Of a stretch of DNA of 64,000 nt, positions 1-64,000 are shown in pieces. Position 1 is the stretch's first letter. The number at the start of each line of letters is the position of its first letter. The notes beneath the pieces were generated by a model that was not told where the DNA came from, searched no databases, and worked only from the letters and a program-made list of their open reading frames with translations. A program made the translations under genes and the position numbers. Source of the stretch: Acidobacteriota bacterium. GTDB taxonomy: Bacteria > Acidobacteriota > UBA890 > WLXD01. The stretch lies in assembly GCA_965248695.1 (NCBI GenBank), contig CBDFKD010000002.1, positions 2,112,001-2,176,000 on the forward strand, given 5' to 3'.

Positions 1-1000
1 CCAGAAGGGCTCCTGCAGCGGCGAGCACGATGCTCTCGGTAAGCAGCTGGCGCACGAGCCGCCGGCGCCCGGCGCCGAGCGCCGCACGCACCGCGATCTC
101 GGTGTGGCGTGACTCCGACTGCGTCAACAGCAGGTTGGCCACGTTGGCGCAGGCAATGAGCAAGACCGCGGCGGTCGCCCCGAACAGAACCATCAGCGCC
201 GACCCGGTGTCGCCGACCACCACCTCCTGAAGGGCGGCCGTACTGGCGCTCCACCCGGAGTTGGAGTTGGGATAGGCCTGTGCCATTCGACCGGTCAAGC
301 CCTTGATGTCGGCATCGGCGGCGCTCAAGTCGACTCCCGGCTTCATGCGGCCGACGGCGTTCATCCAACGACCGAATCGGCCCTGTAGCGGGAAGTTGAC
401 GTTGGTCCACAGGTCCACTTCCTGAGGAAACGCGAACAACGCCGGCATAATCCCGACTACCATATAAGGGACCTCCTCGACCGTGATCGGCTGGTTGAGG
501 ATCCCCGCATCACCGCCGAACCGGCGCTGCCACAGGCCGTGGCTGAGAATGGCGGTCGGAGGCGCACCCGGAGCCCCTTCCTCGGCCGTGAAGGTCCGGC
601 CCAGCGCCGCCGAGGCGCCCAGCAATGGAAACAGATCGACGGTGACCAGCGCTGCCTTGACCCGGGTCGGGTTGTCGTCGCGATCACGGATTGTCAGGTT
701 GTTCGGCCAAAAGCCGGAGATTCCCTGGAACGTCTGCGTTTGCTCGCGCCAGTCACCGAGGTTTCCCGGTGAGACGGGCGACCGATCGAGCCCCTGGGCG
801 TCGTTGCGTTCCCAAAGCATCACGAGTTGGTGCGGAGCGTCGTAGGGAAGCGGACGTAACAGCACGGCGTTGACGACACTGAAGATCGCTGTCAGCGCGC
901 CGATACCGAGCGCCAGCGTAGCGGTCGTGACGAGCGTAAAGCCGAGGTTGTTGCGCAGCGACCGGAGCGCGTACCGGACATCCTTGGCGACGGTGCCCAA
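1..1000 (-). CDS. ADOP-family (duplicated orphan MacB/FtsX-type) ABC permease, 5' part; runs off window start
   Basis: Not in ORF track because it is open at the edge. Manual translation from TTG at 1000 (AGGAGG upstream): MGTVAKDVRYALRSLRNNLGFTLVTTATLALGIGALTAIFSVVNAVLLRPLPY...; later LLIACANVANLLL and EIAVRAALGAGRRRLVRQLLTES. Confidence 0.9.
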   Translation of the reverse strand, partial: MGTVAKDVRYALRSLRNNLGFTLVTTATLALGIGALTAIFSVVNAVLLRPLPYDAPHQLVMLWERNDAQGLDRSPVSPGNLGDWREQTQTFQGISGFWPNNLTIRDRDDNPTRVKAALVTVDLFPLLGASAALGRTFTAEEGAPGAPPTAILSHGLWQRRFGGDAGILNQPITVEEVPYMVVGIMPALFAFPQEVDLWTNVNFPLQGRFGRWMNAVGRMKPGVDLSAADADIKGLTGRMAQAYPNSNSGWSASTAALQEVVVGDTGSALMVLFGATAAVLLIACANVANLLLTQSESRHTEIAVRAALGAGRRRLVRQLLTESIVLAAAGALL

Positions 1001-1404
1001 CGGTGGACCTCCTGGGTTTCCTGGATCTTCGGACGCGGCTCGGGAGCGCAACGCAGGATGCATCTTCGGGTACCCGTAGAGATGCGTCCAAGAGAAACCC
1101 TCCAACGGCCCGGGGCGTCGCCGAACGGCCCGCCACGCCGGGTGATCGGCGTCGACCGGACCTGCTGAGGCGCTGCCTCGATGCCTTGTTCCGGGCGCGC
1201 TTATGCCTACTACTGACGTCTGCGCCTGGCCGGGCACCGGTCGGCTGTCGTCGGCCTCGGCGGTGCGGCCACACTTGGCCACTCAGAGGAGCTGCGCCTG
1301 GCCGCCGAGAAACGGGGCCAACCCATACGGATGCGACGCGCGCAGCAATACGCAGGCTTGCACAAGCCGCGGCGCTAGTGTCGCCTCGCGACGTCGAGCC
1401 CTGG

Positions 1405-3126
1405 TTAGTACCTCACCCGGGTGACGTTGGTTGCCCAGGAGCACGAGAAACCGCCGAAGCCGAACTTGCCGAACTCGCCAGTCAGCCAGACGTCTTCGGT
1501 TACCGGATCCGGCGCGACGCCGATGTAGTCGCCGGTGCGCACACGGACAGCGCGCTCGCCGGTCGGTAGTTGAATAATGCTCTGGGTTTGCAAGGTGCAC
1601 TCACCGGCGGCGGCAAATTTCGGCTTGTCGAAACCTCTCGCTAGGCCGGCAGCGTCGCCGAAAGCCAGCGCACCATTCTTCATGCCTGCGTACGCTGTAC
1701 CCAGCAGCTTGTTGTCGCCGCTGCGCAGAAACCCCGCCACTACGTCACCGCCGGGCGTGACCGCCACGCCCGGCCAGAAGAAGTACTCCTTCCGACGTCC
1801 AAACGTGTCTTCGAAATCGATCGAGTCGCCACCGTCATCGGGCGCGATGCGCCCCACTCGCACACACGTGAGGTTCGTACGCGAGCCCTTCAGCGAGCAC
1901 CCGGTGGCGTGTGTGAACCACAGTCGACCGTGCCGATAGACTGCCTGCTGCATCACCCGCGGGTCGCCGGTCTCGAGCAACTCACCGCCGCCACTTTGAC
2001 TGGCCTGCGGCGGGAATGTGTAGCGGTCGAGCGCCCGCACCTCGGCACGCGCGAGCTTGGGTCGAGCGGCGCCCCGGGCGCCCTTGGTGCTGATCCGGAA
2101 CAGGGTGTAGGTGGAGCCCCCCAGCACCTCGGAGCTCAAGGCGAACAGCGGATCGCCGGCGAGCCCACTGGCCTCATAGTGTTGCGCCGGCTGTACGGAA
2201 AACTCGCCGAGGTCGTTCTTGCGAAGGTTGAACTTGAAGAACTTGGCGGTGGGACACCTGGCGGCGTTATCGGCAATGACGCTCTTGTCGACAACGAACA
2301 GACGCGACTGGTTCGAAAAGCTACCGGAGAAAGGGAAGTTGTTGGTGCTGATCGCCAGCCAGCGCTCGCTCATCCCGAGCCCGGGGTAGTCACCCCATGT
2401 GTTGCCGAGCCTCGTACTGATGGCGTACTTGCACCAGTTGTCATCGCCGAGCGTAGCCGGCGCGTTGCTGCGGGACACCGAGAGGTATGCCCGCGCGTAG
2501 GCCGAACTGGCCAGATCGACCTCCAGCATGACCAGAAAGAAGCGCTCTGACAGCGGATCGTAGTGGGCCTTGGGATCCGTGATCGTGGGCTCCGTCGACC
2601 CACCGGTAACGGGCGGGAGTCCGAAATGCTCGGTCAACGTCTGGCTCACCGCGTTGTCCCCGGTGTGATCGGTCAAACGCACGGCGATATTCACCGCCTG
2701 CAGCACATGCTGTGGGCCCACGGCCAGCTGAGAATCGGGCGGGTAGACCCCGAGACCGAGCTCTCCTTGCCCGAGGCCGGGGAACGACGCCTTCACTCCC
2801 GGCGCCCGCGACAGCTCGGGCGCATCCGAGCCGAGTCGCAGGTGGCGGCCGACGGGCGCTTCCGGGTCGCTGACCGCAGCCTCCTTCAGCCTTTGCAGCG
2901 TCTGGCTGTCAAACGGGCTCTCACGTACCGGTTCACGGGACATTAGCCGCGGAGCGCGCGAGGTATCGAGCTGCCTACCGTTCGGGCGCGTTGCGCAGCA
3001 GGGTTCCACCTGCTCGATCTCATCGGCGTCCTGGAAGGCAGCTTGCGCCGCTCCCGGCGGCGCGCTCACGCCCGCGAGGCTAGCGCTGACGAGTGCGACC
3101 CACAGCAGGGGTTGGCTCGGTGTCAT
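1405..3126 (-). CDS. Secreted hypothetical protein, probable beta-rich/propeller fold
   Basis: Signal-peptide-like start MTPSQPLLWVALVSASLAG with AAGGA RBS; motifs PPDSQLAVGPQHV, DPKAHYDP, WGDYPGLG, GDYIGVAPDP seen in uncharacterised extracellular proteins. Confidence 0.7.
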   Translation of the reverse strand: MTPSQPLLWVALVSASLAGVSAPPGAAQAAFQDADEIEQVEPCCATRPNGRQLDTSRAPRLMSREPVRESPFDSQTLQRLKEAAVSDPEAPVGRHLRLGSDAPELSRAPGVKASFPGLGQGELGLGVYPPDSQLAVGPQHVLQAVNIAVRLTDHTGDNAVSQTLTEHFGLPPVTGGSTEPTITDPKAHYDPLSERFFLVMLEVDLASSAYARAYLSVSRSNAPATLGDDNWCKYAISTRLGNTWGDYPGLGMSERWLAISTNNFPFSGSFSNQSRLFVVDKSVIADNAARCPTAKFFKFNLRKNDLGEFSVQPAQHYEASGLAGDPLFALSSEVLGGSTYTLFRISTKGARGAARPKLARAEVRALDRYTFPPQASQSGGGELLETGDPRVMQQAVYRHGRLWFTHATGCSLKGSRTNLTCVRVGRIAPDDGGDSIDFEDTFGRRKEYFFWPGVAVTPGGDVVAGFLRSGDNKLLGTAYAGMKNGALAFGDAAGLARGFDKPKFAAAGECTLQTQSIIQLPTGERAVRVRTGDYIGVAPDPVTEDVWLTGEFGKFGFGGFSCSWATNVTRVRY

Positions 3127-3461
3127 GCTCGTCCTTTCTACGGCGCCAGGGCCGCGTCGCCGGGGCTTTGGCCAGGAAACCTCGGCACCGGAAGCCTCGT
3201 CGCCAGGGCCGCGGCACACCGGCGACCTCGTCACCAGGGGCACTCCCGACATTAGCAGGTGGGGGACGGCGTCTGCTCGGTGCCACTACCGGGGCGCCGT
3301 GACGGCGACCTAGCGACTCGTTTGTCGGGTGCTGACCGGCTCCGGCTCCTTGCTTGACGAGCACACGTCGACGCCCGCGGTTCTCTTGGCGATACTCAGT
3401 TGCTGAGCGTACCCCGTCCGCGGCGCTTGGCCATCGTCACATCAGCAACTGGAAGCAACCG

Positions 3462-6230
3462 ATGCTCTCGCCTGCTCTGACTGTTGTTATCAGTCTCCTG
3501 GTCGTAGCCGCCATCGGCTATCTGATCGGCTCCGCAACCGGAAAGCGCACCGCCTCACGGGGGCCAACCGCGATGATGCGCCGCCTGCGGGTCGAGCGCG
3601 ACGAGCTGGGCACGAAGCTCGTGGAGACCAAAGCCGATCGCGACGCATTGCGCGCTCAACTCGAACACGACGATCTCGAACGCGACAGTGGCAGCGTTTC
3701 GGCCTCGGAGGAGCTCCACCTGCGTGACGAAGCGCTGGCCGAGCTCCAGGTCCGATTGAACTCGACCGAGGACGAGGTCGAGGCAATGCGCAGTGAGAAC
3801 AGCGCCCTCGAGCATCGCTTGGCAGACCGTCAGACGGCCCTCGACATCACCATGAGCGATCGCGAGGTGCATGCGGGCCGACTACAGGAGGTGACGCGCG
3901 AGCTCGAGACCCTGCGGCGCCAGGCCGCCGACTCGTCGTCAGCTCTTGCCGAGTCGGGTGGCGCCGACGGCGAGACGCTGAAGAGCGATCTCGACAGGTT
4001 GCGTAGCCAGCTCAACAACCAGGGTGGGCAGCTGCGCGTCGCTCTCCAGACTCTGGTCACTCGAGACGAGGAGCTCGGGCAACTACGAAGCGAGCTCGAG
4101 TCCGAGCGCCTGGATCGACCCCTGGACGCGGACGGTCAACTGCTGGGCGCGTTGACATCCGACGACCGCACTCGAGCCGCCATCGGCGAGCTGGAAGAAG
4201 CGCGTGCCACCGCCGCCGAGTTGGAGGCACGGCATCTCGACGAGACCCGATGGCGTGACGAGCGCATCGCCGAACTGGAGGCCGAACCGGGCACCGCCTC
4301 CGAGGTCGAGACCTGGCTAGCGGAGGCGAGGCAAGGTCTGGCAGAAAGTGAAGAAGACCGTGCCCGATTGGCACTCGAGCGCGATGAGGCCTCCGAACGA
4401 CTCGCAGCACTGGAGGATCACGTCAGCGGCGGTGGCGACCGGGTCTCCCGCCTGCAGGAGGAGCTAGACGAGCTCGAGCGTCGGTACACACAGCAGCTGA
4501 GCGAGCTCGACGCCGAGGTTCAGCAACTCCGCCAGCGGCTGGAGGAGCGCACCGAGGAGATCCAGCGGCTGCGGGACGAGCGCCAACTTTCCGGTGAGCG
4601 CATCGACCGTGACGGCGATGAGCTACGCCAGGCAAGCGCTCAAGTAGAGGCGCTTCGGGCGGAGCGCGACGAGCTCACCGCTAGCCTGACGGCGCTCACG
4701 GGGGATTTTCAACAACGTGCCGAGGCGCTGCGTGGAGCCCGTGAAGAGGCCAAGACGCTCGAGAATGACTATGTCGTGCAGATCGAGCGCCGCGACCAGC
4801 AGCTGAAGGAGATCCAGTCGCGGACGGACTCGATCGGCGCACGTCTGCTGGACTCCCAAGAGCAAACTCGGGCACACGTGCTGCACATCGAGGAGCTCAA
4901 CGAATCCCTGCACACGCTCGAGGCGCGCCTGGCGCGCGACGGCGAACGCCGCGTTGACCTCGATCGACAGGTGGCCGAGCTCACGGAAGAGAATCAGCGC
5001 CAGGCCGAAGAGGCGGCGGTCAGCCTCGACGAGCGCAATACGACGGTCGAGCGCTTGGAAGAACGGCTCACCCAGCAGACGGAGATGCTTGGACGGCGCG
5101 ACCTACAGGTGAGGAACGACCGCGACCGCATCGAGTCGCTGCAAACCGATATCGAGGAGCGCACCGCGGCAGGCGAACGTTCGCTTCGAGAGCGCGACCT
5201 GGAGATGGACCGCCTGCGTCGCACGCTCGAGGCGCAGCTGGACGAGATCCGCACCGCCGACGAGACCGTGCAACGCCTCGAGCTGGAGGTGACCGGCCTG
5301 CGAGCCATGCTCGACCAGGAGCGCACCCAGGCCACCGAGGCGCAATCACAGCTCGGGAGTCGCGTATCAGAGCTGCAAGCCGCCGAGACCACACAGGCGC
5401 GAAACCACGCGCTGGTGCAGTCGCTGCAGGCCGACCTGACCGACCTGGAAGCGAGCTACGAGCGGCGCCTGCGCGAGCGTCAGCTGGAGCTCGACGGGAT
5501 TGCCGGGATGCTCCGCGACCGCGAGGCCGAGCTGGCGGAGATCGTGCTGGAGATCGAGCGCGCCAAGGCCGACGAGGAAGTCGCCGGCGCGCGCATTGAT
5601 CGACGCAACGCCCGTATCGAGGCGCTCGAGACCGAGATAATCCGCGGTGACGATACGCGCGAACGACTGCTACGCGAGCTCCACGAGCGTGAGCTCGAGT
5701 CTCGACAGATGCGCAGCCTGCTACGGGTCGAGCCCCCGAAGGGAGACGACCTGACCGTGATCAAGGGCATCGGCGCCAAGACCGCCGATCTCCTGAACGG
5801 TGCCGGCATCTTCACCTACAGTCAGATCGCCAGCTGGAACCAGAATGATGTCGAGTGGATCGAGGCTCGTGAGCCGCGCCTGGCAGGCAGGATCCGTCTC
5901 GAGGAATGGGTCGAGGGTGCCCGCGCGGCCGGGCGCGATGACTTCGGCAGCGTGCTCGGACCGAGCGAACAAGCTCACACCAGCTGCGCCGCCTGTTCCG
6001 CGAGCCGCGGCGAACCGAGCTCCTCGGCAAGCTCAGGGAAGCCGTCGGTCGGTCCGCGCCACCGTAGGGCCTCCGCTGAAGCAACAGCGATCGCGTCCGT
6101 CCGCAGAGTTGCCAAATCCCGAAACAACAACGCCTCGTCCCAGCTCGCGGAAAGCGCCGTCGCTAGCTTCTGGGCGCCTCGAACCTGCACTTCCCAGGCT
6201 TCAGCCGGCCGCGGAATCGCTTCGAGATAA
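3462..6230 (+). CDS. Membrane-anchored long coiled-coil protein with C-terminal HhH (COG3743/DUF4332-like) domain
   Basis: N-terminal TM helix (LTVVISLLVVAAIGYLIG), >700 aa of E/R/L/Q heptad-rich sequence, then DDLTVIKGIGAKTADLLNGAGIFTYSQIASW...RIRLEEWVEGA. Confidence 0.8.
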   Translation: MLSPALTVVISLLVVAAIGYLIGSATGKRTASRGPTAMMRRLRVERDELGTKLVETKADRDALRAQLEHDDLERDSGSVSASEELHLRDEALAELQVRLNSTEDEVEAMRSENSALEHRLADRQTALDITMSDREVHAGRLQEVTRELETLRRQAADSSSALAESGGADGETLKSDLDRLRSQLNNQGGQLRVALQTLVTRDEELGQLRSELESERLDRPLDADGQLLGALTSDDRTRAAIGELEEARATAAELEARHLDETRWRDERIAELEAEPGTASEVETWLAEARQGLAESEEDRARLALERDEASERLAALEDHVSGGGDRVSRLQEELDELERRYTQQLSELDAEVQQLRQRLEERTEEIQRLRDERQLSGERIDRDGDELRQASAQVEALRAERDELTASLTALTGDFQQRAEALRGAREEAKTLENDYVVQIERRDQQLKEIQSRTDSIGARLLDSQEQTRAHVLHIEELNESLHTLEARLARDGERRVDLDRQVAELTEENQRQAEEAAVSLDERNTTVERLEERLTQQTEMLGRRDLQVRNDRDRIESLQTDIEERTAAGERSLRERDLEMDRLRRTLEAQLDEIRTADETVQRLELEVTGLRAMLDQERTQATEAQSQLGSRVSELQAAETTQARNHALVQSLQADLTDLEASYERRLRERQLELDGIAGMLRDREAELAEIVLEIERAKADEEVAGARIDRRNARIEALETEIIRGDDTRERLLRELHERELESRQMRSLLRVEPPKGDDLTVIKGIGAKTADLLNGAGIFTYSQIASWNQNDVEWIEAREPRLAGRIRLEEWVEGARAAGRDDFGSVLGPSEQAHTSCAACSASRGEPSSSASSGKPSVGPRHRRASAEATAIASVRRVAKSRNNNASSQLAESAVASFWAPRTCTSQASAGRGIASR

Positions 6231-6868
6231 CCGTACTTCCGCAGGAGTGTCGAGCTCGACTTGGCCCCCCAGCCACGTACGCCTGGATAGCCATCGGCGC
6301 TGTCACCGACCAGCGCCAGGTAGTCGGGAATCGATCCAGGCAGCACACCGAACTTGTCCAGCACGCCCGCCACGCCGCGTACCGTCCGCGCCCTGCGGTC
6401 CATCTGGACGACGCGATCATCGACGACGCACTGCGCCAGGTCCTTGTCAGGGGTGCAAATGAACACGCGGCCGACGGTGTTGTCGGCCGTCAGAGCCGCG
6501 GCCGCCGATGCCAGCGCGTCATCTGCTTCGTACTTGCGCATCGGCCAGACGACAACGCCCATCGTCTCCAGGGCCCGCTCGAGGGGGGCGAACTGAATCA
6601 GCAGCTCGGGGTCGATGCCGTCGCCGCGCTTGTAGTCACCCCACATCTCGTTGCGGAACGACTCGATCACGTGATCTGTCGCCACGCCGATATGGGTCGC
6701 TCCGTCACGCAACAAACCGAGCACCGAGGCCAGCACGCCGCGAACAGCGCCGACCTCGTTCCCGGCGACGTCCTGGCTACGCGGCACAGCGTAGAAGTGC
6801 CTGAACAGCTCGTACGTGCCGTCGATGAGATGAACGTCGATCTTGGAAGCAGCTCCGGCAGCACTCAT
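5975..6868 (-). CDS. Stand-alone 5'-3' exonuclease / flap endonuclease
   Basis: HLIDGT, YKRG, YEADD, TPDKDLAQ, LVGDSADGYPGVRGWGAK (H3TH) motifs of the PolA N-terminal nuclease family. Confidence 0.92.
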   Translation of the reverse strand: MSAAGAASKIDVHLIDGTYELFRHFYAVPRSQDVAGNEVGAVRGVLASVLGLLRDGATHIGVATDHVIESFRNEMWGDYKRGDGIDPELLIQFAPLERALETMGVVVWPMRKYEADDALASAAAALTADNTVGRVFICTPDKDLAQCVVDDRVVQMDRRARTVRGVAGVLDKFGVLPGSIPDYLALVGDSADGYPGVRGWGAKSSSTLLRKYGYLEAIPRPAEAWEVQVRGAQKLATALSASWDEALLFRDLATLRTDAIAVASAEALRWRGPTDGFPELAEELGSPRLAEQAAQLV

Positions 6869-6943
6869 CGAACCAGTGTAGACGGCCAGGCGGTCAACGC
6901 CACTGGAGGTCGCCGACGGTCGAGAGACCGGGTCGAGCCGCGG

Positions 6944-8131
6944 TCAGGCGCGCATGCGATCCGGTCGGAAGAAGCGCCCATCAACAACGGTCGCGGGGAC
7001 CCGACAGCGTTCATACTGCACCGTGATCTCCATGTCGACCTGCGTGCCGAGCCGGGCGAATTCCGCGTCGACGGTTGCAAGAGCGATGTACCTCTTCAGC
7101 AACTTCGACCACACCTTGCTGCTCGCCCGCCCCACCTGGCGACCCTCCGCGTAGATCGGGACCGGCTCGCGGCACACCGTCATCGGCAGCTCGGGCATGA
7201 GGTCGGCGGCCATGTAGACTTCCTCGAGCGGTTGCCATTCGATCTCGAGGCCGACCACCCGGCGCCGCGGTCCAGCTTGCTTGGCGACCTTCAACGCCTT
7301 ACGCCCAACGAAGTTTCCCTTGTCGAGCTTGACCGCCCACCCGAGCCCGAGCTCGTAGGGAGTGACCAGATCGTCGTCGGTGTGGGCGAACTCCGAGCTG
7401 GTGTAATCGACGCTGATGAGGATCAACCCCGCCTCGACGCGAGCGATATCCATCGCCACGAGGCCGCACGGCGTCACCAGCCACGGCTCGCCAACCCGCA
7501 TCAGCTGATCCCATACCGGCAACGCCTCGGCGGCCGGGATCCAGATCTCGTAGCCCAGATCCCCGGTGAAGCCGGTGCGTGAGACATCGACGTCGACACC
7601 ACCAATGCGGGTTCGAATGCAGCGGAAAAACCCCAGGCCACCGATAGCGCCATCGGTGGCGTCGTCGAGCACGGCGCGCGAATGGGGTCCCTGCAGCGAC
7701 AACATGGCAATTTCGGCGGAGCGGTCGGCCACCTCCACCTGATACCCGACCGCGTTGCGCAAGATCCACTCGTAGGCCGGCTCGGCGGCGTAGATCTCGA
7801 AACGATCTGCCTCGTAGCGGAAGACCGTTCCCTCCTGGCGAACCATCCCGCTCGCATCGCACCACGGGGTGTAGACGACCTGTCCCGCGCTCATCCCGGA
7901 CGCGTCGTGGGTCACGATCCGATCGACCAGCGATGCCGCGTCGGCGCCGGCGACGGAGTACTTGTACAGCGGCGACAGGTCGATCAACGCCGCCGAATTA
8001 CGAATCGAAGCGTACTCCGGCTGCACGAAGTCGTTGTACGAGCTGACGCTCAGATAGCCTGACCACTGCGTCCAATCGTAGCTGTGGCAGAGCGGCTCGG
8101 TGCGGGGATGAAACGGGGTGCCGATGGCCAT
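6944..8131 (-). CDS. Aminomethyltransferase (GcvT-like, folate-binding) family protein
   Basis: LIDLSPL, SLQGP, SRTGFTGDLGYE, ARVEAG, PYELGLGWAV motifs; no gcvH/gcvP nearby. Confidence 0.88.
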   Translation of the reverse strand: MAIGTPFHPRTEPLCHSYDWTQWSGYLSVSSYNDFVQPEYASIRNSAALIDLSPLYKYSVAGADAASLVDRIVTHDASGMSAGQVVYTPWCDASGMVRQEGTVFRYEADRFEIYAAEPAYEWILRNAVGYQVEVADRSAEIAMLSLQGPHSRAVLDDATDGAIGGLGFFRCIRTRIGGVDVDVSRTGFTGDLGYEIWIPAAEALPVWDQLMRVGEPWLVTPCGLVAMDIARVEAGLILISVDYTSSEFAHTDDDLVTPYELGLGWAVKLDKGNFVGRKALKVAKQAGPRRRVVGLEIEWQPLEEVYMAADLMPELPMTVCREPVPIYAEGRQVGRASSKVWSKLLKRYIALATVDAEFARLGTQVDMEITVQYERCRVPATVVDGRFFRPDRMRA

Positions 8132-8160
8132 GGTGAGCGTCGTCCGTCAAATGACCGCCA

Positions 8161-8199
8161 TTCCACATGGTAGCCACTGTGTTCACAATGTGGGATACT
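8161..8199 (+). promoter_or_regulatory. Candidate sigma70 promoter with overlapping imperfect palindromes (possible IclR operator)
   Basis: TAGCCA-17-GATACT with TG extended -10; TTCCACAT...ATGTGGGA inverted repeat in the divergent intergenic region. Confidence 0.4.
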
Positions 8200-8303
8200 C
8201 GCGCCGCCCTCTATCTTAGCGAGGCGCGCCGGCAAGGGTAAGCTCACCGCCTTCACAACATTCGACCGGGTGCTCCTTGGCGCCCAGCAGAGCGTTCGGC
8301 CCG

Positions 8304-9896
8304 ATGAGTCAGTCCTACGACGCCATCATTATCGGTGGCGGGCACAACGGCCTCACCTGCGCCGCCTACCTGGCGCGCGCCGGTCGCCGCGTCCTGGTGC
8401 TCGAACGACGTCATCTGGTTGGCGGCGCAGGCGTGACCGAGGAGCTTTATCCGGGGTTCAAGTACACCGTCTGCTCGTATGTGGTGAGCCTGCTGCGACC
8501 GCAGATCATCGCCGACCTCGAGCTACCGAAGTACGGCTTCGAGCTGCTGCCGCTGGACGGCACGCTCACCCCGATGCGCAACGGCGATCACCTGATGCGC
8601 TGGCACGATGCCGGCGAGACGCGGCTCGAGCTGATGCGCCATTCGGCGGCCGACGCCGAGGCCTATGAGCACTTCGCCATGCTCATGTACCACCTCGGCA
8701 AGACTGTCCGGCCGATGCTGTCGATGACACCGCCGAACCCGACATCGATGGCACCGGCAACGCTGGCCAAGCTGGCGGAGGTCGCGCGCACGTTCGGCAA
8801 GCGCTCCGACTATCTCTACGATCTCGCCAAGCTGATGACGATGAGCTCGGCGGACTTCGTCGAGCAATGGTTCGAGACGCCGGCCCTGCTCGGCACGCTG
8901 GCGTCGAGCGGCATCATCGGTACGTTCCTTGGACCTCGGTCGCCGGGGTCCGCCTACGTGATGCTGCACCACTACATGGGCGAGATCGACGGCGAGTTCC
9001 GCGCCTGGGGCCTGCCGCGCGGCGGTATGGGTGCGGTGTCGGAGTCGATCGCCTCGGCGGCGCGTTTCTTCGGCGCCGAGATCCGTACCGAGGCCGGGGT
9101 GGAGCGCGTGCTGGTAAAGGGCAACAAAGTGACTGGCGTGGTGCTCGAGGGCGGCGAGGAGATCCAGGCGGACGTCCTTGTGTCCAGCCTCGATCCGAAG
9201 CGTACCTTCCAGAAGCTGATCGAGCCGGAACACCTGCCAGAGGATTTCCGCACCGACATCGAGCGCTACAAGATCCGCGGCTCTTCCGGCAAGGTCAACC
9301 TGTCGCTGGACGCCCTGCCCGACCTGACGTGCCTGCGACATCTCTCCGCCGATCAGCGCATCCCCTACTTGTCCGGGGCAATCTCCATCAGCCCAGACAT
9401 CGAGCATCTCGAGCGCGCCTACGACGACGCCAAGTACGGTCGCCACTCCCGCAACCCGTACATGGACATCGTCATCCCGTCGCTGATCGATCCGACCATG
9501 GCTCCCCCCGGGAAGCACGTTATGTCGATCTTCTGCGCCTACGCGCCGTACGAGCTCGCCGAGGGCACTTGGGAGGACAACCGCGACGCATTCGGAGACG
9601 CGGTAATCGACACGCTGGCGGAGTTCGTGCCCAACATCAAAGACATCATTCTTCACCGCCAGGTGCTGTCGCCGTGGGACATGGAGCAGAAGATGGGCCT
9701 CACGCAGGGCAACATCTTCCACGGCGAGCTAACGCTCGAGCAGCTGTTCTTCTTGCGACCGGTACCGGGATACGCCGATTTCACCACCCCCCTGCGGCGC
9801 TTTTACATGTGCGGCTCGGGCTGTCACCCGGGCGGCGGAATCATGGGCGCACCGGGGCAGCTCGCGGCACAACGAATCATCGCGGACACGGCTTGA
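8304..9896 (+). CDS. FAD-dependent oxidoreductase, phytoene dehydrogenase-like (COG1233/PYROXD2-like)
   Basis: YDAIIIGGGHNGL Rossmann motif; GNIFHGE; CGSGCHPGGGIMGAPG. Confidence 0.9.
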   Translation: MSQSYDAIIIGGGHNGLTCAAYLARAGRRVLVLERRHLVGGAGVTEELYPGFKYTVCSYVVSLLRPQIIADLELPKYGFELLPLDGTLTPMRNGDHLMRWHDAGETRLELMRHSAADAEAYEHFAMLMYHLGKTVRPMLSMTPPNPTSMAPATLAKLAEVARTFGKRSDYLYDLAKLMTMSSADFVEQWFETPALLGTLASSGIIGTFLGPRSPGSAYVMLHHYMGEIDGEFRAWGLPRGGMGAVSESIASAARFFGAEIRTEAGVERVLVKGNKVTGVVLEGGEEIQADVLVSSLDPKRTFQKLIEPEHLPEDFRTDIERYKIRGSSGKVNLSLDALPDLTCLRHLSADQRIPYLSGAISISPDIEHLERAYDDAKYGRHSRNPYMDIVIPSLIDPTMAPPGKHVMSIFCAYAPYELAEGTWEDNRDAFGDAVIDTLAEFVPNIKDIILHRQVLSPWDMEQKMGLTQGNIFHGELTLEQLFFLRPVPGYADFTTPLRRFYMCGSGCHPGGGIMGAPGQLAAQRIIADTA

Positions 9897-9900
9897 GCGC

Positions 9901-11475
9901 ATGACAGATTTTCACGACGTGGTTGTGATCGGCGGCGGCCACAATGGGCTCACCGCCGCCAACTACCTGGCACGTGCAGGGCGCCGGGTGCTGGTGCTCG
10001 AAGCGCGCAGCACGTTCGGCGGCACCGCCTCGAGTGTGGAGTTCGCTCCAGGCGTCAGCGCTCCCATGCTGTTCGCCTCGGTCGACATGCTGCATCCATC
10101 CGTGGTGTCGGATCTGGATCTCGGCAAGCACGGTCTGCAGACTGTGTCCGGGGCCGATTGCACTACCGTCCTCGGTGCCTCGGAACCCCTGCAGATCAGC
10201 GGCGGTGGCGTATCGTCACAGCTTTCCGCTGACGATCAGCGTGCCTATCAGGAGTTCGAGCTCCTGTTGTCTCGAATCGCCAGCGCGCTCGAGCCGGTGA
10301 TGGGAGGCGCCCTGCCGGAGATCGAGGTAGCCGGTGTCGGCGCGGTGTTCGAGCTCCTGACGCTGGGATGGCGCATGCGGCGCCTAGGCCGTCGCGACAT
10401 GCCGCAGGCCATGCGGCTGCTGCCGATGTCGCTCCGTGACATCGTCCAGGAGCGCTTCGATGATGAGCGCCTGCGCGCCGCCGTCGCCTGGCGCGGGCTG
10501 GCCGCTTCGTGGCTGGGACCCTGGTCGCCTGGCGGCGGCTACACGCTTCTCTACCATCGGCCCGCGTGGGGCGGTCCGATCTTCGGCGCACCGAAGTTCG
10601 CGGTTGGCGGCACCGGCAGCGTCGCGGATGCTCTCGTTGCTGCGGCCACGGCGGCCGGCGTGGAGTTGCGCGCCTCGGCCCGCGTGGCGCGCATCAGAGT
10701 CGATGACGACCGCGCCGTCGGCGTCGTGCTGGAGGACGGTGAGGAGGTCCCCTGCCAGGCCGTGATGTCGGCGATCGACCCGCGCACCACACTCACGAGT
10801 CTGCTCGACAAAGGATGGCTCGACCCCGGCCACGTCGCCGCGGCGCAGAACATCCGCATGCGCGGCACGGTCGCCGCGGTGCGTATTGCCGCCAGCACTC
10901 TGCCGAAGGTGCCCGGTCTCGATGAGTCGGCCTGGGCCGGGCGGGTACAGATCGGAGACAGCCTCGCCTACCTGGAGAGGTCATTCGACGCGGCAAAATA
11001 CGGGCGTCTCCCGGAGCAGCCGATCGTCGACGTCACCGTGCCCAGCCTCTCCGATTCGACCCTGGCTCCAGCGGGAACGCACGTGATGCACGCCTGGGTG
11101 CAGTACGTGCCGCACACGTTCGGCGATTCCGGCTGGGACTCCAAGCGCGACGAGCTCAGTAAATCAGTGGTCGATGCGATCGACCAACAGGCGCCGGGCT
11201 TTGCTGGCGCGGTCCAGCATATCGATGTCACCACACCGGCTGATCTGGAGCACGATCTCGGCATCCCGGGTGGGCACGCCTACCATGGTGAGCTGTCCAT
11301 GGATCAGCTGCTGTACATGCGCCCCATCGCCGGCTGGTACGACCACCGCACACCAGTCGACGGCCTGTATCTCGGCGGCCCCGGGTGCCACCCCGGTGGC
11401 GGTATCACCGGAATTCCGGGCAAGAACGCCGCGGCACGGCTAGGCGCGGACTGGAAGAGACACGTCTCGCGTTAG
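9901..11475 (+). CDS. FAD-dependent oxidoreductase, phytoene dehydrogenase-like (second, divergent paralog)
   Basis: DVVVIGGGHNGL; GHAYHGE; GPGCHPGGGITGIPG; starts 4 nt after the first paralog. Confidence 0.88.
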   Translation: MTDFHDVVVIGGGHNGLTAANYLARAGRRVLVLEARSTFGGTASSVEFAPGVSAPMLFASVDMLHPSVVSDLDLGKHGLQTVSGADCTTVLGASEPLQISGGGVSSQLSADDQRAYQEFELLLSRIASALEPVMGGALPEIEVAGVGAVFELLTLGWRMRRLGRRDMPQAMRLLPMSLRDIVQERFDDERLRAAVAWRGLAASWLGPWSPGGGYTLLYHRPAWGGPIFGAPKFAVGGTGSVADALVAAATAAGVELRASARVARIRVDDDRAVGVVLEDGEEVPCQAVMSAIDPRTTLTSLLDKGWLDPGHVAAAQNIRMRGTVAAVRIAASTLPKVPGLDESAWAGRVQIGDSLAYLERSFDAAKYGRLPEQPIVDVTVPSLSDSTLAPAGTHVMHAWVQYVPHTFGDSGWDSKRDELSKSVVDAIDQQAPGFAGAVQHIDVTTPADLEHDLGIPGGHAYHGELSMDQLLYMRPIAGWYDHRTPVDGLYLGGPGCHPGGGITGIPGKNAAARLGADWKRHVSR

Positions 11476-11545
11476 CGAACTCATCGGCGACGGCACCAGC
11501 GTGTTTCCTGACGCCGCTCCGCATCGACGGACAGGGCCCGACAAT

Positions 11546-12310
11546 ATGAGCAGACGTGCAGCGCCCGCCGGAACACAGTCGGTTCTCCGGGCCGTGCACC
11601 TGCTCAAGGCGCTCAGCAAGCACGACGGGCTCGACCTTGCGGCGCTGACGCGCGAAGTCGGACTGGCGCGCACGACGACACATCGCCTGCTTGCGGCACT
11701 CAAGAGCGAGGATCTCGTCGCCCAGGAGGCGGGCGGAGACTATCGGCTCGGACCGGGTGCCGTGGCGTTGGGAAATCAGCGGCGTCGCTCCAGCCAGCTG
11801 CGCGTCCTGGCACACCCGCATCTCCGCAAGCTCGCGGCCGAGAGCGGCGAGACGGCCACCCTCGAGGTCCAGTTCGACGCTGGCGTACTGATCGTCGACG
11901 AGGTACTCGGCCGGCATCTGGTGGGTGTAAATCGTGAGGTCGGCACGTCGTGGCCCATCCATGCCACCTCAACAGGCAAGGCGCTGCTCGCCTCCATGGG
12001 CCGCGACGATCGCGCTGCGCTGTTGGTGGGTCGGCTGTCGCGCTTGACGACCAGAACCGTCACCAGCAAGCGACAGCTCGAGGCGCAGCTCAAGCAGACA
12101 GCGCAGCGCGGCTACGCGACTGCCGAGGGCGAGCTCGCAGACGGCTTCAATGCCGTCGCCGCTGCCGTTGTCAACGCCGACGGACATCCGCTGGCGGCGA
12201 TATCGGTGGGCGGGCCGGACGGACGTCTCACCGGCAGGGAGCTGAGTCGGGTCGGCGGCGCGGTGCGCGAGACCGCAGCGCTTCTTTCGGAGACGCTGAG
12301 CTACGCCTGA
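11546..12310 (+). CDS. IclR-family transcriptional regulator
   Basis: QSVLRAVHLL...TTHRLLAAL HTH; HATSTGKALLA effector-domain signature. Confidence 0.92.
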   Translation: MSRRAAPAGTQSVLRAVHLLKALSKHDGLDLAALTREVGLARTTTHRLLAALKSEDLVAQEAGGDYRLGPGAVALGNQRRRSSQLRVLAHPHLRKLAAESGETATLEVQFDAGVLIVDEVLGRHLVGVNREVGTSWPIHATSTGKALLASMGRDDRAALLVGRLSRLTTRTVTSKRQLEAQLKQTAQRGYATAEGELADGFNAVAAAVVNADGHPLAAISVGGPDGRLTGRELSRVGGAVRETAALLSETLSYA

Positions 12311-13032
12311 GCCGAGGCGGCGACGCTCTCCTGGCTCCCGAACGCTCGCGCCACCAGCCGGTCGAGAAAACTCCCATTGGCGGTGGCGAGGCGTTCGAAG
12401 CGCGTCGCATCGAGCATCTCGCCAGCGGCGCTGACGAACTCACCCTCCGGGAGCGGATCGTAGCGTCTCAAGACGTCGCTGACGATCTCCGCCGTCAGCT
12501 CCGGATGAAACTGCAAACCGAGAACGTTGGCGCCCCAGCGGAAGGCCTGATTCTCGCACCCGGCGCTGCGGGCCAGGTGAATTGCGCCGGTGGGTAGCTC
12601 GAAGGCATCGAAATGCCATTGCATCACCGTCAGCTCCGGAGCAAAAAACGGCGCCAAGCGTTCATCTTCACTGCCCTCCGCGGTCGGCTCCACCAGGTGC
12701 CAGCCGAGCTCGGGGTGTGGATGGCGCTGAACGCGGGCTCCCAGAACACGGGCGATGATCTGGCCACCGAGGCAGATGCCGAGCACGTTCGTACCAGCGG
12801 CAATCGCGCGCTCGACGAAATCGAGCTCGGCACTCAACCAGGCGTGCTCGTGCTCGTCGCAGGCGCCCATGGGGCCTCCCAAGACGACCAGCAGGTCGAT
12901 GCCCTCGACGTCAGGAAAGGCTTCGCCATCGTAGGGGCGAGTCTCGGCGACCTCCCAGCCGCGTCGTAGGGCCCACGGATCGATGTTGCCCAGACCGACG
13001 GAAGGCATGTGACGCACGTAGTGCAAGCGCAT
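12301..13032 (-). CDS. Type 1 glutamine amidotransferase-like protein
   Basis: LVVLGGPMG, GICLGGQ (Cys nucleophile), QWH, QFHPE triad. Confidence 0.88.
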   Translation of the reverse strand: MRLHYVRHMPSVGLGNIDPWALRRGWEVAETRPYDGEAFPDVEGIDLLVVLGGPMGACDEHEHAWLSAELDFVERAIAAGTNVLGICLGGQIIARVLGARVQRHPHPELGWHLVEPTAEGSEDERLAPFFAPELTVMQWHFDAFELPTGAIHLARSAGCENQAFRWGANVLGLQFHPELTAEIVSDVLRRYDPLPEGEFVSAAGEMLDATRFERLATANGSFLDRLVARAFGSQESVAASAQA

Positions 13033-13096
13033 GGCATGAGTGTAACCGGAGGTCGCCACCCTTACCTCTGCGTTCCCTGAGATAGGGATTGATGTA

Positions 13097-13116
13097 AAGT
13101 TAGGCAAGGCTAAAAA
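13097..13116. promoter_or_regulatory. DtxR/MntR-family metal-repressor operator candidate upstream of feoAB
   Basis: AT-rich patch with imperfect palindrome TTAGGCAAGGCTAA (13100-13113), resembling DtxR-family TTAGG-N4-CCTAA boxes. Confidence 0.6.
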
Positions 13117-13168
13117 TATCAGATGGGCCGTTTCGGCGGCCATCGTCTCCTTCGTACCGGAAAGAAGC

Positions 13169-13414
13169 ATGCAATCGAACTGCACGCTCGCCGACCTGAT
13201 GCCCGGAGAGCGCGGCACCGTGCGCGACGTTTCGCATCAGCTTCCGGCTCTGGAGCGCCGACGGCTGCTCGAGCTCGGGTTCTACCCTGGCACGCCAGTA
13301 CTGGCGAAGATGGAAAGTCCTCTCGGCGACCCGGTGGCCTACGAGGTGCGCCAGATGACCGTGGCGCTGCGGCGTGAGCAGGCCCGCATGATCGAGGTGA
13401 ACCGTCTTGCCTGA
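13169..13414 (+). CDS. feoA: Ferrous iron transport protein A
   Basis: RRRLLELGFYPG...SPLGDPVAYEVR...VALRREQA SH3-like FeoA signature. Confidence 0.93.
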   Translation: MQSNCTLADLMPGERGTVRDVSHQLPALERRRLLELGFYPGTPVLAKMESPLGDPVAYEVRQMTVALRREQARMIEVNRLA

Positions 13415-15689
13415 ACAGAAGGCGGCACGCGCAATCGACTTCAACGTCGAGCAGACCGATGCCGCCTGCGAGGCCTGCCGCCTGTGCCAGGGACCGCAGC
13501 TGTGGGGACTGCAGACCGCCGAGTATGACTACCTCGTAGCGCTTGCAGGGTGCCCGAACGTCGGCAAGAGCACGGTTTTCAACGCCCTTACGGGACTTCG
13601 CCAGCACACCGGCAACTGGCCGGGCAAGACCGTGGCGCGCGCCGAAGGCAGCTACCGGCACGCCGATGCCACGTTCAAGCTCGTCGACCTTCCCGGCACC
13701 TACACATTGATCACCCCGCAGGCCGAGGAACAGGTGGCGCACGACTCGATCGTGTACGGCGCCGCCGACGTGACGGTGGTTGTCATCGACGCGACCCAGC
13801 TGGAACGCAACCTCAGCTTCGTGCTGCAGGTGCTCGAGGTGACCGATCGCGCCGTTGTCTGCTTGAACCTGGTCGACGAAGCTGTCCGGCACGGGGTGAA
13901 GATCGATACCGACGCGCTATCAAAGCGTCTCGGCGTCCCGGTCGTCGCCACGGCGGCGCGTTTCGGGCGCGGCATCGCCAAGCTCATCGATGCGATCGAG
14001 AGCGTCGCGCGTGACGGCCCCACGCGTAGCCCATATCACTTCACCCGTGCCGATCGCGAGCTAGACCAGTTGCTGTCGAAGGCTACCGCTGATATCGAGG
14101 CCGAGTATCCCGGCATCCCGGCGGCGCGCTGGATCGCACTTCGCTTGCTCGACGGTGACGGCCCGATGACCGAGGCAGTGCGCCAGGGGGATCTCGATCA
14201 GTTGTTGCCCGAGGAATCCGACGACCGGACCGGCTCCCGTTCCGGTGTCATTCAGTTGCAGCCCCCAGGTACCGGCCGCGCCGAGCGCGGCAAGCGGCTG
14301 TTGGAGCGCATCGGCACGCATGCGCGCGGCTCAACGAGCTTCTACGGCCGTGTGGTCGGGTCGCTGCACGGACGGGCAAGCGAGATCGCCACCGCCGTGT
14401 CGACCACGACCCGTATTCCCTGGCGCCTGGGATCCACCATCGACCGTCTAGTGACCAGCCGCTGGCTCGGCTTCCCGATGATGCTGACCATGCTGACGAT
14501 CGTCTTCTGGCTGACGATCTCCGGGGCCAACGTGCCGTCGGCGATGATTGCCTCGCTACTGCTCGAGGTCGTTCATCCGGCGCTCAAGTCACTCGCCGCG
14601 TCAGTGGGTCTGCCGTGGTGGCTCGATGGGCTGCTGCTGGACGGAGTCTATCTGTCCACCGCGTGGGTAATCAGCGTCATGCTGCCGCCGATGGCCATCT
14701 TCTTTCCGTTGTTTACGCTGCTAGAAGACCTGGGATACCTGGCCCGGGTGGCGTTCAACCTCGACAACCTCTTCAAGCGCGTCGGCGCGCACGGCAAGCA
14801 GGCCCTGACACTGAGCATGGGGTTCGGCTGCAACGCCGCTGGCGTCATCGCGACTCGCATCATCGACAGCCCGCGCGAACGCCTCATCGCCATCATTACC
14901 AACAATTTCGCACTCTGTAACGGCCGTTGGCCGACGCAGATTCTCATCGCCTCGATCTTCATCGGGGCGCTGGCACCTCCGGCGCTGGCCGGCTTCGTGT
15001 CGGCCGCGGCCGTCGTCGGAGTCGCGGTTCTCGGCATCGTGCTGACGTTCGCGGTGTCGTTGCTGCTCTCGAGGACAGTCTTGCAAGGCGAGGCCTCGAC
15101 CTTCAGCCTCGAGCTGCCCCCTTATCGACGCCCACGCTTCCTGGCAACGCTGTACACGTCGCTCATCGACCGGACGATCTTCGTTCTCTGGCGCGCCATC
15201 GTCTTCGCGGTTCCCGCCGGGGCAGCAATCTGGCTGTCGGCCAACCTGACCATCGGCGGAACGTCGATCGCGCAGCACCTGATCAGCGGCCTCGATCCGG
15301 TAGGCCTGTTCTTCGGTCTCAATGGCGTGATCCTGCTCGCCTACGTTCTCGCCATCCCCGCCAACGAGGTCGTGATTCCGACGATCTTGATGCTCACCGT
15401 GCTCACCGGCGGCGCGTTCGGAGTAGGCGGGGGCACCGGCGTCATCTTCGAGCTCGACTCGACGCGGGCGGTCGGCGAAGTGTTGATCGACAGCGGTGGC
15501 TGGACGCTCCTGACGGCGATCAACCTGATGCTCTTCTCCTTGCTCCACAATCCTTGCTCGACGACGATCTACACCATCTACAAGGAGACCGGCAGCGCTC
15601 GCTGGACGACGATCGCCACCGTGCTGCCGCTGGTCATGGGGTTCGCGACAACCTTCGTCGTCGCACAGGTGTGGCGCCTGCTGACCTAG
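13407..15689 (+). CDS. feoB: Ferrous iron transport protein B
   Basis: G1 GCPNVGKS, G2 NWPGKT, G3 DLPG, G4 NLVD; gate motifs LEDLGYLAR, GFGCNA, ELPPYR. Confidence 0.95.
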   Translation: MPEQKAARAIDFNVEQTDAACEACRLCQGPQLWGLQTAEYDYLVALAGCPNVGKSTVFNALTGLRQHTGNWPGKTVARAEGSYRHADATFKLVDLPGTYTLITPQAEEQVAHDSIVYGAADVTVVVIDATQLERNLSFVLQVLEVTDRAVVCLNLVDEAVRHGVKIDTDALSKRLGVPVVATAARFGRGIAKLIDAIESVARDGPTRSPYHFTRADRELDQLLSKATADIEAEYPGIPAARWIALRLLDGDGPMTEAVRQGDLDQLLPEESDDRTGSRSGVIQLQPPGTGRAERGKRLLERIGTHARGSTSFYGRVVGSLHGRASEIATAVSTTTRIPWRLGSTIDRLVTSRWLGFPMMLTMLTIVFWLTISGANVPSAMIASLLLEVVHPALKSLAASVGLPWWLDGLLLDGVYLSTAWVISVMLPPMAIFFPLFTLLEDLGYLARVAFNLDNLFKRVGAHGKQALTLSMGFGCNAAGVIATRIIDSPRERLIAIITNNFALCNGRWPTQILIASIFIGALAPPALAGFVSAAAVVGVAVLGIVLTFAVSLLLSRTVLQGEASTFSLELPPYRRPRFLATLYTSLIDRTIFVLWRAIVFAVPAGAAIWLSANLTIGGTSIAQHLISGLDPVGLFFGLNGVILLAYVLAIPANEVVIPTILMLTVLTGGAFGVGGGTGVIFELDSTRAVGEVLIDSGGWTLLTAINLMLFSLLHNPCSTTIYTIYKETGSARWTTIATVLPLVMGFATTFVVAQVWRLLT

Positions 15690-15723
15690 ACGACACGCCA
15701 TCCGGCGGTGCAAGGTTGGACCT

Positions 15724-16320
15724 ATGCGCCTCCTCCTCCTCGGCTTGCTTGCCGTCGGCGTTGCCACCCCGGCGGCCGGCGACACGGTCTGGCTCCGGAA
15801 CGGCCGTGTTCTGCAGGTCGAAGACGCCCGTATCGACAAGGACACGGTTGTCTTTCGCACCCACGGAGTCGTGGTCACGATGCCGGCCGACTTCGTACGC
15901 CAGATTCGCCGCGACGACGGCCGCTCACCGCTAATGCCGCCCCGCGCTCCCGAGCGCCGCCGACCGACCCCCGAGTCTCTGCGGCCGCTGGCGCCGGACG
16001 CCCGCACACTTCGGACGCCCCGACCCGGGGCCGCGACGACCTCTCCGCAGCCCGCTAGCTTCTTCTTCGACCCCCGCGACCGTTCCTACTGGCAGGACAA
16101 GATGTCCTGGATCCACGACCAGATCTCCAGACTGGAGGCAAGGAGCGTCGGGACACGCAACCGTGGCAGGGTACGAACCGGTGGTCGCTACGGCGACTTG
16201 GCGAGTAGTCACCGGGAGCTGTTGGCCTGGCGAGCGCTGGAGACCGCTTTGCGGGCCGAGGCACGTAGCTTGGGCGTGCCGTCGGCGTGGCTGCGGGTTG
16301 GCAATCGACTCGGCGACTGA
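15724..16320 (+). CDS. Secreted hypothetical protein
   Basis: Signal peptide, then DTVWLRNGR small beta domain, Pro/Arg linker and helical C-terminus ending GVPSAWLR. Confidence 0.6.
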   Translation: MRLLLLGLLAVGVATPAAGDTVWLRNGRVLQVEDARIDKDTVVFRTHGVVVTMPADFVRQIRRDDGRSPLMPPRAPERRRPTPESLRPLAPDARTLRTPRPGAATTSPQPASFFFDPRDRSYWQDKMSWIHDQISRLEARSVGTRNRGRVRTGGRYGDLASSHRELLAWRALETALRAEARSLGVPSAWLRVGNRLGD

Positions 16321-16341
16321 TCCGCCGCACAGGCATCCGAC

Positions 16342-17265
16342 ATGAACCGAACCACACGCCGGCGCTTTCTCAGTCGATCCGCGGCGCTAGGCGCGGCAGC
16401 GACGTTCCCTAGCCTGTCGGCTCGCGGCGGGCAGACCGATCCGTGGTTCAGCATCTCGCTGGCCGAGTGGTCCCAGCACCGCGCCCTGCAGGCGGGTCAG
16501 CTGGACCATCTCGATTTCATCACCGGCGCGCGGACGGCCTACGGCGTCGACGCCGTCGAGTACGTCAACGTGTTCTTCTTCGAGCGCGCCCGTGATGCGG
16601 CCTACCTTCGCGAGATGCAAGCGAGATGCGATGGCGAGGGCGTGCGTAGCTTGCTGGTCATGTGCGACAACGAGGGTCGGCTTGGTGATCCGGACGCGGC
16701 CACTCGCACCGCAGCGATCGAGAACCACCACAAGTGGGTCGAAGCGGCGGCATTTCTCGGTTGTCACAGCGTCCGGGTGAACGCCGCGTCTGAAGGCACC
16801 TGGGAGGAGCAGAGTCGTCTGGCGGCCGATGGGTTGCGACGCCTGGCGACCTTCGCTTCAGACCACGGCTTGAGCGTGCTAGTCGAGAATCACGGTGGTC
16901 TGTCGAGCAACGGCAAGTGGCTCGCCGAGACGATTCGTCGGGGCGACCATCCTGGACTCGGCGCGCTGCCCGACTTCGGCAACTTCCGCATCGCCGGCGA
17001 TGACTGGTACGACTTTTACCTCGGCGTCGAGGAGCTCATGCCCATGGCGCGCGCGGTAAGCGCCAAGTCGCACGATTTCGGTCCCGATGGCAACGAGGTG
17101 CAGCTCGACTACGCTCGACTGCTCCGCATCGTCGGCGCCGCCGGCTACCGCGGCTACATCGGCATCGAGTACGAGGGTGAGCGACTGTCGGAGCCCGACG
17201 GCATCCGTGCCACCAAGGCGCTGCTGGAGCGGGTCCGCGACGAGCTCGCGGGCCAGATGTCCTGA
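16342..17265 (+). CDS. Tat-exported sugar phosphate isomerase/epimerase (AP_endonuc_2 TIM barrel)
   Basis: TRRRFL Tat motif; VENHGG, LPDFGNF, SAKSHDF, IGIEYEG metal-binding motifs. Confidence 0.9.
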   Translation: MNRTTRRRFLSRSAALGAAATFPSLSARGGQTDPWFSISLAEWSQHRALQAGQLDHLDFITGARTAYGVDAVEYVNVFFFERARDAAYLREMQARCDGEGVRSLLVMCDNEGRLGDPDAATRTAAIENHHKWVEAAAFLGCHSVRVNAASEGTWEEQSRLAADGLRRLATFASDHGLSVLVENHGGLSSNGKWLAETIRRGDHPGLGALPDFGNFRIAGDDWYDFYLGVEELMPMARAVSAKSHDFGPDGNEVQLDYARLLRIVGAAGYRGYIGIEYEGERLSEPDGIRATKALLERVRDELAGQMS

Positions 17266-17328
17266 CATGTCGAGACGACAGCAGGCCGCACCGGAGCGCG
17301 TCGCGCGTTGGGACGTCTGTCGGCAACC

Positions 17329-17619
17329 ATGAGTCAGCTCGGACAGTTGGCGCTGTTGATCCTGCTGCTCCTGGGCGCTTTCCTGTGGGTCGGCTGGCTG
17401 ATGAAACGACGCGAGCAGCGTTGGGACAGCGACGACTGGCGCCGCGGCGGGACGTCGGCCCGCGTCGGCAATGCACTGCTCGAGGTGCAGTCGCTACTGG
17501 AGCCTGATCGACGTCACGGGCTGCAGGAACGACGTCGCTCGAAGCGCGACGACGAGGACTCGGGCGACCCCCCGATGGCACGCGACGAATCGGACGTCGA
17601 CCGGGGCACCGGCAGCTAG
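17329..17619 (+). CDS. Small single-TM hypothetical protein
   Basis: Hydrophobic N-terminal helix and charged tail (DEDSGDPP). Confidence 0.55.
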   Translation: MSQLGQLALLILLLLGAFLWVGWLMKRREQRWDSDDWRRGGTSARVGNALLEVQSLLEPDRRHGLQERRRSKRDDEDSGDPPMARDESDVDRGTGS

Positions 17620-17635
17620 CGGTTCACGGCGCCGA

Positions 17636-18370
17636 TCAAGGCGCCGGTGTGAGGTCCTTGGCGCGGAGGTTGCGGAACCAGACCGAGCTGTCGTGGTCGT
17701 GGTTCTGCAGCCCGACATAGCCGGAGGCAGCAAAATCGGCCACCTTGCCGCGCGGCTCGGCATCCCAGTCGACCACCGTCTCGCCATTGATCTCGACGGT
17801 GATGTGGTCGCCGACGAACGTCACGCGCATTTGGTTCCACTCACCCGTAGGTCGCGACGCCAGACGCGACGCCGCCTCCGCGTCGTAGACCGCGCCAGTC
17901 TGGTGAACTCCCTCCTCGGAGGCATCGTGGATCTGTATCTCGAACGAGTGGTAGATGTAGTCGTCACTGCTCGGAGCGCCGGGAACGCGTACGAACACCC
18001 CTGAGTTCGATTCCAGCTTGCTGGTCTTGAACTCGAGCTCGAGCGCGAAATCGGAGAACTCGCGCGCGCTGTACCACATCAGCCCCATGCCTCCGTGGGA
18101 TTCGAGCACGCCGGTTTCGGGGTCGAGCACGAAGTACCCGGGTCCGTAGTGGTTCCAGCCGCCCTTGTGGAAGGTACCGTCAGGTCGCTGCTGGATCAGG
18201 CCTTCGTATCCTTCATCGCTCACCGGCATCGACCTCTCCAGCGCGGGCGGGCTCGGGCGCTCCTCGCCACCGGCCGCCAGGGAACGCATCGCGCCCACTC
18301 CGAGCGCGGCGGCGGCGCCGATGCTGAACACGATCGCGGGTAACGGCAGTCGTCTTACACCTTGCGTCAT
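17636..18370 (-). CDS. DUF1080 (3-keto-disaccharide hydrolase family) protein, exported
   Basis: FSDFALELEFK, SNSGVFVR, FEIQI, GEWNQM, GYVGLQNHD, VWFRNL motifs; signal-like N-terminus. Confidence 0.9.
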   Translation of the reverse strand: MTQGVRRLPLPAIVFSIGAAAALGVGAMRSLAAGGEERPSPPALERSMPVSDEGYEGLIQQRPDGTFHKGGWNHYGPGYFVLDPETGVLESHGGMGLMWYSAREFSDFALELEFKTSKLESNSGVFVRVPGAPSSDDYIYHSFEIQIHDASEEGVHQTGAVYDAEAASRLASRPTGEWNQMRVTFVGDHITVEINGETVVDWDAEPRGKVADFAASGYVGLQNHDHDSSVWFRNLRAKDLTPAP

Positions 18371-18425
18371 CAGGGGATCTCCGGCAGCTGCGCGTTCTGG
18401 GTGTCAAGTCGCCTGTTACGGGCCC

Positions 18426-19676
18426 CTAGTTGCTCTTGGGGTTCCACTCGCCGCGGGCAACGGCGGGAATGAACGTTGCGAGGTCGGGGGGCGGGAACTC
18501 GATCGCCGTACCGGTCTCGGCGCTCATGTACCCGGTCATCAGCAGTTCGGTAACGTTGAGGCCGTCGTCGAACGTCTCGCTCGGTCGGCGGCCCTCGAGA
18601 AAGCAGCGCGTCATGTGTCGGTTCTCGCCGACGTAGCCGTATTCGCTTTCTTCATCCGCCACCACCGGCATCTGGCCCACCTCTGCGTTCTGCTTCTCGA
18701 CCAGATCCTCGCCCTCGGCACCGACCACGTGGCGAGAGAAGAAGAGCTTCGGGCCCATGTCGAGTGAGTTCAGCGACATCGAGTACTCGGGGCCGAGCAG
18801 CTCCATGGTCAGCCGCAGACCGGCGCCTACGAAGCACCACGAGGTCGTCGTCTCGACGATGCGTGGATTGTCGTCCGGGTCGCGGTATTCGACCAGCGAA
18901 CGCGCGAAATCCTCCGACGGCCGCTGCGTGTAGTCGTTGCCACCATCGCTGGCGCGGGCGAGCTGCTCGGCATAGCGAGGTTGCTGCCACTTGAGACAGT
19001 TCGTATATGCAGTGACCCGCACCGGCGTCAACGCCTCGCGCGGCGCTTCCGGCGGTGTCAGCAGGAACCGCGCCGTCTCCACCGAGTGGCACATCATGTC
19101 GTTCATCACGCCGCCGCCTTGAAGCTCCCCGGACCAGAACCAGGGCATGTGCGGGCCGGAGTGCTCTTCGGCAGCGCGCGCCAGATACGGCGGCCCGGTC
19201 AGCGCCGCACCTCGCGCCCAGGCGATCTGCTTGCCGCGCACCACGCTCGGGGTGAACAGTTGGTTCTCGAGATAGCCGTCGAGCAGCTCGGCGTCGTGCG
19301 CCAGCTCGACCATGCGCTTCGCCTCGGCGACGTTTCGTCCAAGCGGCTTCTCGCAGGCGACGCCGACGAGCTCACCATGGCCCGATTTCAGCGCGTTGAC
19401 GATCTCTTCCATGACCTCGATACGAGTGAAATTCGGCGAACAGATCCATACCGCGTCGATGGCAGGATCGGCGACCATCTCGGTGATCGAGCCGAAGGCC
19501 TTCGCCTCGCCGACGCGCAGCTCGCGCGCCAGCGCCGCCGCCGCCGTGGCGCTCTCGCGGCTTCGACTGACGACCCCGAGGACATCGGCGTCGCGGACGC
19601 CGACAAAGGATCGAATGTGAAAGCAGCCGACGAAGCCGCCGCCGATGATGCCGATACCGAGTCTTCGCTGCGTCAT
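18426..19676 (-). CDS. Gfo/Idh/MocA family oxidoreductase (cytoplasmic)
   Basis: GIIGGGFVG, CEKPL, GGGVMNDMMCH. Confidence 0.9.
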   Translation of the reverse strand: MTQRRLGIGIIGGGFVGCFHIRSFVGVRDADVLGVVSRSRESATAAAALARELRVGEAKAFGSITEMVADPAIDAVWICSPNFTRIEVMEEIVNALKSGHGELVGVACEKPLGRNVAEAKRMVELAHDAELLDGYLENQLFTPSVVRGKQIAWARGAALTGPPYLARAAEEHSGPHMPWFWSGELQGGGVMNDMMCHSVETARFLLTPPEAPREALTPVRVTAYTNCLKWQQPRYAEQLARASDGGNDYTQRPSEDFARSLVEYRDPDDNPRIVETTTSWCFVGAGLRLTMELLGPEYSMSLNSLDMGPKLFFSRHVVGAEGEDLVEKQNAEVGQMPVVADEESEYGYVGENRHMTRCFLEGRRPSETFDDGLNVTELLMTGYMSAETGTAIEFPPPDLATFIPAVARGEWNPKSN

Positions 19677-19697
19677 GGGGATCGTTTCATCATGTCG

Positions 19698-20909
19698 TCA
19701 GGCCACGGCCGGTCCGGCGGCGCGTTGATCCTTGAAGAACAGCAAATAGGCCACAGCGCATAGCACTGTGATGGCGCAGGGTACCAGGAACACAGTGGTC
19801 CAATCGGTTACGCCGTCCACGGTGAATCGGCTTTGCACATAGCCGGCAAAGATGCTGCCAACGAAGCTGCCAACGCCGAGTGTGACGATCGCAATCAGGC
19901 TCTGGGCTGAAGCGCGGATGTCCTTCGGCGCCACCGAGTCGACATAGATGAACGCCGCAACAAAGAAGAAGACGAAGCAGAATCCGTGCAGCGTAAGCGA
20001 CGCCACCACGAGCCACCACGGCGAGCCGATGGCGAAGACCACATAGCGTATTGGCCAAGCGATGACTCCGAGGGCCAGTGTCGAACGCATTCCGTATCGT
20101 TTCAGGAACCACGACAGCATCACCGCCAGCACGAAGATCTCGGCGATCTGGGCCACCGTCATCACCGCCGGGACACGCGCCGGCGAAATTCCGATGATCG
20201 ACGACTGGAGATACGGCGCAGTCAGCACATAGTAGAACTGCAACTCGGTGGCAACGACGAACGAGATCAACATGAAGATGGCGAAGTCGCGATCCCGAAG
20301 CATGCGCAGGGCCTCCAGAAACGCCCAGGGCTTGCGGTCGTCTCGTCGCGGCGGCGTGTGTGGCAAGAGAAAAGACTGCAATCCCATTAGCACGGAGAAA
20401 CCGCCGGCTAGCAGGAACATGTCGCCACCCATCGCCTGTCCATTGGCACCGGCGTTGGCGCGCCAGCCGGCCAGCGCCCAGCCGGCCGCGATCCAGCCGA
20501 TCGTTCCCCAGACGCGAATCCTTCCGAAACCTTCCTCGGAGTTGTCCAGGTTGCTCATGGCGATCGAGTTGGTGAGCGCCAACGTCGGCGCGTACAGCAG
20601 GCAGTACAGGAACATGACGAGCGCCAGCGAGCGGTAGTCCGTTAACGTCGAGGCATAGAGCAACACGCCCCCACCGGCCAGCTGAAGCGCCGCGACGGTG
20701 TGCTCGGAGGCGAAGTACCGGTCCGCGATCTGGCCACCGATGAACGGCGCGATGATGGTGGCGAGCGGCAGTAGCGAGTAGATGAACCCGACCTGCGTCC
20801 CTTCGAAGCTCAGGTCGCCAAGGAGATACGCCGACAGCACCGGGGCCCAGGCGCCCCAGATGGCGTACTGCAGGAACATCATCAGGCCGAGCTGGAACCT
20901 GCCGCTCAT
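19698..20909 (-). CDS. MFS transporter, nucleoside:H+ symporter (NupG/YegT-like)
   Basis: MMFLQYAIWGAW, GQIADRYF, IRVWGTIGWI, LHGFCF, RASAQSL. Confidence 0.88.
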   Translation of the reverse strand: MSGRFQLGLMMFLQYAIWGAWAPVLSAYLLGDLSFEGTQVGFIYSLLPLATIIAPFIGGQIADRYFASEHTVAALQLAGGGVLLYASTLTDYRSLALVMFLYCLLYAPTLALTNSIAMSNLDNSEEGFGRIRVWGTIGWIAAGWALAGWRANAGANGQAMGGDMFLLAGGFSVLMGLQSFLLPHTPPRRDDRKPWAFLEALRMLRDRDFAIFMLISFVVATELQFYYVLTAPYLQSSIIGISPARVPAVMTVAQIAEIFVLAVMLSWFLKRYGMRSTLALGVIAWPIRYVVFAIGSPWWLVVASLTLHGFCFVFFFVAAFIYVDSVAPKDIRASAQSLIAIVTLGVGSFVGSIFAGYVQSRFTVDGVTDWTTVFLVPCAITVLCAVAYLLFFKDQRAAGPAVA

Positions 20910-21130
20910 GTGCTCTCGACTAGCCCCGAGGCGTAGACAGTTCCGTCCGTTGACAACGCGCTCAGACACGCACACGCGCAGCGATCAGGCGCGACACACG
21001 GGCAAGCCAGGCGAACGCCGGAGCATAGCAGCCGGCACGGAACTGCTCAAAGCCGCTGGCCTCTGGCGTAGCCGCCTGGCCGTGATTAGGATCCGTCACT
21101 CCCGCTCAGAAAGCTCTAGGAGGACGGCTG

Positions 21131-22198
21131 ATGGTTCGGTCCTGCGGCTACCTTGGCTACGTCGTTTCAGTCCTCGTCGCTGTCAGCACACTGAACGGCG
21201 CGGCGCCGCGACAAGCTGCGGCGCAGGAGGAGAGTCGCGGCGATCTCGTTTTCGCGTCGTCAACGATCACCTATCTGATTGGTGGCGGCGGTGACACACG
21301 GCTGGACGCGCCGGAGGTCGGTGTCAACGGCGTCTATGACGCGGCGATGAAGTACGAACTCAAGCGCGCCACGCTGGTCGGAAGGATGCTGATAACTGAC
21401 TTGGCCTTCGGAACCAACTCCCCAGGCTCGATTGATGCCGAATGGCGTCGGTCGGTAAAGGGCAAGCCGGCCAGGAAACTGGCGCGAGCCAGCGAGCCGC
21501 TCGGTGGCAACGATCGCTTTGTACGGTTCTTCGTCGACAAGCCCGCCCGGAAGCTGAAGAACGCCGTGTTGTCGGCGAATTACAAGGCCCGCAACGGACG
21601 CTATGTTGCGCCGTCCATGGTGCAGGTTGCTTCTGCGGTAGATCTCCGCGCATCGCTGGGACGCATAGGCAACGGGCCGAACGACGCCGGTGTCAAACTT
21701 GGAGACTACGACCAAGAGGGACTGCGGCTGTTGTCGAAGTCGGCCAACACGCAGGCGGTGTCGGCGTCGGCCAGCTACGAGCTTCAACCGGATGATTCCG
21801 GCGAGATCTTCTTCGCCCCTCCGGGCCCGATAGAGGCCGGCTACGAGCTGCTAGATGCGGCGGCGGAATTGGTGGGGACAACCCAGAAAGTCTGTATCAG
21901 GTTCCGTTTGTCCAACTCCACGCCGGGTAAGCCCTTCTTGGTGTCCGAGGCCTTGTTTTCAACCGTCCCTTCCGGGGGCGCAGGGACTCGCGTGCCCTTC
22001 GTGAAGTTCAAGAACAAGAAAGTCGGGGAGGACCTCGAGAAAACAATCAAACTCGACCCGCAGAACTTTCTGAACACCGTGCGAGACGGCGAGTTCGACC
22101 TCCTCATCAAAGCCGCCAACGACCCGGGCACACAGCTCTTCGTCGAAATGGAAATCACCGTTCCGGGAAACACCGCCGAAGGTAGGTTTGCGCGCTGA
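21131..22198 (+). CDS. Secreted hypothetical protein
   Basis: AGGAGG RBS; signal peptide; beta-rich, Lys-patch-containing mature region; no recognised motif. Confidence 0.65.
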   Translation: MVRSCGYLGYVVSVLVAVSTLNGAAPRQAAAQEESRGDLVFASSTITYLIGGGGDTRLDAPEVGVNGVYDAAMKYELKRATLVGRMLITDLAFGTNSPGSIDAEWRRSVKGKPARKLARASEPLGGNDRFVRFFVDKPARKLKNAVLSANYKARNGRYVAPSMVQVASAVDLRASLGRIGNGPNDAGVKLGDYDQEGLRLLSKSANTQAVSASASYELQPDDSGEIFFAPPGPIEAGYELLDAAAELVGTTQKVCIRFRLSNSTPGKPFLVSEALFSTVPSGGAGTRVPFVKFKNKKVGEDLEKTIKLDPQNFLNTVRDGEFDLLIKAANDPGTQLFVEMEITVPGNTAEGRFAR

Positions 22199-22276
22199 CG
22201 GAACTACGGGCTGGTCGGGCCTTGCGCCTACCCTGGTGCTTTCTGCGACCCCGAGCTCAGCGAAGCCTGGCGGCGG

Positions 22277-23893
22277 CTAAACGATCCTCTGCTGCACCGG
22301 GTCCCACTCGACCTTGCGACCGAGTTGGTACGACTTCGTCGCCATATGGCAGGTGATCGCTTCCTCCAGGCCACGATCGATGCTGCAGCTCGGCTCGCCA
22401 CCATGACGAACGGTGTCGAGCCAGTCCTTGATATGTAGCCAGTGCGTGCTCACCCGCCGGCCGCCTTGATAGGTGAATAGAAGCCCGCGGCTGGCGAAGT
22501 ACTCCTCGGTGGCCGTGGTGACGGCATCCAGCCCCTTGAAGCCGGGGCGATACGTCAGCAGCGGGCGATCGACATCGACCACCTGGCGCTCGATCAGATC
22601 CGCGTAGCGCGTTGACTGCGGCTCGGCGATCACGCGCACGCCGCTGCCCACTTCCATCGCCGCATCGTGCCCCATGAACACTTTGCCACGTCCGCGACCG
22701 CTGGCCAGCGTGGCGCTGTACACCAGGGTCAGATCGCGATCCGGATACTCGTACACGACCTGAAATACGTCGGGCACGTCGCGGCCGTCCTTGAAGAAGT
22801 AGATGCCTCCGGAGGCCACCGCCGACTTGGGAATGCCAAGGTTCATGATCTGGTTGAGGGCATCGTACTCGTGCGACAGCAGGTCGCCCGCCAGCCCGGT
22901 GCCGTAGTCGTACCAGCAACGCCAGCGAAAGAACCGCTCGAGGTTGAACGGCACTTGGTTGGCGGCGTTGCCCTGGAACTGTTCCCAGTCGATGGTGTGC
23001 GGGTTCCCTTCCGGGTGAATGTCCCACACCCAGGCCCCCCACGGATCGTTGCGGTTAGTGGTCGTCTCCACCAGGGTGATCTTGCCGAGGATCTCCTTCT
23101 CGATGATCTCGCGAGCTTTCTCGTGGCTCTCGAGCTGACGGTTCTGATGCCCGAGCTGGAACTTGATGCCCGACGACTTGACCGCCTCGACCATCGGCAG
23201 CACCTCTTCCTCGGCGCGGGTCATCGCCTTCTCGCAGTACACGTGCTTGCCGGCCGCGGCGGCGGCGATGGTCATGGGCGCGTGCCAGTGATCCGGCGTG
23301 GCGATCAGCACCGCGTCGACATCGGCCGAGTTGAGTAGCTCCTCGTAGTGTCGGAACCGGTACGCCGGTCGCGATCCCGGGGCGTTGGCCGGACGCGTTT
23401 CGTTGGCCGACGTTGCGATGGCGCGCTCGGCGCGAACGTCGAACACGTCACAGACACCGGTGAAAGCGACGTTGAGGTCGCCCTGCTGCATGAACTCGTC
23501 GAGCCGCGTGTTGCGCGGATCCTGGTCGGCGGCGAGGCGCCATTCTTCGGTGACCTCAGGGTGTGCGAAGCCAGCGCCGCGCATGAGCGCCTCACCCTCG
23601 CCACCGAAGCCGATGATCCCGAGGTTGATGCGCTCGGCGGGTGGTCGGCTCTGTGCGTGATCGATGATCGCCGGAGCATCGCCGGTTACACCGAGCTCGG
23701 CCAGTACCTGGTCGCGGCGCTCATCGGCCAACGCCTTCTTGCGCCATGCGCCCCAGCCGAGGGTGCCCAGTACGGGCAGCGACGCCAGCCCTTTGAAAAG
23801 GTCGCGCCGATCGATCGACTTGCCTTCGTTTCCGGTCTTGCCGAGTGTACCGCCCGTTTGCTGCGGCGCCCGGTCGTCGTCATCCGTGCTCAT
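22277..23893 (-). CDS. Gfo/Idh/MocA oxidoreductase with Tat-like N-terminal anchor and candidate FMN-attachment motif
   Basis: DRRDLFKGL plus hydrophobic stretch; GIIGFGGEG, IATPDHWH, YCEKAM, WRCWYDYGTGLAGDL; C-terminal DAVTTAT. Confidence 0.9.
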   Translation of the reverse strand: MSTDDDDRAPQQTGGTLGKTGNEGKSIDRRDLFKGLASLPVLGTLGWGAWRKKALADERRDQVLAELGVTGDAPAIIDHAQSRPPAERINLGIIGFGGEGEALMRGAGFAHPEVTEEWRLAADQDPRNTRLDEFMQQGDLNVAFTGVCDVFDVRAERAIATSANETRPANAPGSRPAYRFRHYEELLNSADVDAVLIATPDHWHAPMTIAAAAAGKHVYCEKAMTRAEEEVLPMVEAVKSSGIKFQLGHQNRQLESHEKAREIIEKEILGKITLVETTTNRNDPWGAWVWDIHPEGNPHTIDWEQFQGNAANQVPFNLERFFRWRCWYDYGTGLAGDLLSHEYDALNQIMNLGIPKSAVASGGIYFFKDGRDVPDVFQVVYEYPDRDLTLVYSATLASGRGRGKVFMGHDAAMEVGSGVRVIAEPQSTRYADLIERQVVDVDRPLLTYRPGFKGLDAVTTATEEYFASRGLLFTYQGGRRVSTHWLHIKDWLDTVRHGGEPSCSIDRGLEEAITCHMATKSYQLGRKVEWDPVQQRIV

Positions 23894-24381
23894 CCCGACT
23901 TCCCCTCGCGCCGCAGCAGTCTGCCGAGGCCCACAACGTCATCGGTAGGAAAGGCCCTGATGACCATCAGGGCCGCGATCTCGATCAGGGTCTTGTTGAC
24001 GATCACATACGACCCCTCGGCCGGGATCGCCGTCTCCAGCCCCGGCAGGGGCGGGTTGGCCAGATAGTAGAGCCCCAGCAGGATCATCCCCAGCAACGCT
24101 GCCAGTCGTGATCGCAGGCCCGCCACCAGCGCCAGGCCGATGAGCGTCAGGCCCCACTTGTTCAGCAGGTCGACCAACTGCAGGCGCCCAGGGTCGGACA
24201 CGAGCCACAGGAACCAGCTGGCAAACGGCCCCTGCGCTTCGGACAGAAAACCGGCTGAAGTCCAGTAAGAGTTGGTCAGCTTGGCGATGCCCTCGTAGAG
24301 CAGGTGCCAGCCAACCAGCATTCGCAAGGCTACCAGGGCCAGACTCTGCCCACTCCGGAACTGCGTAGCTGCAGCGGTCAT
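23890..24381 (-). CDS. DoxX/DoxD-like membrane protein
   Basis: LRMLVGWHLLYEGIAK, SAGFL, GLALVAGLRSRLA, IVNKTLIE; ATGA overlaps with both neighbours. Confidence 0.85.
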   Translation of the reverse strand: MTAAATQFRSGQSLALVALRMLVGWHLLYEGIAKLTNSYWTSAGFLSEAQGPFASWFLWLVSDPGRLQLVDLLNKWGLTLIGLALVAGLRSRLAALLGMILLGLYYLANPPLPGLETAIPAEGSYVIVNKTLIEIAALMVIRAFPTDDVVGLGRLLRREGKSG

Positions 24382-25436
24382 TGTTCTCCAGCGTGGGTAG
24401 CGATCCCAGGCTGACTCGACCACCTGGGCGATTTGAAGATGGAGCCGTCAGCGGCGACCGTCAGGCAAGCGGCGCCGGGTATCGACGCCACCAGGCGTGT
24501 TCGGTGTTCCGGCCCGGCCACGAACGCGGCCGTGGCCAACGCGTCGGCGGTCATCGCGGTGGCCGCCCGTACGGTCACGCCGCTGCAGTGCCCCGGCGAT
24601 CCACCGGTGGAGTCGACGATGTGGTGCAGCGTGCGATCGCGATCGAAGTAGATCTCGTAGCTTCCCGATGTGGCAACTGCGCCGTCGTGCAGCTGCAGGA
24701 TGTCGGGATACTTGCCGGCCTTGTCTGGATCCTGAACCGCGACGGTCCAGGGCGCCCGCCCGTCGCGACCTCCAGCGGTCCGGATGTCGCCACCGGCGTT
24801 GATCAGGTAGCTATCGGCGCCACGCGCTTCGAGCGCGTGGGCCATGCGGTCGACGATGAAGCCCTTCGCCATTCCGTCGAGCGTCACGGCGGTGCGCTCT
24901 CCTTGAAATCGGATATGGCGTCCGTCGATGTCCACGCCGGCGGCTTCGACACGAGCCCGGGCATCGACCAGCTCACTGGCGTTCGGAAGCCCGCTGGCTC
25001 CGGACTCGCGTTGCTGGCGCAGCAGATCCACCACCGGCGCCACCGCGATGTCGAACGCTCCGGCGGTCAGCAGCTCGAACCCGCGCGCTCGTCGGAGCAG
25101 GTACACCAATTCGTCGGGGGCGCGTCGCAACGTCCCGATGTCGTTGAGCACCCCCATCGCCGTCGCCGGCTCGTGCCGATTGAGGATGTCTATGAGGCGA
25201 TCCATCTCGGCCAGGGCGCCGCCAATCGCATCCTCGGCCAGCCCGCGCGACGCGTGCAGGGCGGACAACGAGACCACCGTCCCCATCGCCGGCACCGACT
25301 GAGACACCCGCCAGCCGGCGTCGACTGCCTCGGCCTCGGTGGTGAGCGGTCCCTCAATGCACTCGAAGCCCATCTCGAGCAAGCCAGCAAGCTTGCGAGC
25401 ACGGCGTTGCGAGTCGGTTTCGACGACGTCTGGCAC
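24378..25436 (-). CDS. apbE: FAD:protein FMN transferase (ApbE family), no lipoprotein signal
   Basis: AMGT, GAFDIAV, LDGMAKGFIVD, INAGGDI, AVATSGSYE, HHIVD, ADALATA. Confidence 0.92.
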   Translation of the reverse strand: MPDVVETDSQRRARKLAGLLEMGFECIEGPLTTEAEAVDAGWRVSQSVPAMGTVVSLSALHASRGLAEDAIGGALAEMDRLIDILNRHEPATAMGVLNDIGTLRRAPDELVYLLRRARGFELLTAGAFDIAVAPVVDLLRQQRESGASGLPNASELVDARARVEAAGVDIDGRHIRFQGERTAVTLDGMAKGFIVDRMAHALEARGADSYLINAGGDIRTAGGRDGRAPWTVAVQDPDKAGKYPDILQLHDGAVATSGSYEIYFDRDRTLHHIVDSTGGSPGHCSGVTVRAATAMTADALATAAFVAGPEHRTRLVASIPGAACLTVAADGSIFKSPRWSSQPGIATHAGEQ

Positions 25437-25588
25437 GATCGTAAGCAGGCCCGGTAGAGAGTTCGGGCGGGAGAATAGCAGCTGCGTATCACCGCCACAA
25501 AAGGAAACCGGACGCCCGTGACCCTCGTCCTACCTGGAAACAAGGCTTCTGTCCGGGTTCGCGCTGGCTGTAGAGCGAGAGGTGTGTC

Positions 25589-28036
25589 GTGGGTGATTTC
25601 GCACGAGATCTGAGGTTCGGTGTCCGCCAGCTGGTCAACAGCCCAGGGTTCACATTGGCCGCGGTGCTGTGCCTGGCGCTCGGGATCGGGGCGAACTCGG
25701 CAGCGTTCAGCTTCGTGCGCGGGTTTCTGTACCAGACGGCCCCAATTCGCGACCCCGAGAGCCTCGTGCGCATGTACCTCAACTACAACAACGGCCTCGG
25801 GTTCGGTTCCTGGTCGTACCCCGACATGGTCGACATGCGGGCCGCCACCACCGACGTGTTCGACGCGGTCCTGGCCGACACCATCGGCACGTTCAGCTTC
25901 AGCGCCGGTGGCCAGAGCCGCCGCATCTTCGGCACCTACGTCACCGCAAACCACTTCGAGGCCCTCGGCGTAGAACCGCAACTCGGGCGCGGCTTCCTGC
26001 CCGAGGAAGATCAAACCGAGGGTACCCATCCGGTGGCCGTCCTCAATCATCGGTTCTGGAGCGACGCCTTCGGCGCCGATCCGGAAGTCCTCGGGCACAC
26101 CATGCTGCTGAATGGCCGGGAGATAACCGTAGTCGGGGTAGCTCCAGCCAACTACGATGGCAACAACACCGCCATGCGTACGGAGCTTTGGATCCCGTTC
26201 AGCATGGAGCCGGCTCTGACTCCTTCGGGCTCCAACCTCGACCGTCGCGGCAACCACTGGATCCAATCGGCCACCGGCCGTCTGAGACCCGGTGTCACGT
26301 CGCAGCAAGCCAAGGCGGCGCTTGACGCCCTGTACGTGCGCCTGGAAGAACTGTATCCAGACACCAACACCGGTATCACGATCGATTTCTATCCGGAGAG
26401 CAAGGCATCGTTGCACCCCGCGGTCCGGGGTGGCTTCGTCGCCATGCTCTCGTTGCTGTCCGGCATCGTGGGCCTGGTGTTGCTGTTGGCGTGCGCCAAC
26501 GTCGCCGGCCTCCTGATCGCCAGGTCGACAGCGCGGACGCGAGAAGTGGGCATCCGCCTAGCCCTGGGAGCGGGACGCGGCCGCCTGATCCGCCAGCTGC
26601 TGACCGAGAGCGCCGTACTGTCGGTGCTGGGCGGTGGGCTCGGGGTACTCCTTGGCGTGGCGCTGATCGGCCTGGTGAAGTCGTTTCAGCCGCCGACGGA
26701 GCTGCCGCTTCGAATCGACGTCGGGATGGACGGCGCCGTGCTGGCGTTTACCTTCCTGGTCACCGCGGCTACCGGGCTGGTCTTCGGAATGGCACCGGCG
26801 ATCACCGCCACGCGCCAGGATCTGGTGGCGGCGCTCAAGGATGGCGCCCCCGGTTCGGGAGGGCACTCGACCCGTCTACGCGACGCGCTCGTCGTCGGCC
26901 AGGTGTCGTTGTGCCTGGTGTTGCTCGTTGCCGCCGGGATGGTTCTGCGCAGCCTGCAGCAGGTGCAGCGCCTGGATCTCGGCTTCAACCCGGACGGCCT
27001 GATCCACGCGAGCATCGATCCGGCGCTACAGGGATACCCGCTTGAGGAGCTCGACGCTTTCTTTGATGAGCTGCGAACGAACCTACTAGCCCAGCCCGGC
27101 ATCCAGTCGGTGGGTTACTCGGGAACGACGCCACTGTCGCTGATGAACAACCAAACGGGCGTGCTGCCCGAGGGATACGAGGTACCGGAAGGGCAGGATT
27201 GGCCTAGCCTCGACTACACCGAGGTGGATCACGGCTACTTCGCCGCCATGGGGATACCGATCCTGCGCGGCCGCTCATTCGCCGCCGCCGACGACCGCGA
27301 CGCAGCGCCCGTTGCGATCGTCAACCAGGCCTTCGCGGATCGTTTCTGGCCCGACGACAACCCGATCGGCAAGACAATCCGAAGCGGCGGAGAGGAGCGC
27401 GACGTTGTCGGCGTCGTGCCTACGGGCAAGTACTTCAGCCTCGGCGAGGATCCCAAGCCCTTCCACTACGGCGCCCGAGCCCAGCGGTACCGTGGCCAGC
27501 AGACCTTTGTCCACGTACGCACCGCCGGTGAACCCGCTGCGGCGCTCGAAACGGTGCGGCGGGCCATCCAGCAACGCGATCCGACCATGCCGGTTTCCGA
27601 CCTGAACACCGGGCACGGCGCCCTGGGTCTGGCCTTCTTGCCAGCCCATCTCGCCGCCGTCGTGGTGTCGGCGTTCGCCATTCTCGCTTTGTTGCTGGCA
27701 TCCGTCGGGCTATACGGCGTGATCTCGTTCAGCGTCGCACAGGGGATCCACGAGATCGGCGTCCGCATGGCGGTCGGCGCCCGGTCCGGCGACGTGGTTC
27801 GAACCGTAATGGTCCGCGGCGCACGATTGACGCTGATCGGGTTGGGGATTGGCTTGGGTGGCGGCCTGATGTTGTCGCGCGCTGCTGCCAACGTGCTGTA
27901 CGGGGTGAGCGCCACCGATCCGGCCGCCTACGCCGTAGGGGTGCTGGTTCTGAGCGCGGCGGCGGTCGCGGCGAGCTTCGTCCCGGCTCTGCGAGCGACG
28001 CGGATCGACCCGCTGGTGGCATTGCGCACCGACTAG
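25589..28036 (+). CDS. ADOP-family duplicated orphan ABC permease
   Basis: DLRFGVRQL...LALGIGAN, LLLACANVAGLL, EVGIRLALGA, EIGVRMAVGA, RATRIDPLVALR; no ATPase gene adjacent. Confidence 0.92.
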   Translation: MGDFARDLRFGVRQLVNSPGFTLAAVLCLALGIGANSAAFSFVRGFLYQTAPIRDPESLVRMYLNYNNGLGFGSWSYPDMVDMRAATTDVFDAVLADTIGTFSFSAGGQSRRIFGTYVTANHFEALGVEPQLGRGFLPEEDQTEGTHPVAVLNHRFWSDAFGADPEVLGHTMLLNGREITVVGVAPANYDGNNTAMRTELWIPFSMEPALTPSGSNLDRRGNHWIQSATGRLRPGVTSQQAKAALDALYVRLEELYPDTNTGITIDFYPESKASLHPAVRGGFVAMLSLLSGIVGLVLLLACANVAGLLIARSTARTREVGIRLALGAGRGRLIRQLLTESAVLSVLGGGLGVLLGVALIGLVKSFQPPTELPLRIDVGMDGAVLAFTFLVTAATGLVFGMAPAITATRQDLVAALKDGAPGSGGHSTRLRDALVVGQVSLCLVLLVAAGMVLRSLQQVQRLDLGFNPDGLIHASIDPALQGYPLEELDAFFDELRTNLLAQPGIQSVGYSGTTPLSLMNNQTGVLPEGYEVPEGQDWPSLDYTEVDHGYFAAMGIPILRGRSFAAADDRDAAPVAIVNQAFADRFWPDDNPIGKTIRSGGEERDVVGVVPTGKYFSLGEDPKPFHYGARAQRYRGQQTFVHVRTAGEPAAALETVRRAIQQRDPTMPVSDLNTGHGALGLAFLPAHLAAVVVSAFAILALLLASVGLYGVISFSVAQGIHEIGVRMAVGARSGDVVRTVMVRGARLTLIGLGIGLGGGLMLSRAAANVLYGVSATDPAAYAVGVLVLSAAAVAASFVPALRATRIDPLVALRTD

Positions 28037-28072
28037 GATCGCAATGTCGCCGCATGGGTTAGGCTCGGGACC

Positions 28073-29299
28073 ATGCCCCACGATCGGCTCGATGACGCGC
28101 TCGCAACGCGTGTAGACAGTCTGGAGGAGGCCGGAACCGCCAAGGGCGGCGAGTCTGTGGTGACGGCGGTCCTGGCACCGCGCGCCGACCGCGGCGCCCG
28201 CCTTCACCTGGCAGGCGAGGGCGATCGTGAGTTCATTCGAATGAACTCCAACTCGTATCTCGGGATGTCGCTACGACCCGAGGTGATCGAAGCCGAAGAA
28301 GAGGCGGCCGACCGCTACGGTGCAGGACCCGGCGCGCTTCGTTTCATCAGCGGCACGTACCAGCCGCACGTGGCGCTCGAGCGCCGGCTCGCCGACTTCC
28401 ATGGCCGCCAAGCCGGGATGATCTTCTCGGCTGCCTACGCCGCCATCATGGGGACACTGCTTCCGCTGATCACCAAGGAAACGATGGTCATCAGCGACGC
28501 GCTCAACCACAACTGCATCATCAACGCGATGCGGCTCTCACGGCCACTCGACAAGGCAATTTACCCGCACGTCGACATGGCGGCATTGGAGCAAACCATC
28601 GAGGCAGCAAAGAAGCGCGCCAAGCGGGCCCTGGTGATCACCGACGGGGTTTTCAGCATGCGCGGCGACCACGCACCGCTCGATACGATCATGGAGATCG
28701 CCGCGCGCCACGACGACGACTTCGACGAGAACTGCGTCGTTGTGGTCGATGACTCGCACGGAGTCGGCGCCTTCGGCGCCACCGGGCGCGGCACCGAGGA
28801 GTACTGTGGCGGCTCCCCAGCCGACGTGCTGGTCGGCACGCTCGGCAAGGCGCTGGGAGTAAACGGCGGCTACGTCGTTGGCTCCGACGCCTTGGTTCGT
28901 TTCCTCCGCGAGACCGCGCCGATGTACATCTATTCGAACCCGATCACGCCGTCGGAGGCGAGCGCAGCCACACGCGCGGTGGATCTCCTGGATTCTGAGG
29001 TCGGGCACCAGCTGCTGCGGAACTTGCGCCAGCTCACGGCACGATTTCAGCAGGGCCTCGCGGATCTCGGTCTGGAGACGATTCCCGGCGAGCACCCGGT
29101 GGTACCGCTCATGCTGCGAGATACGGAGCGCACCCACTCGACGGTGACGCACCTGTACGATCACGGCGTGCTGGCCACCGGGCTCGCGTATCCGGTTGTG
29201 CCGCGAGGGGACGAGGAGATCCGGTTCCAGGTCAACGCCGACCACACGTCGAGCGACATCGACGCAGTGCTGGGGATTCTCGCATCGGCGCCGTCCTAG
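28073..29299 (+). CDS. PLP-dependent alpha-oxoamine synthase (Kbl/BioF family)
   Basis: NSNSYLG, SDALNH, TDGVFSMRG, VDDSHGVG, GTLGKALG. Confidence 0.88.
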   Translation: MPHDRLDDALATRVDSLEEAGTAKGGESVVTAVLAPRADRGARLHLAGEGDREFIRMNSNSYLGMSLRPEVIEAEEEAADRYGAGPGALRFISGTYQPHVALERRLADFHGRQAGMIFSAAYAAIMGTLLPLITKETMVISDALNHNCIINAMRLSRPLDKAIYPHVDMAALEQTIEAAKKRAKRALVITDGVFSMRGDHAPLDTIMEIAARHDDDFDENCVVVVDDSHGVGAFGATGRGTEEYCGGSPADVLVGTLGKALGVNGGYVVGSDALVRFLRETAPMYIYSNPITPSEASAATRAVDLLDSEVGHQLLRNLRQLTARFQQGLADLGLETIPGEHPVVPLMLRDTERTHSTVTHLYDHGVLATGLAYPVVPRGDEEIRFQVNADHTSSDIDAVLGILASAPS

Positions 29300-29445
29300 G
29301 GCGTCCTGTCTTACTTGCGCTCCCGTCGTCGGCCTCGGCGCCGGTCCGCGCCCGAGAACGGCCACGTCGGAGGCCGACCAGAACCCCTGCGCCGCGTGGT
29401 ACTGCCGGAATCTTGTCGTTGTTCCTTAGCGTTGTTCTTTAACGT

Positions 29446-29504
29446 ATGCATATCTACATGCCTATCTATTATGTATAGGCCTTAATATGCATACTTATAT
29501 GCAT
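29446..29504. promoter_or_regulatory. vapBC promoter/operator inverted repeats
   Basis: ATGCATA-N4-TATGCAT (29487-29504), degenerate copy at 29446-29463 and GCCTAT..ATAGGC, within an AT-rich patch abutting the vapB start. Confidence 0.65.
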
Positions 29505-29700
29505 GCGAACAACCCTCAATATCGACGATGGCCTCGTGCGGCAGGCAGGAGAGTTAACCGGTATCCGCGAGAAGACAGCGCTCGTGCGCGCCGGTCTCGA
29601 GGCGTTGATCGCCCGGGAGAGCGCCCGCCGGCTGGCAAAGTTGGGCGGCTCGGAGAGAACCGTCGAGCTCATACCGGCACGCCGACCACGGGGTGTGTAG
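29503..29700 (+). CDS. vapB: Type II TA antitoxin, VapB family
   Basis: MRTTLNIDD...EKTALVRAGLEALIARESARRLAKLGG. Confidence 0.88.
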   Translation: MRTTLNIDDGLVRQAGELTGIREKTALVRAGLEALIARESARRLAKLGGSERTVELIPARRPRGV

Positions 29701-29703
29701 CCG

Positions 29704-30063
29704 TTGGTGCTGGCGGATACTTCGATCTGGGTGCGCCACCTGCGGAACGGTGATCTGGACCTCATGCGGCTCTTGGGGGCGCAGCGGGTCTTGACTCATC
29801 CGTTCGTGATCACCGAATTGGCCGCCCGGGCGCTCGCGGCGCGGGGCGAGATCCTGAGTTTGCTGCGCGCTCTGCCCAGCGCCGCCATCGCCGAGACGCA
29901 CGAGGTCGACCGGCTCATCGATGACCGAGGGCTGGCAGGCCGCGGGCTGGGGCTCGTCGACGTTCACCTGCTGGCGGCGGCGCTACTCAGCGACGCCCGC
30001 CTGTGGAGCAGCGACCGACGCTTGCGCGAGGCTGCTGCCGAGCTCGACGTCGGTCTCGATTAG
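29704..30063 (+). CDS. vapC: Type II TA toxin, PIN-domain VapC
   Basis: LADTSIW, HPFVITEL, VDVHLL, WSSDRRL acidic tetrad. Confidence 0.88.
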   Translation: MVLADTSIWVRHLRNGDLDLMRLLGAQRVLTHPFVITELAARALAARGEILSLLRALPSAAIAETHEVDRLIDDRGLAGRGLGLVDVHLLAAALLSDARLWSSDRRLREAAAELDVGLD

Positions 30064-30105
30064 CTTCGCCCGGGCCCGAGGCTCAGCGACCGGCACGACG
30101 CTGAA

Positions 30106-31515
30106 CTACTCGCCGCCCTCCGACGCCCGGGCAGCGATCGCCTCGAGCTCTGACTGGATGTCTTCCTCGCTGAACCAATGGCCGCCGACCACGACGCCGA
30201 ATCGGTCGGCGAAGTTGGACACATCCTCCGTCGGATCGGCATTGAGCACCACCAGATCAGCGCGCCTGCCGACGGCCACAGAGCCATACTCATCTGTGGC
30301 CTCATAGAAACGCGCCACCGCCTGAGTGCCGGCGAACAGGATTTCGTACGGGTGCAGGCCGGACTGCACCATGAGCTCCATCTCGTGGTGGATGGAGAAT
30401 CCGGGCACGCTGAAGATCTGCGGCGAGTCCGTGCCCAGCAGGACGGCGACCCCGGCGTCGTGCAGCGCCTTCAATACCCGCCGACGTAGCGACAAGATAT
30501 TCGCCACGGCCTGCCGATCGGCACCGAGCTGCTCGACACGCTCGTTGATGGCTTCGATCCAGCCCGCCACCATGGCCGGTGGCATGTAGCGCGTCTCCGG
30601 CCGCACCTGCATCCACTCCTCGCCGCTGCGCGCACCGAAGAGCACTTCCCACAGCGCCATCGTGGGCACCACGCCGGCGCCCGCCTCGACCGTCGCCGCC
30701 ACCGCCTCGGCGATCCTCGTGTCATCTATATCGCCGGCCAGCTGGCCGAGGTCGAACAGGCCCAGATCGGCGACCGCCTGCTGGTCCTCGACCAGCGCCT
30801 CCAGATAGTTGTCCAGGTGGTCAATGGTCAACTGGCCCTTGGCAAGCGCGTGATACAGCCCGACGTGGTTGGTCACGTGACCCGAGAACGAGATGCCGAC
30901 CTCGTTGGCCGTATCTGCTATGGCGTCATAAACCTCGCGGCTGAGGCCCTCGTGGACTTTCAGATGATCGAAACTCGCTTCCTTGGCGCCACGCACGAGC
31001 TCGATCGCCTGGCTGGTCTCAGTGACCGTCTGCCCGTGCAGCATCGGAGCCCTGACCAGGATCCGAGGTCCGACGAAATCGCCGCGTTGCAGCGCCTCAC
31101 GCAGCGGCAGGTGTTGCGGCCCGCCCTGCATACCGCGAACCAACGTGACGCCGTTGGCGATATACAGAAACATGACGTCGCGAGTGAACTGCCCCTCGGC
31201 ATCCTGCGGATAGTGGCCATGCATCTCGGCGACTCCGGGCATTGCGTACTTCCCGGTCGCATCGACCACCGTCGTCCCGGCACCGACCTCGATCGAGTCC
31301 GATGGCACCACCGCCATAATTCGTCCATCCGTCACCAACACGGTCTGCCCCGACAGCAAACCGGGTTGATCCATCGGCAGGACGTTGACGTTTAGCAGCG
31401 CCAGATCGGCGTCCGCGATGCGTACGTCGGGGCTTCCGCAAGCTGCCGACGCCGTCAGGGTCGCCAGCAACACCAGGGCCAGGGAACGCGGAGAACTCCT
31501 TCTGCTTCGTCGCAA
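30106..31515 (-). CDS. Amidohydrolase-family lipoprotein
   Basis: Lipobox-like SAAC; MPGVAEMHGH, LKVH, SGH, IDH, LGTDSPQ, GRRADLVVL. Confidence 0.87.
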   Translation of the reverse strand: MRRSRRSSPRSLALVLLATLTASAACGSPDVRIADADLALLNVNVLPMDQPGLLSGQTVLVTDGRIMAVVPSDSIEVGAGTTVVDATGKYAMPGVAEMHGHYPQDAEGQFTRDVMFLYIANGVTLVRGMQGGPQHLPLREALQRGDFVGPRILVRAPMLHGQTVTETSQAIELVRGAKEASFDHLKVHEGLSREVYDAIADTANEVGISFSGHVTNHVGLYHALAKGQLTIDHLDNYLEALVEDQQAVADLGLFDLGQLAGDIDDTRIAEAVAATVEAGAGVVPTMALWEVLFGARSGEEWMQVRPETRYMPPAMVAGWIEAINERVEQLGADRQAVANILSLRRRVLKALHDAGVAVLLGTDSPQIFSVPGFSIHHEMELMVQSGLHPYEILFAGTQAVARFYEATDEYGSVAVGRRADLVVLNADPTEDVSNFADRFGVVVGGHWFSEEDIQSELEAIAARASEGGE

Positions 31516-31637
31516 TTGTCGGCCTCCGTCGCTGGGTCGGGATCACAGAGCTTATCGGCGCTGCCTGGAGGATTGCACCGGTGCCGGATATACCTCGGCC
31601 CGCCGAAACCACGGGCGCGGCCCGAGCAGCACGCCTG

Positions 31638-32636
31638 ATGCGAGGAGCAACGATAAGCGCCCGCACCAAGAAATTCGTCGCCAGCGCCTTTCTGCCCGGG
31701 TACTTGGTCCTGTGGTTGACGGCCACGGCGTGTTCATCGGAAATCAAGTTCTACCTGTGGTGTCTCGATGTGCTCGGCCTCCGTCAGGATGGCGTCGCCG
31801 GGGTCGCGATACCCGGATTCCGGGGCGACGTCGTCTTCGGCGGCGACGCCGGCGATCCTGTTTTCCCCGACGGCGAGGTCACCGAGCTGTCGACTACCGT
31901 GTTCCATACCCCGGTGAAGTTCCCCGCCGGCGACATGACGATCTCCGGCAGGTTCAGCCCGTTCGGCCGTGCCGCGGAACGGCTGGCGCGACCGAAGGAC
32001 ATCCGCTTCTCGATTGTCCATCTGGACAAGAAGGACAAGGAGATCGGGACCGATCATGGACTGCTGAAGGTCGTCGGGACGGACATCAAGGAGCTCAGCG
32101 GATCCGGTCCGGATTTGATCTTCGCGGCCAAAGAGAAGATGCGCCTGGAGGTCCGACCGCGCGGCGCTGATTTGTCGTTCGCGGCCGAAGAAGTCCAGTT
32201 CTTCTTCGAGATGCCGAACGTCGCTGCTCGGGCCGCACCGGATGCGGCGCCGCTGAGGGCGCCCAGCTTCTCCCTGGCCGGGGCGCGCGGCCGCAAGAAG
32301 AAGGTGATGACGACAACCTTCGCCACGCCGGTGAACTTCCCCAAGGGAACAGTTTTCCTCAGCGGCTTCGTGATGACCCAGGGCAACCGAGAGACCAGGT
32401 CGCTACCGACGCGGGTATTGCTGGAGGTCCTGCATCTCGACGCCAAGGGCAAGAAGATCGGTACCTTCAAGATGACCTTCGCCGTCAACGGTCTGACGAT
32501 ACCGTTCACCACGAAGCCCTTCCCCGGCTTCGACGTCGCCGCGGGCGAGTCGGTTCGACTCAGCTTCAAGCCCAAGGGCGGCGAATTCGCGGTCGACGAT
32601 CTATTCGCCCTTATTCCGGTCTTTGTCGCCGACTAG
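31638..32636 (+). CDS. Hypothetical (lipo)protein with two tandem copies of an unknown ~110-aa domain
   Basis: Hydrophobic stretch ending TATAC; repeats TTVFHTPVKFPAG..VHLDKKDKEIG and TTTFATPVNFPKG..LHLDAKGKKIG; start uncertain (31581 alternative). Confidence 0.65.
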   Translation: MRGATISARTKKFVASAFLPGYLVLWLTATACSSEIKFYLWCLDVLGLRQDGVAGVAIPGFRGDVVFGGDAGDPVFPDGEVTELSTTVFHTPVKFPAGDMTISGRFSPFGRAAERLARPKDIRFSIVHLDKKDKEIGTDHGLLKVVGTDIKELSGSGPDLIFAAKEKMRLEVRPRGADLSFAAEEVQFFFEMPNVAARAAPDAAPLRAPSFSLAGARGRKKKVMTTTFATPVNFPKGTVFLSGFVMTQGNRETRSLPTRVLLEVLHLDAKGKKIGTFKMTFAVNGLTIPFTTKPFPGFDVAAGESVRLSFKPKGGEFAVDDLFALIPVFVAD

Positions 32637-32651
32637 ACTGGCCGGGGCGAG

Positions 32652-33464
32652 CTAAGACGACAGATCTCGCCGGAACCACCAGGCTAGCGCCACAGCGACC
32701 AGGCCCGCAGCCACCACCTGGGTGATCGTCAGGGGTCCGAGGTACGGGCCGAAGAGCACGTCACCGCGGAAGAACTCCATGACGAACCGTATGCCGGCGT
32801 ACCCGCCCACAAGCAGGACGGCGTTCTCACCGGTGCGTTCGCGGCGTGGTTTCCTGTTGATCAGAACAGCCGCGAGCACGAGTACCGCTGCAGCCTCATA
32901 GATCTGCGTCGGGTGGACGGCGGAACCGAGAACAACCCCGGACCGCGCCACCACGTCGACGTTGGTGTAAACGACCCCCCATGGCATTGCGGTAGGCGTC
33001 CCGTAGCAGCATCCGGCGCCGAGGCATCCGAGTCGCATGATCGGAATCGCCAACGCGAGGCCCGGGCTGATTGCGTCGAAGCAAACGGCCATCGGAAGTC
33101 GGTAGAACCGGGCGTAGATCAACGCTGCGGCACCGCCGGTGAGCGCCGCCGAGAACATCGAGCCACCGGGTAGGTTCAGACCGACGAACAGCGTTGTCCA
33201 CCCGTGGTCCCGAACGCCTTCGACAACGAAATGCCGGTACGCCGGATTTTGCACCAGCGGCAGCAGCTTGGCACCTATGGTCATCGTCGGGAGCAAGAAC
33301 ACCGCGCTCCAGTACGTATGCACTGGCTCGATACCGGCGGCGACGAGGCGACGACGGGCCAGGGACCATCCCACCACCAGCGCGGCAGCGGCAGCGACGC
33401 CATACGTCTGGACCTCCATGATCCCGACGAACGGCAGGTGGAGGCGCACGAGAACGGGATACAA
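32652..33464 (-). CDS. lgt: Prolipoprotein diacylglyceryl transferase family protein
   Basis: TYG, RLGCLGAGCCYG, HPTQIYE, RFVMEFFRGD. Confidence 0.85.
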   Translation of the reverse strand: MYPVLVRLHLPFVGIMEVQTYGVAAAAALVVGWSLARRRLVAAGIEPVHTYWSAVFLLPTMTIGAKLLPLVQNPAYRHFVVEGVRDHGWTTLFVGLNLPGGSMFSAALTGGAAALIYARFYRLPMAVCFDAISPGLALAIPIMRLGCLGAGCCYGTPTAMPWGVVYTNVDVVARSGVVLGSAVHPTQIYEAAAVLVLAAVLINRKPRRERTGENAVLLVGGYAGIRFVMEFFRGDVLFGPYLGPLTITQVVAAGLVAVALAWWFRRDLSS

Positions 33465-33535
33465 CGGATCACCGTCCTTTGACGAGGATGACGAGAGCTT
33501 GCTTCAGGGCGTACGGAACGCCCAGCGACGCTATG

Positions 33536-34384
33536 CTACTGCGCTTGCTCCGCCTCGGCCCCATCGGCCGGCGCATCGTCTGCCTCGGCAGGTGGCGCCG
33601 GCATCACTGCGGCGACCTGCTCCGCCATCCAGGCGTCGAAATCCGCTTGCTCGTGGATGGTGTAGAAGCCACGCATGCGGAAATGACCGAGGCCGCAAAG
33701 CTGCGCGCAGGTGATCTCCCAGCAGGTCTTGTCGCCAGCGCAGGCCGGATACTCCGATTCCTCGGGCGTCACCAGGATGGGCGTGAAGTGCACCGGAATC
33801 ATCAGCCCAGGGATGATGTCCTGCTTCACGCGCATCTGCTGGAGGGAGAAGCCGTGGATCACGTCCTTGGACGACAGCAGCAAGGTCACCGGACGATCGA
33901 CAGGCAGGTGTAGCTGGTTGGTCGAGATGACGTCATCGACTGCGTAGGGATCCGTGCGGTCGAGCCCGATGGCATTGGTTGGTGTGATCGACTCGAGCTG
34001 CGTCCGACCGAAGACGCCGTCGGGTCCGCTGTAGTGGACGCTCCACAGGAACTGCTCGGCGACCACCCGTACCTCGAGCGCATCATCGCCGGCCGGCGGG
34101 GTAACCCAGCTGGCCCACGCCGGTATGGCGAAGAAAACCAGCAGGACGACCTCTACGATACCGACGCCGATCTCGACATACCGGGAGAAGTGGCTCGTCG
34201 CCCCCTCATAGCTGGCGCGCGGATTGGCGCCGGCGCGAAACCGGAACACTACGTATGCGAAGTAGGCCCCCCAACCGATGAACAGGATCAGCATGATCCA
34301 GTGCACCAACGCCGACATCTCGTCCAGCGCCTGGCCGTGGGCCGCACCGTTGACCGGCATCCAGTCCTGCAAGAGCGCAAGCAT
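33536..34384 (-). CDS. coxB: Cytochrome c oxidase subunit II
   Basis: Two TM helices, EQFLW, SKDVIHGF, CuA motif CAQLCGLGHFRM. Confidence 0.93.
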   Translation of the reverse strand: MLALLQDWMPVNGAAHGQALDEMSALVHWIMLILFIGWGAYFAYVVFRFRAGANPRASYEGATSHFSRYVEIGVGIVEVVLLVFFAIPAWASWVTPPAGDDALEVRVVAEQFLWSVHYSGPDGVFGRTQLESITPTNAIGLDRTDPYAVDDVISTNQLHLPVDRPVTLLLSSKDVIHGFSLQQMRVKQDIIPGLMIPVHFTPILVTPEESEYPACAGDKTCWEITCAQLCGLGHFRMRGFYTIHEQADFDAWMAEQVAAVMPAPPAEADDAPADGAEAEQAQ

Positions 34385-34648
34385 TTACCGCACGCCTCCG
34401 TCGATCACCTTGAAGCTCTCCTTGTGCTCGCGCAGCTGCTTGCTGCGGCGCCACATGCCGACGAACATCGTCACGAAGCCGACCTGAACGACTCCGACTA
34501 CGGCCAGCATCGCCAGGATGCCATTGTTGATGCCGCGCGCCACCGGACCATCGATGTCGCCGTAGCACACCGGGCACGCCTCGGCGACGGAAGGAACGAG
34601 CACCGCGGCGCACGTCAGCATCGCAATCAAGCACGCCGAGCGTCGCAT
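34385..34648 (-). CDS. Small membrane protein with CPVC motif in cox operon
   Basis: Signal-like N-terminus, ACPVCYG, one TM; translationally coupled to neighbours. Confidence 0.7.
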   Translation of the reverse strand: MRRSACLIAMLTCAAVLVPSVAEACPVCYGDIDGPVARGINNGILAMLAVVGVVQVGFVTMFVGMWRRSKQLREHKESFKVIDGGVR

Positions 34649-34851
34649 CAGATTCCCAGCTCCCGCATCTTGCGCACGAATCGCAAGCCATAGACAACCA
34701 GGCCAGCTCCGCCGGCGTAGAAAGCTATTGCCAGTGCCAGGCTGGTTGTCGCGCCCACGAGTCGATACTGCTGTAGCGCCCAGGCACCGACCATGAAGCA
34801 GAGCACGATCGACGCGCAGATGAAGAACACGTGAAACGCCTTCAGCGACAT
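34648..34851 (-). CDS. Small two-TM membrane protein in cox operon
   Basis: MSLKAFHVFFI...; tight packing between subunit IV and the CPVC gene. Confidence 0.7.
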   Translation of the reverse strand: MSLKAFHVFFICASIVLCFMVGAWALQQYRLVGATTSLALAIAFYAGGAGLVVYGLRFVRKMRELGI

Positions 34852-34852
34852 C

Positions 34853-35194
34853 TCAGTGCTCCGCCGGAGCCGCTGGCGGCGCCCCTTGCATCGGCGTGCC
34901 CGTCGTGTCGGCAATCGTCCCGGCGGGTACCGCCATCAGAACGACGAAGAAGACCACCGTCAGCGCCAGAATGCTGTAGATGAGCTTCTGCTCGTCGAGC
35001 AAGTGCATGAAGTACCCGGCAACGAGCCCGCCCTTGATGGTGGCGATGATCAACGCCAGTGTGATCGCCGGTCCGGATGACAGATCGATGTAGCTGACGG
35101 CGACGGTCACCATCGTCAGAACTGCCAAGGCTCCGAACACCATCATGTAGGTCCGAACCTCTGCCTGAATCTCTTCCGGGCTATGGCCGCTCAT
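34853..35194 (-). CDS. Cytochrome c oxidase subunit IV family (COX4_pro)
   Basis: YMMVFGALAVLT, IATIKGGLVAGYFMHL. Confidence 0.88.
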   Translation of the reverse strand: MSGHSPEEIQAEVRTYMMVFGALAVLTMVTVAVSYIDLSSGPAITLALIIATIKGGLVAGYFMHLLDEQKLIYSILALTVVFFVVLMAVPAGTIADTTGTPMQGAPPAAPAEH

Positions 35195-35204
35195 CCAGGG
35201 CTCC

Positions 35205-35792
35205 CTAAAGCAAGTACAGGGCGGGGAACAGGAAGATCCACACCAGGTCCACGAAGTGCCAGTACAAACCGAACGTCTCGGCGCGGTTGGTGAACCGCTC
35301 CGGCTCCGTATTCCACATCTTGGCGCCGGGGCCGAGCAGGTACCCGATCACCAACATGCCGCCGAGGACGTGGAGTCCGTGCAAGCCGGTCATGGTGAAG
35401 TACACCGCCATGAAGTTGTTGGTGGCCGGATACAGACCGTGGGTGAACTCCTCGTTGTACTCGATGGCCTTGACCACCATGAACGCCGAGGCCAGCAAGA
35501 ACGTCACGATGCCGTACAGCCTGAACTTTGGGAAGTCGTTCAGCCGCAACGACGCCCACGCCATGACCACGGTGACCGACGATGTGATCAGGAACATCGT
35601 GTTCAACGTCGCCATGGGAACGTTGAGGTCGGCGTGGTACCAGTTCGGGTCGCCGGTTCGGAGCAGAATGTACGCCGAGAACAACGCCCCGAAGAGCATC
35701 ACTTCCGAGGCCAGGAACAGCCAGATGCCCAGCTTGGCGTTGTACAGGCCGGTGTCTGGTCGCGCTTCGACGTTGTAGGGAATCTCGACCAT
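35205..35792 (-). CDS. coxC: Heme-copper oxidase subunit III (short form)
   Basis: WLFLASEVMLF, NTMFLITSS, TGLHGLHV, YWHFVDLVWIFLF. Confidence 0.93.
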   Translation of the reverse strand: MVEIPYNVEARPDTGLYNAKLGIWLFLASEVMLFGALFSAYILLRTGDPNWYHADLNVPMATLNTMFLITSSVTVVMAWASLRLNDFPKFRLYGIVTFLLASAFMVVKAIEYNEEFTHGLYPATNNFMAVYFTMTGLHGLHVLGGMLVIGYLLGPGAKMWNTEPERFTNRAETFGLYWHFVDLVWIFLFPALYLL

Positions 35793-35795
35793 CGC

Positions 35796-37586
35796 CTATC
35801 CCTCCTGCGGCGCCGCGTCTTGCGCGATGAAGCCGTCCTCAGCACCGGGGGCGCTGTACTCGTAGGGTCCCCGGTATACTCGCGGCAGGGTCTCGAAGTT
35901 GCCGTGTCCGAGCGGCGGCGAGCTGGTTGCCGTCCACTCGATGGTCGTGGCGTCCCATGGATTGTCCGTCGCTCGCTTGCCGCGGAAGATGCTCCACACG
36001 AAGTTGACGATGAAGATCATCTGGGCCGCCAGGAGCAGGAAGGCGGAGTAGGAAATGAAGGTGTTCCAGTGCAGCACCGGCTGCGCGTGCGAGTACTGCG
36101 CGCCGCCGTCGTACAGCCGCCGGGACACACCGGCCAGCCCCTGGAGGAACATCGGCGCGAAGATGCCGTTGATGAACACCAGCGACGTCCAGAAGTGCAG
36201 CTTGCCGAGCGTCTCGCTCATCATCCGGCCGGTGATCTTCGGGAACCAATAGTAGATGCCGGCGAAGATGCCGAAGATGGTTCCGGGCGCGACGACGTAG
36301 TGGAAGTGGCCGATCACGTAATAGGTGTCGTGCAGGTGAATGTCCGTCGGCGCCAGACCTAGCGGCAGTCCCGTGAGCCCACCGATGCCGAACATGGGCA
36401 GGAACGCGAGGGCGAACAGCATCGGGGTGTTGAAGCGGATCGAACCACCCCACAACGAGAGAAACAGCGCCGTCAGAATCACCACCGAGGGAATCGAGAT
36501 GATCATCGTCGTGGTCTGGAAGAAAGCGCTGATCACGGTGCCCATGCCGGTCATGAACATGTGGTGCGCCCATACGATGAACGACGTGAAGCCGAGGAAC
36601 ACGGCCGAGTACACCAGCGCCTTGTAGCCCCAGAGCGGCTTGCGGGTGTTGTTGGCGATCACCTCGGCGACGATCCCCATCGCCGGCAGGACCAGCACGT
36701 AGACCTCAGGGTGTGCCAGGAACCAGAAGAGGTGCTGCCACAGGAGCACCGAGCCACCGCCGGCATACTCGAGGGCCTGCCCAGATACGTAGAGCCCGCT
36801 GGGCATGAAGAAGCTGGTGCCGCCAACACGGTCCATCAACTGCATCACGCCCGCCGCCTCCAGCGGCGGGAACGCCAACACGAGCAAGAACGACGTCACC
36901 AGCTGCGCCCAGCAAAAAAACGGCAGGCGCATCCAGGTGAGCCCTGGCGCGCGCAGCTGGAAGATCGTCACGATGATGTTCATCGAGCCGAGCAGCGAGG
37001 AGGTGATCAGGAAGATCATGCCGACCAGCCATGCGGACTGTCCCATGGTGGCGATGATCGACAGCGGCGCGTACGAGGTCCAACCCGAGTTGGCAGCCCC
37101 GCCCGGAAGGAAGAAGCTGACCAGCATGACCACGCCACCGACGAAGTATGACCAGTAGCTCGCCATGTTGAGCTTCGGGAAGGCCATGTCGGGAGCGCCG
37201 ATCTGCAGCGGCACGATGTAGTTACCAAAGGCGCCGACGATCATCGGCACCACGGCGAGGAACACCATGATGGTGCCGTGCATGGCGCCGAGCTGGTTGT
37301 AGAACTCCGGCAGCATGATGCCGCCGGGCGCATTCGCCTGGCCCAGGTACCCGCCGATGATCGGTATCGGTGCACCGGGGCTGGCCAGCTGCCAGCGCAT
37401 CAGGATCATCAGACAGAATCCGAACAACAGAAAGAACAGAGCCGTCAGGCCGTACTGAATCCCGATGACCTTGTGGTCGGTCGAGAAGATGTACTTCCAG
37501 ATGAAGCTCTCGTCATGATGCTCGCCGTGCGCATGGGCATCGTCGTGCCCGGCCTCGTCGACGAACTTCTCCTCGGGGACGCTCAT
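35796..37586 (-). CDS. coxA: Cytochrome c oxidase subunit I (A1-type)
   Basis: STDHK, MHGTIM, APDMAFPKLN, HPEVY, WAHHM, LHDTYY, GHFHY, SRR. Confidence 0.96.
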   Translation of the reverse strand: MSVPEEKFVDEAGHDDAHAHGEHHDESFIWKYIFSTDHKVIGIQYGLTALFFLLFGFCLMILMRWQLASPGAPIPIIGGYLGQANAPGGIMLPEFYNQLGAMHGTIMVFLAVVPMIVGAFGNYIVPLQIGAPDMAFPKLNMASYWSYFVGGVVMLVSFFLPGGAANSGWTSYAPLSIIATMGQSAWLVGMIFLITSSLLGSMNIIVTIFQLRAPGLTWMRLPFFCWAQLVTSFLLVLAFPPLEAAGVMQLMDRVGGTSFFMPSGLYVSGQALEYAGGGSVLLWQHLFWFLAHPEVYVLVLPAMGIVAEVIANNTRKPLWGYKALVYSAVFLGFTSFIVWAHHMFMTGMGTVISAFFQTTTMIISIPSVVILTALFLSLWGGSIRFNTPMLFALAFLPMFGIGGLTGLPLGLAPTDIHLHDTYYVIGHFHYVVAPGTIFGIFAGIYYWFPKITGRMMSETLGKLHFWTSLVFINGIFAPMFLQGLAGVSRRLYDGGAQYSHAQPVLHWNTFISYSAFLLLAAQMIFIVNFVWSIFRGKRATDNPWDATTIEWTATSSPPLGHGNFETLPRVYRGPYEYSAPGAEDGFIAQDAAPQEG

Positions 37587-37844
37587 GAGCGCATCTCGCC
37601 TCGCGCGGTGGAACTAGACCGAAACAGAGCGAGTGGAGCTTACGACAGGCCTGTCAGCGGAGCAATTCGCGCCCGGGGCCACTGTTGTTCAGACGCTAGC
37701 CGCTGTAGTCGAGCGCCTTGGCGCCTTTCTTGTCGTCCGCTTTGATAGCACTCATGTAGTCCGCCTCATCAAGCTACGATGAGATCGGCACCATTGTCTA
37801 TGCGCGCCGCGTTCTCGTCTTGGGCGCCGGTGCGACGCCGGAAA

Positions 37845-38201
37845 TCACCCGTCCATACGAGCTCGCGTGAGCGCCCGCGCATACCACAGTAGCTCGTCGA
37901 CAAAGCGCTCGCCGCGACTTTCGAACGCCTCATCCAGGATCCCACCCTCGGCGTCGAACGTCTTGTCGATGTACGGGCAGGTCATAGCCGCCGGGATAGG
38001 CACGGCACCTAGGTTCATGAGCACGATGCGGAGCTGCTGCAGTACCACCATGCCACCGAAGGCTCCTATCGAGTGGGCGACGATGCCTACTGGCTTACGG
38101 CGCCATTCCTGGCCCAGGGCGTCGATCGCATTCTTGAGGGCCGCTGTATAGCCCTTGTTGTACTCCGGCGTAGCGATGACGACGGGCACGTTCAGGGTCA
38201 C
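37845..38201 (-). pseudogene. N-terminally truncated NADPH-dependent FMN reductase
   Basis: Has ATPEYN..LKNAID..WRRKPV..GAFGG but lacks the N-terminal GSxR flavodoxin loop; upstream sequence is the M20 gene. Confidence 0.65.
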
Positions 38202-39439
38202 GACAGTGGCGGCTCCAGCAGGAGCATCACCAGCAGTGCCGTGCGTTCGACCATGCGCTCCAGATCGACGTACTCGTGCGTCGCGTGCGCCCCGTCGCCG
38301 ACGGCCCCGAGCCCATCGAGCGTCGGTGTGTAGAGGTTGGTGATGTTGCCATCCGATCCGCCGCCGGCGCGCCCGTGATCGAGCTCGAACCCCAGGCTAT
38401 CGGCGTGACGACGGGCTGCATCCCAGAGCACTTTCCCGCCGGCCGTCTGCTCCATCGGCAAGCGTCCCTCGGTCTGTGCCGCCTCGACGCTCGCCTCCGG
38501 GTGTACCGGGCTCAGGCCACGGATGGCAGCGTCGACGCGCGCCGCATCGTCGAGCGTTGGTACTCGCACGTCCACGTCAGCGACACACTCCGATGCGATG
38601 ACGTTGGAGCGCGTGCCGCCAGCGACAATCCCGACGTTGACGCTGACGCCGCGTTCCGCATCGTTGAGCGCGAAGAGGGCTTCCACCAGCCGCGACATCT
38701 CCAGGATCGCGCTGATCCCTTCGTCGGGGTTGAGCCCCGCGTGAGCCGCTCGGCCAGTGACCTTGACGCGATACTGCCGCACACCCTTGCGAGCGGTCTT
38801 CAGCAGGCCGCCCGGTGTCAGTGACGGTTCCATGACAAAGGCGCGGTTGGCGGCGCGGGCCAACCAGCAGATGTACTTCTCGGAGTCGTGGCTGCCGATC
38901 TCCTCGTCGGAATTGATGAAGACGACGGGCGTGACCTCTGGCTGCTGGCCAAGATCGCGCAGCACCCGCAGCGCAAAGACCGTCTGCGTGACGCCGCACT
39001 TCATGTCGTACACACCCGGCCCGCGCATCCGTGATCCCTCTACCAGTACAGGCATGGTCTCCAGGGTGCCCAGCGGCCAGACGGTGTCGCAGTGCCCTAA
39101 CAGCAGCTGCAGGGGCGCGCGGCGTTGACGTGGCGGGCTCGCTAGCAACATGCCGCCGCTCGCATGGCCGGAATGCCGGCGACATCGCAGACCCGCCGCC
39201 TGCAGGCCTTCGGCGATCTGCCGCAGCGCCGCTGGCTGTGTCTGGGTCTCGAGCGTCGGGGTCTCGACCGAAACGAGCCTACGCAGAAACTCCACCGCCT
39301 CAGCGTGCCGAGCGCGAACCGCTTCGACGACCTCGCCGGCCAGCGGGCGCGCCACCGGCGCACAGGTGCGCGCTGGTGGCCGCTGTTGGCCGCGTTCTTC
39401 CTCGGCCAGGCCAGTTCGGGGTTCTGCAGTCTCGTCCAT
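38198..39439 (-). CDS. M20 family metallopeptidase (glutamate carboxypeptidase-like)
   Basis: GHCDTVW, GPGVYDMK, SDEEIGS, MEP, GGGSDGN, GAHATHE. Confidence 0.92.
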   Translation of the reverse strand: MDETAEPRTGLAEEERGQQRPPARTCAPVARPLAGEVVEAVRARHAEAVEFLRRLVSVETPTLETQTQPAALRQIAEGLQAAGLRCRRHSGHASGGMLLASPPRQRRAPLQLLLGHCDTVWPLGTLETMPVLVEGSRMRGPGVYDMKCGVTQTVFALRVLRDLGQQPEVTPVVFINSDEEIGSHDSEKYICWLARAANRAFVMEPSLTPGGLLKTARKGVRQYRVKVTGRAAHAGLNPDEGISAILEMSRLVEALFALNDAERGVSVNVGIVAGGTRSNVIASECVADVDVRVPTLDDAARVDAAIRGLSPVHPEASVEAAQTEGRLPMEQTAGGKVLWDAARRHADSLGFELDHGRAGGGSDGNITNLYTPTLDGLGAVGDGAHATHEYVDLERMVERTALLVMLLLEPPLS

Positions 39440-39511
39440 GCGCGAATGATAGACGAACGAGCCAGACGGACCCGAATCTCTCCGCTGGTGCACGGCACAT
39501 CTTCAGAATCA

Positions 39512-39560
39512 GAGAATATGTTCAACTATCCGTTGCTAGGCGAGAATATGTAATGATAAT
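39512..39560 (+). promoter_or_regulatory. AT-rich promoter region with GAGAATATGT direct repeat
   Basis: GAGAATATGT at 39512 and 39542; TTGCTA-16-GATAAT. Confidence 0.45.
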
Positions 39561-39627
39561 TTATAAGCACTGGGACGGCTGTTGGTCTGTGTCTAACACG
39601 TTTTCAAGACTCGAAGATATCCTGAAG

Positions 39628-40392
39628 GTGCAGAAGTCCGTCCCGTATCTCCTTGCTGCTCTTGTCGTGATCGCCGTGTCGGCGAACCCGGCCTACGCGC
39701 AGAGCCTCCGTGGCAGCCGTGCCTCCATCGATCGGCAGAACCGCCAGGCACGCGCGCACGACTTCACCTTCCTGCGCGATAGCGCGCACGTCGCCCGATT
39801 CGTACGCGGTGGCCTGCTCGTGCCGCTACGCGGCAATCGCGACTACACCCTCCGGGACGTGTCGTACCCGTACGCTCGACCGGAAGTGAAGCTTTTCGCC
39901 GAGCGGCTGGCGAAGCAGTTCCGCGCCGCCTGTGGGGAGCAGCTGGTGGTCACCAGCCTGACGCGCCCGCAATCGAGTCAGCCACGCAACGCCTCGCCAC
40001 GCTCGGTGCACCCGACCGGAATGGCGATCGACCTCAGGCGTCACAACAAGCCGTCCTGTCGTAGTTGGCTCGAGCGAGTGCTGCTTTCACTCGAGGAGCG
40101 CGGAGTGCTCGAGGTCGCCGCCGAGAAGTACCCGCCTCACTACCACGTGGCGCTGTACCCGCGACCGTATGCCGAGTATGTGCAGCGCATCGCCGGTACG
40201 GCAGCGAGCCCACGTGCCGGTGGCTTCAAGGATGTGGTGACTTACAAGGTGAGCCGCCGCGACACGCTCTGGAGGATCGCCCGCAGCCACGGCACGACGC
40301 CCGATCGCATCAAGTCCAAGAACGGGCTCACGTCGACGCGGATCTACCCTGGCCAGATGCTGCAGGTCCCGGTACCCAGCCCGCAGCAATAA
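39628..40392 (+). CDS. Secreted DUF5715-like (Hedgehog/DD-peptidase fold) protein with C-terminal LysM
   Basis: Signal peptide; VTSLTRP, SVHPTGMAIDL, PPHYHVAL metal ligands; YKVSRRDTLWRIA...IYPGQML LysM. Confidence 0.82.
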   Translation: MQKSVPYLLAALVVIAVSANPAYAQSLRGSRASIDRQNRQARAHDFTFLRDSAHVARFVRGGLLVPLRGNRDYTLRDVSYPYARPEVKLFAERLAKQFRAACGEQLVVTSLTRPQSSQPRNASPRSVHPTGMAIDLRRHNKPSCRSWLERVLLSLEERGVLEVAAEKYPPHYHVALYPRPYAEYVQRIAGTAASPRAGGFKDVVTYKVSRRDTLWRIARSHGTTPDRIKSKNGLTSTRIYPGQMLQVPVPSPQQ

Positions 40393-40418
40393 ACACCGTC
40401 TGGATCAACGCGGGACAA

Positions 40419-41591
40419 CTAACGACGACCGGCGGCGACGCGACGAAGCAGATCGTCGTACGAAGCTGCCATTCGATCCCACCCGTAGCGTCGTCGCACC
40501 TGGGCTGCGAGCCCGTCGGTTCCGTCTTGCCAGCGCGCCGGGTCGATCAACACATCGGCGAGCTTGTCTTCAAGATCCTCGACGCCGTCGTATAGACACC
40601 AGGCCCGACCGACGGACGGCAACACCTCGGGATAGCTGAGGCGCCTCGGGAGGAGAGGAATCGCCCCGGCGGCGACCGCTTCCAGCACGCTGATACCGAA
40701 GAACTCGTGCCAGGCGGTCGATACCACAACGGTCGCGCGGCCAAGCAATTCGACATACTCCAATCGCGGCAGAAACCCGGCATGGACAACACGGTTGCCG
40801 AGATCGCGCATCCCCGTTTCGAATGCTGCCGGCACCCCGCCTGGCTGCTCTCCGCACAGCGCGACACGAAAGGCAACGCCACGCTCGGCAACACCGCGCA
40901 GCGCGGTGAAGAACGCGGCGGGATTCTTATCGTATTCCCAGCGGTGGTTCCAAAGCACCAGAGGCAACTCGGCGTCGCCTTCCGCGGGGCGCTCCGCTGC
41001 GACACGGCTCTCGACCAGGTCCTCCACCCGGATGCCGGGATACACCACCTCGCTGCGATCGTGTAGCTGCTGCACACTGTCGAGCTCTTGATGATCCGGG
41101 GTGGCGGCGAGAAAACCCGGCAGCCGGGCCAGCAACGCGTCACGATGGAAAGCCGAATTGAAGGCGACGCGATCGGCCGCCAGCATGGAGACCAGGTTCA
41201 CGAACCCGTAGACATCGTTGCCCGCGCCGCGGTACTGATCCGGGGGGCACCCGCCGGCGGCGTCCGGCCCAGGGTCGCTGCCGACTGCCGGCAATGGGTA
41301 GGTGAACTGGTTCTCGTGCATATAGAGAACCAGCGGCACCGTCCCCGCCTGCCGGCGCGTCAACGCCAGAAACGTCGTCACGTCGAGCATGTCGGTGGCT
41401 AGGATCACATCGGCCGGAGCGATCTCGAGGTAGCGACGGGCGAGCGTGATGGCCGACCCGCGCATACGCCACTTCCAGAAGTGACCCGGTAGCGTCAACA
41501 GCTCGATATCGTGATCGCTATGCGCTGCCAGCCCTTCGGCCCAGGACGCATGGCTCCCCCCGTGGTACGGGGACAGCAGGGCAACGCGCAC
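40419..41591 (-). CDS. DUF3524 / GTDC1-like GT4 glycosyltransferase
   Basis: PYHGGSH, WKWRMRG, YMHENQFTYP, FNSAFH, WNHRWEYDKNP, HEFFGISVLEA, RLSYPE. Confidence 0.88.
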   Translation of the reverse strand: MRVALLSPYHGGSHASWAEGLAAHSDHDIELLTLPGHFWKWRMRGSAITLARRYLEIAPADVILATDMLDVTTFLALTRRQAGTVPLVLYMHENQFTYPLPAVGSDPGPDAAGGCPPDQYRGAGNDVYGFVNLVSMLAADRVAFNSAFHRDALLARLPGFLAATPDHQELDSVQQLHDRSEVVYPGIRVEDLVESRVAAERPAEGDAELPLVLWNHRWEYDKNPAAFFTALRGVAERGVAFRVALCGEQPGGVPAAFETGMRDLGNRVVHAGFLPRLEYVELLGRATVVVSTAWHEFFGISVLEAVAAGAIPLLPRRLSYPEVLPSVGRAWCLYDGVEDLEDKLADVLIDPARWQDGTDGLAAQVRRRYGWDRMAASYDDLLRRVAAGRR

Positions 41592-41605
41592 CGTGGCTAG
41601 CAGTC

Positions 41606-42727
41606 CTAGCTGCCGGCCGCCTCTACGTTGGCCAGGCCGCGTGAGCCGGCCAGCTTGCTGCCGAAGAGGATCTCGTTGGTCGTGCAGTTGAGGTCGACGC
41701 CATACAACCAGCGGCCGGTCGTTCTGACGTCGGCACCGTCGAGCACGAAGGCCGTCCCTTGCTTGCCGGCTATCAGGCCGGTGGCGAACTCGAACGGCAG
41801 CGGAAAGGGACACGGCAACCTGAGCACGCCGCTAACGATCAGTGCCAGCTCGGCCAGGTTGGCGAACCAGTATCGTCCGGCCGGGTCGACATCAAACGCC
41901 GTCGCCTGAATTCCGACGCCGTTCCAAACTCGCTTGACCTTGGTCAGTTTCTTGCCGGTGATGCGCCAGATCGAGTCCCAGCGATCCGGGAACAGCGGAG
42001 TCATCAACGGTCCGCCCTCGCCGTCGACGAAGTAGACGTTGCCGTTCGTGTCGCGTGCCAGCAGCTTGGGGTTGAACAACTCCTTGCGCGGCGCAAGTAT
42101 CGTGAACTCCCCGGTCTCGAGGTCGTAGCGCCACAAACGGCCGTCGACAACGGCCTGACCGCTGACGGTGGCGCCCTGATCCGCGATAATCAAGCCTCCC
42201 CGCCCATCGAACAGGACGTCGTTGGCGAAGCCGAACGAAGCAGCCTGACCGGCTGGGGATGCCAGCTCGGTCAGGTTGTTGCGCGTTTTCGCGACGTCGA
42301 ACAGCAGAACCCGCGACACGGCCGCGATCGCCAGCAGGCCAGACACCGAATCGAACGCAACCCCGCGTGCCACGAAGCTCGACTTGACCTTCTTCCCCTT
42401 GACGCCGGCGGGGGGGTCGAGGTTGAACTCGAGGGCGCGGAAGCGTTTCTCGGTGACCGACAACAGCTCTCCGGGCTCGGGAGTCAGCCGGCGCAGATCA
42501 GCGCCGGAAACAACGCGACTGGGGGCGAGCTGCCGGTCCTCGCGCTGCGCCAGATTGGCATCCGCTCGCACGAGCCGGCGGCGTTCGAGAGCCAGCGCCA
42601 GTCTGGCGTTGTCCTCGGGCGCCTGCTCCGCCCTGGCTAGCGAGGGCGACGGCGAAACCAGTGTCAACCCCGGCAGACCGAGCACCAATGCACAGAGGGA
42701 GAGCGGGCCGTACAGTTTCCGTGACAT
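41606..42727 (-). CDS. Secreted beta-propeller-like hypothetical protein
   Basis: Signal peptide; NHL/SMP-30-like blades (ARGVAFD, ANDVLFDGRGGLIIAD, PKLLARDTNGNVYFVD, ATAFDVDPAGRYW). Confidence 0.65.
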   Translation of the reverse strand: MSRKLYGPLSLCALVLGLPGLTLVSPSPSLARAEQAPEDNARLALALERRRLVRADANLAQREDRQLAPSRVVSGADLRRLTPEPGELLSVTEKRFRALEFNLDPPAGVKGKKVKSSFVARGVAFDSVSGLLAIAAVSRVLLFDVAKTRNNLTELASPAGQAASFGFANDVLFDGRGGLIIADQGATVSGQAVVDGRLWRYDLETGEFTILAPRKELFNPKLLARDTNGNVYFVDGEGGPLMTPLFPDRWDSIWRITGKKLTKVKRVWNGVGIQATAFDVDPAGRYWFANLAELALIVSGVLRLPCPFPLPFEFATGLIAGKQGTAFVLDGADVRTTGRWLYGVDLNCTTNEILFGSKLAGSRGLANVEAAGS

Positions 42728-42820
42728 GGCGAAAGGAACGTTCGGTGTTGGAGCGCGGTAGCGCCGAACGGCGGAGCCGAATTGCGAGCGCTCGTGAGTA
42801 TAACGCGTGCGCTCTCTCGA

Positions 42821-42849
42821 TTGACCCACTCGGAGGCCACGCATACCAT
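42821..42849 (+). promoter_or_regulatory. Sigma70 promoter for tRNA cluster
   Basis: TTGACC-17-TACCAT followed by a GC-rich discriminator. Confidence 0.7.
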
Positions 42850-42909
42850 GGCGGGCTCAGTGTCCCGGGCCGGTTGCTCGAAGAGTACCCGACTCGGGAG
42901 ACACTGGGT

Positions 42910-42983
42910 GGTGAGCGTAGCTCAACGGGCAGAGCACTCGGCTGTGGCCCGAGAGGTTGGGGGTTCAAGTCCCCTCGCTCACC
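42910..42983 (+). tRNA. tRNA-His(GUG)
   Basis: Cloverleaf: G-1, acceptor GTGAGCG/CGCTCAC, anticodon arm CTCGG-CTGTGGC-CCGAG, TTCAAGT loop, C73; CCA not encoded. Confidence 0.95.
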
Positions 42984-42988
42984 CCTGC

Positions 42989-43063
42989 GCGCCCGTAGCT
43001 CAGCACGGATAGAGCGTCAGATTCCGGATCTGAAAGTCGCAGGTTCGAATCCTGCCGGGCGCA
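42989..43063 (+). tRNA. tRNA-Arg(CCG)
   Basis: Acceptor GCGCCCG/CGGGCGC, anticodon arm TCAGA-TTCCGGA-TCTGA, GGTTCGAATCC. Confidence 0.95.
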
Positions 43064-43103
43064 TCTCTTTTTGTTCGTTTTGGTACTCTGAGCCTGGTTG
43101 CTT

Positions 43104-43176
43104 GGGCCGCTAGCTCAACTGGCAGAGCAACGGACTCTTAATCCGTAGGTTCTAGGTTCGATTCCTAGGCGGCTCA
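43104..43176 (+). tRNA. tRNA-Lys(CUU)
   Basis: Acceptor GGGCCGC/GCGGCTC, anticodon arm ACGGA-CTCTTAA-TCCGT, GGTTCGATTCC. Confidence 0.95.
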
Positions 43177-43266
43177 CCTCTTTCGACAGGTCGACCTGTC
43201 AATCGCCAGTCGGTCTATGTCGCTTCGCCCGCTCGGGAAGCGACTGCCGGCGGCGAGAAGCGCCGC

Positions 43267-43350
43267 GCGAAAGTGGCGGAATTGGCAGACGCGCTGGCCT
43301 TAGGAGCCAGTGGGCTAACGCCCGTGGGGGTTCGAGTCCCCCCTTTCGCA
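43267..43350 (+). tRNA. tRNA-Leu(UAG)
   Basis: Acceptor GCGAAAG/CTTTCGC, anticodon arm CTGGC-CTTAGGA-GCCAG, long variable arm GGGC-TAAC-GCCC. Confidence 0.95.
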
Positions 43351-43437
43351 TGATTCCGGCGACCTTCGAGACCAGCCGGTAGCTGACTCGACGGCGCGCT
43401 ACGCCCCACACCTTCGACACTGCCGGAAGCGATACGA

Positions 43438-44769
43438 ATGAGCACTACGAACGATCACGAGGCCGAGCACTCGCAGGACGGAGTGCGCCACACGCTGCGG
43501 TTGATAGTTCCGGCCGAGCTCATGGGCCAGCGGCTCGAGATGGCCGCGCAGGCCTTCCGCGAGCACGCTCGGATCGCCGGGTTCCGGCGTGGCAAGGCTC
43601 CCCTCTCCATGGTCACCCAGCAGTTCGGAGATCAAATCCGCCAGCGGGTGCTGGATGAAACGATCCCGGAGTTCGTCCGTTCGGAATTGCAGGCACGCGA
43701 GCTGCACCCGCTCGATTCGCCGGCGCTCGGCGACGTCGAGTTCAGTCCCGGCGCACCGCTGACGTTCACCGTGAGCTTCGATACCGCGCCCGAGGTGGTG
43801 GTGGCCGACGCCGAGCTGACCGCCACCAGGGAACGCCCGCAGCTTAGCGACGAGATCGTCGACGAGGCGCTGTCGAATTTGCGCGAGCGGGCCGCCAGTC
43901 TCGCACCGGCCGGAGAGGAAGAAGGCATTGCCGCCGGGATGTTCGCGCGCTGCGAGATCGCCCTGTTCGCCAAAGACGGCAAGGGCAGAAAGCTCCTGGA
44001 AGAGAACCGCTACGTCCGCGTCGGCGAGGAGCGCGCCATCCCGGGGCTCAATGTCCAGCTGGAGGGGCTCACCGTAGGTGAGGAGCGGACGTTCGTCACC
44101 GAGTTGGCCGATACCTATCCGAACTCGCTTCTGGCTGGCAAGGAAGTCCGCTGTCGCGTCCAGGTGGTCGAGATCAAGCGCCGTCAGTTGCCGACGATCG
44201 ACGACGACTTCGCCAAGGACCTCGGGTTCGACGATCTGGCAGCGCTGCGCGCAAAGGCAGGCGAGGACCTGACCGTATCGATGGAGGCAAAGGCGGAGCG
44301 CGCCCTCGAGCAACAGCTGCTCGACCAGCTGCGCATCAAGAATCCGGTTGACGTGCCCGACTCGCTCACCGAGCGACGTCTCGACGAGATGTCGCAACGG
44401 TTCGCTTCCGATCTCGCACAGCAGGGTGTCGACCCGCGCGAAGCAATCGACTGGGCCGAGTTCCGAGCCGAGAATCGACAGCGGGCAAGCGACGGAATCG
44501 CCGAGGAAATGCTGCTCGACCGTATCGCCGACGACGAGGAGATCATCGTCGATGACGGGGCGGTGACAGGCGAAATCCGCTCCCAACTCGAGCAAAACGA
44601 GGGTGGAAACGAGCGGTCCCTTGCGTCCGTGGTTCAGCAGATGCGGAAGGAGGGGGCCTTCGAGGGATTGCGTATCACGATGCGCAGACGTTTGGCTTTG
44701 GATCACCTCCAGGACCGTGCTACGATTACCGACGATGGCGGCGAAAACGCCAGTGTTTCCGGGACTTAG
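43438..44769 (+). CDS. tig: Trigger factor
   Basis: GFRRGKAP ribosome-binding signature, LAGKE, LPTIDDDFAK; position between tRNA-Leu and clpP. Confidence 0.92.
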   Translation: MSTTNDHEAEHSQDGVRHTLRLIVPAELMGQRLEMAAQAFREHARIAGFRRGKAPLSMVTQQFGDQIRQRVLDETIPEFVRSELQARELHPLDSPALGDVEFSPGAPLTFTVSFDTAPEVVVADAELTATRERPQLSDEIVDEALSNLRERAASLAPAGEEEGIAAGMFARCEIALFAKDGKGRKLLEENRYVRVGEERAIPGLNVQLEGLTVGEERTFVTELADTYPNSLLAGKEVRCRVQVVEIKRRQLPTIDDDFAKDLGFDDLAALRAKAGEDLTVSMEAKAERALEQQLLDQLRIKNPVDVPDSLTERRLDEMSQRFASDLAQQGVDPREAIDWAEFRAENRQRASDGIAEEMLLDRIADDEEIIVDDGAVTGEIRSQLEQNEGGNERSLASVVQQMRKEGAFEGLRITMRRRLALDHLQDRATITDDGGENASVSGT

Positions 44770-44867
44770 TGAGTTATCGGGACTGGGTTGGCGCCGCTTC
44801 TTTTTTTGTTGAGTAGCGACGATTTCGACGCGGCAAACTGCCTGCCGCCTGCCCGCTGGAGGGCGCG

Positions 44868-45458
44868 ATGACGCTGGTCCCGATGGTCGTAGAGCAGACC
44901 GCTCGCGGCGAGCGCGCCTACGACATCTACTCGCGGCTGCTCAAGGACCACATCATCTTCATCGGTAGCCCGATTGACGACATTATCGCCAATCTGGTGA
45001 TCGCGCAGCTCCTGTTTCTGGAAGCCGAGGACCCGGAGCGCGACATCTCCCTTTACATCAACAGCCCGGGCGGATCGGTCACCGACGGGCTCGCGATGCT
45101 CGATACCATGCAGTTCATCCGGCCCGACGTGTCGACTATCTGTATCGGACAGGCGATGAGCATGGGCGCGGTCCTCCTGGCGGCGGGAGCACCGGGGAAG
45201 CGCTTCGCGCTCCCGAGCGCGCGCATCATGATCCATCAACCGTCGGGCGGCATGCAGGGGACAGCGGCTGACATCCAGATCCAGGCGCGCGAGATCCTGC
45301 GGCTCCGAGAGGAGCTCAACCAGATGCTGGCCCGTTGGACCGGACAATCAGCAGAGAAGATCGCCGCGGACGCCGACCGCGACTTCGTTCTGACAGCGGC
45401 CGAATCGGTCAAGTATGGTTTGATAGACAAGGTTATCGACTCACGCGACGTCACCTAA
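44868..45458 (+). CDS. clpP: ATP-dependent Clp protease proteolytic subunit
   Basis: [27 protein letters not shown] triad. Confidence 0.97.
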
Positions 45459-45518
45459 CCCGCCTACCCCCGTGCGCTCGATGGGGCGGGCGCGCTTCCG
45501 GTCTCCAGGAAATCGAAC

Positions 45519-46760
45519 ATGAGCCGATCCAGCTCGGGAAACTCATCGCTGCGGTGCTCGTTCTGTAGCAAGAGCCAGAGCGAAGTCCGCAAGCTGATCG
45601 CCGGCCCCAACGTCTACATCTGCGATGAGTGCATCGAGATCTGCACCGACATCATCGCCGAGGAGCGCGACCTCGAGGAGCGCAGTGAGCTCGTCGAGCT
45701 GCCAAAGCCGGCAGAGATCAAAGCTTTCCTCGACCAATACGTGGTCGGACAAGGCGGTGCCAAGAAGAAGCTGGCGGTGGCGGTCTACAACCACTATCGC
45801 CGCAGCGACCTGCTCGACCGCCGCTCTGGAGACGATGTCGAGCTCTCGAAGAGCAACATCCTGCTGATCGGCCCAACCGGGACGGGCAAGACGTTGCTCG
45901 CCCAGACGCTGGCTCGCGTGCTCCAGGTGCCGTTCACGATCGCCGACGCCACTACCCTCACCGAAGCCGGGTATGTCGGCGAGGACGTCGAGAACATCGT
46001 GCTCAAGCTCTTCCAAGCGTCCGGCTACGACAAAGAGAAGACCGAGCGCGGCATCATTTACATCGACGAGATCGACAAGATCGCCCGCAAGGACGAGAAC
46101 CCCTCGATCACCCGCGACGTGTCCGGCGAGGGTGTCCAGCAGGCGTTGTTGAAGATCCTCGAGGGCGTGCAGGCGAACGTGCCGCCGCAGGGCGGTCGCA
46201 AGCACCCGCACCAGGAGTTTTTCCAGATCGATACGACCAACGTGCTGTTCATCGTCGGCGGCGCGTTCGTCGGGCTTGACCGCATCATCTCGCAACGAGT
46301 CGGACGTCAGGGCATGGGCTTTACGGCTGACGTGAAGGCGGAAGTCGCCAACGACGAGAATCTCTTCGCTCAGGTACAGCCCGGCGATCTGATCCGCTAC
46401 GGGCTCATTCCAGAGTTCGTTGGTCGCCTGCCGGTTGTCGGTCACTTGAACTCGCTCAACCGAGAAGACCTCGTCACGATCTTGACGGAGCCCAAGAACG
46501 CCCTCGTGAAGCAGTATCAGAAATTGTTCGATTGCGAGGGCGTCAATTTGAACTTCACCGACGACTCGTTGGTAGCGATTGCCGAGGCGGCAATCGACCG
46601 CGGTATCGGTGCCCGTGGGCTCCGCGCCATCATGGAAGATTTCATGCTCGAGATCATGTACAAGCTGCCGAGCGAGATCGGCCTCGAGGAATGCGTGATC
46701 TCCCGCGAGGTCGTGGAGAACAAGATCGACCCGCTGGCCGTGATCAAGAAGGCCGGCTAG
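45519..46760 (+). CDS. clpX: Clp protease ATP-binding subunit
   Basis: CSFC..CDEC zinc domain, [20 protein letters not shown] loop. Confidence 0.97.
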
Positions 46761-46980
46761 CCGCCCAGCAGCGAGCTTCGCGATCATGGGACGGCGTAGG
46801 GAACGGTTTGCGGCTGTCTCCGCGCACCGTGTAACCTCTATTCTGTAGGGGGAAGCAGCGCATCGACTCGCTGGCGTCCGTGCCAACCGGGTCTTTCCAC
46901 CGTAGCTCGGCCCTCGGCACGGTTTTGAAGGCGCACCAGCCCGACGTCCTGTCGGCCACCACCCGAACCTCCCACGATCT

Positions 46981-49725
<2,745 letters not shown>

Positions 49726-49774
49726 GCGCCGGTTGAGGAGCTCGCCGCCGAGGGCGGCGGCGCGAGGACCCGCG

Positions 49775-50380
49775 GTGAAGATCCAGGACGTACGCCCGAC
49801 ATTCACCACCTCCCGTGCGGGTGACTACCCGCCGGAGTCACTGCCCGAGATCGCGTTCCTCGGTCGGTCCAACGTCGGCAAGTCCAGCCTTTTGAACTCG
49901 CTGCTCAATCGCAAGCGGCTAGCGCGCACCAGCAAGGCACCTGGTCGTACGCGCGCCATCCACTGGTATCGGGTCGAGGGCGGCGGACACCGATGCCACT
50001 TCGTCGACCTGCCGGGGTACGGCTACGCGCGCGTGCCACGGAAGGTACGCGAGCACGAGTGGGCAACCCTGATCGAGACCTATCTGGAGTCGAAGCAGCC
50101 GATGGCGGTGGCGATCCAGCTGCTCGATATCCGGCGCGACGGCCCCACCGAATTGGATGAGCAGATGATCGCGTGGTTGCGGGCCAACCAGCGGTCGACC
50201 ACCTATGTGCTCACCAAGGCCGACAAGCTGTCGCGCTCACGGCGCGCTCGCGCCGCTCAGCTGTTCGCTCGAAAGCTCCAGCTGCCGGACGGCGCGAGAC
50301 CGATTCCCTACTCGGCGGTGACCGGCGAGGGCCGCGCCGAGCTGTGGTCGATCCTCGACGCGCACATTGCGGCGAGCTGA
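49775..50380 (+). CDS. engB: Ribosome biogenesis GTPase YihA/YsxC
   Basis: GRSNVGKSS, SKAPGRT, DLPGYG, TKAD. Confidence 0.93.
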   Translation: MKIQDVRPTFTTSRAGDYPPESLPEIAFLGRSNVGKSSLLNSLLNRKRLARTSKAPGRTRAIHWYRVEGGGHRCHFVDLPGYGYARVPRKVREHEWATLIETYLESKQPMAVAIQLLDIRRDGPTELDEQMIAWLRANQRSTTYVLTKADKLSRSRRARAAQLFARKLQLPDGARPIPYSAVTGEGRAELWSILDAHIAAS

Positions 50381-50531
50381 TCGGCAACAGAGAAGGCCCG
50401 TGACGGTGACCCGAGTCGATGAAAGTCGTCGTTGAATGGTATTCTTGTTGCTCTGTCCCACCTGGCGACACTCGCCTCCAATACCTCGCTGACGGCACCG
50501 CTGTGGACAGCGAGAACAGGACAACGCTCCC

Positions 50532-51044
50532 ATGAAAGAAGGACTGCACCCGGAATACCACCCGGTCATCTTCGTGGACAGCGCCGCTGAGTTCGAGCTC
50601 GTGACCCGGTCCACCAAGACCAGCGGCGAAACGCGCGCGATCGACGGCGTCGATCACTACGTGATCCGTGTCGAGATTTCCTCGGCGTCGCATCCCTTCT
50701 TCACCGGCGAGCAGCGCTTCGTCGACACCGCCGGCCGGGTGGAGAAATTCCAGCGCAAGTACCAGCAGTTCTACGAGGCGCAGGACGAGGCAAGAGAGAA
50801 GGTCAAGAAGGTGGAGGCCAAGAAGGCCGCCAAGGCGGCGCCCGCCAGCGAGGACACCGGCGCATCCGAGGCCGCACCCAGCACCGCAGAGGCAGAGACT
50901 GAGGTCAAGGCGGCGACGGAGCCGGCTGAAGTCGAAGCCGCCACCGAGGAAGGCACCAGCGAGGAAACAGGCGCCGAGGATGCAGGCGACGACGCTGCCG
51001 TCGACGGGGACGAAGCTGCCGACGACCCCGAAGCCGAGAGCTAA
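50532..51044 (+). CDS. rpmE: 50S ribosomal protein L31 type B with long A/E/D-rich tail
   Basis: [29 protein letters not shown]; no Zn cysteines. Confidence 0.92.
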
Positions 51045-51089
51045 GGAGCGACGCGCCAGGACCACAGCCGTGGTCTGCGCGTTCCGACC

Positions 51090-52178
51090 GTGCAAGAGCA
51101 GGTCCTGACACGGCTTCAGGAGCTCGAGAAGCGCTTCGACGCACTCAACGATGAGATCGTGCGCCCGGAGGTCATCCAAGACGGCCCGCGCTATACCGAG
51201 CTGATCAAGCAACACGCCGAGCTCGAGCAGATCGTCAGCGCGTCTCGTCGGCTACAGGATCTCGACCGTGGTATTCGTGACAGCGAAGGACTGCTCGACG
51301 AGGCCGATCCCGAGATGCGGGAGCTCGCCGAGGAGGAGATCACCCGGCTAGGCGGCGAGCGCGACGAGCTCGAGCAAGCCATCTACCGCATGCTCCTGCC
51401 CAAAGACCCGAACGACTCCAAGAACGTCGTGCTCGAAGTCCGGGCCGGCACCGGCGGAGAAGAGGCGGCCCTGTTCGCGGCGGAGATCTTCCGCATGTAT
51501 GCCCGCTATGCGGAGGCGCGGCGCTGGAAGGTCGACGTGATGAGCGAGAGCGGCACCGGCACAGGCGGGCTGAAGGAAGTCATCGCGGTCGTCGAGGGAC
51601 ATGGCGCGTACAGTCGCCTGAAATACGAGAGCGGCGTTCATCGGGTGCAGCGAGTACCGGCGACCGAATCATCCGGGCGCATCCACACCTCCGCCGTAAC
51701 CGTAGCGGTCATGCCCGAGGCCAAGGACGTCGAGGTACAGATCGAGGACAAGGACCTGCGCATCGATCGCTTCTGTTCGTCGGGGCCCGGTGGCCAGAGC
51801 GTGAATACGACCTATTCGGCAATTCGGGTAACACACATGCCCAGCGGCCTGGTGGTGTCGTGCCAGGACGAGAAATCACAGCACAAGAACCTGGCGAAGG
51901 CGATGCGAGTGCTGCGCTCACGCCTGCACGACAAGGAGATGCAAGAACAGCAAGCCGAACGCGCTGCTGAGCGCCGCGGCATGGTGGGCACCGGCGACCG
52001 TAGCGAGAAGATTCGCACCTACAATTTCCCGCAGAACCGGGTGACGGATCACCGCGTCCACATAACGGTTCACAAGCTCGCCGAGGTCCTGGATGGCAAT
52101 CTTGACGCGGTGCTCGACGACGCCATCACCGCCTTCGAGGCGGAGCGTCTGAAGGCCGAGTTCCAGGCGGCGGGCTGA
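51090..52178 (+). CDS. prfA: Peptide chain release factor 1
   Basis: GTGGEEA, VPAT (PxT), GPGGQ. Confidence 0.97.
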
Positions 52179-52196
52179 TGTGCCCGGCGTGGCGAC

Positions 52197-53069
52197 GTGG
52201 TCGCGGTGTCCGTGCACCGAACAGTTGACGCTGCACTGCGCGACGCCGCTTCACGGCTGCAGTCGTCGGGAGTGGACGCGCCGAGGATCCAGGCAACCGC
52301 CCTGCTGGGCCATGCGCTGCAGGTCGATCGCGCGGCGCTACTGGCACGCCTGTCGGAGACGGTGGATTCTCGCGCGGCGCAAGCCTTCGAAAGGCTCGTC
52401 GAGCTTCGCTGTGCACGCTATCCGCTCCAGTACTTGCTCGGCAGCGCCAGCTTCCTGGACTTCGAGGTTCGCGTCGGTCCCGGTGTCTTCATCCCACGGC
52501 CAGAGACCGAGCAACTCGCCGAGACGGCCCGGCAGCTCTGGAGTCCGGCCCATCCCTTGGTCGTCGAGGTCGGGACGGGCAGTGGTACCATCGCCATCGC
52601 GTTGACACGCGCCCACTCGGGATGTCGTGTGTTGGCAATCGATTCCTCCTCCACCGCGCTCGCCTCCGCAGCCGCAAGCGCAGCGGACAATGGCGTCGCC
52701 GATCAAATCACGTTCGTTCGGGCGGATCTTTTGTCTGCCGTGCAGCCGCGCACAGCGAGCACCGCTATCGGACTGCTGGTCAGCAATCCACCCTACGCCC
52801 GCTCGACGGACGTCACCCAGCCAGAGGTACGCGATCATGAACCCACGGCTGCCTGGGACGCCGGGCCGGCGGGAACCGAGATCTATGCGCGCTTGATCCC
52901 CCAGGCGGCGGAGCGACTGGTTTCGCCATGTCCGATGCTTCTGGAGCTCGGCTTCGGACAGGCTGAAGCCGTGGGCGAGTTACTCCAGCGGGACAACCGC
53001 TGGTCGTGCCCTCAGGTGGACCCCGATTTCCAGGGTATTGCGCGAGTTCTTACCGTCCGTCGCCGCTGA
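52197..53069 (+). CDS. prmC: Release factor glutamine methyltransferase
   Basis: FIPRPETE, GTGSG, SNPPY, HEP; downstream of prfA. Confidence 0.93.
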   Translation: MVAVSVHRTVDAALRDAASRLQSSGVDAPRIQATALLGHALQVDRAALLARLSETVDSRAAQAFERLVELRCARYPLQYLLGSASFLDFEVRVGPGVFIPRPETEQLAETARQLWSPAHPLVVEVGTGSGTIAIALTRAHSGCRVLAIDSSSTALASAAASAADNGVADQITFVRADLLSAVQPRTASTAIGLLVSNPPYARSTDVTQPEVRDHEPTAAWDAGPAGTEIYARLIPQAAERLVSPCPMLLELGFGQAEAVGELLQRDNRWSCPQVDPDFQGIARVLTVRRR

Positions 53070-53117
53070 GATCAGGCGCGCCCCTTCTCGACCGGCCCGG
53101 AACACTACAATCTCGTC

Positions 53118-54371
<1,254 letters not shown>

Positions 54372-54382
54372 CCGGAGGGACA

Positions 54383-54730
54383 ATGGCTGACGACTGTCTG
54401 TTTTGTCGAATCGTAGCCGGCGACCTGGCCGCTACGATCGTGCTGGAAACGGAGCACGCGATCGCCTTCGAGGACATGAATCCCCAGGCGCCGATGCACG
54501 TACTGATCGTGCCGCGCAAGCACATTGCGACGCTCAACGACGTGCAGCCGGAGGACGAATCGACCGTGGGCGGATTACTCGCGATGGCCCGCGACATCGC
54601 CCGCGCGCGCGGCCTCGACGGCGCCGGCTACCGCACCGTCTTCAACTGCAATGCCGCCGCCGGGCAAACCGTGTTTCACCTGCACCTGCACCTGCTCGGC
54701 GGCCGCGAGCTATCCTGGCCGCCGGGCTAA
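54383..54730 (+). CDS. Histidine triad nucleotide-binding protein
   Basis: CLFCRI, PQAPMH, GQTVFHLHLHLLGGR. Confidence 0.95.
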   Translation: MADDCLFCRIVAGDLAATIVLETEHAIAFEDMNPQAPMHVLIVPRKHIATLNDVQPEDESTVGGLLAMARDIARARGLDGAGYRTVFNCNAAAGQTVFHLHLHLLGGRELSWPPG

Positions 54731-54788
54731 CGAACTACGACACCGTCTTGGCAGCGCCAGCAGTGACCATCGCGACAGTGAGGACTCG

Positions 54789-55529
54789 ATGATTCGAACC
54801 GAGGAACGTAACGGCGTGAGACTGCTGCGCATGGAGCTCGGGAGCGGCAATGCGCTCGGACCCACAGCGGTTCAAGCGATTGCCAATGCGCTGGACGGGG
54901 AGCAGCGAGCCACCGTGATCACCGGGGAGGGCGGTATCTTCTCGGCCGGGCTCAACCTGGTCGAGGTGGGGGCCTTTACGCGTGAAGAGCTCTCGGCATT
55001 CGTCGAGGACTTCTCGGTGCTCATGACCCGTGCGTTGACTACACGGTATCCACTTGTGGCCGCCGTCAACGGCCACGCGGTGGCCGGTGGCTGCGTACTC
55101 GCCATGGCGTGCGATCGGCGCATCGGGACGCGCGGCGACTTCAAGGTCGGCATGAACGAGATAGCGATCGGTCTTACGCTACCTGCGGTGGTCACGGAGA
55201 TCCTGCGCGACAAGCTCGCTTCCGCACAAGCGCGGCGGGTCATTTTGGGGGGAGCGCTCTACGATCCCGACAAGGCCGAGCAGGTCGGTCTGCTCGATGC
55301 GGTCGCCGACAGCGCTGAGGAGGCCATCGATCGAGCTTGCGAGGTGGCCCGGGACCTCGGCAAATCGCCAGCCGAGTTCGCCGCCATGAAGGGAAGCCTG
55401 ACGGCGCCGATCATGGAGCGCTTCCAGCAAACGCGGGCCGCCCTGGACCGGCGCTTCGTGGACTCCTGGTTCGCTCCGCCCGCTACCGATCTGCGGCAGA
55501 AGATGCTCGAGCGACTACAGTCGAAGTAG
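54789..55529 (+). CDS. Enoyl-CoA hydratase/isomerase family protein
   Basis: FSAGLNL, AAVNGHAVAGG, GMNE; GAGGA RBS. Confidence 0.88.
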   Translation: MIRTEERNGVRLLRMELGSGNALGPTAVQAIANALDGEQRATVITGEGGIFSAGLNLVEVGAFTREELSAFVEDFSVLMTRALTTRYPLVAAVNGHAVAGGCVLAMACDRRIGTRGDFKVGMNEIAIGLTLPAVVTEILRDKLASAQARRVILGGALYDPDKAEQVGLLDAVADSAEEAIDRACEVARDLGKSPAEFAAMKGSLTAPIMERFQQTRAALDRRFVDSWFAPPATDLRQKMLERLQSK

Positions 55530-55584
55530 GGTTCGCCTGCCCCCTGGCGTCGTGGTGCCGTGAGCGGTGGCTCGGTGCGACCGG

Positions 55585-56262
55585 TCAACGCCGCGGCGAG
55601 GTTGCGGGTGTCACGGCCGCCGCGCAGGCCCATACGCGGCGCGCGCCGGCGGTCCGTAGGCAGAGCGCCGCGGCGCGCATCGTCGCTCCGGTCGTGATCA
55701 CGTCGTCTACCAGCACGACCCGCCGCGGGAATCCGACGGTCCCGTAGTTCGGCGCCACCGCGAACGCACCGAGCACGTTGCGCTCACGCGCAATGACTCC
55801 GCCGCCGACCTGCGGCGCGGTCGGTCGGCGGCGCCGCAGCAACTCGCACAGTCGGGCTTGCGGCCACGCTCGCGTCATCCCCCGCGCGATCGCACGCGCC
55901 TGATTGCGCCCGCGCGCCCACTGACGCCGCCAGTGCAGTGGCATCGGAGCAACTACGACGGGAGCGGCAGAGACGGACGCTAGCCTTGGCGCGATGGCCC
56001 GCCCGAGCCGCCATCCGATCTGCGCGTAGCCATGGAACTTCAGGCTCCGGATCAGGGATCGGCATGGGCCCGCGTACTCCAGCAGCCCGAATCCCGGCAG
56101 ACCGCCGCCCAGATCGAGCCGCCCCTCGCAGCAGCGCAGCAACCCAGCACACGGTGCGCACAGGAACGGCGCCCACGGGTTGCGCAAAGCCGGCGCTCCG
56201 CAATGGTGGCAACGCGGTGGCAGCAAACCATCGGCAACCGCGCGCAAGACCCGATCCAACAT
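55585..56262 (-). CDS. comF: ComF-family phosphoribosyltransferase-like protein
   Basis: CHHC/CAPC, PMPLH, RGRNQA, VLVDDVITTGAT. Confidence 0.85.
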   Translation of the reverse strand: MLDRVLRAVADGLLPPRCHHCGAPALRNPWAPFLCAPCAGLLRCCEGRLDLGGGLPGFGLLEYAGPCRSLIRSLKFHGYAQIGWRLGRAIAPRLASVSAAPVVVAPMPLHWRRQWARGRNQARAIARGMTRAWPQARLCELLRRRRPTAPQVGGGVIARERNVLGAFAVAPNYGTVGFPRRVVLVDDVITTGATMRAAALCLRTAGARRVWACAAAVTPATSPRR

Positions 56263-56330
56263 GATCGGGTGAGACGGCCACGGGAGTGAACCCGGTCAGA
56301 CGATGTGCCGGCCTCGCGAGGCTCCGCCGT

Positions 56331-56687
56331 CTAGCGGCTCGCCGCTTCTATGCGCTCCTGACACTCGATGCACAACGGAGCCCACGGAATCGCCTTGAGC
56401 CGCGTCTCGTTGATCTTCTCCCCGCAGTCCTCGCAATCTCCGTAGTCGCCGTCGTCCATACGTTCCAGGGCGGCATCAATCAGCAGCAGCTGAGCGCGAT
56501 CGTTCTCGGAGAGGCTGTAGTTGAACTCCTGCGTATACAGCTCGGTCGCGGTATCCGCCAGGTCCAGCGGACCGTCTTCGCCGCTATTGCGACGCTGGGT
56601 CTCTTTGGCGCGCTTGAACGCAGCGACGAGCTCACGCCGGCGCTCGTCGAGCAAAGCGCGGAACTTCTTCTTCAGGACGGCTCTCAT
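56331..56687 (-). CDS. dksA: DksA/TraR C4 zinc-finger protein
   Basis: DLAD coiled-coil tip, YGDCEDC, RLKAIPW, CIEC. Confidence 0.85.
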   Translation of the reverse strand: MRAVLKKKFRALLDERRRELVAAFKRAKETQRRNSGEDGPLDLADTATELYTQEFNYSLSENDRAQLLLIDAALERMDDGDYGDCEDCGEKINETRLKAIPWAPLCIECQERIEAASR

Positions 56688-56715
56688 GACTGGGTGATCC
56701 TGCTCCCTGAGATCC

Positions 56716-57195
56716 CTAACGATCGTACGGGTGGCCGTGAATGATCGTCATGGCGCGATAGACCTGCTCCGCCAACAAAAGCCGGGCCATGTCGTGCGGG
56801 AGCGTCATCCGCGAGAGGCTGACCACCCGGTCCGCCCGTTCGCGGACCGTAGAGGATAATCCATCAGGCCCGCCGACAACAAACACCACCGATCGCGCAT
56901 CCTCGAAGCACTGACGTTGGACCATTCGGGCGAACTCACGCGATGTCGTAGGCGCCCCGTCCGCCCCCAGCACCGCCACCCAGGCGGGCTCCAGCTGGCG
57001 GATATGCGACAGCACCCCGCGGCCCTCGCGCTCCAGCCGGTGCGATTTGGAGTAACGACCATCACGGCGCTCTTCGGCAACCGCCACGACGCAGCAGTCA
57101 CGATAGCGCTGAATCCGGCCGACATAGTCGGCCACCCCTTCAACCGCGTACGCGGCCTTGGTCTTGCCGACGCAGCAGAAGGAGAGTGCGCTCAC
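56716..57195 (-). CDS. rlmH: 23S rRNA pseudouridine1915 N3-methyltransferase
   Basis: VGK, VGGPDGL, LSRMTLPH, EQVYRA, HPY. Confidence 0.93.
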   Translation of the reverse strand: MSALSFCCVGKTKAAYAVEGVADYVGRIQRYRDCCVVAVAEERRDGRYSKSHRLEREGRGVLSHIRQLEPAWVAVLGADGAPTTSREFARMVQRQCFEDARSVVFVVGGPDGLSSTVRERADRVVSLSRMTLPHDMARLLLAEQVYRAMTIIHGHPYDR

Positions 57196-57593
57196 GCCTC
57201 TTCGGCCGGCTCACCGGGTACCCACTCCAGCAGCGGCGCATCGCGCCAGAGTCGCTCGAGTTGATAGAAATCACGCGTCGCCGGGGTGAAGACGTGCACG
57301 ATCAGATCGATGTAGTCGAGCAGGACCCACGTCGCCTCCGAGCGACCTTCTATGTGGTTCGGCTTGACGCCCTGGTCACGGAGGCACTCCGCCACCGCAT
57401 CGCCGAGCGCCTGGACGTGTCGCTCGCTTCGACCGCCGGTGATGATCATGTAGTCCGTGAAGCTCGCGGTCTGACGCATGTCGAGCACGACGCTACGCTC
57501 GGCTTTGTGCTCGTCGAGTGCCGCAAGGGCGGATGTGACCTCCGCCGGCATTGCCTTCTCGAACTGTCCGTTTTGCGACTCCGATGCGGGCAT
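57192..57593 (-). CDS. rsfS: Ribosome silencing factor
   Basis: TDYMII, WVLLDY, VHVF, RDFYQLERLW. Confidence 0.94.
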   Translation of the reverse strand: MPASESQNGQFEKAMPAEVTSALAALDEHKAERSVVLDMRQTASFTDYMIITGGRSERHVQALGDAVAECLRDQGVKPNHIEGRSEATWVLLDYIDLIVHVFTPATRDFYQLERLWRDAPLLEWVPGEPAEEA

Positions 57594-58285
57594 CAGTGAC
57601 CTGTCACCGCCTCGGCGGTCACCGCGCTGGCGACGTAGAGCTCGTGAGTCTGGATGTAGCGTTCGACCTCGCTGGTGACTCGGTAGCGAATGCTGTCGCC
57701 CGCCTGCACCCGACGCCGGATTTCGGTCGACGACAGATCGAAGTGGACCGCATCCGATAGATAGATGCGCAGATCGGTCGTGTCGGTATCGGCTTGCGCA
57801 TCGTCGCGCGTATCGACCAGACGGCTATGCGCTGCCTCGGGCAGCACCTCCCGCACGCGCTCGAAGCTGTTGTTGGGGCGTGACACGACGATGAAGCTGC
57901 AGGCCTCGAGCAGAGCTGCGTTCTCCTTCCACGTCTCGATCTGCAGAAAGGAATCCAATCCGGCGACGAAGAACAGGCGAACGTCCGGGCCGAGCTCATC
58001 GGCGAGCGTGCGGACAGTGTCGCAGCTGTAGCTCTTGCCAGGCCGATTGACCTCGAGCGCGGAGGGCGAGAACGCCGGGTTCTGCAGCGTCGCCGCTACT
58101 ACCATCGCGTAGCGATGCGTTGCTGGAGTCAGATCCGGGCGTTCCTTGTGCGGTGGCTCGTTGCAGGGCACGAACAACACCTCGTCGAGCGCGAACTGTT
58201 CGCGCATCGTCTCGGCAAGAAGCAGATGACCGAGATGCGGCGGGTCGAATGTGCCGCCGAAGACGCCCACGCGCCGTTGGTTCAA
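57593..58285 (-). CDS. nadD: Nicotinate-nucleotide adenylyltransferase
   Basis: GGTFDPPHLGH, PPHK, GLDS, LSSTEIR. Confidence 0.94.
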   Translation of the reverse strand: MNQRRVGVFGGTFDPPHLGHLLLAETMREQFALDEVLFVPCNEPPHKERPDLTPATHRYAMVVAATLQNPAFSPSALEVNRPGKSYSCDTVRTLADELGPDVRLFFVAGLDSFLQIETWKENAALLEACSFIVVSRPNNSFERVREVLPEAAHSRLVDTRDDAQADTDTTDLRIYLSDAVHFDLSSTEIRRRVQAGDSIRYRVTSEVERYIQTHELYVASAVTAEAVTGH

Positions 58286-59337
58286 TCGTCTTCCCTCCTG
58301 TCGACCGCGTCCGACGCGGCAACCACGTCTCCGTTGTCCTCCGCCACGCCAGCCGTCTGCAGACAGATCCAATCGACGAGCGCTTCGAGCCCCGTCGCGT
58401 CGGCGGCGGAAACCTCACAGTAGGCGATCTCCTCGTCTTCGGCGAGCTGTCGAAGCGCCGCAAGGCGCTCCGGCGGGGGTTCGAGGTCGATCTTGTTGGC
58501 AACCAGCACGCGCGGACGATCGAGCAGCTCCTCGCGATACAGCCGCAGCTCGTCACACAGCTCGCCGTAGTGATCGGCCGGCGCACCGTCCGCGCTTGCC
58601 GCATCGACGAGCACGGCCAGCGCCCGGGTGCGCTCGATATGGCGTAAGAAAGTCAGCCCGAGCCCCTCGCCGCGGTGGGCGCCGCTGATCAGGCCCGGAA
58701 CATCGGCAATCACGACGCGATTCCATTCACCGGTATCGAGCACACCAAGGTTGGGCTCGAGCGTGGTAAAGGGATACGCGCCCACCTTCCCCTGTGATCC
58801 GGTCAGCGAGCGCAGCAGCGTCGTCTTGCCGGCGTTGGGGCGCCCGATCAGGCCGATCGCAGCAATGAGCTTGAGCTCGAGGCGCAGGGTGCGGCGCTCC
58901 CCCGGCGATCCGGGATGGGCGAAACGCGGCGCCTGTCTGACAGCGTTGGCGAAGCGGGCGTTGCCGCGGCCTCCGCGACCTCCGCAGGCGACGCGAAACC
59001 GCTGCTCGGGCCGGTCGAGATCGATGAGCAGCTCGTCGCTGGAGTCGTCGTAGATTTCTGTTCCCGGTGGCAGGGGAATCTCGATGGGATCTCCACCGCG
59101 ACCATGCTTGTTGCTGCCGCGGCCGTGGGTTCCCGATCGCGACTTGAACAGTTGGCCCCGACGCAGATGGCCCAGGTGGTTGTAGCCGTCGTCGCAGACG
59201 AGCCACACGTCGCCGCCGTCGCCGCCGTCGCCACCGTTGGGGCCGCCGTATGGAACGTATTTCTCGCGACGGAACGACACGCACCCCCGACCGCCGTCAC
59301 CGGATTGGATACGAATGCGGACGAGGTCACGAAACAT
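58282..59337 (-). CDS. obgE: GTPase ObgE/CgtA
   Basis: Gly-rich Obg fold, GRPNAGKT, YPFTT, DVPG, NKID. Confidence 0.96.
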   Translation of the reverse strand: MFRDLVRIRIQSGDGGRGCVSFRREKYVPYGGPNGGDGGDGGDVWLVCDDGYNHLGHLRRGQLFKSRSGTHGRGSNKHGRGGDPIEIPLPPGTEIYDDSSDELLIDLDRPEQRFRVACGGRGGRGNARFANAVRQAPRFAHPGSPGERRTLRLELKLIAAIGLIGRPNAGKTTLLRSLTGSQGKVGAYPFTTLEPNLGVLDTGEWNRVVIADVPGLISGAHRGEGLGLTFLRHIERTRALAVLVDAASADGAPADHYGELCDELRLYREELLDRPRVLVANKIDLEPPPERLAALRQLAEDEEIAYCEVSAADATGLEALVDWICLQTAGVAEDNGDVVAASDAVDRREDD

Positions 59338-59412
59338 CGGGCTACCACCGGTGTCTGCAGCAGAACACCCGCGTTACCGATCGAGGCGTAAGCGTACGTC
59401 GGCCTCGGCGGC

Positions 59413-59670
59413 TCAGGCCTCGGGGAGGACCGAAATGAACTTCCCTCGATGGCCTTTGTTCTGGAACTTGACGTAGCCATCGGCGGTCGCGAAGAGCGTG
59501 TCGTCGCGCCCGCGCCCGACGTTGAGGCCGGGCTTGAACGGTGTTCCGCGCTGCCGAATGAGAATCGATCCTCCGGTGACGAACTGCCCACCGAACCGCT
59601 TTACCCCGAGTCGCTGAGCATTGCTGTCGCGACCGTTTCGGCTGCTCCCCTGACCTTTCTTGTGCGCCAT
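59413..59670 (-). CDS. rpmA: 50S ribosomal protein L27
   Basis: [16 protein letters not shown]...RQRGT. Confidence 0.98.
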
Positions 59671-59674
59671 CTGC

Positions 59675-60478
59675 CTATCCCTCTCGTCCGCCTGCCAGTC
59701 GATCCTGGAGCTCCTTGAGCTCGTCCCAGCGCTCCTCGGCGGCTAGAGCGGCCTGCTGGGGCCAGGTCGTCGGATCGTGCGACCGGAGGCGACCGCCGGC
59801 CGTTTCGAGGATCCCACGCAAAGCTGCCTCGTCGGCAGCAGCGAGCGCGGCGAACGTGGGGATTCCAGCGTCCTTCAGGACGCTCTCGATCTTCGGGCCG
59901 ATGCCTTCGATTCGCTTCAGGTTGTCGTCGCCGGTGACCGCCGCTGCGCGCTTCTTGACAGCGGCTTTCTTCGGCGCCGCCTTGGCGGCGGGCTTCTTGC
60001 CAGCGGCGTTCTTTGGCGCCGCCTTGGCCGCGGGCTTCGCGGGCGCCGCTAGTTTCGCGGCATCCTTGGGAGTCTCTTTCTTCGCCGACGCCTTCTTCGG
60101 GGCTTCTCCGCTCGCCGCCGCCTTCTTCGCCGCCGGTTTCTTGCCAGCCGGCTTCTTGGCGCCACTCGGCGCCACGATATCGTCGATCTGCAACGCCGTA
60201 TAAGCCTGCCGATGACCGATCTTGCGACGGTAGCCCTTACGGCGCTTTTTCTTGAACGCCAGGATCTTCTGGCCGCGACCGACCTCCACCACCGTCGCTT
60301 CGACGCTGGCACCGTCGACTACCGGAGTACCGACGTGCACCTGATCATCCGCAGCCACCAGCCTGACGGTGTCGATCGATACCTTGGCGCCGACATCGTC
60401 GCCGAGAAGCTCGACGCGCACGACGTCACCCTTGGCTACCCGGTACTGCTTTCCACCTGTGCTGATGACGGCGTACAT
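59675..60478 (-). CDS. rplU: 50S ribosomal protein L21 fused to AKP-rich linker and HhH (DUF4332-like) domain
   Basis: [12 protein letters not shown]...GHRQ; then PAAKKA repeats; [14 protein letters not shown]...WPQQA. Confidence 0.94.
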
Positions 60479-60621
60479 CTGACCAATCCGATGGTTGGAG
60501 CTGCGAAGATCCTGGGCTAGCGGGCGGCCGGGAAGCGCTCGCGGGGGCACGCCGGCCCGCCAGGAACGCGAGCCGCCCCGACGAGACTGCGGGCGCGCCT
60601 GCTAGTGAGGCGCGAGGGCCC

Positions 60622-60651
60622 ATTGTAGGGCGAGTCTCGGTTGGCGGGCAA
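60622..60651 (-). promoter_or_regulatory. Sigma70 promoter of rplU-rpmA-obgE operon
   Basis: TTGCCC-18-TACAAT on minus strand, ~140 nt upstream of rplU. Confidence 0.6.
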
Positions 60652-60692
60652 GCCGCTCGCCCGTGCTCCTGATCCTGAGCACGGGACGGATG

Positions 60693-61490
60693 TTATTCCT
60701 CCTCTCCTCCCATGAAGAGTCCTTCCAGCGTGCGCTCGCGCGCCTCGAGCCGCTCGAAGTGACGGTTCAGCTCGCTGATCTGGTCCTGGAGAAAGTCCAT
60801 GTCGATGCGCGCGTATGAGAGCTCGTACACGAGGTTGTGCAGTAAGTGCAGCTGCGTCTCGTGACGACCCTCTAGCTGGCCGGTCATATCCGACATGTGA
60901 TCACCGGCCCAGTCGGCAGTGCGATCGATCCGCTGATCGGCTGTCTTCAGGAGGCGCGCCTCCTGAAGACCGAATGCCGTCCGCCCGGCCTGCTGCAGCT
61001 CGTGCAGTTTTTCCGTCAGCCTCCGGTCTTCCTGCCGCATCTCCTCGAGTAACTGCACGAGCACGTGCTCGAGGTTGCTCGAGCTACGAAACAAGGGCCG
61101 AAGCAAGCGGCGGAAGAGACCCAGAAGGCGGCCCTTCAACCCCGGGCTCGACGATGTGTACAGATCGCGCGCCGGGTTGATGTCTGCCAGCGACGCCCCC
61201 TCGAAGTCGACGAATGCCGCTGACGGCGGCTCACCGGCGGGCGATCGGTGCGGCACCGAGCCCGGTGGCGGCGCGATCGGCGGCAGCTTGCCGCGCACCT
61301 GCGGCATCTCCTCGAGCACGCCGTACGACATGTGGTGACGCTCGATACGCGGCCGCAGAGTAGCGCGGCGCAGCACCTCCAGGTCGCCCTCGGTATAGCG
61401 TGTGCCGGTCTTCTCGGCGATCCGCGCCTCGACCTGGGCTTCGAGCGCCGCTACGTCGATGTCGGGATCATCGATCCTGAAGCGACCCAA
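60693..61490 (-). CDS. Hypothetical coiled-coil protein
   Basis: GGAGG RBS plus TTG start; amphipathic helix LLGLFRRLLRPLF; C-terminal heptads. Confidence 0.7.
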   Translation of the reverse strand: MGRFRIDDPDIDVAALEAQVEARIAEKTGTRYTEGDLEVLRRATLRPRIERHHMSYGVLEEMPQVRGKLPPIAPPPGSVPHRSPAGEPPSAAFVDFEGASLADINPARDLYTSSSPGLKGRLLGLFRRLLRPLFRSSSNLEHVLVQLLEEMRQEDRRLTEKLHELQQAGRTAFGLQEARLLKTADQRIDRTADWAGDHMSDMTGQLEGRHETQLHLLHNLVYELSYARIDMDFLQDQISELNRHFERLEARERTLEGLFMGGEEE

Positions 61491-61505
61491 GCCTGCCTCC
61501 GCCGG

Positions 61506-64000
61506 TCAGAACAGCGGACCGAGGTAGAACTGGAAGTCGGGGCCGCCGAACAAATCCTTGCCGTTGGTGCGCTGGGCCCAGAAGAACCACAACGGTAGGC
61601 CCATCAGGTTGATGTTGAGCCCGACTCCGACCGAGCCGCGTGCATCGGCGAGCCGGCCGTCTTCAACAAGCCGGAACTCGTCGCCTTTGAACCACGCACC
61701 GCCGACGTCCGCGAACAGCACACCGCGGATATTGCGTATGGCCATCTGTCCGGCGCGTGCCTCGAAGATCAGCGGGAAGCGGTACTCGAGGTTCATCAAG
61801 AAAGCGCGGTTACCGGAGAAACGCAGATAGTCGTAGCCGCGCAGCTGGTTCAGCCCACCGACGAAAAACACCGTCGGGTGATCGCCGAAGCTGCCGGATC
61901 CCCAAAGCCGTACCGCCAGCTGGCTGTCCTTGGTGATCTGGAAGTACTGCCGGATGTCGATCTCGGCGTTGTAGAACCTCAGACTCCCGACCGCCGGAGA
62001 GGTCTCGAACCCCAGGCTCACCCGTCGGCCAGCGTACGGGCCGTACTCCTTGAACCGGGCCTTGTCGCCGATGATCTTGACACCGATCGGCATGTAGCTG
62101 CCGCTGTGGAAGTTGTCGGCGAACGTCGACAGTGTTCCGCCGGTGCCCTCGAGGATGAACGCCGACGGGATGTAGTCGCGGTCGTAGTAGCCGACCGAGA
62201 ACTCCGCCCGCCAGTCGCGACTGAACGGATAGTCGGCGAACAGCTCGCCACCGTCCAGCCCGAAGATGGAGTTGCGGTCGAGCGAGCCGTTCGTCGGGTC
62301 GAAGGTGAAGAAGAACGACCGTTGGCTGGTCGCCAGAGCGCCCCAGTTCCAGCGCTTCGACTGGTTTCGGTAGACGGCGGTGTAGTTGCGCTGGCTCTGG
62401 ACCGAGCCCAGGATCGCCGTGATGCTGTGGTTGCCCAGCAGATCCTGCATCTCGATGAACGTATTGGCCAGCACGGTGCCGCCGGCGAGTCCGCTGGAAT
62501 ATCCACCGGCGACCTGGATGTTGGAGATGTGCCAGCCACCGCCGGTGGACTGGGTGCGATTCTGATCGCTGAGCTCGACATCGGCGATGGCTGCCGCCTC
62601 CATCTCCAGCCGATCGATCTCTTCGTCCGGGAGCGCCTCGTCGATAGCGACGAACTGCTCCACCGCCTCAGGCAAGTCCATCGTGTAGAGCTCGTACGTC
62701 CCGTCGCCGTAGTTGCTGAACAGGAGCTGGTTGGTGTTCGGCAGCTCCTGCGGGAAGAACGTGCCGTGCAGGATGTTGGTGTAGCGGTAGACCGTTTCGC
62801 TCGCCAGCTCGATCGAATAGAGGTTGTGCTCGCCGGTTCGATCAGAGACGTAGTAGACGCGCGAGCCATCGGCCGAGAAGCTCGGCTGGGTGTCGTTGTA
62901 GCGACCGAACGTCAGCTGCACGCGTTCCTGCGGCCGCGCCAGGTCGATACGGAAGAGCTTCTTGGCGCCCAGCACATGCGAAGCGAACACGATGCTGCGA
63001 ACGTCCGGCGACCAGACCGGAGCGTAGTCGTAGAACTCGTCCTGGGTAAGATTCGACAGCGTGTCGTTGGACGGGTCGTAGAGATAGATGTCGCGTACAC
63101 CGTTGCGGTGCGCTCCGAACACTACCCGCCCGTCAGGCGCGATGCTCGGTGAGAGCGCCTGGTCGAGGTCGGTCTTGAACTTTTTTCGCACGCTACCGTT
63201 TTGGGCATCGAGCATGAAGAGCGTTCGCGTCGGCGGAGTGCGGGCGAAGAAGGCAATCGTGCTGCCGTCGGGCGACCACGACAGATCGTTGCCCGCCTGA
63301 AAACCGACCGTCACTCCCTGACCGACGATGTACTCGAACTCGCCCTGCCGACCTCCGGTCAGATTGCGAATCGGCCGCCCGGACTCCAGGTCGAACGTGA
63401 AGGCCTCGATCTGCAGCGTTTTCTTGTTGAGGGTGATCGCGGCGAAGCTGTCGCCGTCCGGTGAAACGACGGGGCTAAACACCAGCTGTCGATCCTGAAA
63501 CGGCACGTCACGCATGACGTTGCGCCCGAAGTCCGGCGCCTCCTGGCGGTCCAGGACGTTGGGCAAGTAGCGCTCGCGCAGCCAGCCGCGAAAGTCGTTG
63601 TTGAACTCCGACGGCGTGACGTTGAAGGCACGCTCGAGATCGCGCTCGACGTCCTGCCCGAGATCGCGTCGCACCTCGGCGAGGAAGATGCGCAGGCCCT
63701 CATCGCCGTATTCCTCCTCGATGTACTGCCACACGACCTCGCCGAGCACGTAGTCGACGAAGAAGCTGCGGTTGTGGGTCATCTGGACCAGTGTCGGAAT
63801 GTCATCCGAGAGAACGACATCGCGCAGCATCATCTCGTCCAGCGACGTCAGGTCGTCGGACATGTACTCGGCGAAGCCCTCCATCACCCAGCCCGGAGGC
63901 TGAGCTCGCATCGCCGCGCCGAGACGGTTGCCGAAGAAGTAGTCGAACTCAAACAGGTGCGTGACCTCGTGGATGATGAGCTTGTGCAGCTTGTCCGGCG
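61506..64000 (-). CDS. Omp85/BamA-like outer-membrane protein with N-terminal zincin and TolB/PD40 propeller (5' end outside window)
   Basis: In-frame HEVTH (63957-63971) plus WVMEGFAEY; SPVVSPDG/WSPDG/PSFSADG repeats; LRGY; C-terminal FYLGPLF. Confidence 0.88.
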   Translation of the reverse strand, partial: PDKLHKLIIHEVTHLFEFDYFFGNRLGAAMRAQPPGWVMEGFAEYMSDDLTSLDEMMLRDVVLSDDIPTLVQMTHNRSFFVDYVLGEVVWQYIEEEYGDEGLRIFLAEVRRDLGQDVERDLERAFNVTPSEFNNDFRGWLRERYLPNVLDRQEAPDFGRNVMRDVPFQDRQLVFSPVVSPDGDSFAAITLNKKTLQIEAFTFDLESGRPIRNLTGGRQGEFEYIVGQGVTVGFQAGNDLSWSPDGSTIAFFARTPPTRTLFMLDAQNGSVRKKFKTDLDQALSPSIAPDGRVVFGAHRNGVRDIYLYDPSNDTLSNLTQDEFYDYAPVWSPDVRSIVFASHVLGAKKLFRIDLARPQERVQLTFGRYNDTQPSFSADGSRVYYVSDRTGEHNLYSIELASETVYRYTNILHGTFFPQELPNTNQLLFSNYGDGTYELYTMDLPEAVEQFVAIDEALPDEEIDRLEMEAAAIADVELSDQNRTQSTGGGWHISNIQVAGGYSSGLAGGTVLANTFIEMQDLLGNHSITAILGSVQSQRNYTAVYRNQSKRWNWGALATSQRSFFFTFDPTNGSLDRNSIFGLDGGELFADYPFSRDWRAEFSVGYYDRDYIPSAFILEGTGGTLSTFADNFHSGSYMPIGVKIIGDKARFKEYGPYAGRRVSLGFETSPAVGSLRFYNAEIDIRQYFQITKDSQLAVRLWGSGSFGDHPTVFFVGGLNQLRGYDYLRFSGNRAFLMNLEYRFPLIFEARAGQMAIRNIRGVLFADVGGAWFKGDEFRLVEDGRLADARGSVGVGLNINLMGLPLWFFWAQRTNGKDLFGGPDFQFYLGPLF

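Follow-up and report, generated by a model that had tools for sequence, protein, structure and literature searches.

The window, a 64,000-nucleotide stretch of DNA, carries a three-gene operon, apbE-doxX-gfo, that likely encodes a flavin-tagged periplasmic sugar dehydrogenase. In the full reading, a Tat-exported Gfo/Idh/MocA protein flavinylated at T462 would act together with DoxX to pass sugar electrons to quinone, and ApbE would serve as the maturation enzyme. We assign this reading a probability of about 55%. The first-pass proposal is supported in part: two of its named refuting outcomes, loss of the motif and loss of apbE synteny, were checked and did not occur for this lineage. At the level of sequence, the operon suggests a candidate for an undescribed route by which extracytoplasmic sugar oxidation may deliver electrons to the respiratory chain. 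No description of such a flavinylated DoxX-Gfo system was found in the portions of the literature, including the flavinylation literature, that were covered by the searches.

All three genes are on the minus strand. The apbE gene (24378..25436, 352 aa from a GTG start that gives the longest possible ORF) encodes a member of the FAD:protein FMN transferase family, doxX (23890..24381, 163 aa from ATG) encodes a probable DoxX-family membrane protein, and gfo (22277..23893, 538 aa) encodes a Gfo/Idh/MocA dehydrogenase whose N-terminus bears twin arginines and whose C-terminal part is specific to its family. The first-pass annotation had described the genes as coupled by ATGA overlaps, and both junctions were read directly from the ORFs and the sequence as caATGAcc at 24381-24378 (apbE/doxX) and ggATGAgc at 23893-23890 (doxX/gfo). 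The same annotation had named a lack of apbE synteny in relatives as evidence against its proposal. The order apbE-doxX-gfo was found to be retained in 14 of 15 relatives from the window's own taxonomic order, at Gfo identities down to 57-63%.

The Gfo protein was matched by GFO_IDH_MocA (PF01408, 50.5 bits, cut-off 24) and by PF22725 (33.7 bits, cut-off 27). Its AlphaFold model, with a mean pLDDT of 82.8, shows the two-domain fold. It matches DgpA1 (9m3d) at Z 34.8, with 329 residues aligned at an rmsd of 2.5 A, and also 2glx (Z 34.8), 1h6d (Z 32.4), and 8tdi (Z 31.4). Seven positions do not vary across 71 sequences (G95, G97, G100, E221, K222, D337, and H341), and D149 scarcely varies. From the family, we infer roles for these positions, which we take to be the glycine-rich dinucleotide loop, the acidic residue after strand 2, the E-K-P-like lysine, and the Asp/His pair. 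The N-terminus reads ...SIDRRDLFKGLASLPVLGTLGWGAWRKK, in which D-R-R-D-L-F-K is followed by GLASLPVLGTLGWGAW. The twin-arginine motif, R29 (23809-23807) and R30 (23806-23804), and the hydrophobic stretch fall within residues 26-50 (23744..23818, minus strand), a predicted Tat signal or signal-anchor. Both arginines are invariant in the 71 sequences, and K34 and L36 are conserved at 90% or more. No evident A-x-A cleavage site was seen on inspection of the N-terminus. The twin-arginine motif noted earlier for this protein is borne out by these observations, and an anchor role is probable.

The candidate ApbE flavinylation site is DAVTTAT, residues 456-462, located at 22508..22528 on the minus strand as first annotated (codons gat gcc gtc acc acg gcc acc, 22528..22508), with T462 as the predicted FMN-bearing residue. 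A motif that was not conserved, or was buried, had been named as a result that would count against flavinylation. The site D-x-x-[T/S/A]-[S/T/G]-A-[T/S] was found in 80 of 80 homologous loci, which come from Acidobacteria-labelled, Bacteroidales, Cyclobacteriaceae, Flavobacteriaceae, and other genomes at 44-74% identity. All 80 loci have D at position 1. Position 4 varies among T (47 loci), S (22), and A (11), and position 5 among S (65), T (11), and G (4). Position 6 is A except for a Pro in one locus, which leaves 79 with A, and position 7 is always a hydroxyl residue, T in 78 loci and S in the other 2. Against a mean top-residue frequency of 0.69, T462 reaches 97% conservation and D456 does not vary. 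In the AlphaFold model, the pLDDT is under 50 for residues 453-461, and a helix begins at 461. The first motif regular expression left 17 of the 120 closest database proteins unmatched.

The published flavinylation motif is D-x-x-[S/T]-G-A-[S/T] (PMC12052999). The window site agrees with it at positions 1, 4, 6, and 7 (D456, T459, A461, and T462); position 5 is T460 and not the published Gly, and the strict motif is satisfied by just 4 of the 80 loci. Replacement of this Gly by Ala in a model substrate reduced flavinylation to about 50% (PMC12052999). A lone motif match is not rare, as the genome's 56,416 stop-to-stop frames contain 37 matches to the tighter expression D[AG].[ST][GST]A[ST], almost all of which lie in non-coding frames. 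It is the conservation and the gene context that lift the window site above chance. An ordinary Tat-exported NAD-dependent dehydrogenase lying beside an unrelated apbE and doxX could acquire such a match, but a coincidence of gene order and motif is very unlikely, and close to negligible, given the two ATGA overlaps and the retained gene order. The doxX gene is also directly upstream of gfo in 79 of the 80 loci, across phyla (the exception is a locus that begins inside gfo), and four natural DoxX-Gfo fusion proteins exist, each of which has DAVTSAT as well as an RR-plus-helix segment in its interior.

The occurrence of the site was compared between Gfo ORFs with and without doxX. Of 82 Gfo ORFs preceded by doxX, 81 carry the site, against 0 of 25 paralogous Gfo ORFs or fragments without upstream doxX from the same loci, including true BT_2158-family genes. 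The motif had been expected only in Gfo proteins encoded next to apbE and doxX. The doxX half of this expectation held; the apbE half did not, since apbE is adjacent in 2 of 80 genome-collection loci and most Bacteroidota loci are without a nearby apbE.

The loop may also be an unflavinylated structural or DoxX-docking element, with ApbE serving DoxX-Gfo by a non-canonical site or by non-covalent FMN from FAD hydrolysis. We consider this rather unlikely, although a sister clade speaks for it. Operons of the type apbE-doxX-gfo' make up this clade and occur in six or more further genomes of the same phylum, and their gfo' products, about 428 aa, carry RR. The pattern [ST][GST]A[ST] is absent throughout the 7 gfo' sequences, nor does any motif-bearing small ORF recur consistently near these operons. 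In two genomes (G148 and G190), the operon carries the sole ApbE of the genome, and no FMN_bind was found. This indicates that the motif is not required for ApbE association and that ApbE can be tied to DoxX-Gfo without a canonical site. A non-Gly residue at position 5 in 76 of 80 loci is compatible with an unflavinylated loop as well, a DoxX-docking loop would likewise be conserved in DoxX-linked proteins only, and FAD pyrophosphatase activity is documented for the ApbE-family enzyme of T. pallidum (PMC4436053). However, the residue pattern is the one that a transferase motif predicts, with D invariant, only small S/T/G at position 5, a single exception among 80 loci to the A of position 6, and a hydroxyl at position 7 in 80 of 80, and not that of a generic interface.

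The same kind of site was found elsewhere in a different DoxX-linked architecture, which an interface particular to one fold would not readily explain. This second architecture comprises 116 proteins with a DoxX domain (44-58% identical to that of the window), an RR anchor, and an unrelated C-terminal domain. Of the 116, 98 carry a [D/N/H]-x-x-[S/T]-[S/G]-A-[T/S] site after the anchor, with S at position 5 in 50 of them, G in 46, and T in 2; canonical SGAT or TGAT accounts for 38 of the 98, and 46 are reached when SGAS and TGAS are added. The interchange of S and G at position 5 indicates that S freely replaces the canonical G, and the same pairing in a second family indicates that the site associates with DoxX and not with the Gfo fold.

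The window DoxX scores 22.2 bits against PF07681, just under the cut-off of 23.6. All 37 aligned orthologues match PF07681 at E 0.01 or better (best 1.9e-9), and 19 of them also match MauE and 9 match DoxD. By inspection, the window protein has about four hydrophobic helices and a basic C-terminus. R20, W25, H26, E30, K34, D71, E122, Y125, N129-K130, and E134 are invariant or nearly so among the 37 orthologues, and they sit in or near the predicted helices. With Gfo flavinylated at T462, DoxX could still be a mere membrane anchor or assembly factor, the electrons going to a soluble carrier, oxygen, or a second sugar. The quinone interaction of DoxX is itself inferred in the literature, where the family is called 'poorly characterized' (PMC10084136). 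Such a passive role is nevertheless unlikely: the near-invariant charged and aromatic residues exceed the needs of a passive anchor, Gfo is already anchored by its own RR helix, and the motif and DoxX occur together in two architectures.

The window ApbE was matched by PF02424 at 210.9 bits (cut-off 25.6) and aligns across the catalytic core with V. cholerae ApbE (6nxi), T. pallidum Ftp (4ifu), and TM1553 (1vrm). It retains the HHIVD, TADALAT, ATSGSYE, and NAGGD motifs of characterised FMN transferases, in which the His of HHIVD is the general base (PMC12052999). The protein thus belongs to the FAD:protein FMN transferase family, and transfer activity is predicted from its sequence. Its N-terminus, MPDVVETDSQRRARKLAGLLEMGFECIEG..., has neither a hydrophobic signal stretch nor a lipobox by inspection, in agreement with the first-pass annotation, which had described it as free of a lipoprotein or Sec signal. 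A conserved N-terminal element, LLEMGFE (residues 19-25; 25362..25382, minus strand), was recognized; the stretch L-L-x-[ML]-G-F-[EK] is present in 14 of 14 orthologous operon ApbEs, and none of the 14 has a hydrophobic leader by inspection. In a 201-genome sample, ApbE orthologues of at least 229 bits are confined to operon-holding genomes, and the next best match scores 143.9 bits.

The window genome (96%-complete) encodes two ApbEs, the second of which, at G000:C2:219920-220765, has the lipobox LTIAC. No FMN_bind and no DUF2271 was found in this genome, and NqrB/RnfD scores below cut-off; that no other ApbE client turned up favours Gfo as the client. The lipoprotein-type ApbE has no known client in the genome and could flavinylate Gfo in the periplasm here too; the operon ApbE would then have a different role, such as that of a Tat-substrate chaperone, or would itself be exported piggy-back. 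Bacteroidota, which have secreted ApbEs only, and one genome (G177) that has doxX-gfo but just a generic ApbE fit such an arrangement. We regard it as quite improbable for the window, where the operon ApbE retains the catalytic-core motifs and belongs to a clade that, in the genomes sampled, always accompanies the operon. The Tat pathway exports folded, cofactor-loaded proteins. Cytoplasmic ApbEs acting on cytoplasmic clients are also precedented: in Klebsiella pneumoniae, an ApbE that is signal-less like that of the window flavinylates a soluble fumarate reductase in the cytoplasm (PMC12052999). That client remains cytoplasmic, whereas the window client carries a Tat motif, so flavinylation would precede export.

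Cytoplasmic flavinylation ahead of Tat export had been proposed for this operon. It fits the signal-less ApbE clade of the window lineage; it is not a general rule. An ApbE was found in 50 of 50 other tested genomes holding the module, including 35 of 35 in Bacteroidota, although the latter count discriminates little because most Bacteroidota likely have ApbE for other reasons. In five module-bearing Bacteroidota genomes, 9 of 9 ApbEs have hydrophobic N-termini (8 of 9 with Cys), so cytoplasmic flavinylation before export cannot be universal. In one locus (L034), an unrelated lipoprotein-type ApbE occupies the same position as the operon ApbE.

Under the preferred reading, the operon product would be a membrane-bound, periplasm-facing sugar dehydrogenase of two subunits with a maturation enzyme, and its substrate class would most likely be a glycoside or a 3-keto-sugar. 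Gfo would retain the residues that bind NAD(P) and serve catalysis in its family, leave the cytoplasm via Tat, and probably stay tethered by its uncleaved twin-arginine helix, with the four-helix DoxX as its obligatory partner. Near the C-terminus, the flexible conserved loop D456-A-V-T-T-A-T462 would receive FMN through a phosphoester bond made by ApbE. In the window lineage, the dedicated signal-less ApbE, first in the operon, would do so in the cytoplasm ahead of Tat export; in Bacteroidota, a secreted housekeeping ApbE would act after export. The covalent FMN, in its inferred placement relative to NAD, would accept the hydride of enzyme-bound NAD(P)H and hand the electrons to quinone at or through DoxX. 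Sugar oxidation would thereby feed the respiratory chain. A wider generalization is put forward tentatively, as a possibility with less than even odds: DoxX of this type may be the quinone-reducing membrane subunit of a widespread, undescribed class of extracytosolic dehydrogenases with ApbE-attached FMN. Its Gfo-type member would then combine a tightly bound NAD(P) with a tethered FMN, and a normally soluble NAD enzyme would have become a respiratory sugar:quinone oxidoreductase. In the window lineage, the cytoplasmic ApbE with LLxMGFE would couple flavinylation to Tat export as a cofactor-insertion checkpoint, like the chaperones of other Tat redox enzymes.

The operon was compared with known systems. 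The ApbE clients FMN_bind (NqrC, RnfG, and others), NqrB/RnfD, DUF2271, and DUF3570 share with the window Gfo the short D-x-x-[S/T]-x-A-[T/S] site, a location outside the cytosol (predicted for Gfo), and, in 'orphan apbE' clusters, an apbE gene close by (PMC8238504). The host fold of the window site is instead an NAD-dependent Rossmann dehydrogenase, and position 5 is S or T where known clients have G. The portions of the flavinylation literature that were searched hold no mention of NAD-dependent Rossmann dehydrogenases as ApbE clients. One survey discarded ApbE genes without a signal peptide (PMC8238504), so a window-type operon would have dropped out. A DoxX/DoxD-family protein beside a dehydrogenase, as is probable for the window, is also seen in BtdLS of Aromatoleum anaerobium, a hydroxyhydroquinone dehydrogenase, and in the DoxDA thiosulfate:quinone oxidoreductase of Acidianus. 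In both, the four-helix DoxX/DoxD protein is the small membrane subunit and the chemistry involves quinone (PMC10084136). Unlike the window operon, neither is described with an ApbE or flavinylation in the sections of that source that were covered.

Zymomonas mobilis GFOR (1h6d) is, like the window Gfo with its predicted export, a periplasmic-type Gfo/Idh/MocA protein, and it is exported by Tat with its nicotinamide cofactor bound (PMC8121099). GFOR itself is soluble, and its cofactor is regenerated by a second sugar. It is not known to have a DoxX partner, an ApbE, or a site resembling a flavinylation motif. The glycoside 3-dehydrogenases of the BT2158 family (relatives 8tdf, 8tdh, and 8tdi) share the Gfo/Idh/MocA fold and the twin-arginine N-terminus with the window Gfo, and both presumably hold a tightly bound NAD(P). 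BT_2158_fam (NF058561) is the best named NCBIfam match and the best PDB sequence match of the window Gfo. Membership was rejected, as the score is 111.3 bits against a cut-off of 750 and covers residues 177-387 only; a true member in another locus (L005) scores 908.1 bits. In contrast to the window Gfo, BT_2158-family genes from the loci compared lack both the motif and a doxX. For BT2158-type enzymes, the route of NAD(P)H re-oxidation was left open, and the electron acceptor of the Tat-exported Gfo enzyme of BT2156-BT2159 was called 'as yet unidentified' (PMC8121099).

The neighbouring genes suggest a 3-keto-glycoside pathway. Downstream of gfo on the minus strand are an MFS transporter of the nucleoside:H+ symporter type (19698..20975; PF03825, 348.8 bits), a second Gfo/Idh/MocA dehydrogenase without signal or motif (18426..19676; 416 aa, PF01408, 65.6 bits), and a DUF1080 protein of the 3-keto-disaccharide hydrolase family whose N-terminus is hydrophobic (17636..18370; PF06439, 126.1 bits). 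A xylose-isomerase-like TIM-barrel protein with the twin-arginine N-terminus TRRRFLSRS is encoded on the plus strand (16342..17265; PF01261, 94.7 bits). This neighbourhood parallels BT2156-BT2159 in its Tat TIM barrel, DUF1080 3-keto-disaccharide hydrolase, cytosolic Gfo paralogue, and MFS transporter. In another locus (L001), the MFS family of the window also follows gfo, and the second Gfo family is at the same position too.

The genes apbE (24378-25436, 352 aa, GTG start), doxX (23890-24381, 163 aa) and gfo, the Gfo/Idh/MocA gene (22277-23893, 538 aa), are arranged head to tail on the minus strand. The ATG of doxX overlaps the stop codon of apbE, the ATG of gfo overlaps that of doxX, and ATGA is found at both junctions. 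In the N-terminal region of Gfo, D-R-R-D-L-F-K precedes a hydrophobic stretch of 16 residues, after which comes RKK. When the ORFs and the junctions were read in the sequence, all features described in the first-pass annotation, namely the three-gene operon, the ATGA overlaps, the twin-arginine-like anchor and DAVTTAT, were present. The families ApbE and Gfo/Idh/MocA were confirmed via Pfam; the DoxX of the window scored 22.2 bits, just below the cut-off of 23.6, and the DoxX model was matched by 37/37 aligned orthologues. A promoter and terminator scan of 21900-25800 returned 4 terminator-like sites against 1.9 expected, with no promoter-like site in this range and no terminator-like site at the operon ends.

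The candidate flavinylation site DAVTTAT comprises Gfo residues 456-462 (nt 22528-22508), and T462 is the predicted FMN-bearing residue. The site was surveyed in 80 homologous loci of the genome collection with 44-74% identity, labeled as Acidobacteria, Bacteroidales, Cyclobacteriaceae, Flavobacteriaceae and others. It was kept at the DAVTTAT position in 80/80 loci, which confirms the expected conservation of the motif across homologues. The first residue was D in all 80. Position 2 was A (65), G (14) or T (1), position 3 was V (57), I (15) or F (8), and position 4 was T (47), S (22) or A (11). Position 5 was S (65), T (11) or G (4), position 6 was A (79) or P (1), and position 7 was T (78) or S (2). 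The published ApbE motif is D-x-x-[S/T]-G-A-[S/T] (PMC12052999). This strict form is found in only 4/80 loci, and the number rises to 68/80 once S/T is permitted at position 5. The initial site pattern was matched in 103 of the 120 closest database proteins. In the AlphaFold model of Gfo (71-sequence alignment, mean pLDDT 82.8), the site falls within a stretch with pLDDT below 50 (453-461), directly ahead of helix 461-468, and from this placement the motif is not predicted to be buried. A protein-atlas search with Gfo residues 420-480 gave scores of 0.82 or lower throughout, which is the chance range.

The motif had been expected to be restricted to homologues neighboring doxX and apbE; the doxX part of this expectation stood and the apbE part did not. 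The doxX gene lies directly upstream of gfo in 79/80 loci, and the sole exception starts inside gfo. Among 117 Gfo-like ORFs compared in 95 loci, doxX was scored upstream of 82. The site is present in 81 of them; the one other ORF is broken, and its site was seen by tblastn. Ten more motif-bearing Gfo ORFs outside the 82 likewise have doxX. In contrast, the site was found in 0/25 of the other ORFs or fragments, all of them paralogues that lack doxX. These paralogues include true genes of the BT_2158 family (glycoside 3-dehydrogenase, named after a Bacteroides thetaiotaomicron gene) located directly after doxX-gfo in Bacteroidales. The apbE gene, on the other hand, adjoins the module of doxX and motif-bearing gfo in only 2/80 genome-collection loci. 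At one of these two loci, L034, an unrelated lipoprotein-type ApbE occupies the same operon position, representing an independent association.

Four natural fusions were found in which DoxX is followed by an RR helix and then Gfo, with DAVTSAT in 4/4. By inspection, the basic DoxX C-terminus and its four hydrophobic helices fit an arrangement that places the Gfo domain in the periplasm by way of the RR helix. Prediction of the complex between Gfo 25-538 and DoxX with NAD and FMN gave an ipSAE of 0.00 in two runs without controls, which speaks neither for nor against binding. DoxX itself was considered as the flavinylated protein and rejected; the motif is absent, and where the window protein has the best candidate, S124, orthologues have N, T, H or A.

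The conserved Gfo loop might be a mere structural feature of this dehydrogenase. The strongest counter-argument is that a second family linked to DoxX has the same site type. When longer DoxX proteins were searched for, 116 proteins of 288-579 aa were obtained beside the four Gfo fusions (database proteins P0123-P0241; loci L108-L111). The 116 proteins consist of a DoxX domain (44-58% identical to that of the window), an RR anchor and an unrelated C-terminal domain of ~290 aa that has no recorded Pfam match. A [D/N/H]-x-x-[S/T]-[S/G]-A-[T/S] site follows the anchor in 98/116, ~35 residues past RR, and most of the 18 proteins without it have Pro replacing Ala. Of the 98 sites, 50 have S at position 5, 46 have G and 2 have T. 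This alternation indicates that Ser can stand in for the canonical Gly, and vice versa, at position 5 of the DoxX-linked site, and the presence of the site in a second architecture indicates that it goes with DoxX and not with one catalytic fold. On contig C54 of genome G059, an apbE is located 58 bp from a second-family DoxX gene on the opposite strand.

The Gfo model matches the structures of sugar-oxidising Gfo/Idh/MocA enzymes. The comparison gave Z 34.8 for DgpA1 (9m3d; rmsd 2.5 A over 329 aligned residues), 34.8 for 1,5-anhydrofructose reductase (2glx), 34.6 for an NAD-dependent glycoside hydrolase (8qc8), 32.4 for GFOR (1h6d) and 31.4 for glucuronide 3-dehydrogenase (8tdi). Across the 71 sequences, the glycine-rich loop G95/G97/G100, E221-K222 and D337/H341 are invariant, and D149 is nearly invariant. 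With these family residues kept and the fold matched, Gfo looks like a functional NAD(P) dehydrogenase. Among named families, BT_2158 glycoside 3-dehydrogenase matches best, but with 111 bits (cut-off 750) and over residues 177-387 only; the C-terminal 150 residues of Gfo, motif included, are not alignable to BT_2158. Gfo represents an unnamed subfamily of its own. At E 0.001 or better, it matches more than 6,000 proteins of the database, distant module-less paralogues included.

The distribution of ApbE and Gfo was analyzed in 201 genomes of the window's phylum. G049 and G152, both unpublished, are counted in these denominators; neither is used to support a claim, and an apbE-doxX adjacency in G049 is left out. 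The long Gfo is present in 16/201 genomes, the window's own included, and is nearly confined to the window's order (7/8 genomes of family f1, 7/8 of family f2, plus one other). The order apbE-doxX-gfo is kept in 14/15 relatives, so the proposed synteny of apbE was verified. The exception, G177, has doxX-gfo, and its only ApbE is a generic one on another contig. In the same-genus locus L098 (G118:C15:1853102-1854671), a frameshift or an assembly error divides gfo into two frames that overlap (residues 1-296 and 283-523), and apbE and doxX are intact there.

The ApbE of the window retains the catalytic-core motifs of solved FMN transferases. When it was used as the query in the 201-genome sample, orthologues of at least 229 bits, with alignments starting at residues 3-14, were found only in the window's genome and the 14 other operon genomes; below them, the highest score was 143.9 bits. 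By inspection, none of the 14 operon ApbEs has a hydrophobic leader, and all carry an N-terminal L-L-x-M-G-F-E element. No upstream leader is possible for the window apbE because the GTG start already gives the longest ORF. A Tat signal at this N-terminus was rejected, as the RR is not conserved in orthologues and no hydrophobic stretch comes after it. The genome of the window (96% complete) contains a second ApbE at G000:C2:219920-220765, of the lipoprotein type (LTIAC; VLTIACGAVSD) and adjoining nuoH/nuoI-like genes. This second ApbE, outside the window, was also mapped as locus L081, 1423-2487, minus strand, and could also act on the exported Gfo. Every other module genome tested has at least one ApbE (15/15, 5/5 and 30/30), the Bacteroidota counts having little discriminating power. 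All nine ApbEs examined in five Bacteroidota genomes with the module have hydrophobic N-termini, with Cys in 8/9.

Other ApbE clients were searched for in the window's genome. No FMN_bind or DUF2271 was found, and no NqrB/RnfD scored above cut-off, the best weak match reaching 21.1 bits against 27.7. The ORF of this weak match was rejected as a client; [ST]GA[ST] is absent by eye, and the genome pattern D[AG].[ST][GST]A[ST] does not list it. The DUF3570 search gave no match, but its control matched in no genome either, and the search is uninformative. Other motif-bearing ORFs are present, none adjoining an apbE. These are a 546-aa ORF with an AGDGTTTATV stretch, which we take to be chaperonin-like; a long ORF with DAGSGAT, presumably amidohydrolase-like by eye; and a third, with DAGTGAT, apparently a secreted protein.

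Within the 201 genomes, a sister clade encodes a shorter gfo without the motif, here gfo'. The apbE-doxX-gfo' operons were found in G148 (L121), G033 (L122), G180 (L123), G100 (L124), G190 (L128) and G136 (L129), and a doxX/gfo' pair in G178 (L130). The gfo' product has ~428 aa and an RR (Tat-type) N-terminus. [ST][GST]A[ST] is absent anywhere in all seven gfo' proteins, whose aligned site reads S-x-S-R-x-R-D-A-A-G followed by a variable Ser/Thr/Gly stretch, and no consistent motif-bearing small ORF was found near the gfo' operons. In G148 and G190, both single-contig genomes, the only ApbE is that of the gfo' operon, and no FMN_bind was found. These sister operons indicate that the association of ApbE, DoxX and Gfo predates the motif and extends beyond it. 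In the gfo' operons, ApbE either acts on a non-canonical site or contributes to the complex by other means. The clade thus lowers confidence in T462 as the attachment point and strengthens the functional link of ApbE to DoxX-Gfo. In several sister-clade ApbEs, an RR motif stands at the start, with hardly any hydrophobic stretch or none at all.

Downstream of gfo lie a nucleoside:H+-symporter-type MFS transporter (19698-20975), a Gfo paralogue without a signal (18426-19676) and, at 17636-18370, a DUF1080 3-keto-disaccharide hydrolase whose N-terminus is hydrophobic. Also downstream, on the strand opposite to gfo, is a xylose-isomerase-like TIM barrel (16342-17265) that carries a twin-arginine motif at its N-terminus. 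The transporter, the paralogue and the DUF1080 protein recur after gfo at locus L001. The same set of protein kinds is encoded by BT2156-BT2159 of Bacteroides thetaiotaomicron, and from this context we think that the periplasmic substrate oxidised by the window Gfo would be a glycoside or a related sugar. Three further ORFs lie nearby. A 355-aa ORF convergent to gfo (21131-22198, plus strand) has a signal-like N-terminus and no Pfam or NCBIfam match, and is absent from this position in L001. An 815-aa MacB_PCD/FtsX duplicated permease (25589-28036, plus strand), divergent from apbE, and a FeoB ferrous iron transporter farther downstream (13407-15689, plus strand) have no evident operon link.

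Under the most likely reading, the Gfo subunit would oxidise the sugar using bound NAD(P), the FMN tethered to T462 would re-oxidise NAD(P)H, and DoxX would pass the electrons to quinone. The operon ApbE of the window's lineage would attach FMN in the cytoplasm ahead of Tat export; in other lineages, a secreted ApbE would attach it after export. Precedents have been described for cytoplasmic ApbEs (PMC12052999), for Tat export of a cofactor-loaded Gfo enzyme (PMC8121099) and for a dehydrogenase whose small membrane subunit is a DoxX/D protein (PMC10084136).

The module is classed as a candidate new ApbE client class and a new periplasmic dehydrogenase architecture. If true, a Rossmann-fold dehydrogenase would join the ApbE clients, the accepted motif would be widened to S/T at position 5, and the poorly understood DoxX family would gain a concrete biochemical job. 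No free NAD pool is available to periplasmic NAD-dependent Gfo/Idh/MocA enzymes. The re-oxidation of NAD in the 3-keto-glycoside pathway is an open point for gut and soil bacteria, and the electron acceptor of BT2158 is described as "as yet unidentified" (PMC8121099). One direct solution to this problem would be a tethered FMN that feeds a quinone site of DoxX; this would add a new respiratory entry for sugar electrons in Bacteroidota and in Acidobacteria- and Gemmatimonadota-labeled bacteria. The literature search returned 0 papers combining DoxX with Gfo Idh MocA, and broader searches returned no description of the module. A term search in the retrievable text of three flavinylation papers (PMC8238504, PMC12052999, PMC11334425) found no mention of Gfo, MocA or DoxX. 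The flavinylation survey of 2021 discarded ApbE genes without a signal peptide and required a signal in ApbE, FMN_bind, DUF2271 or DUF3570 (PMC8238504); by this filter, the window operon would have dropped out.

A Tat-type Gfo paralogue is located directly after doxX-gfo in the Bacteroidales loci L005, L008, L009, L011, L012, L018, L020, L022 and L023. The one scored among them, in L005, is a true BT_2158-family glycoside 3-dehydrogenase (908 bits). This adjacency suggests that, in those Bacteroidales, the DoxX-linked enzyme with the motif probably works in one pathway with the soluble enzyme that lacks it.
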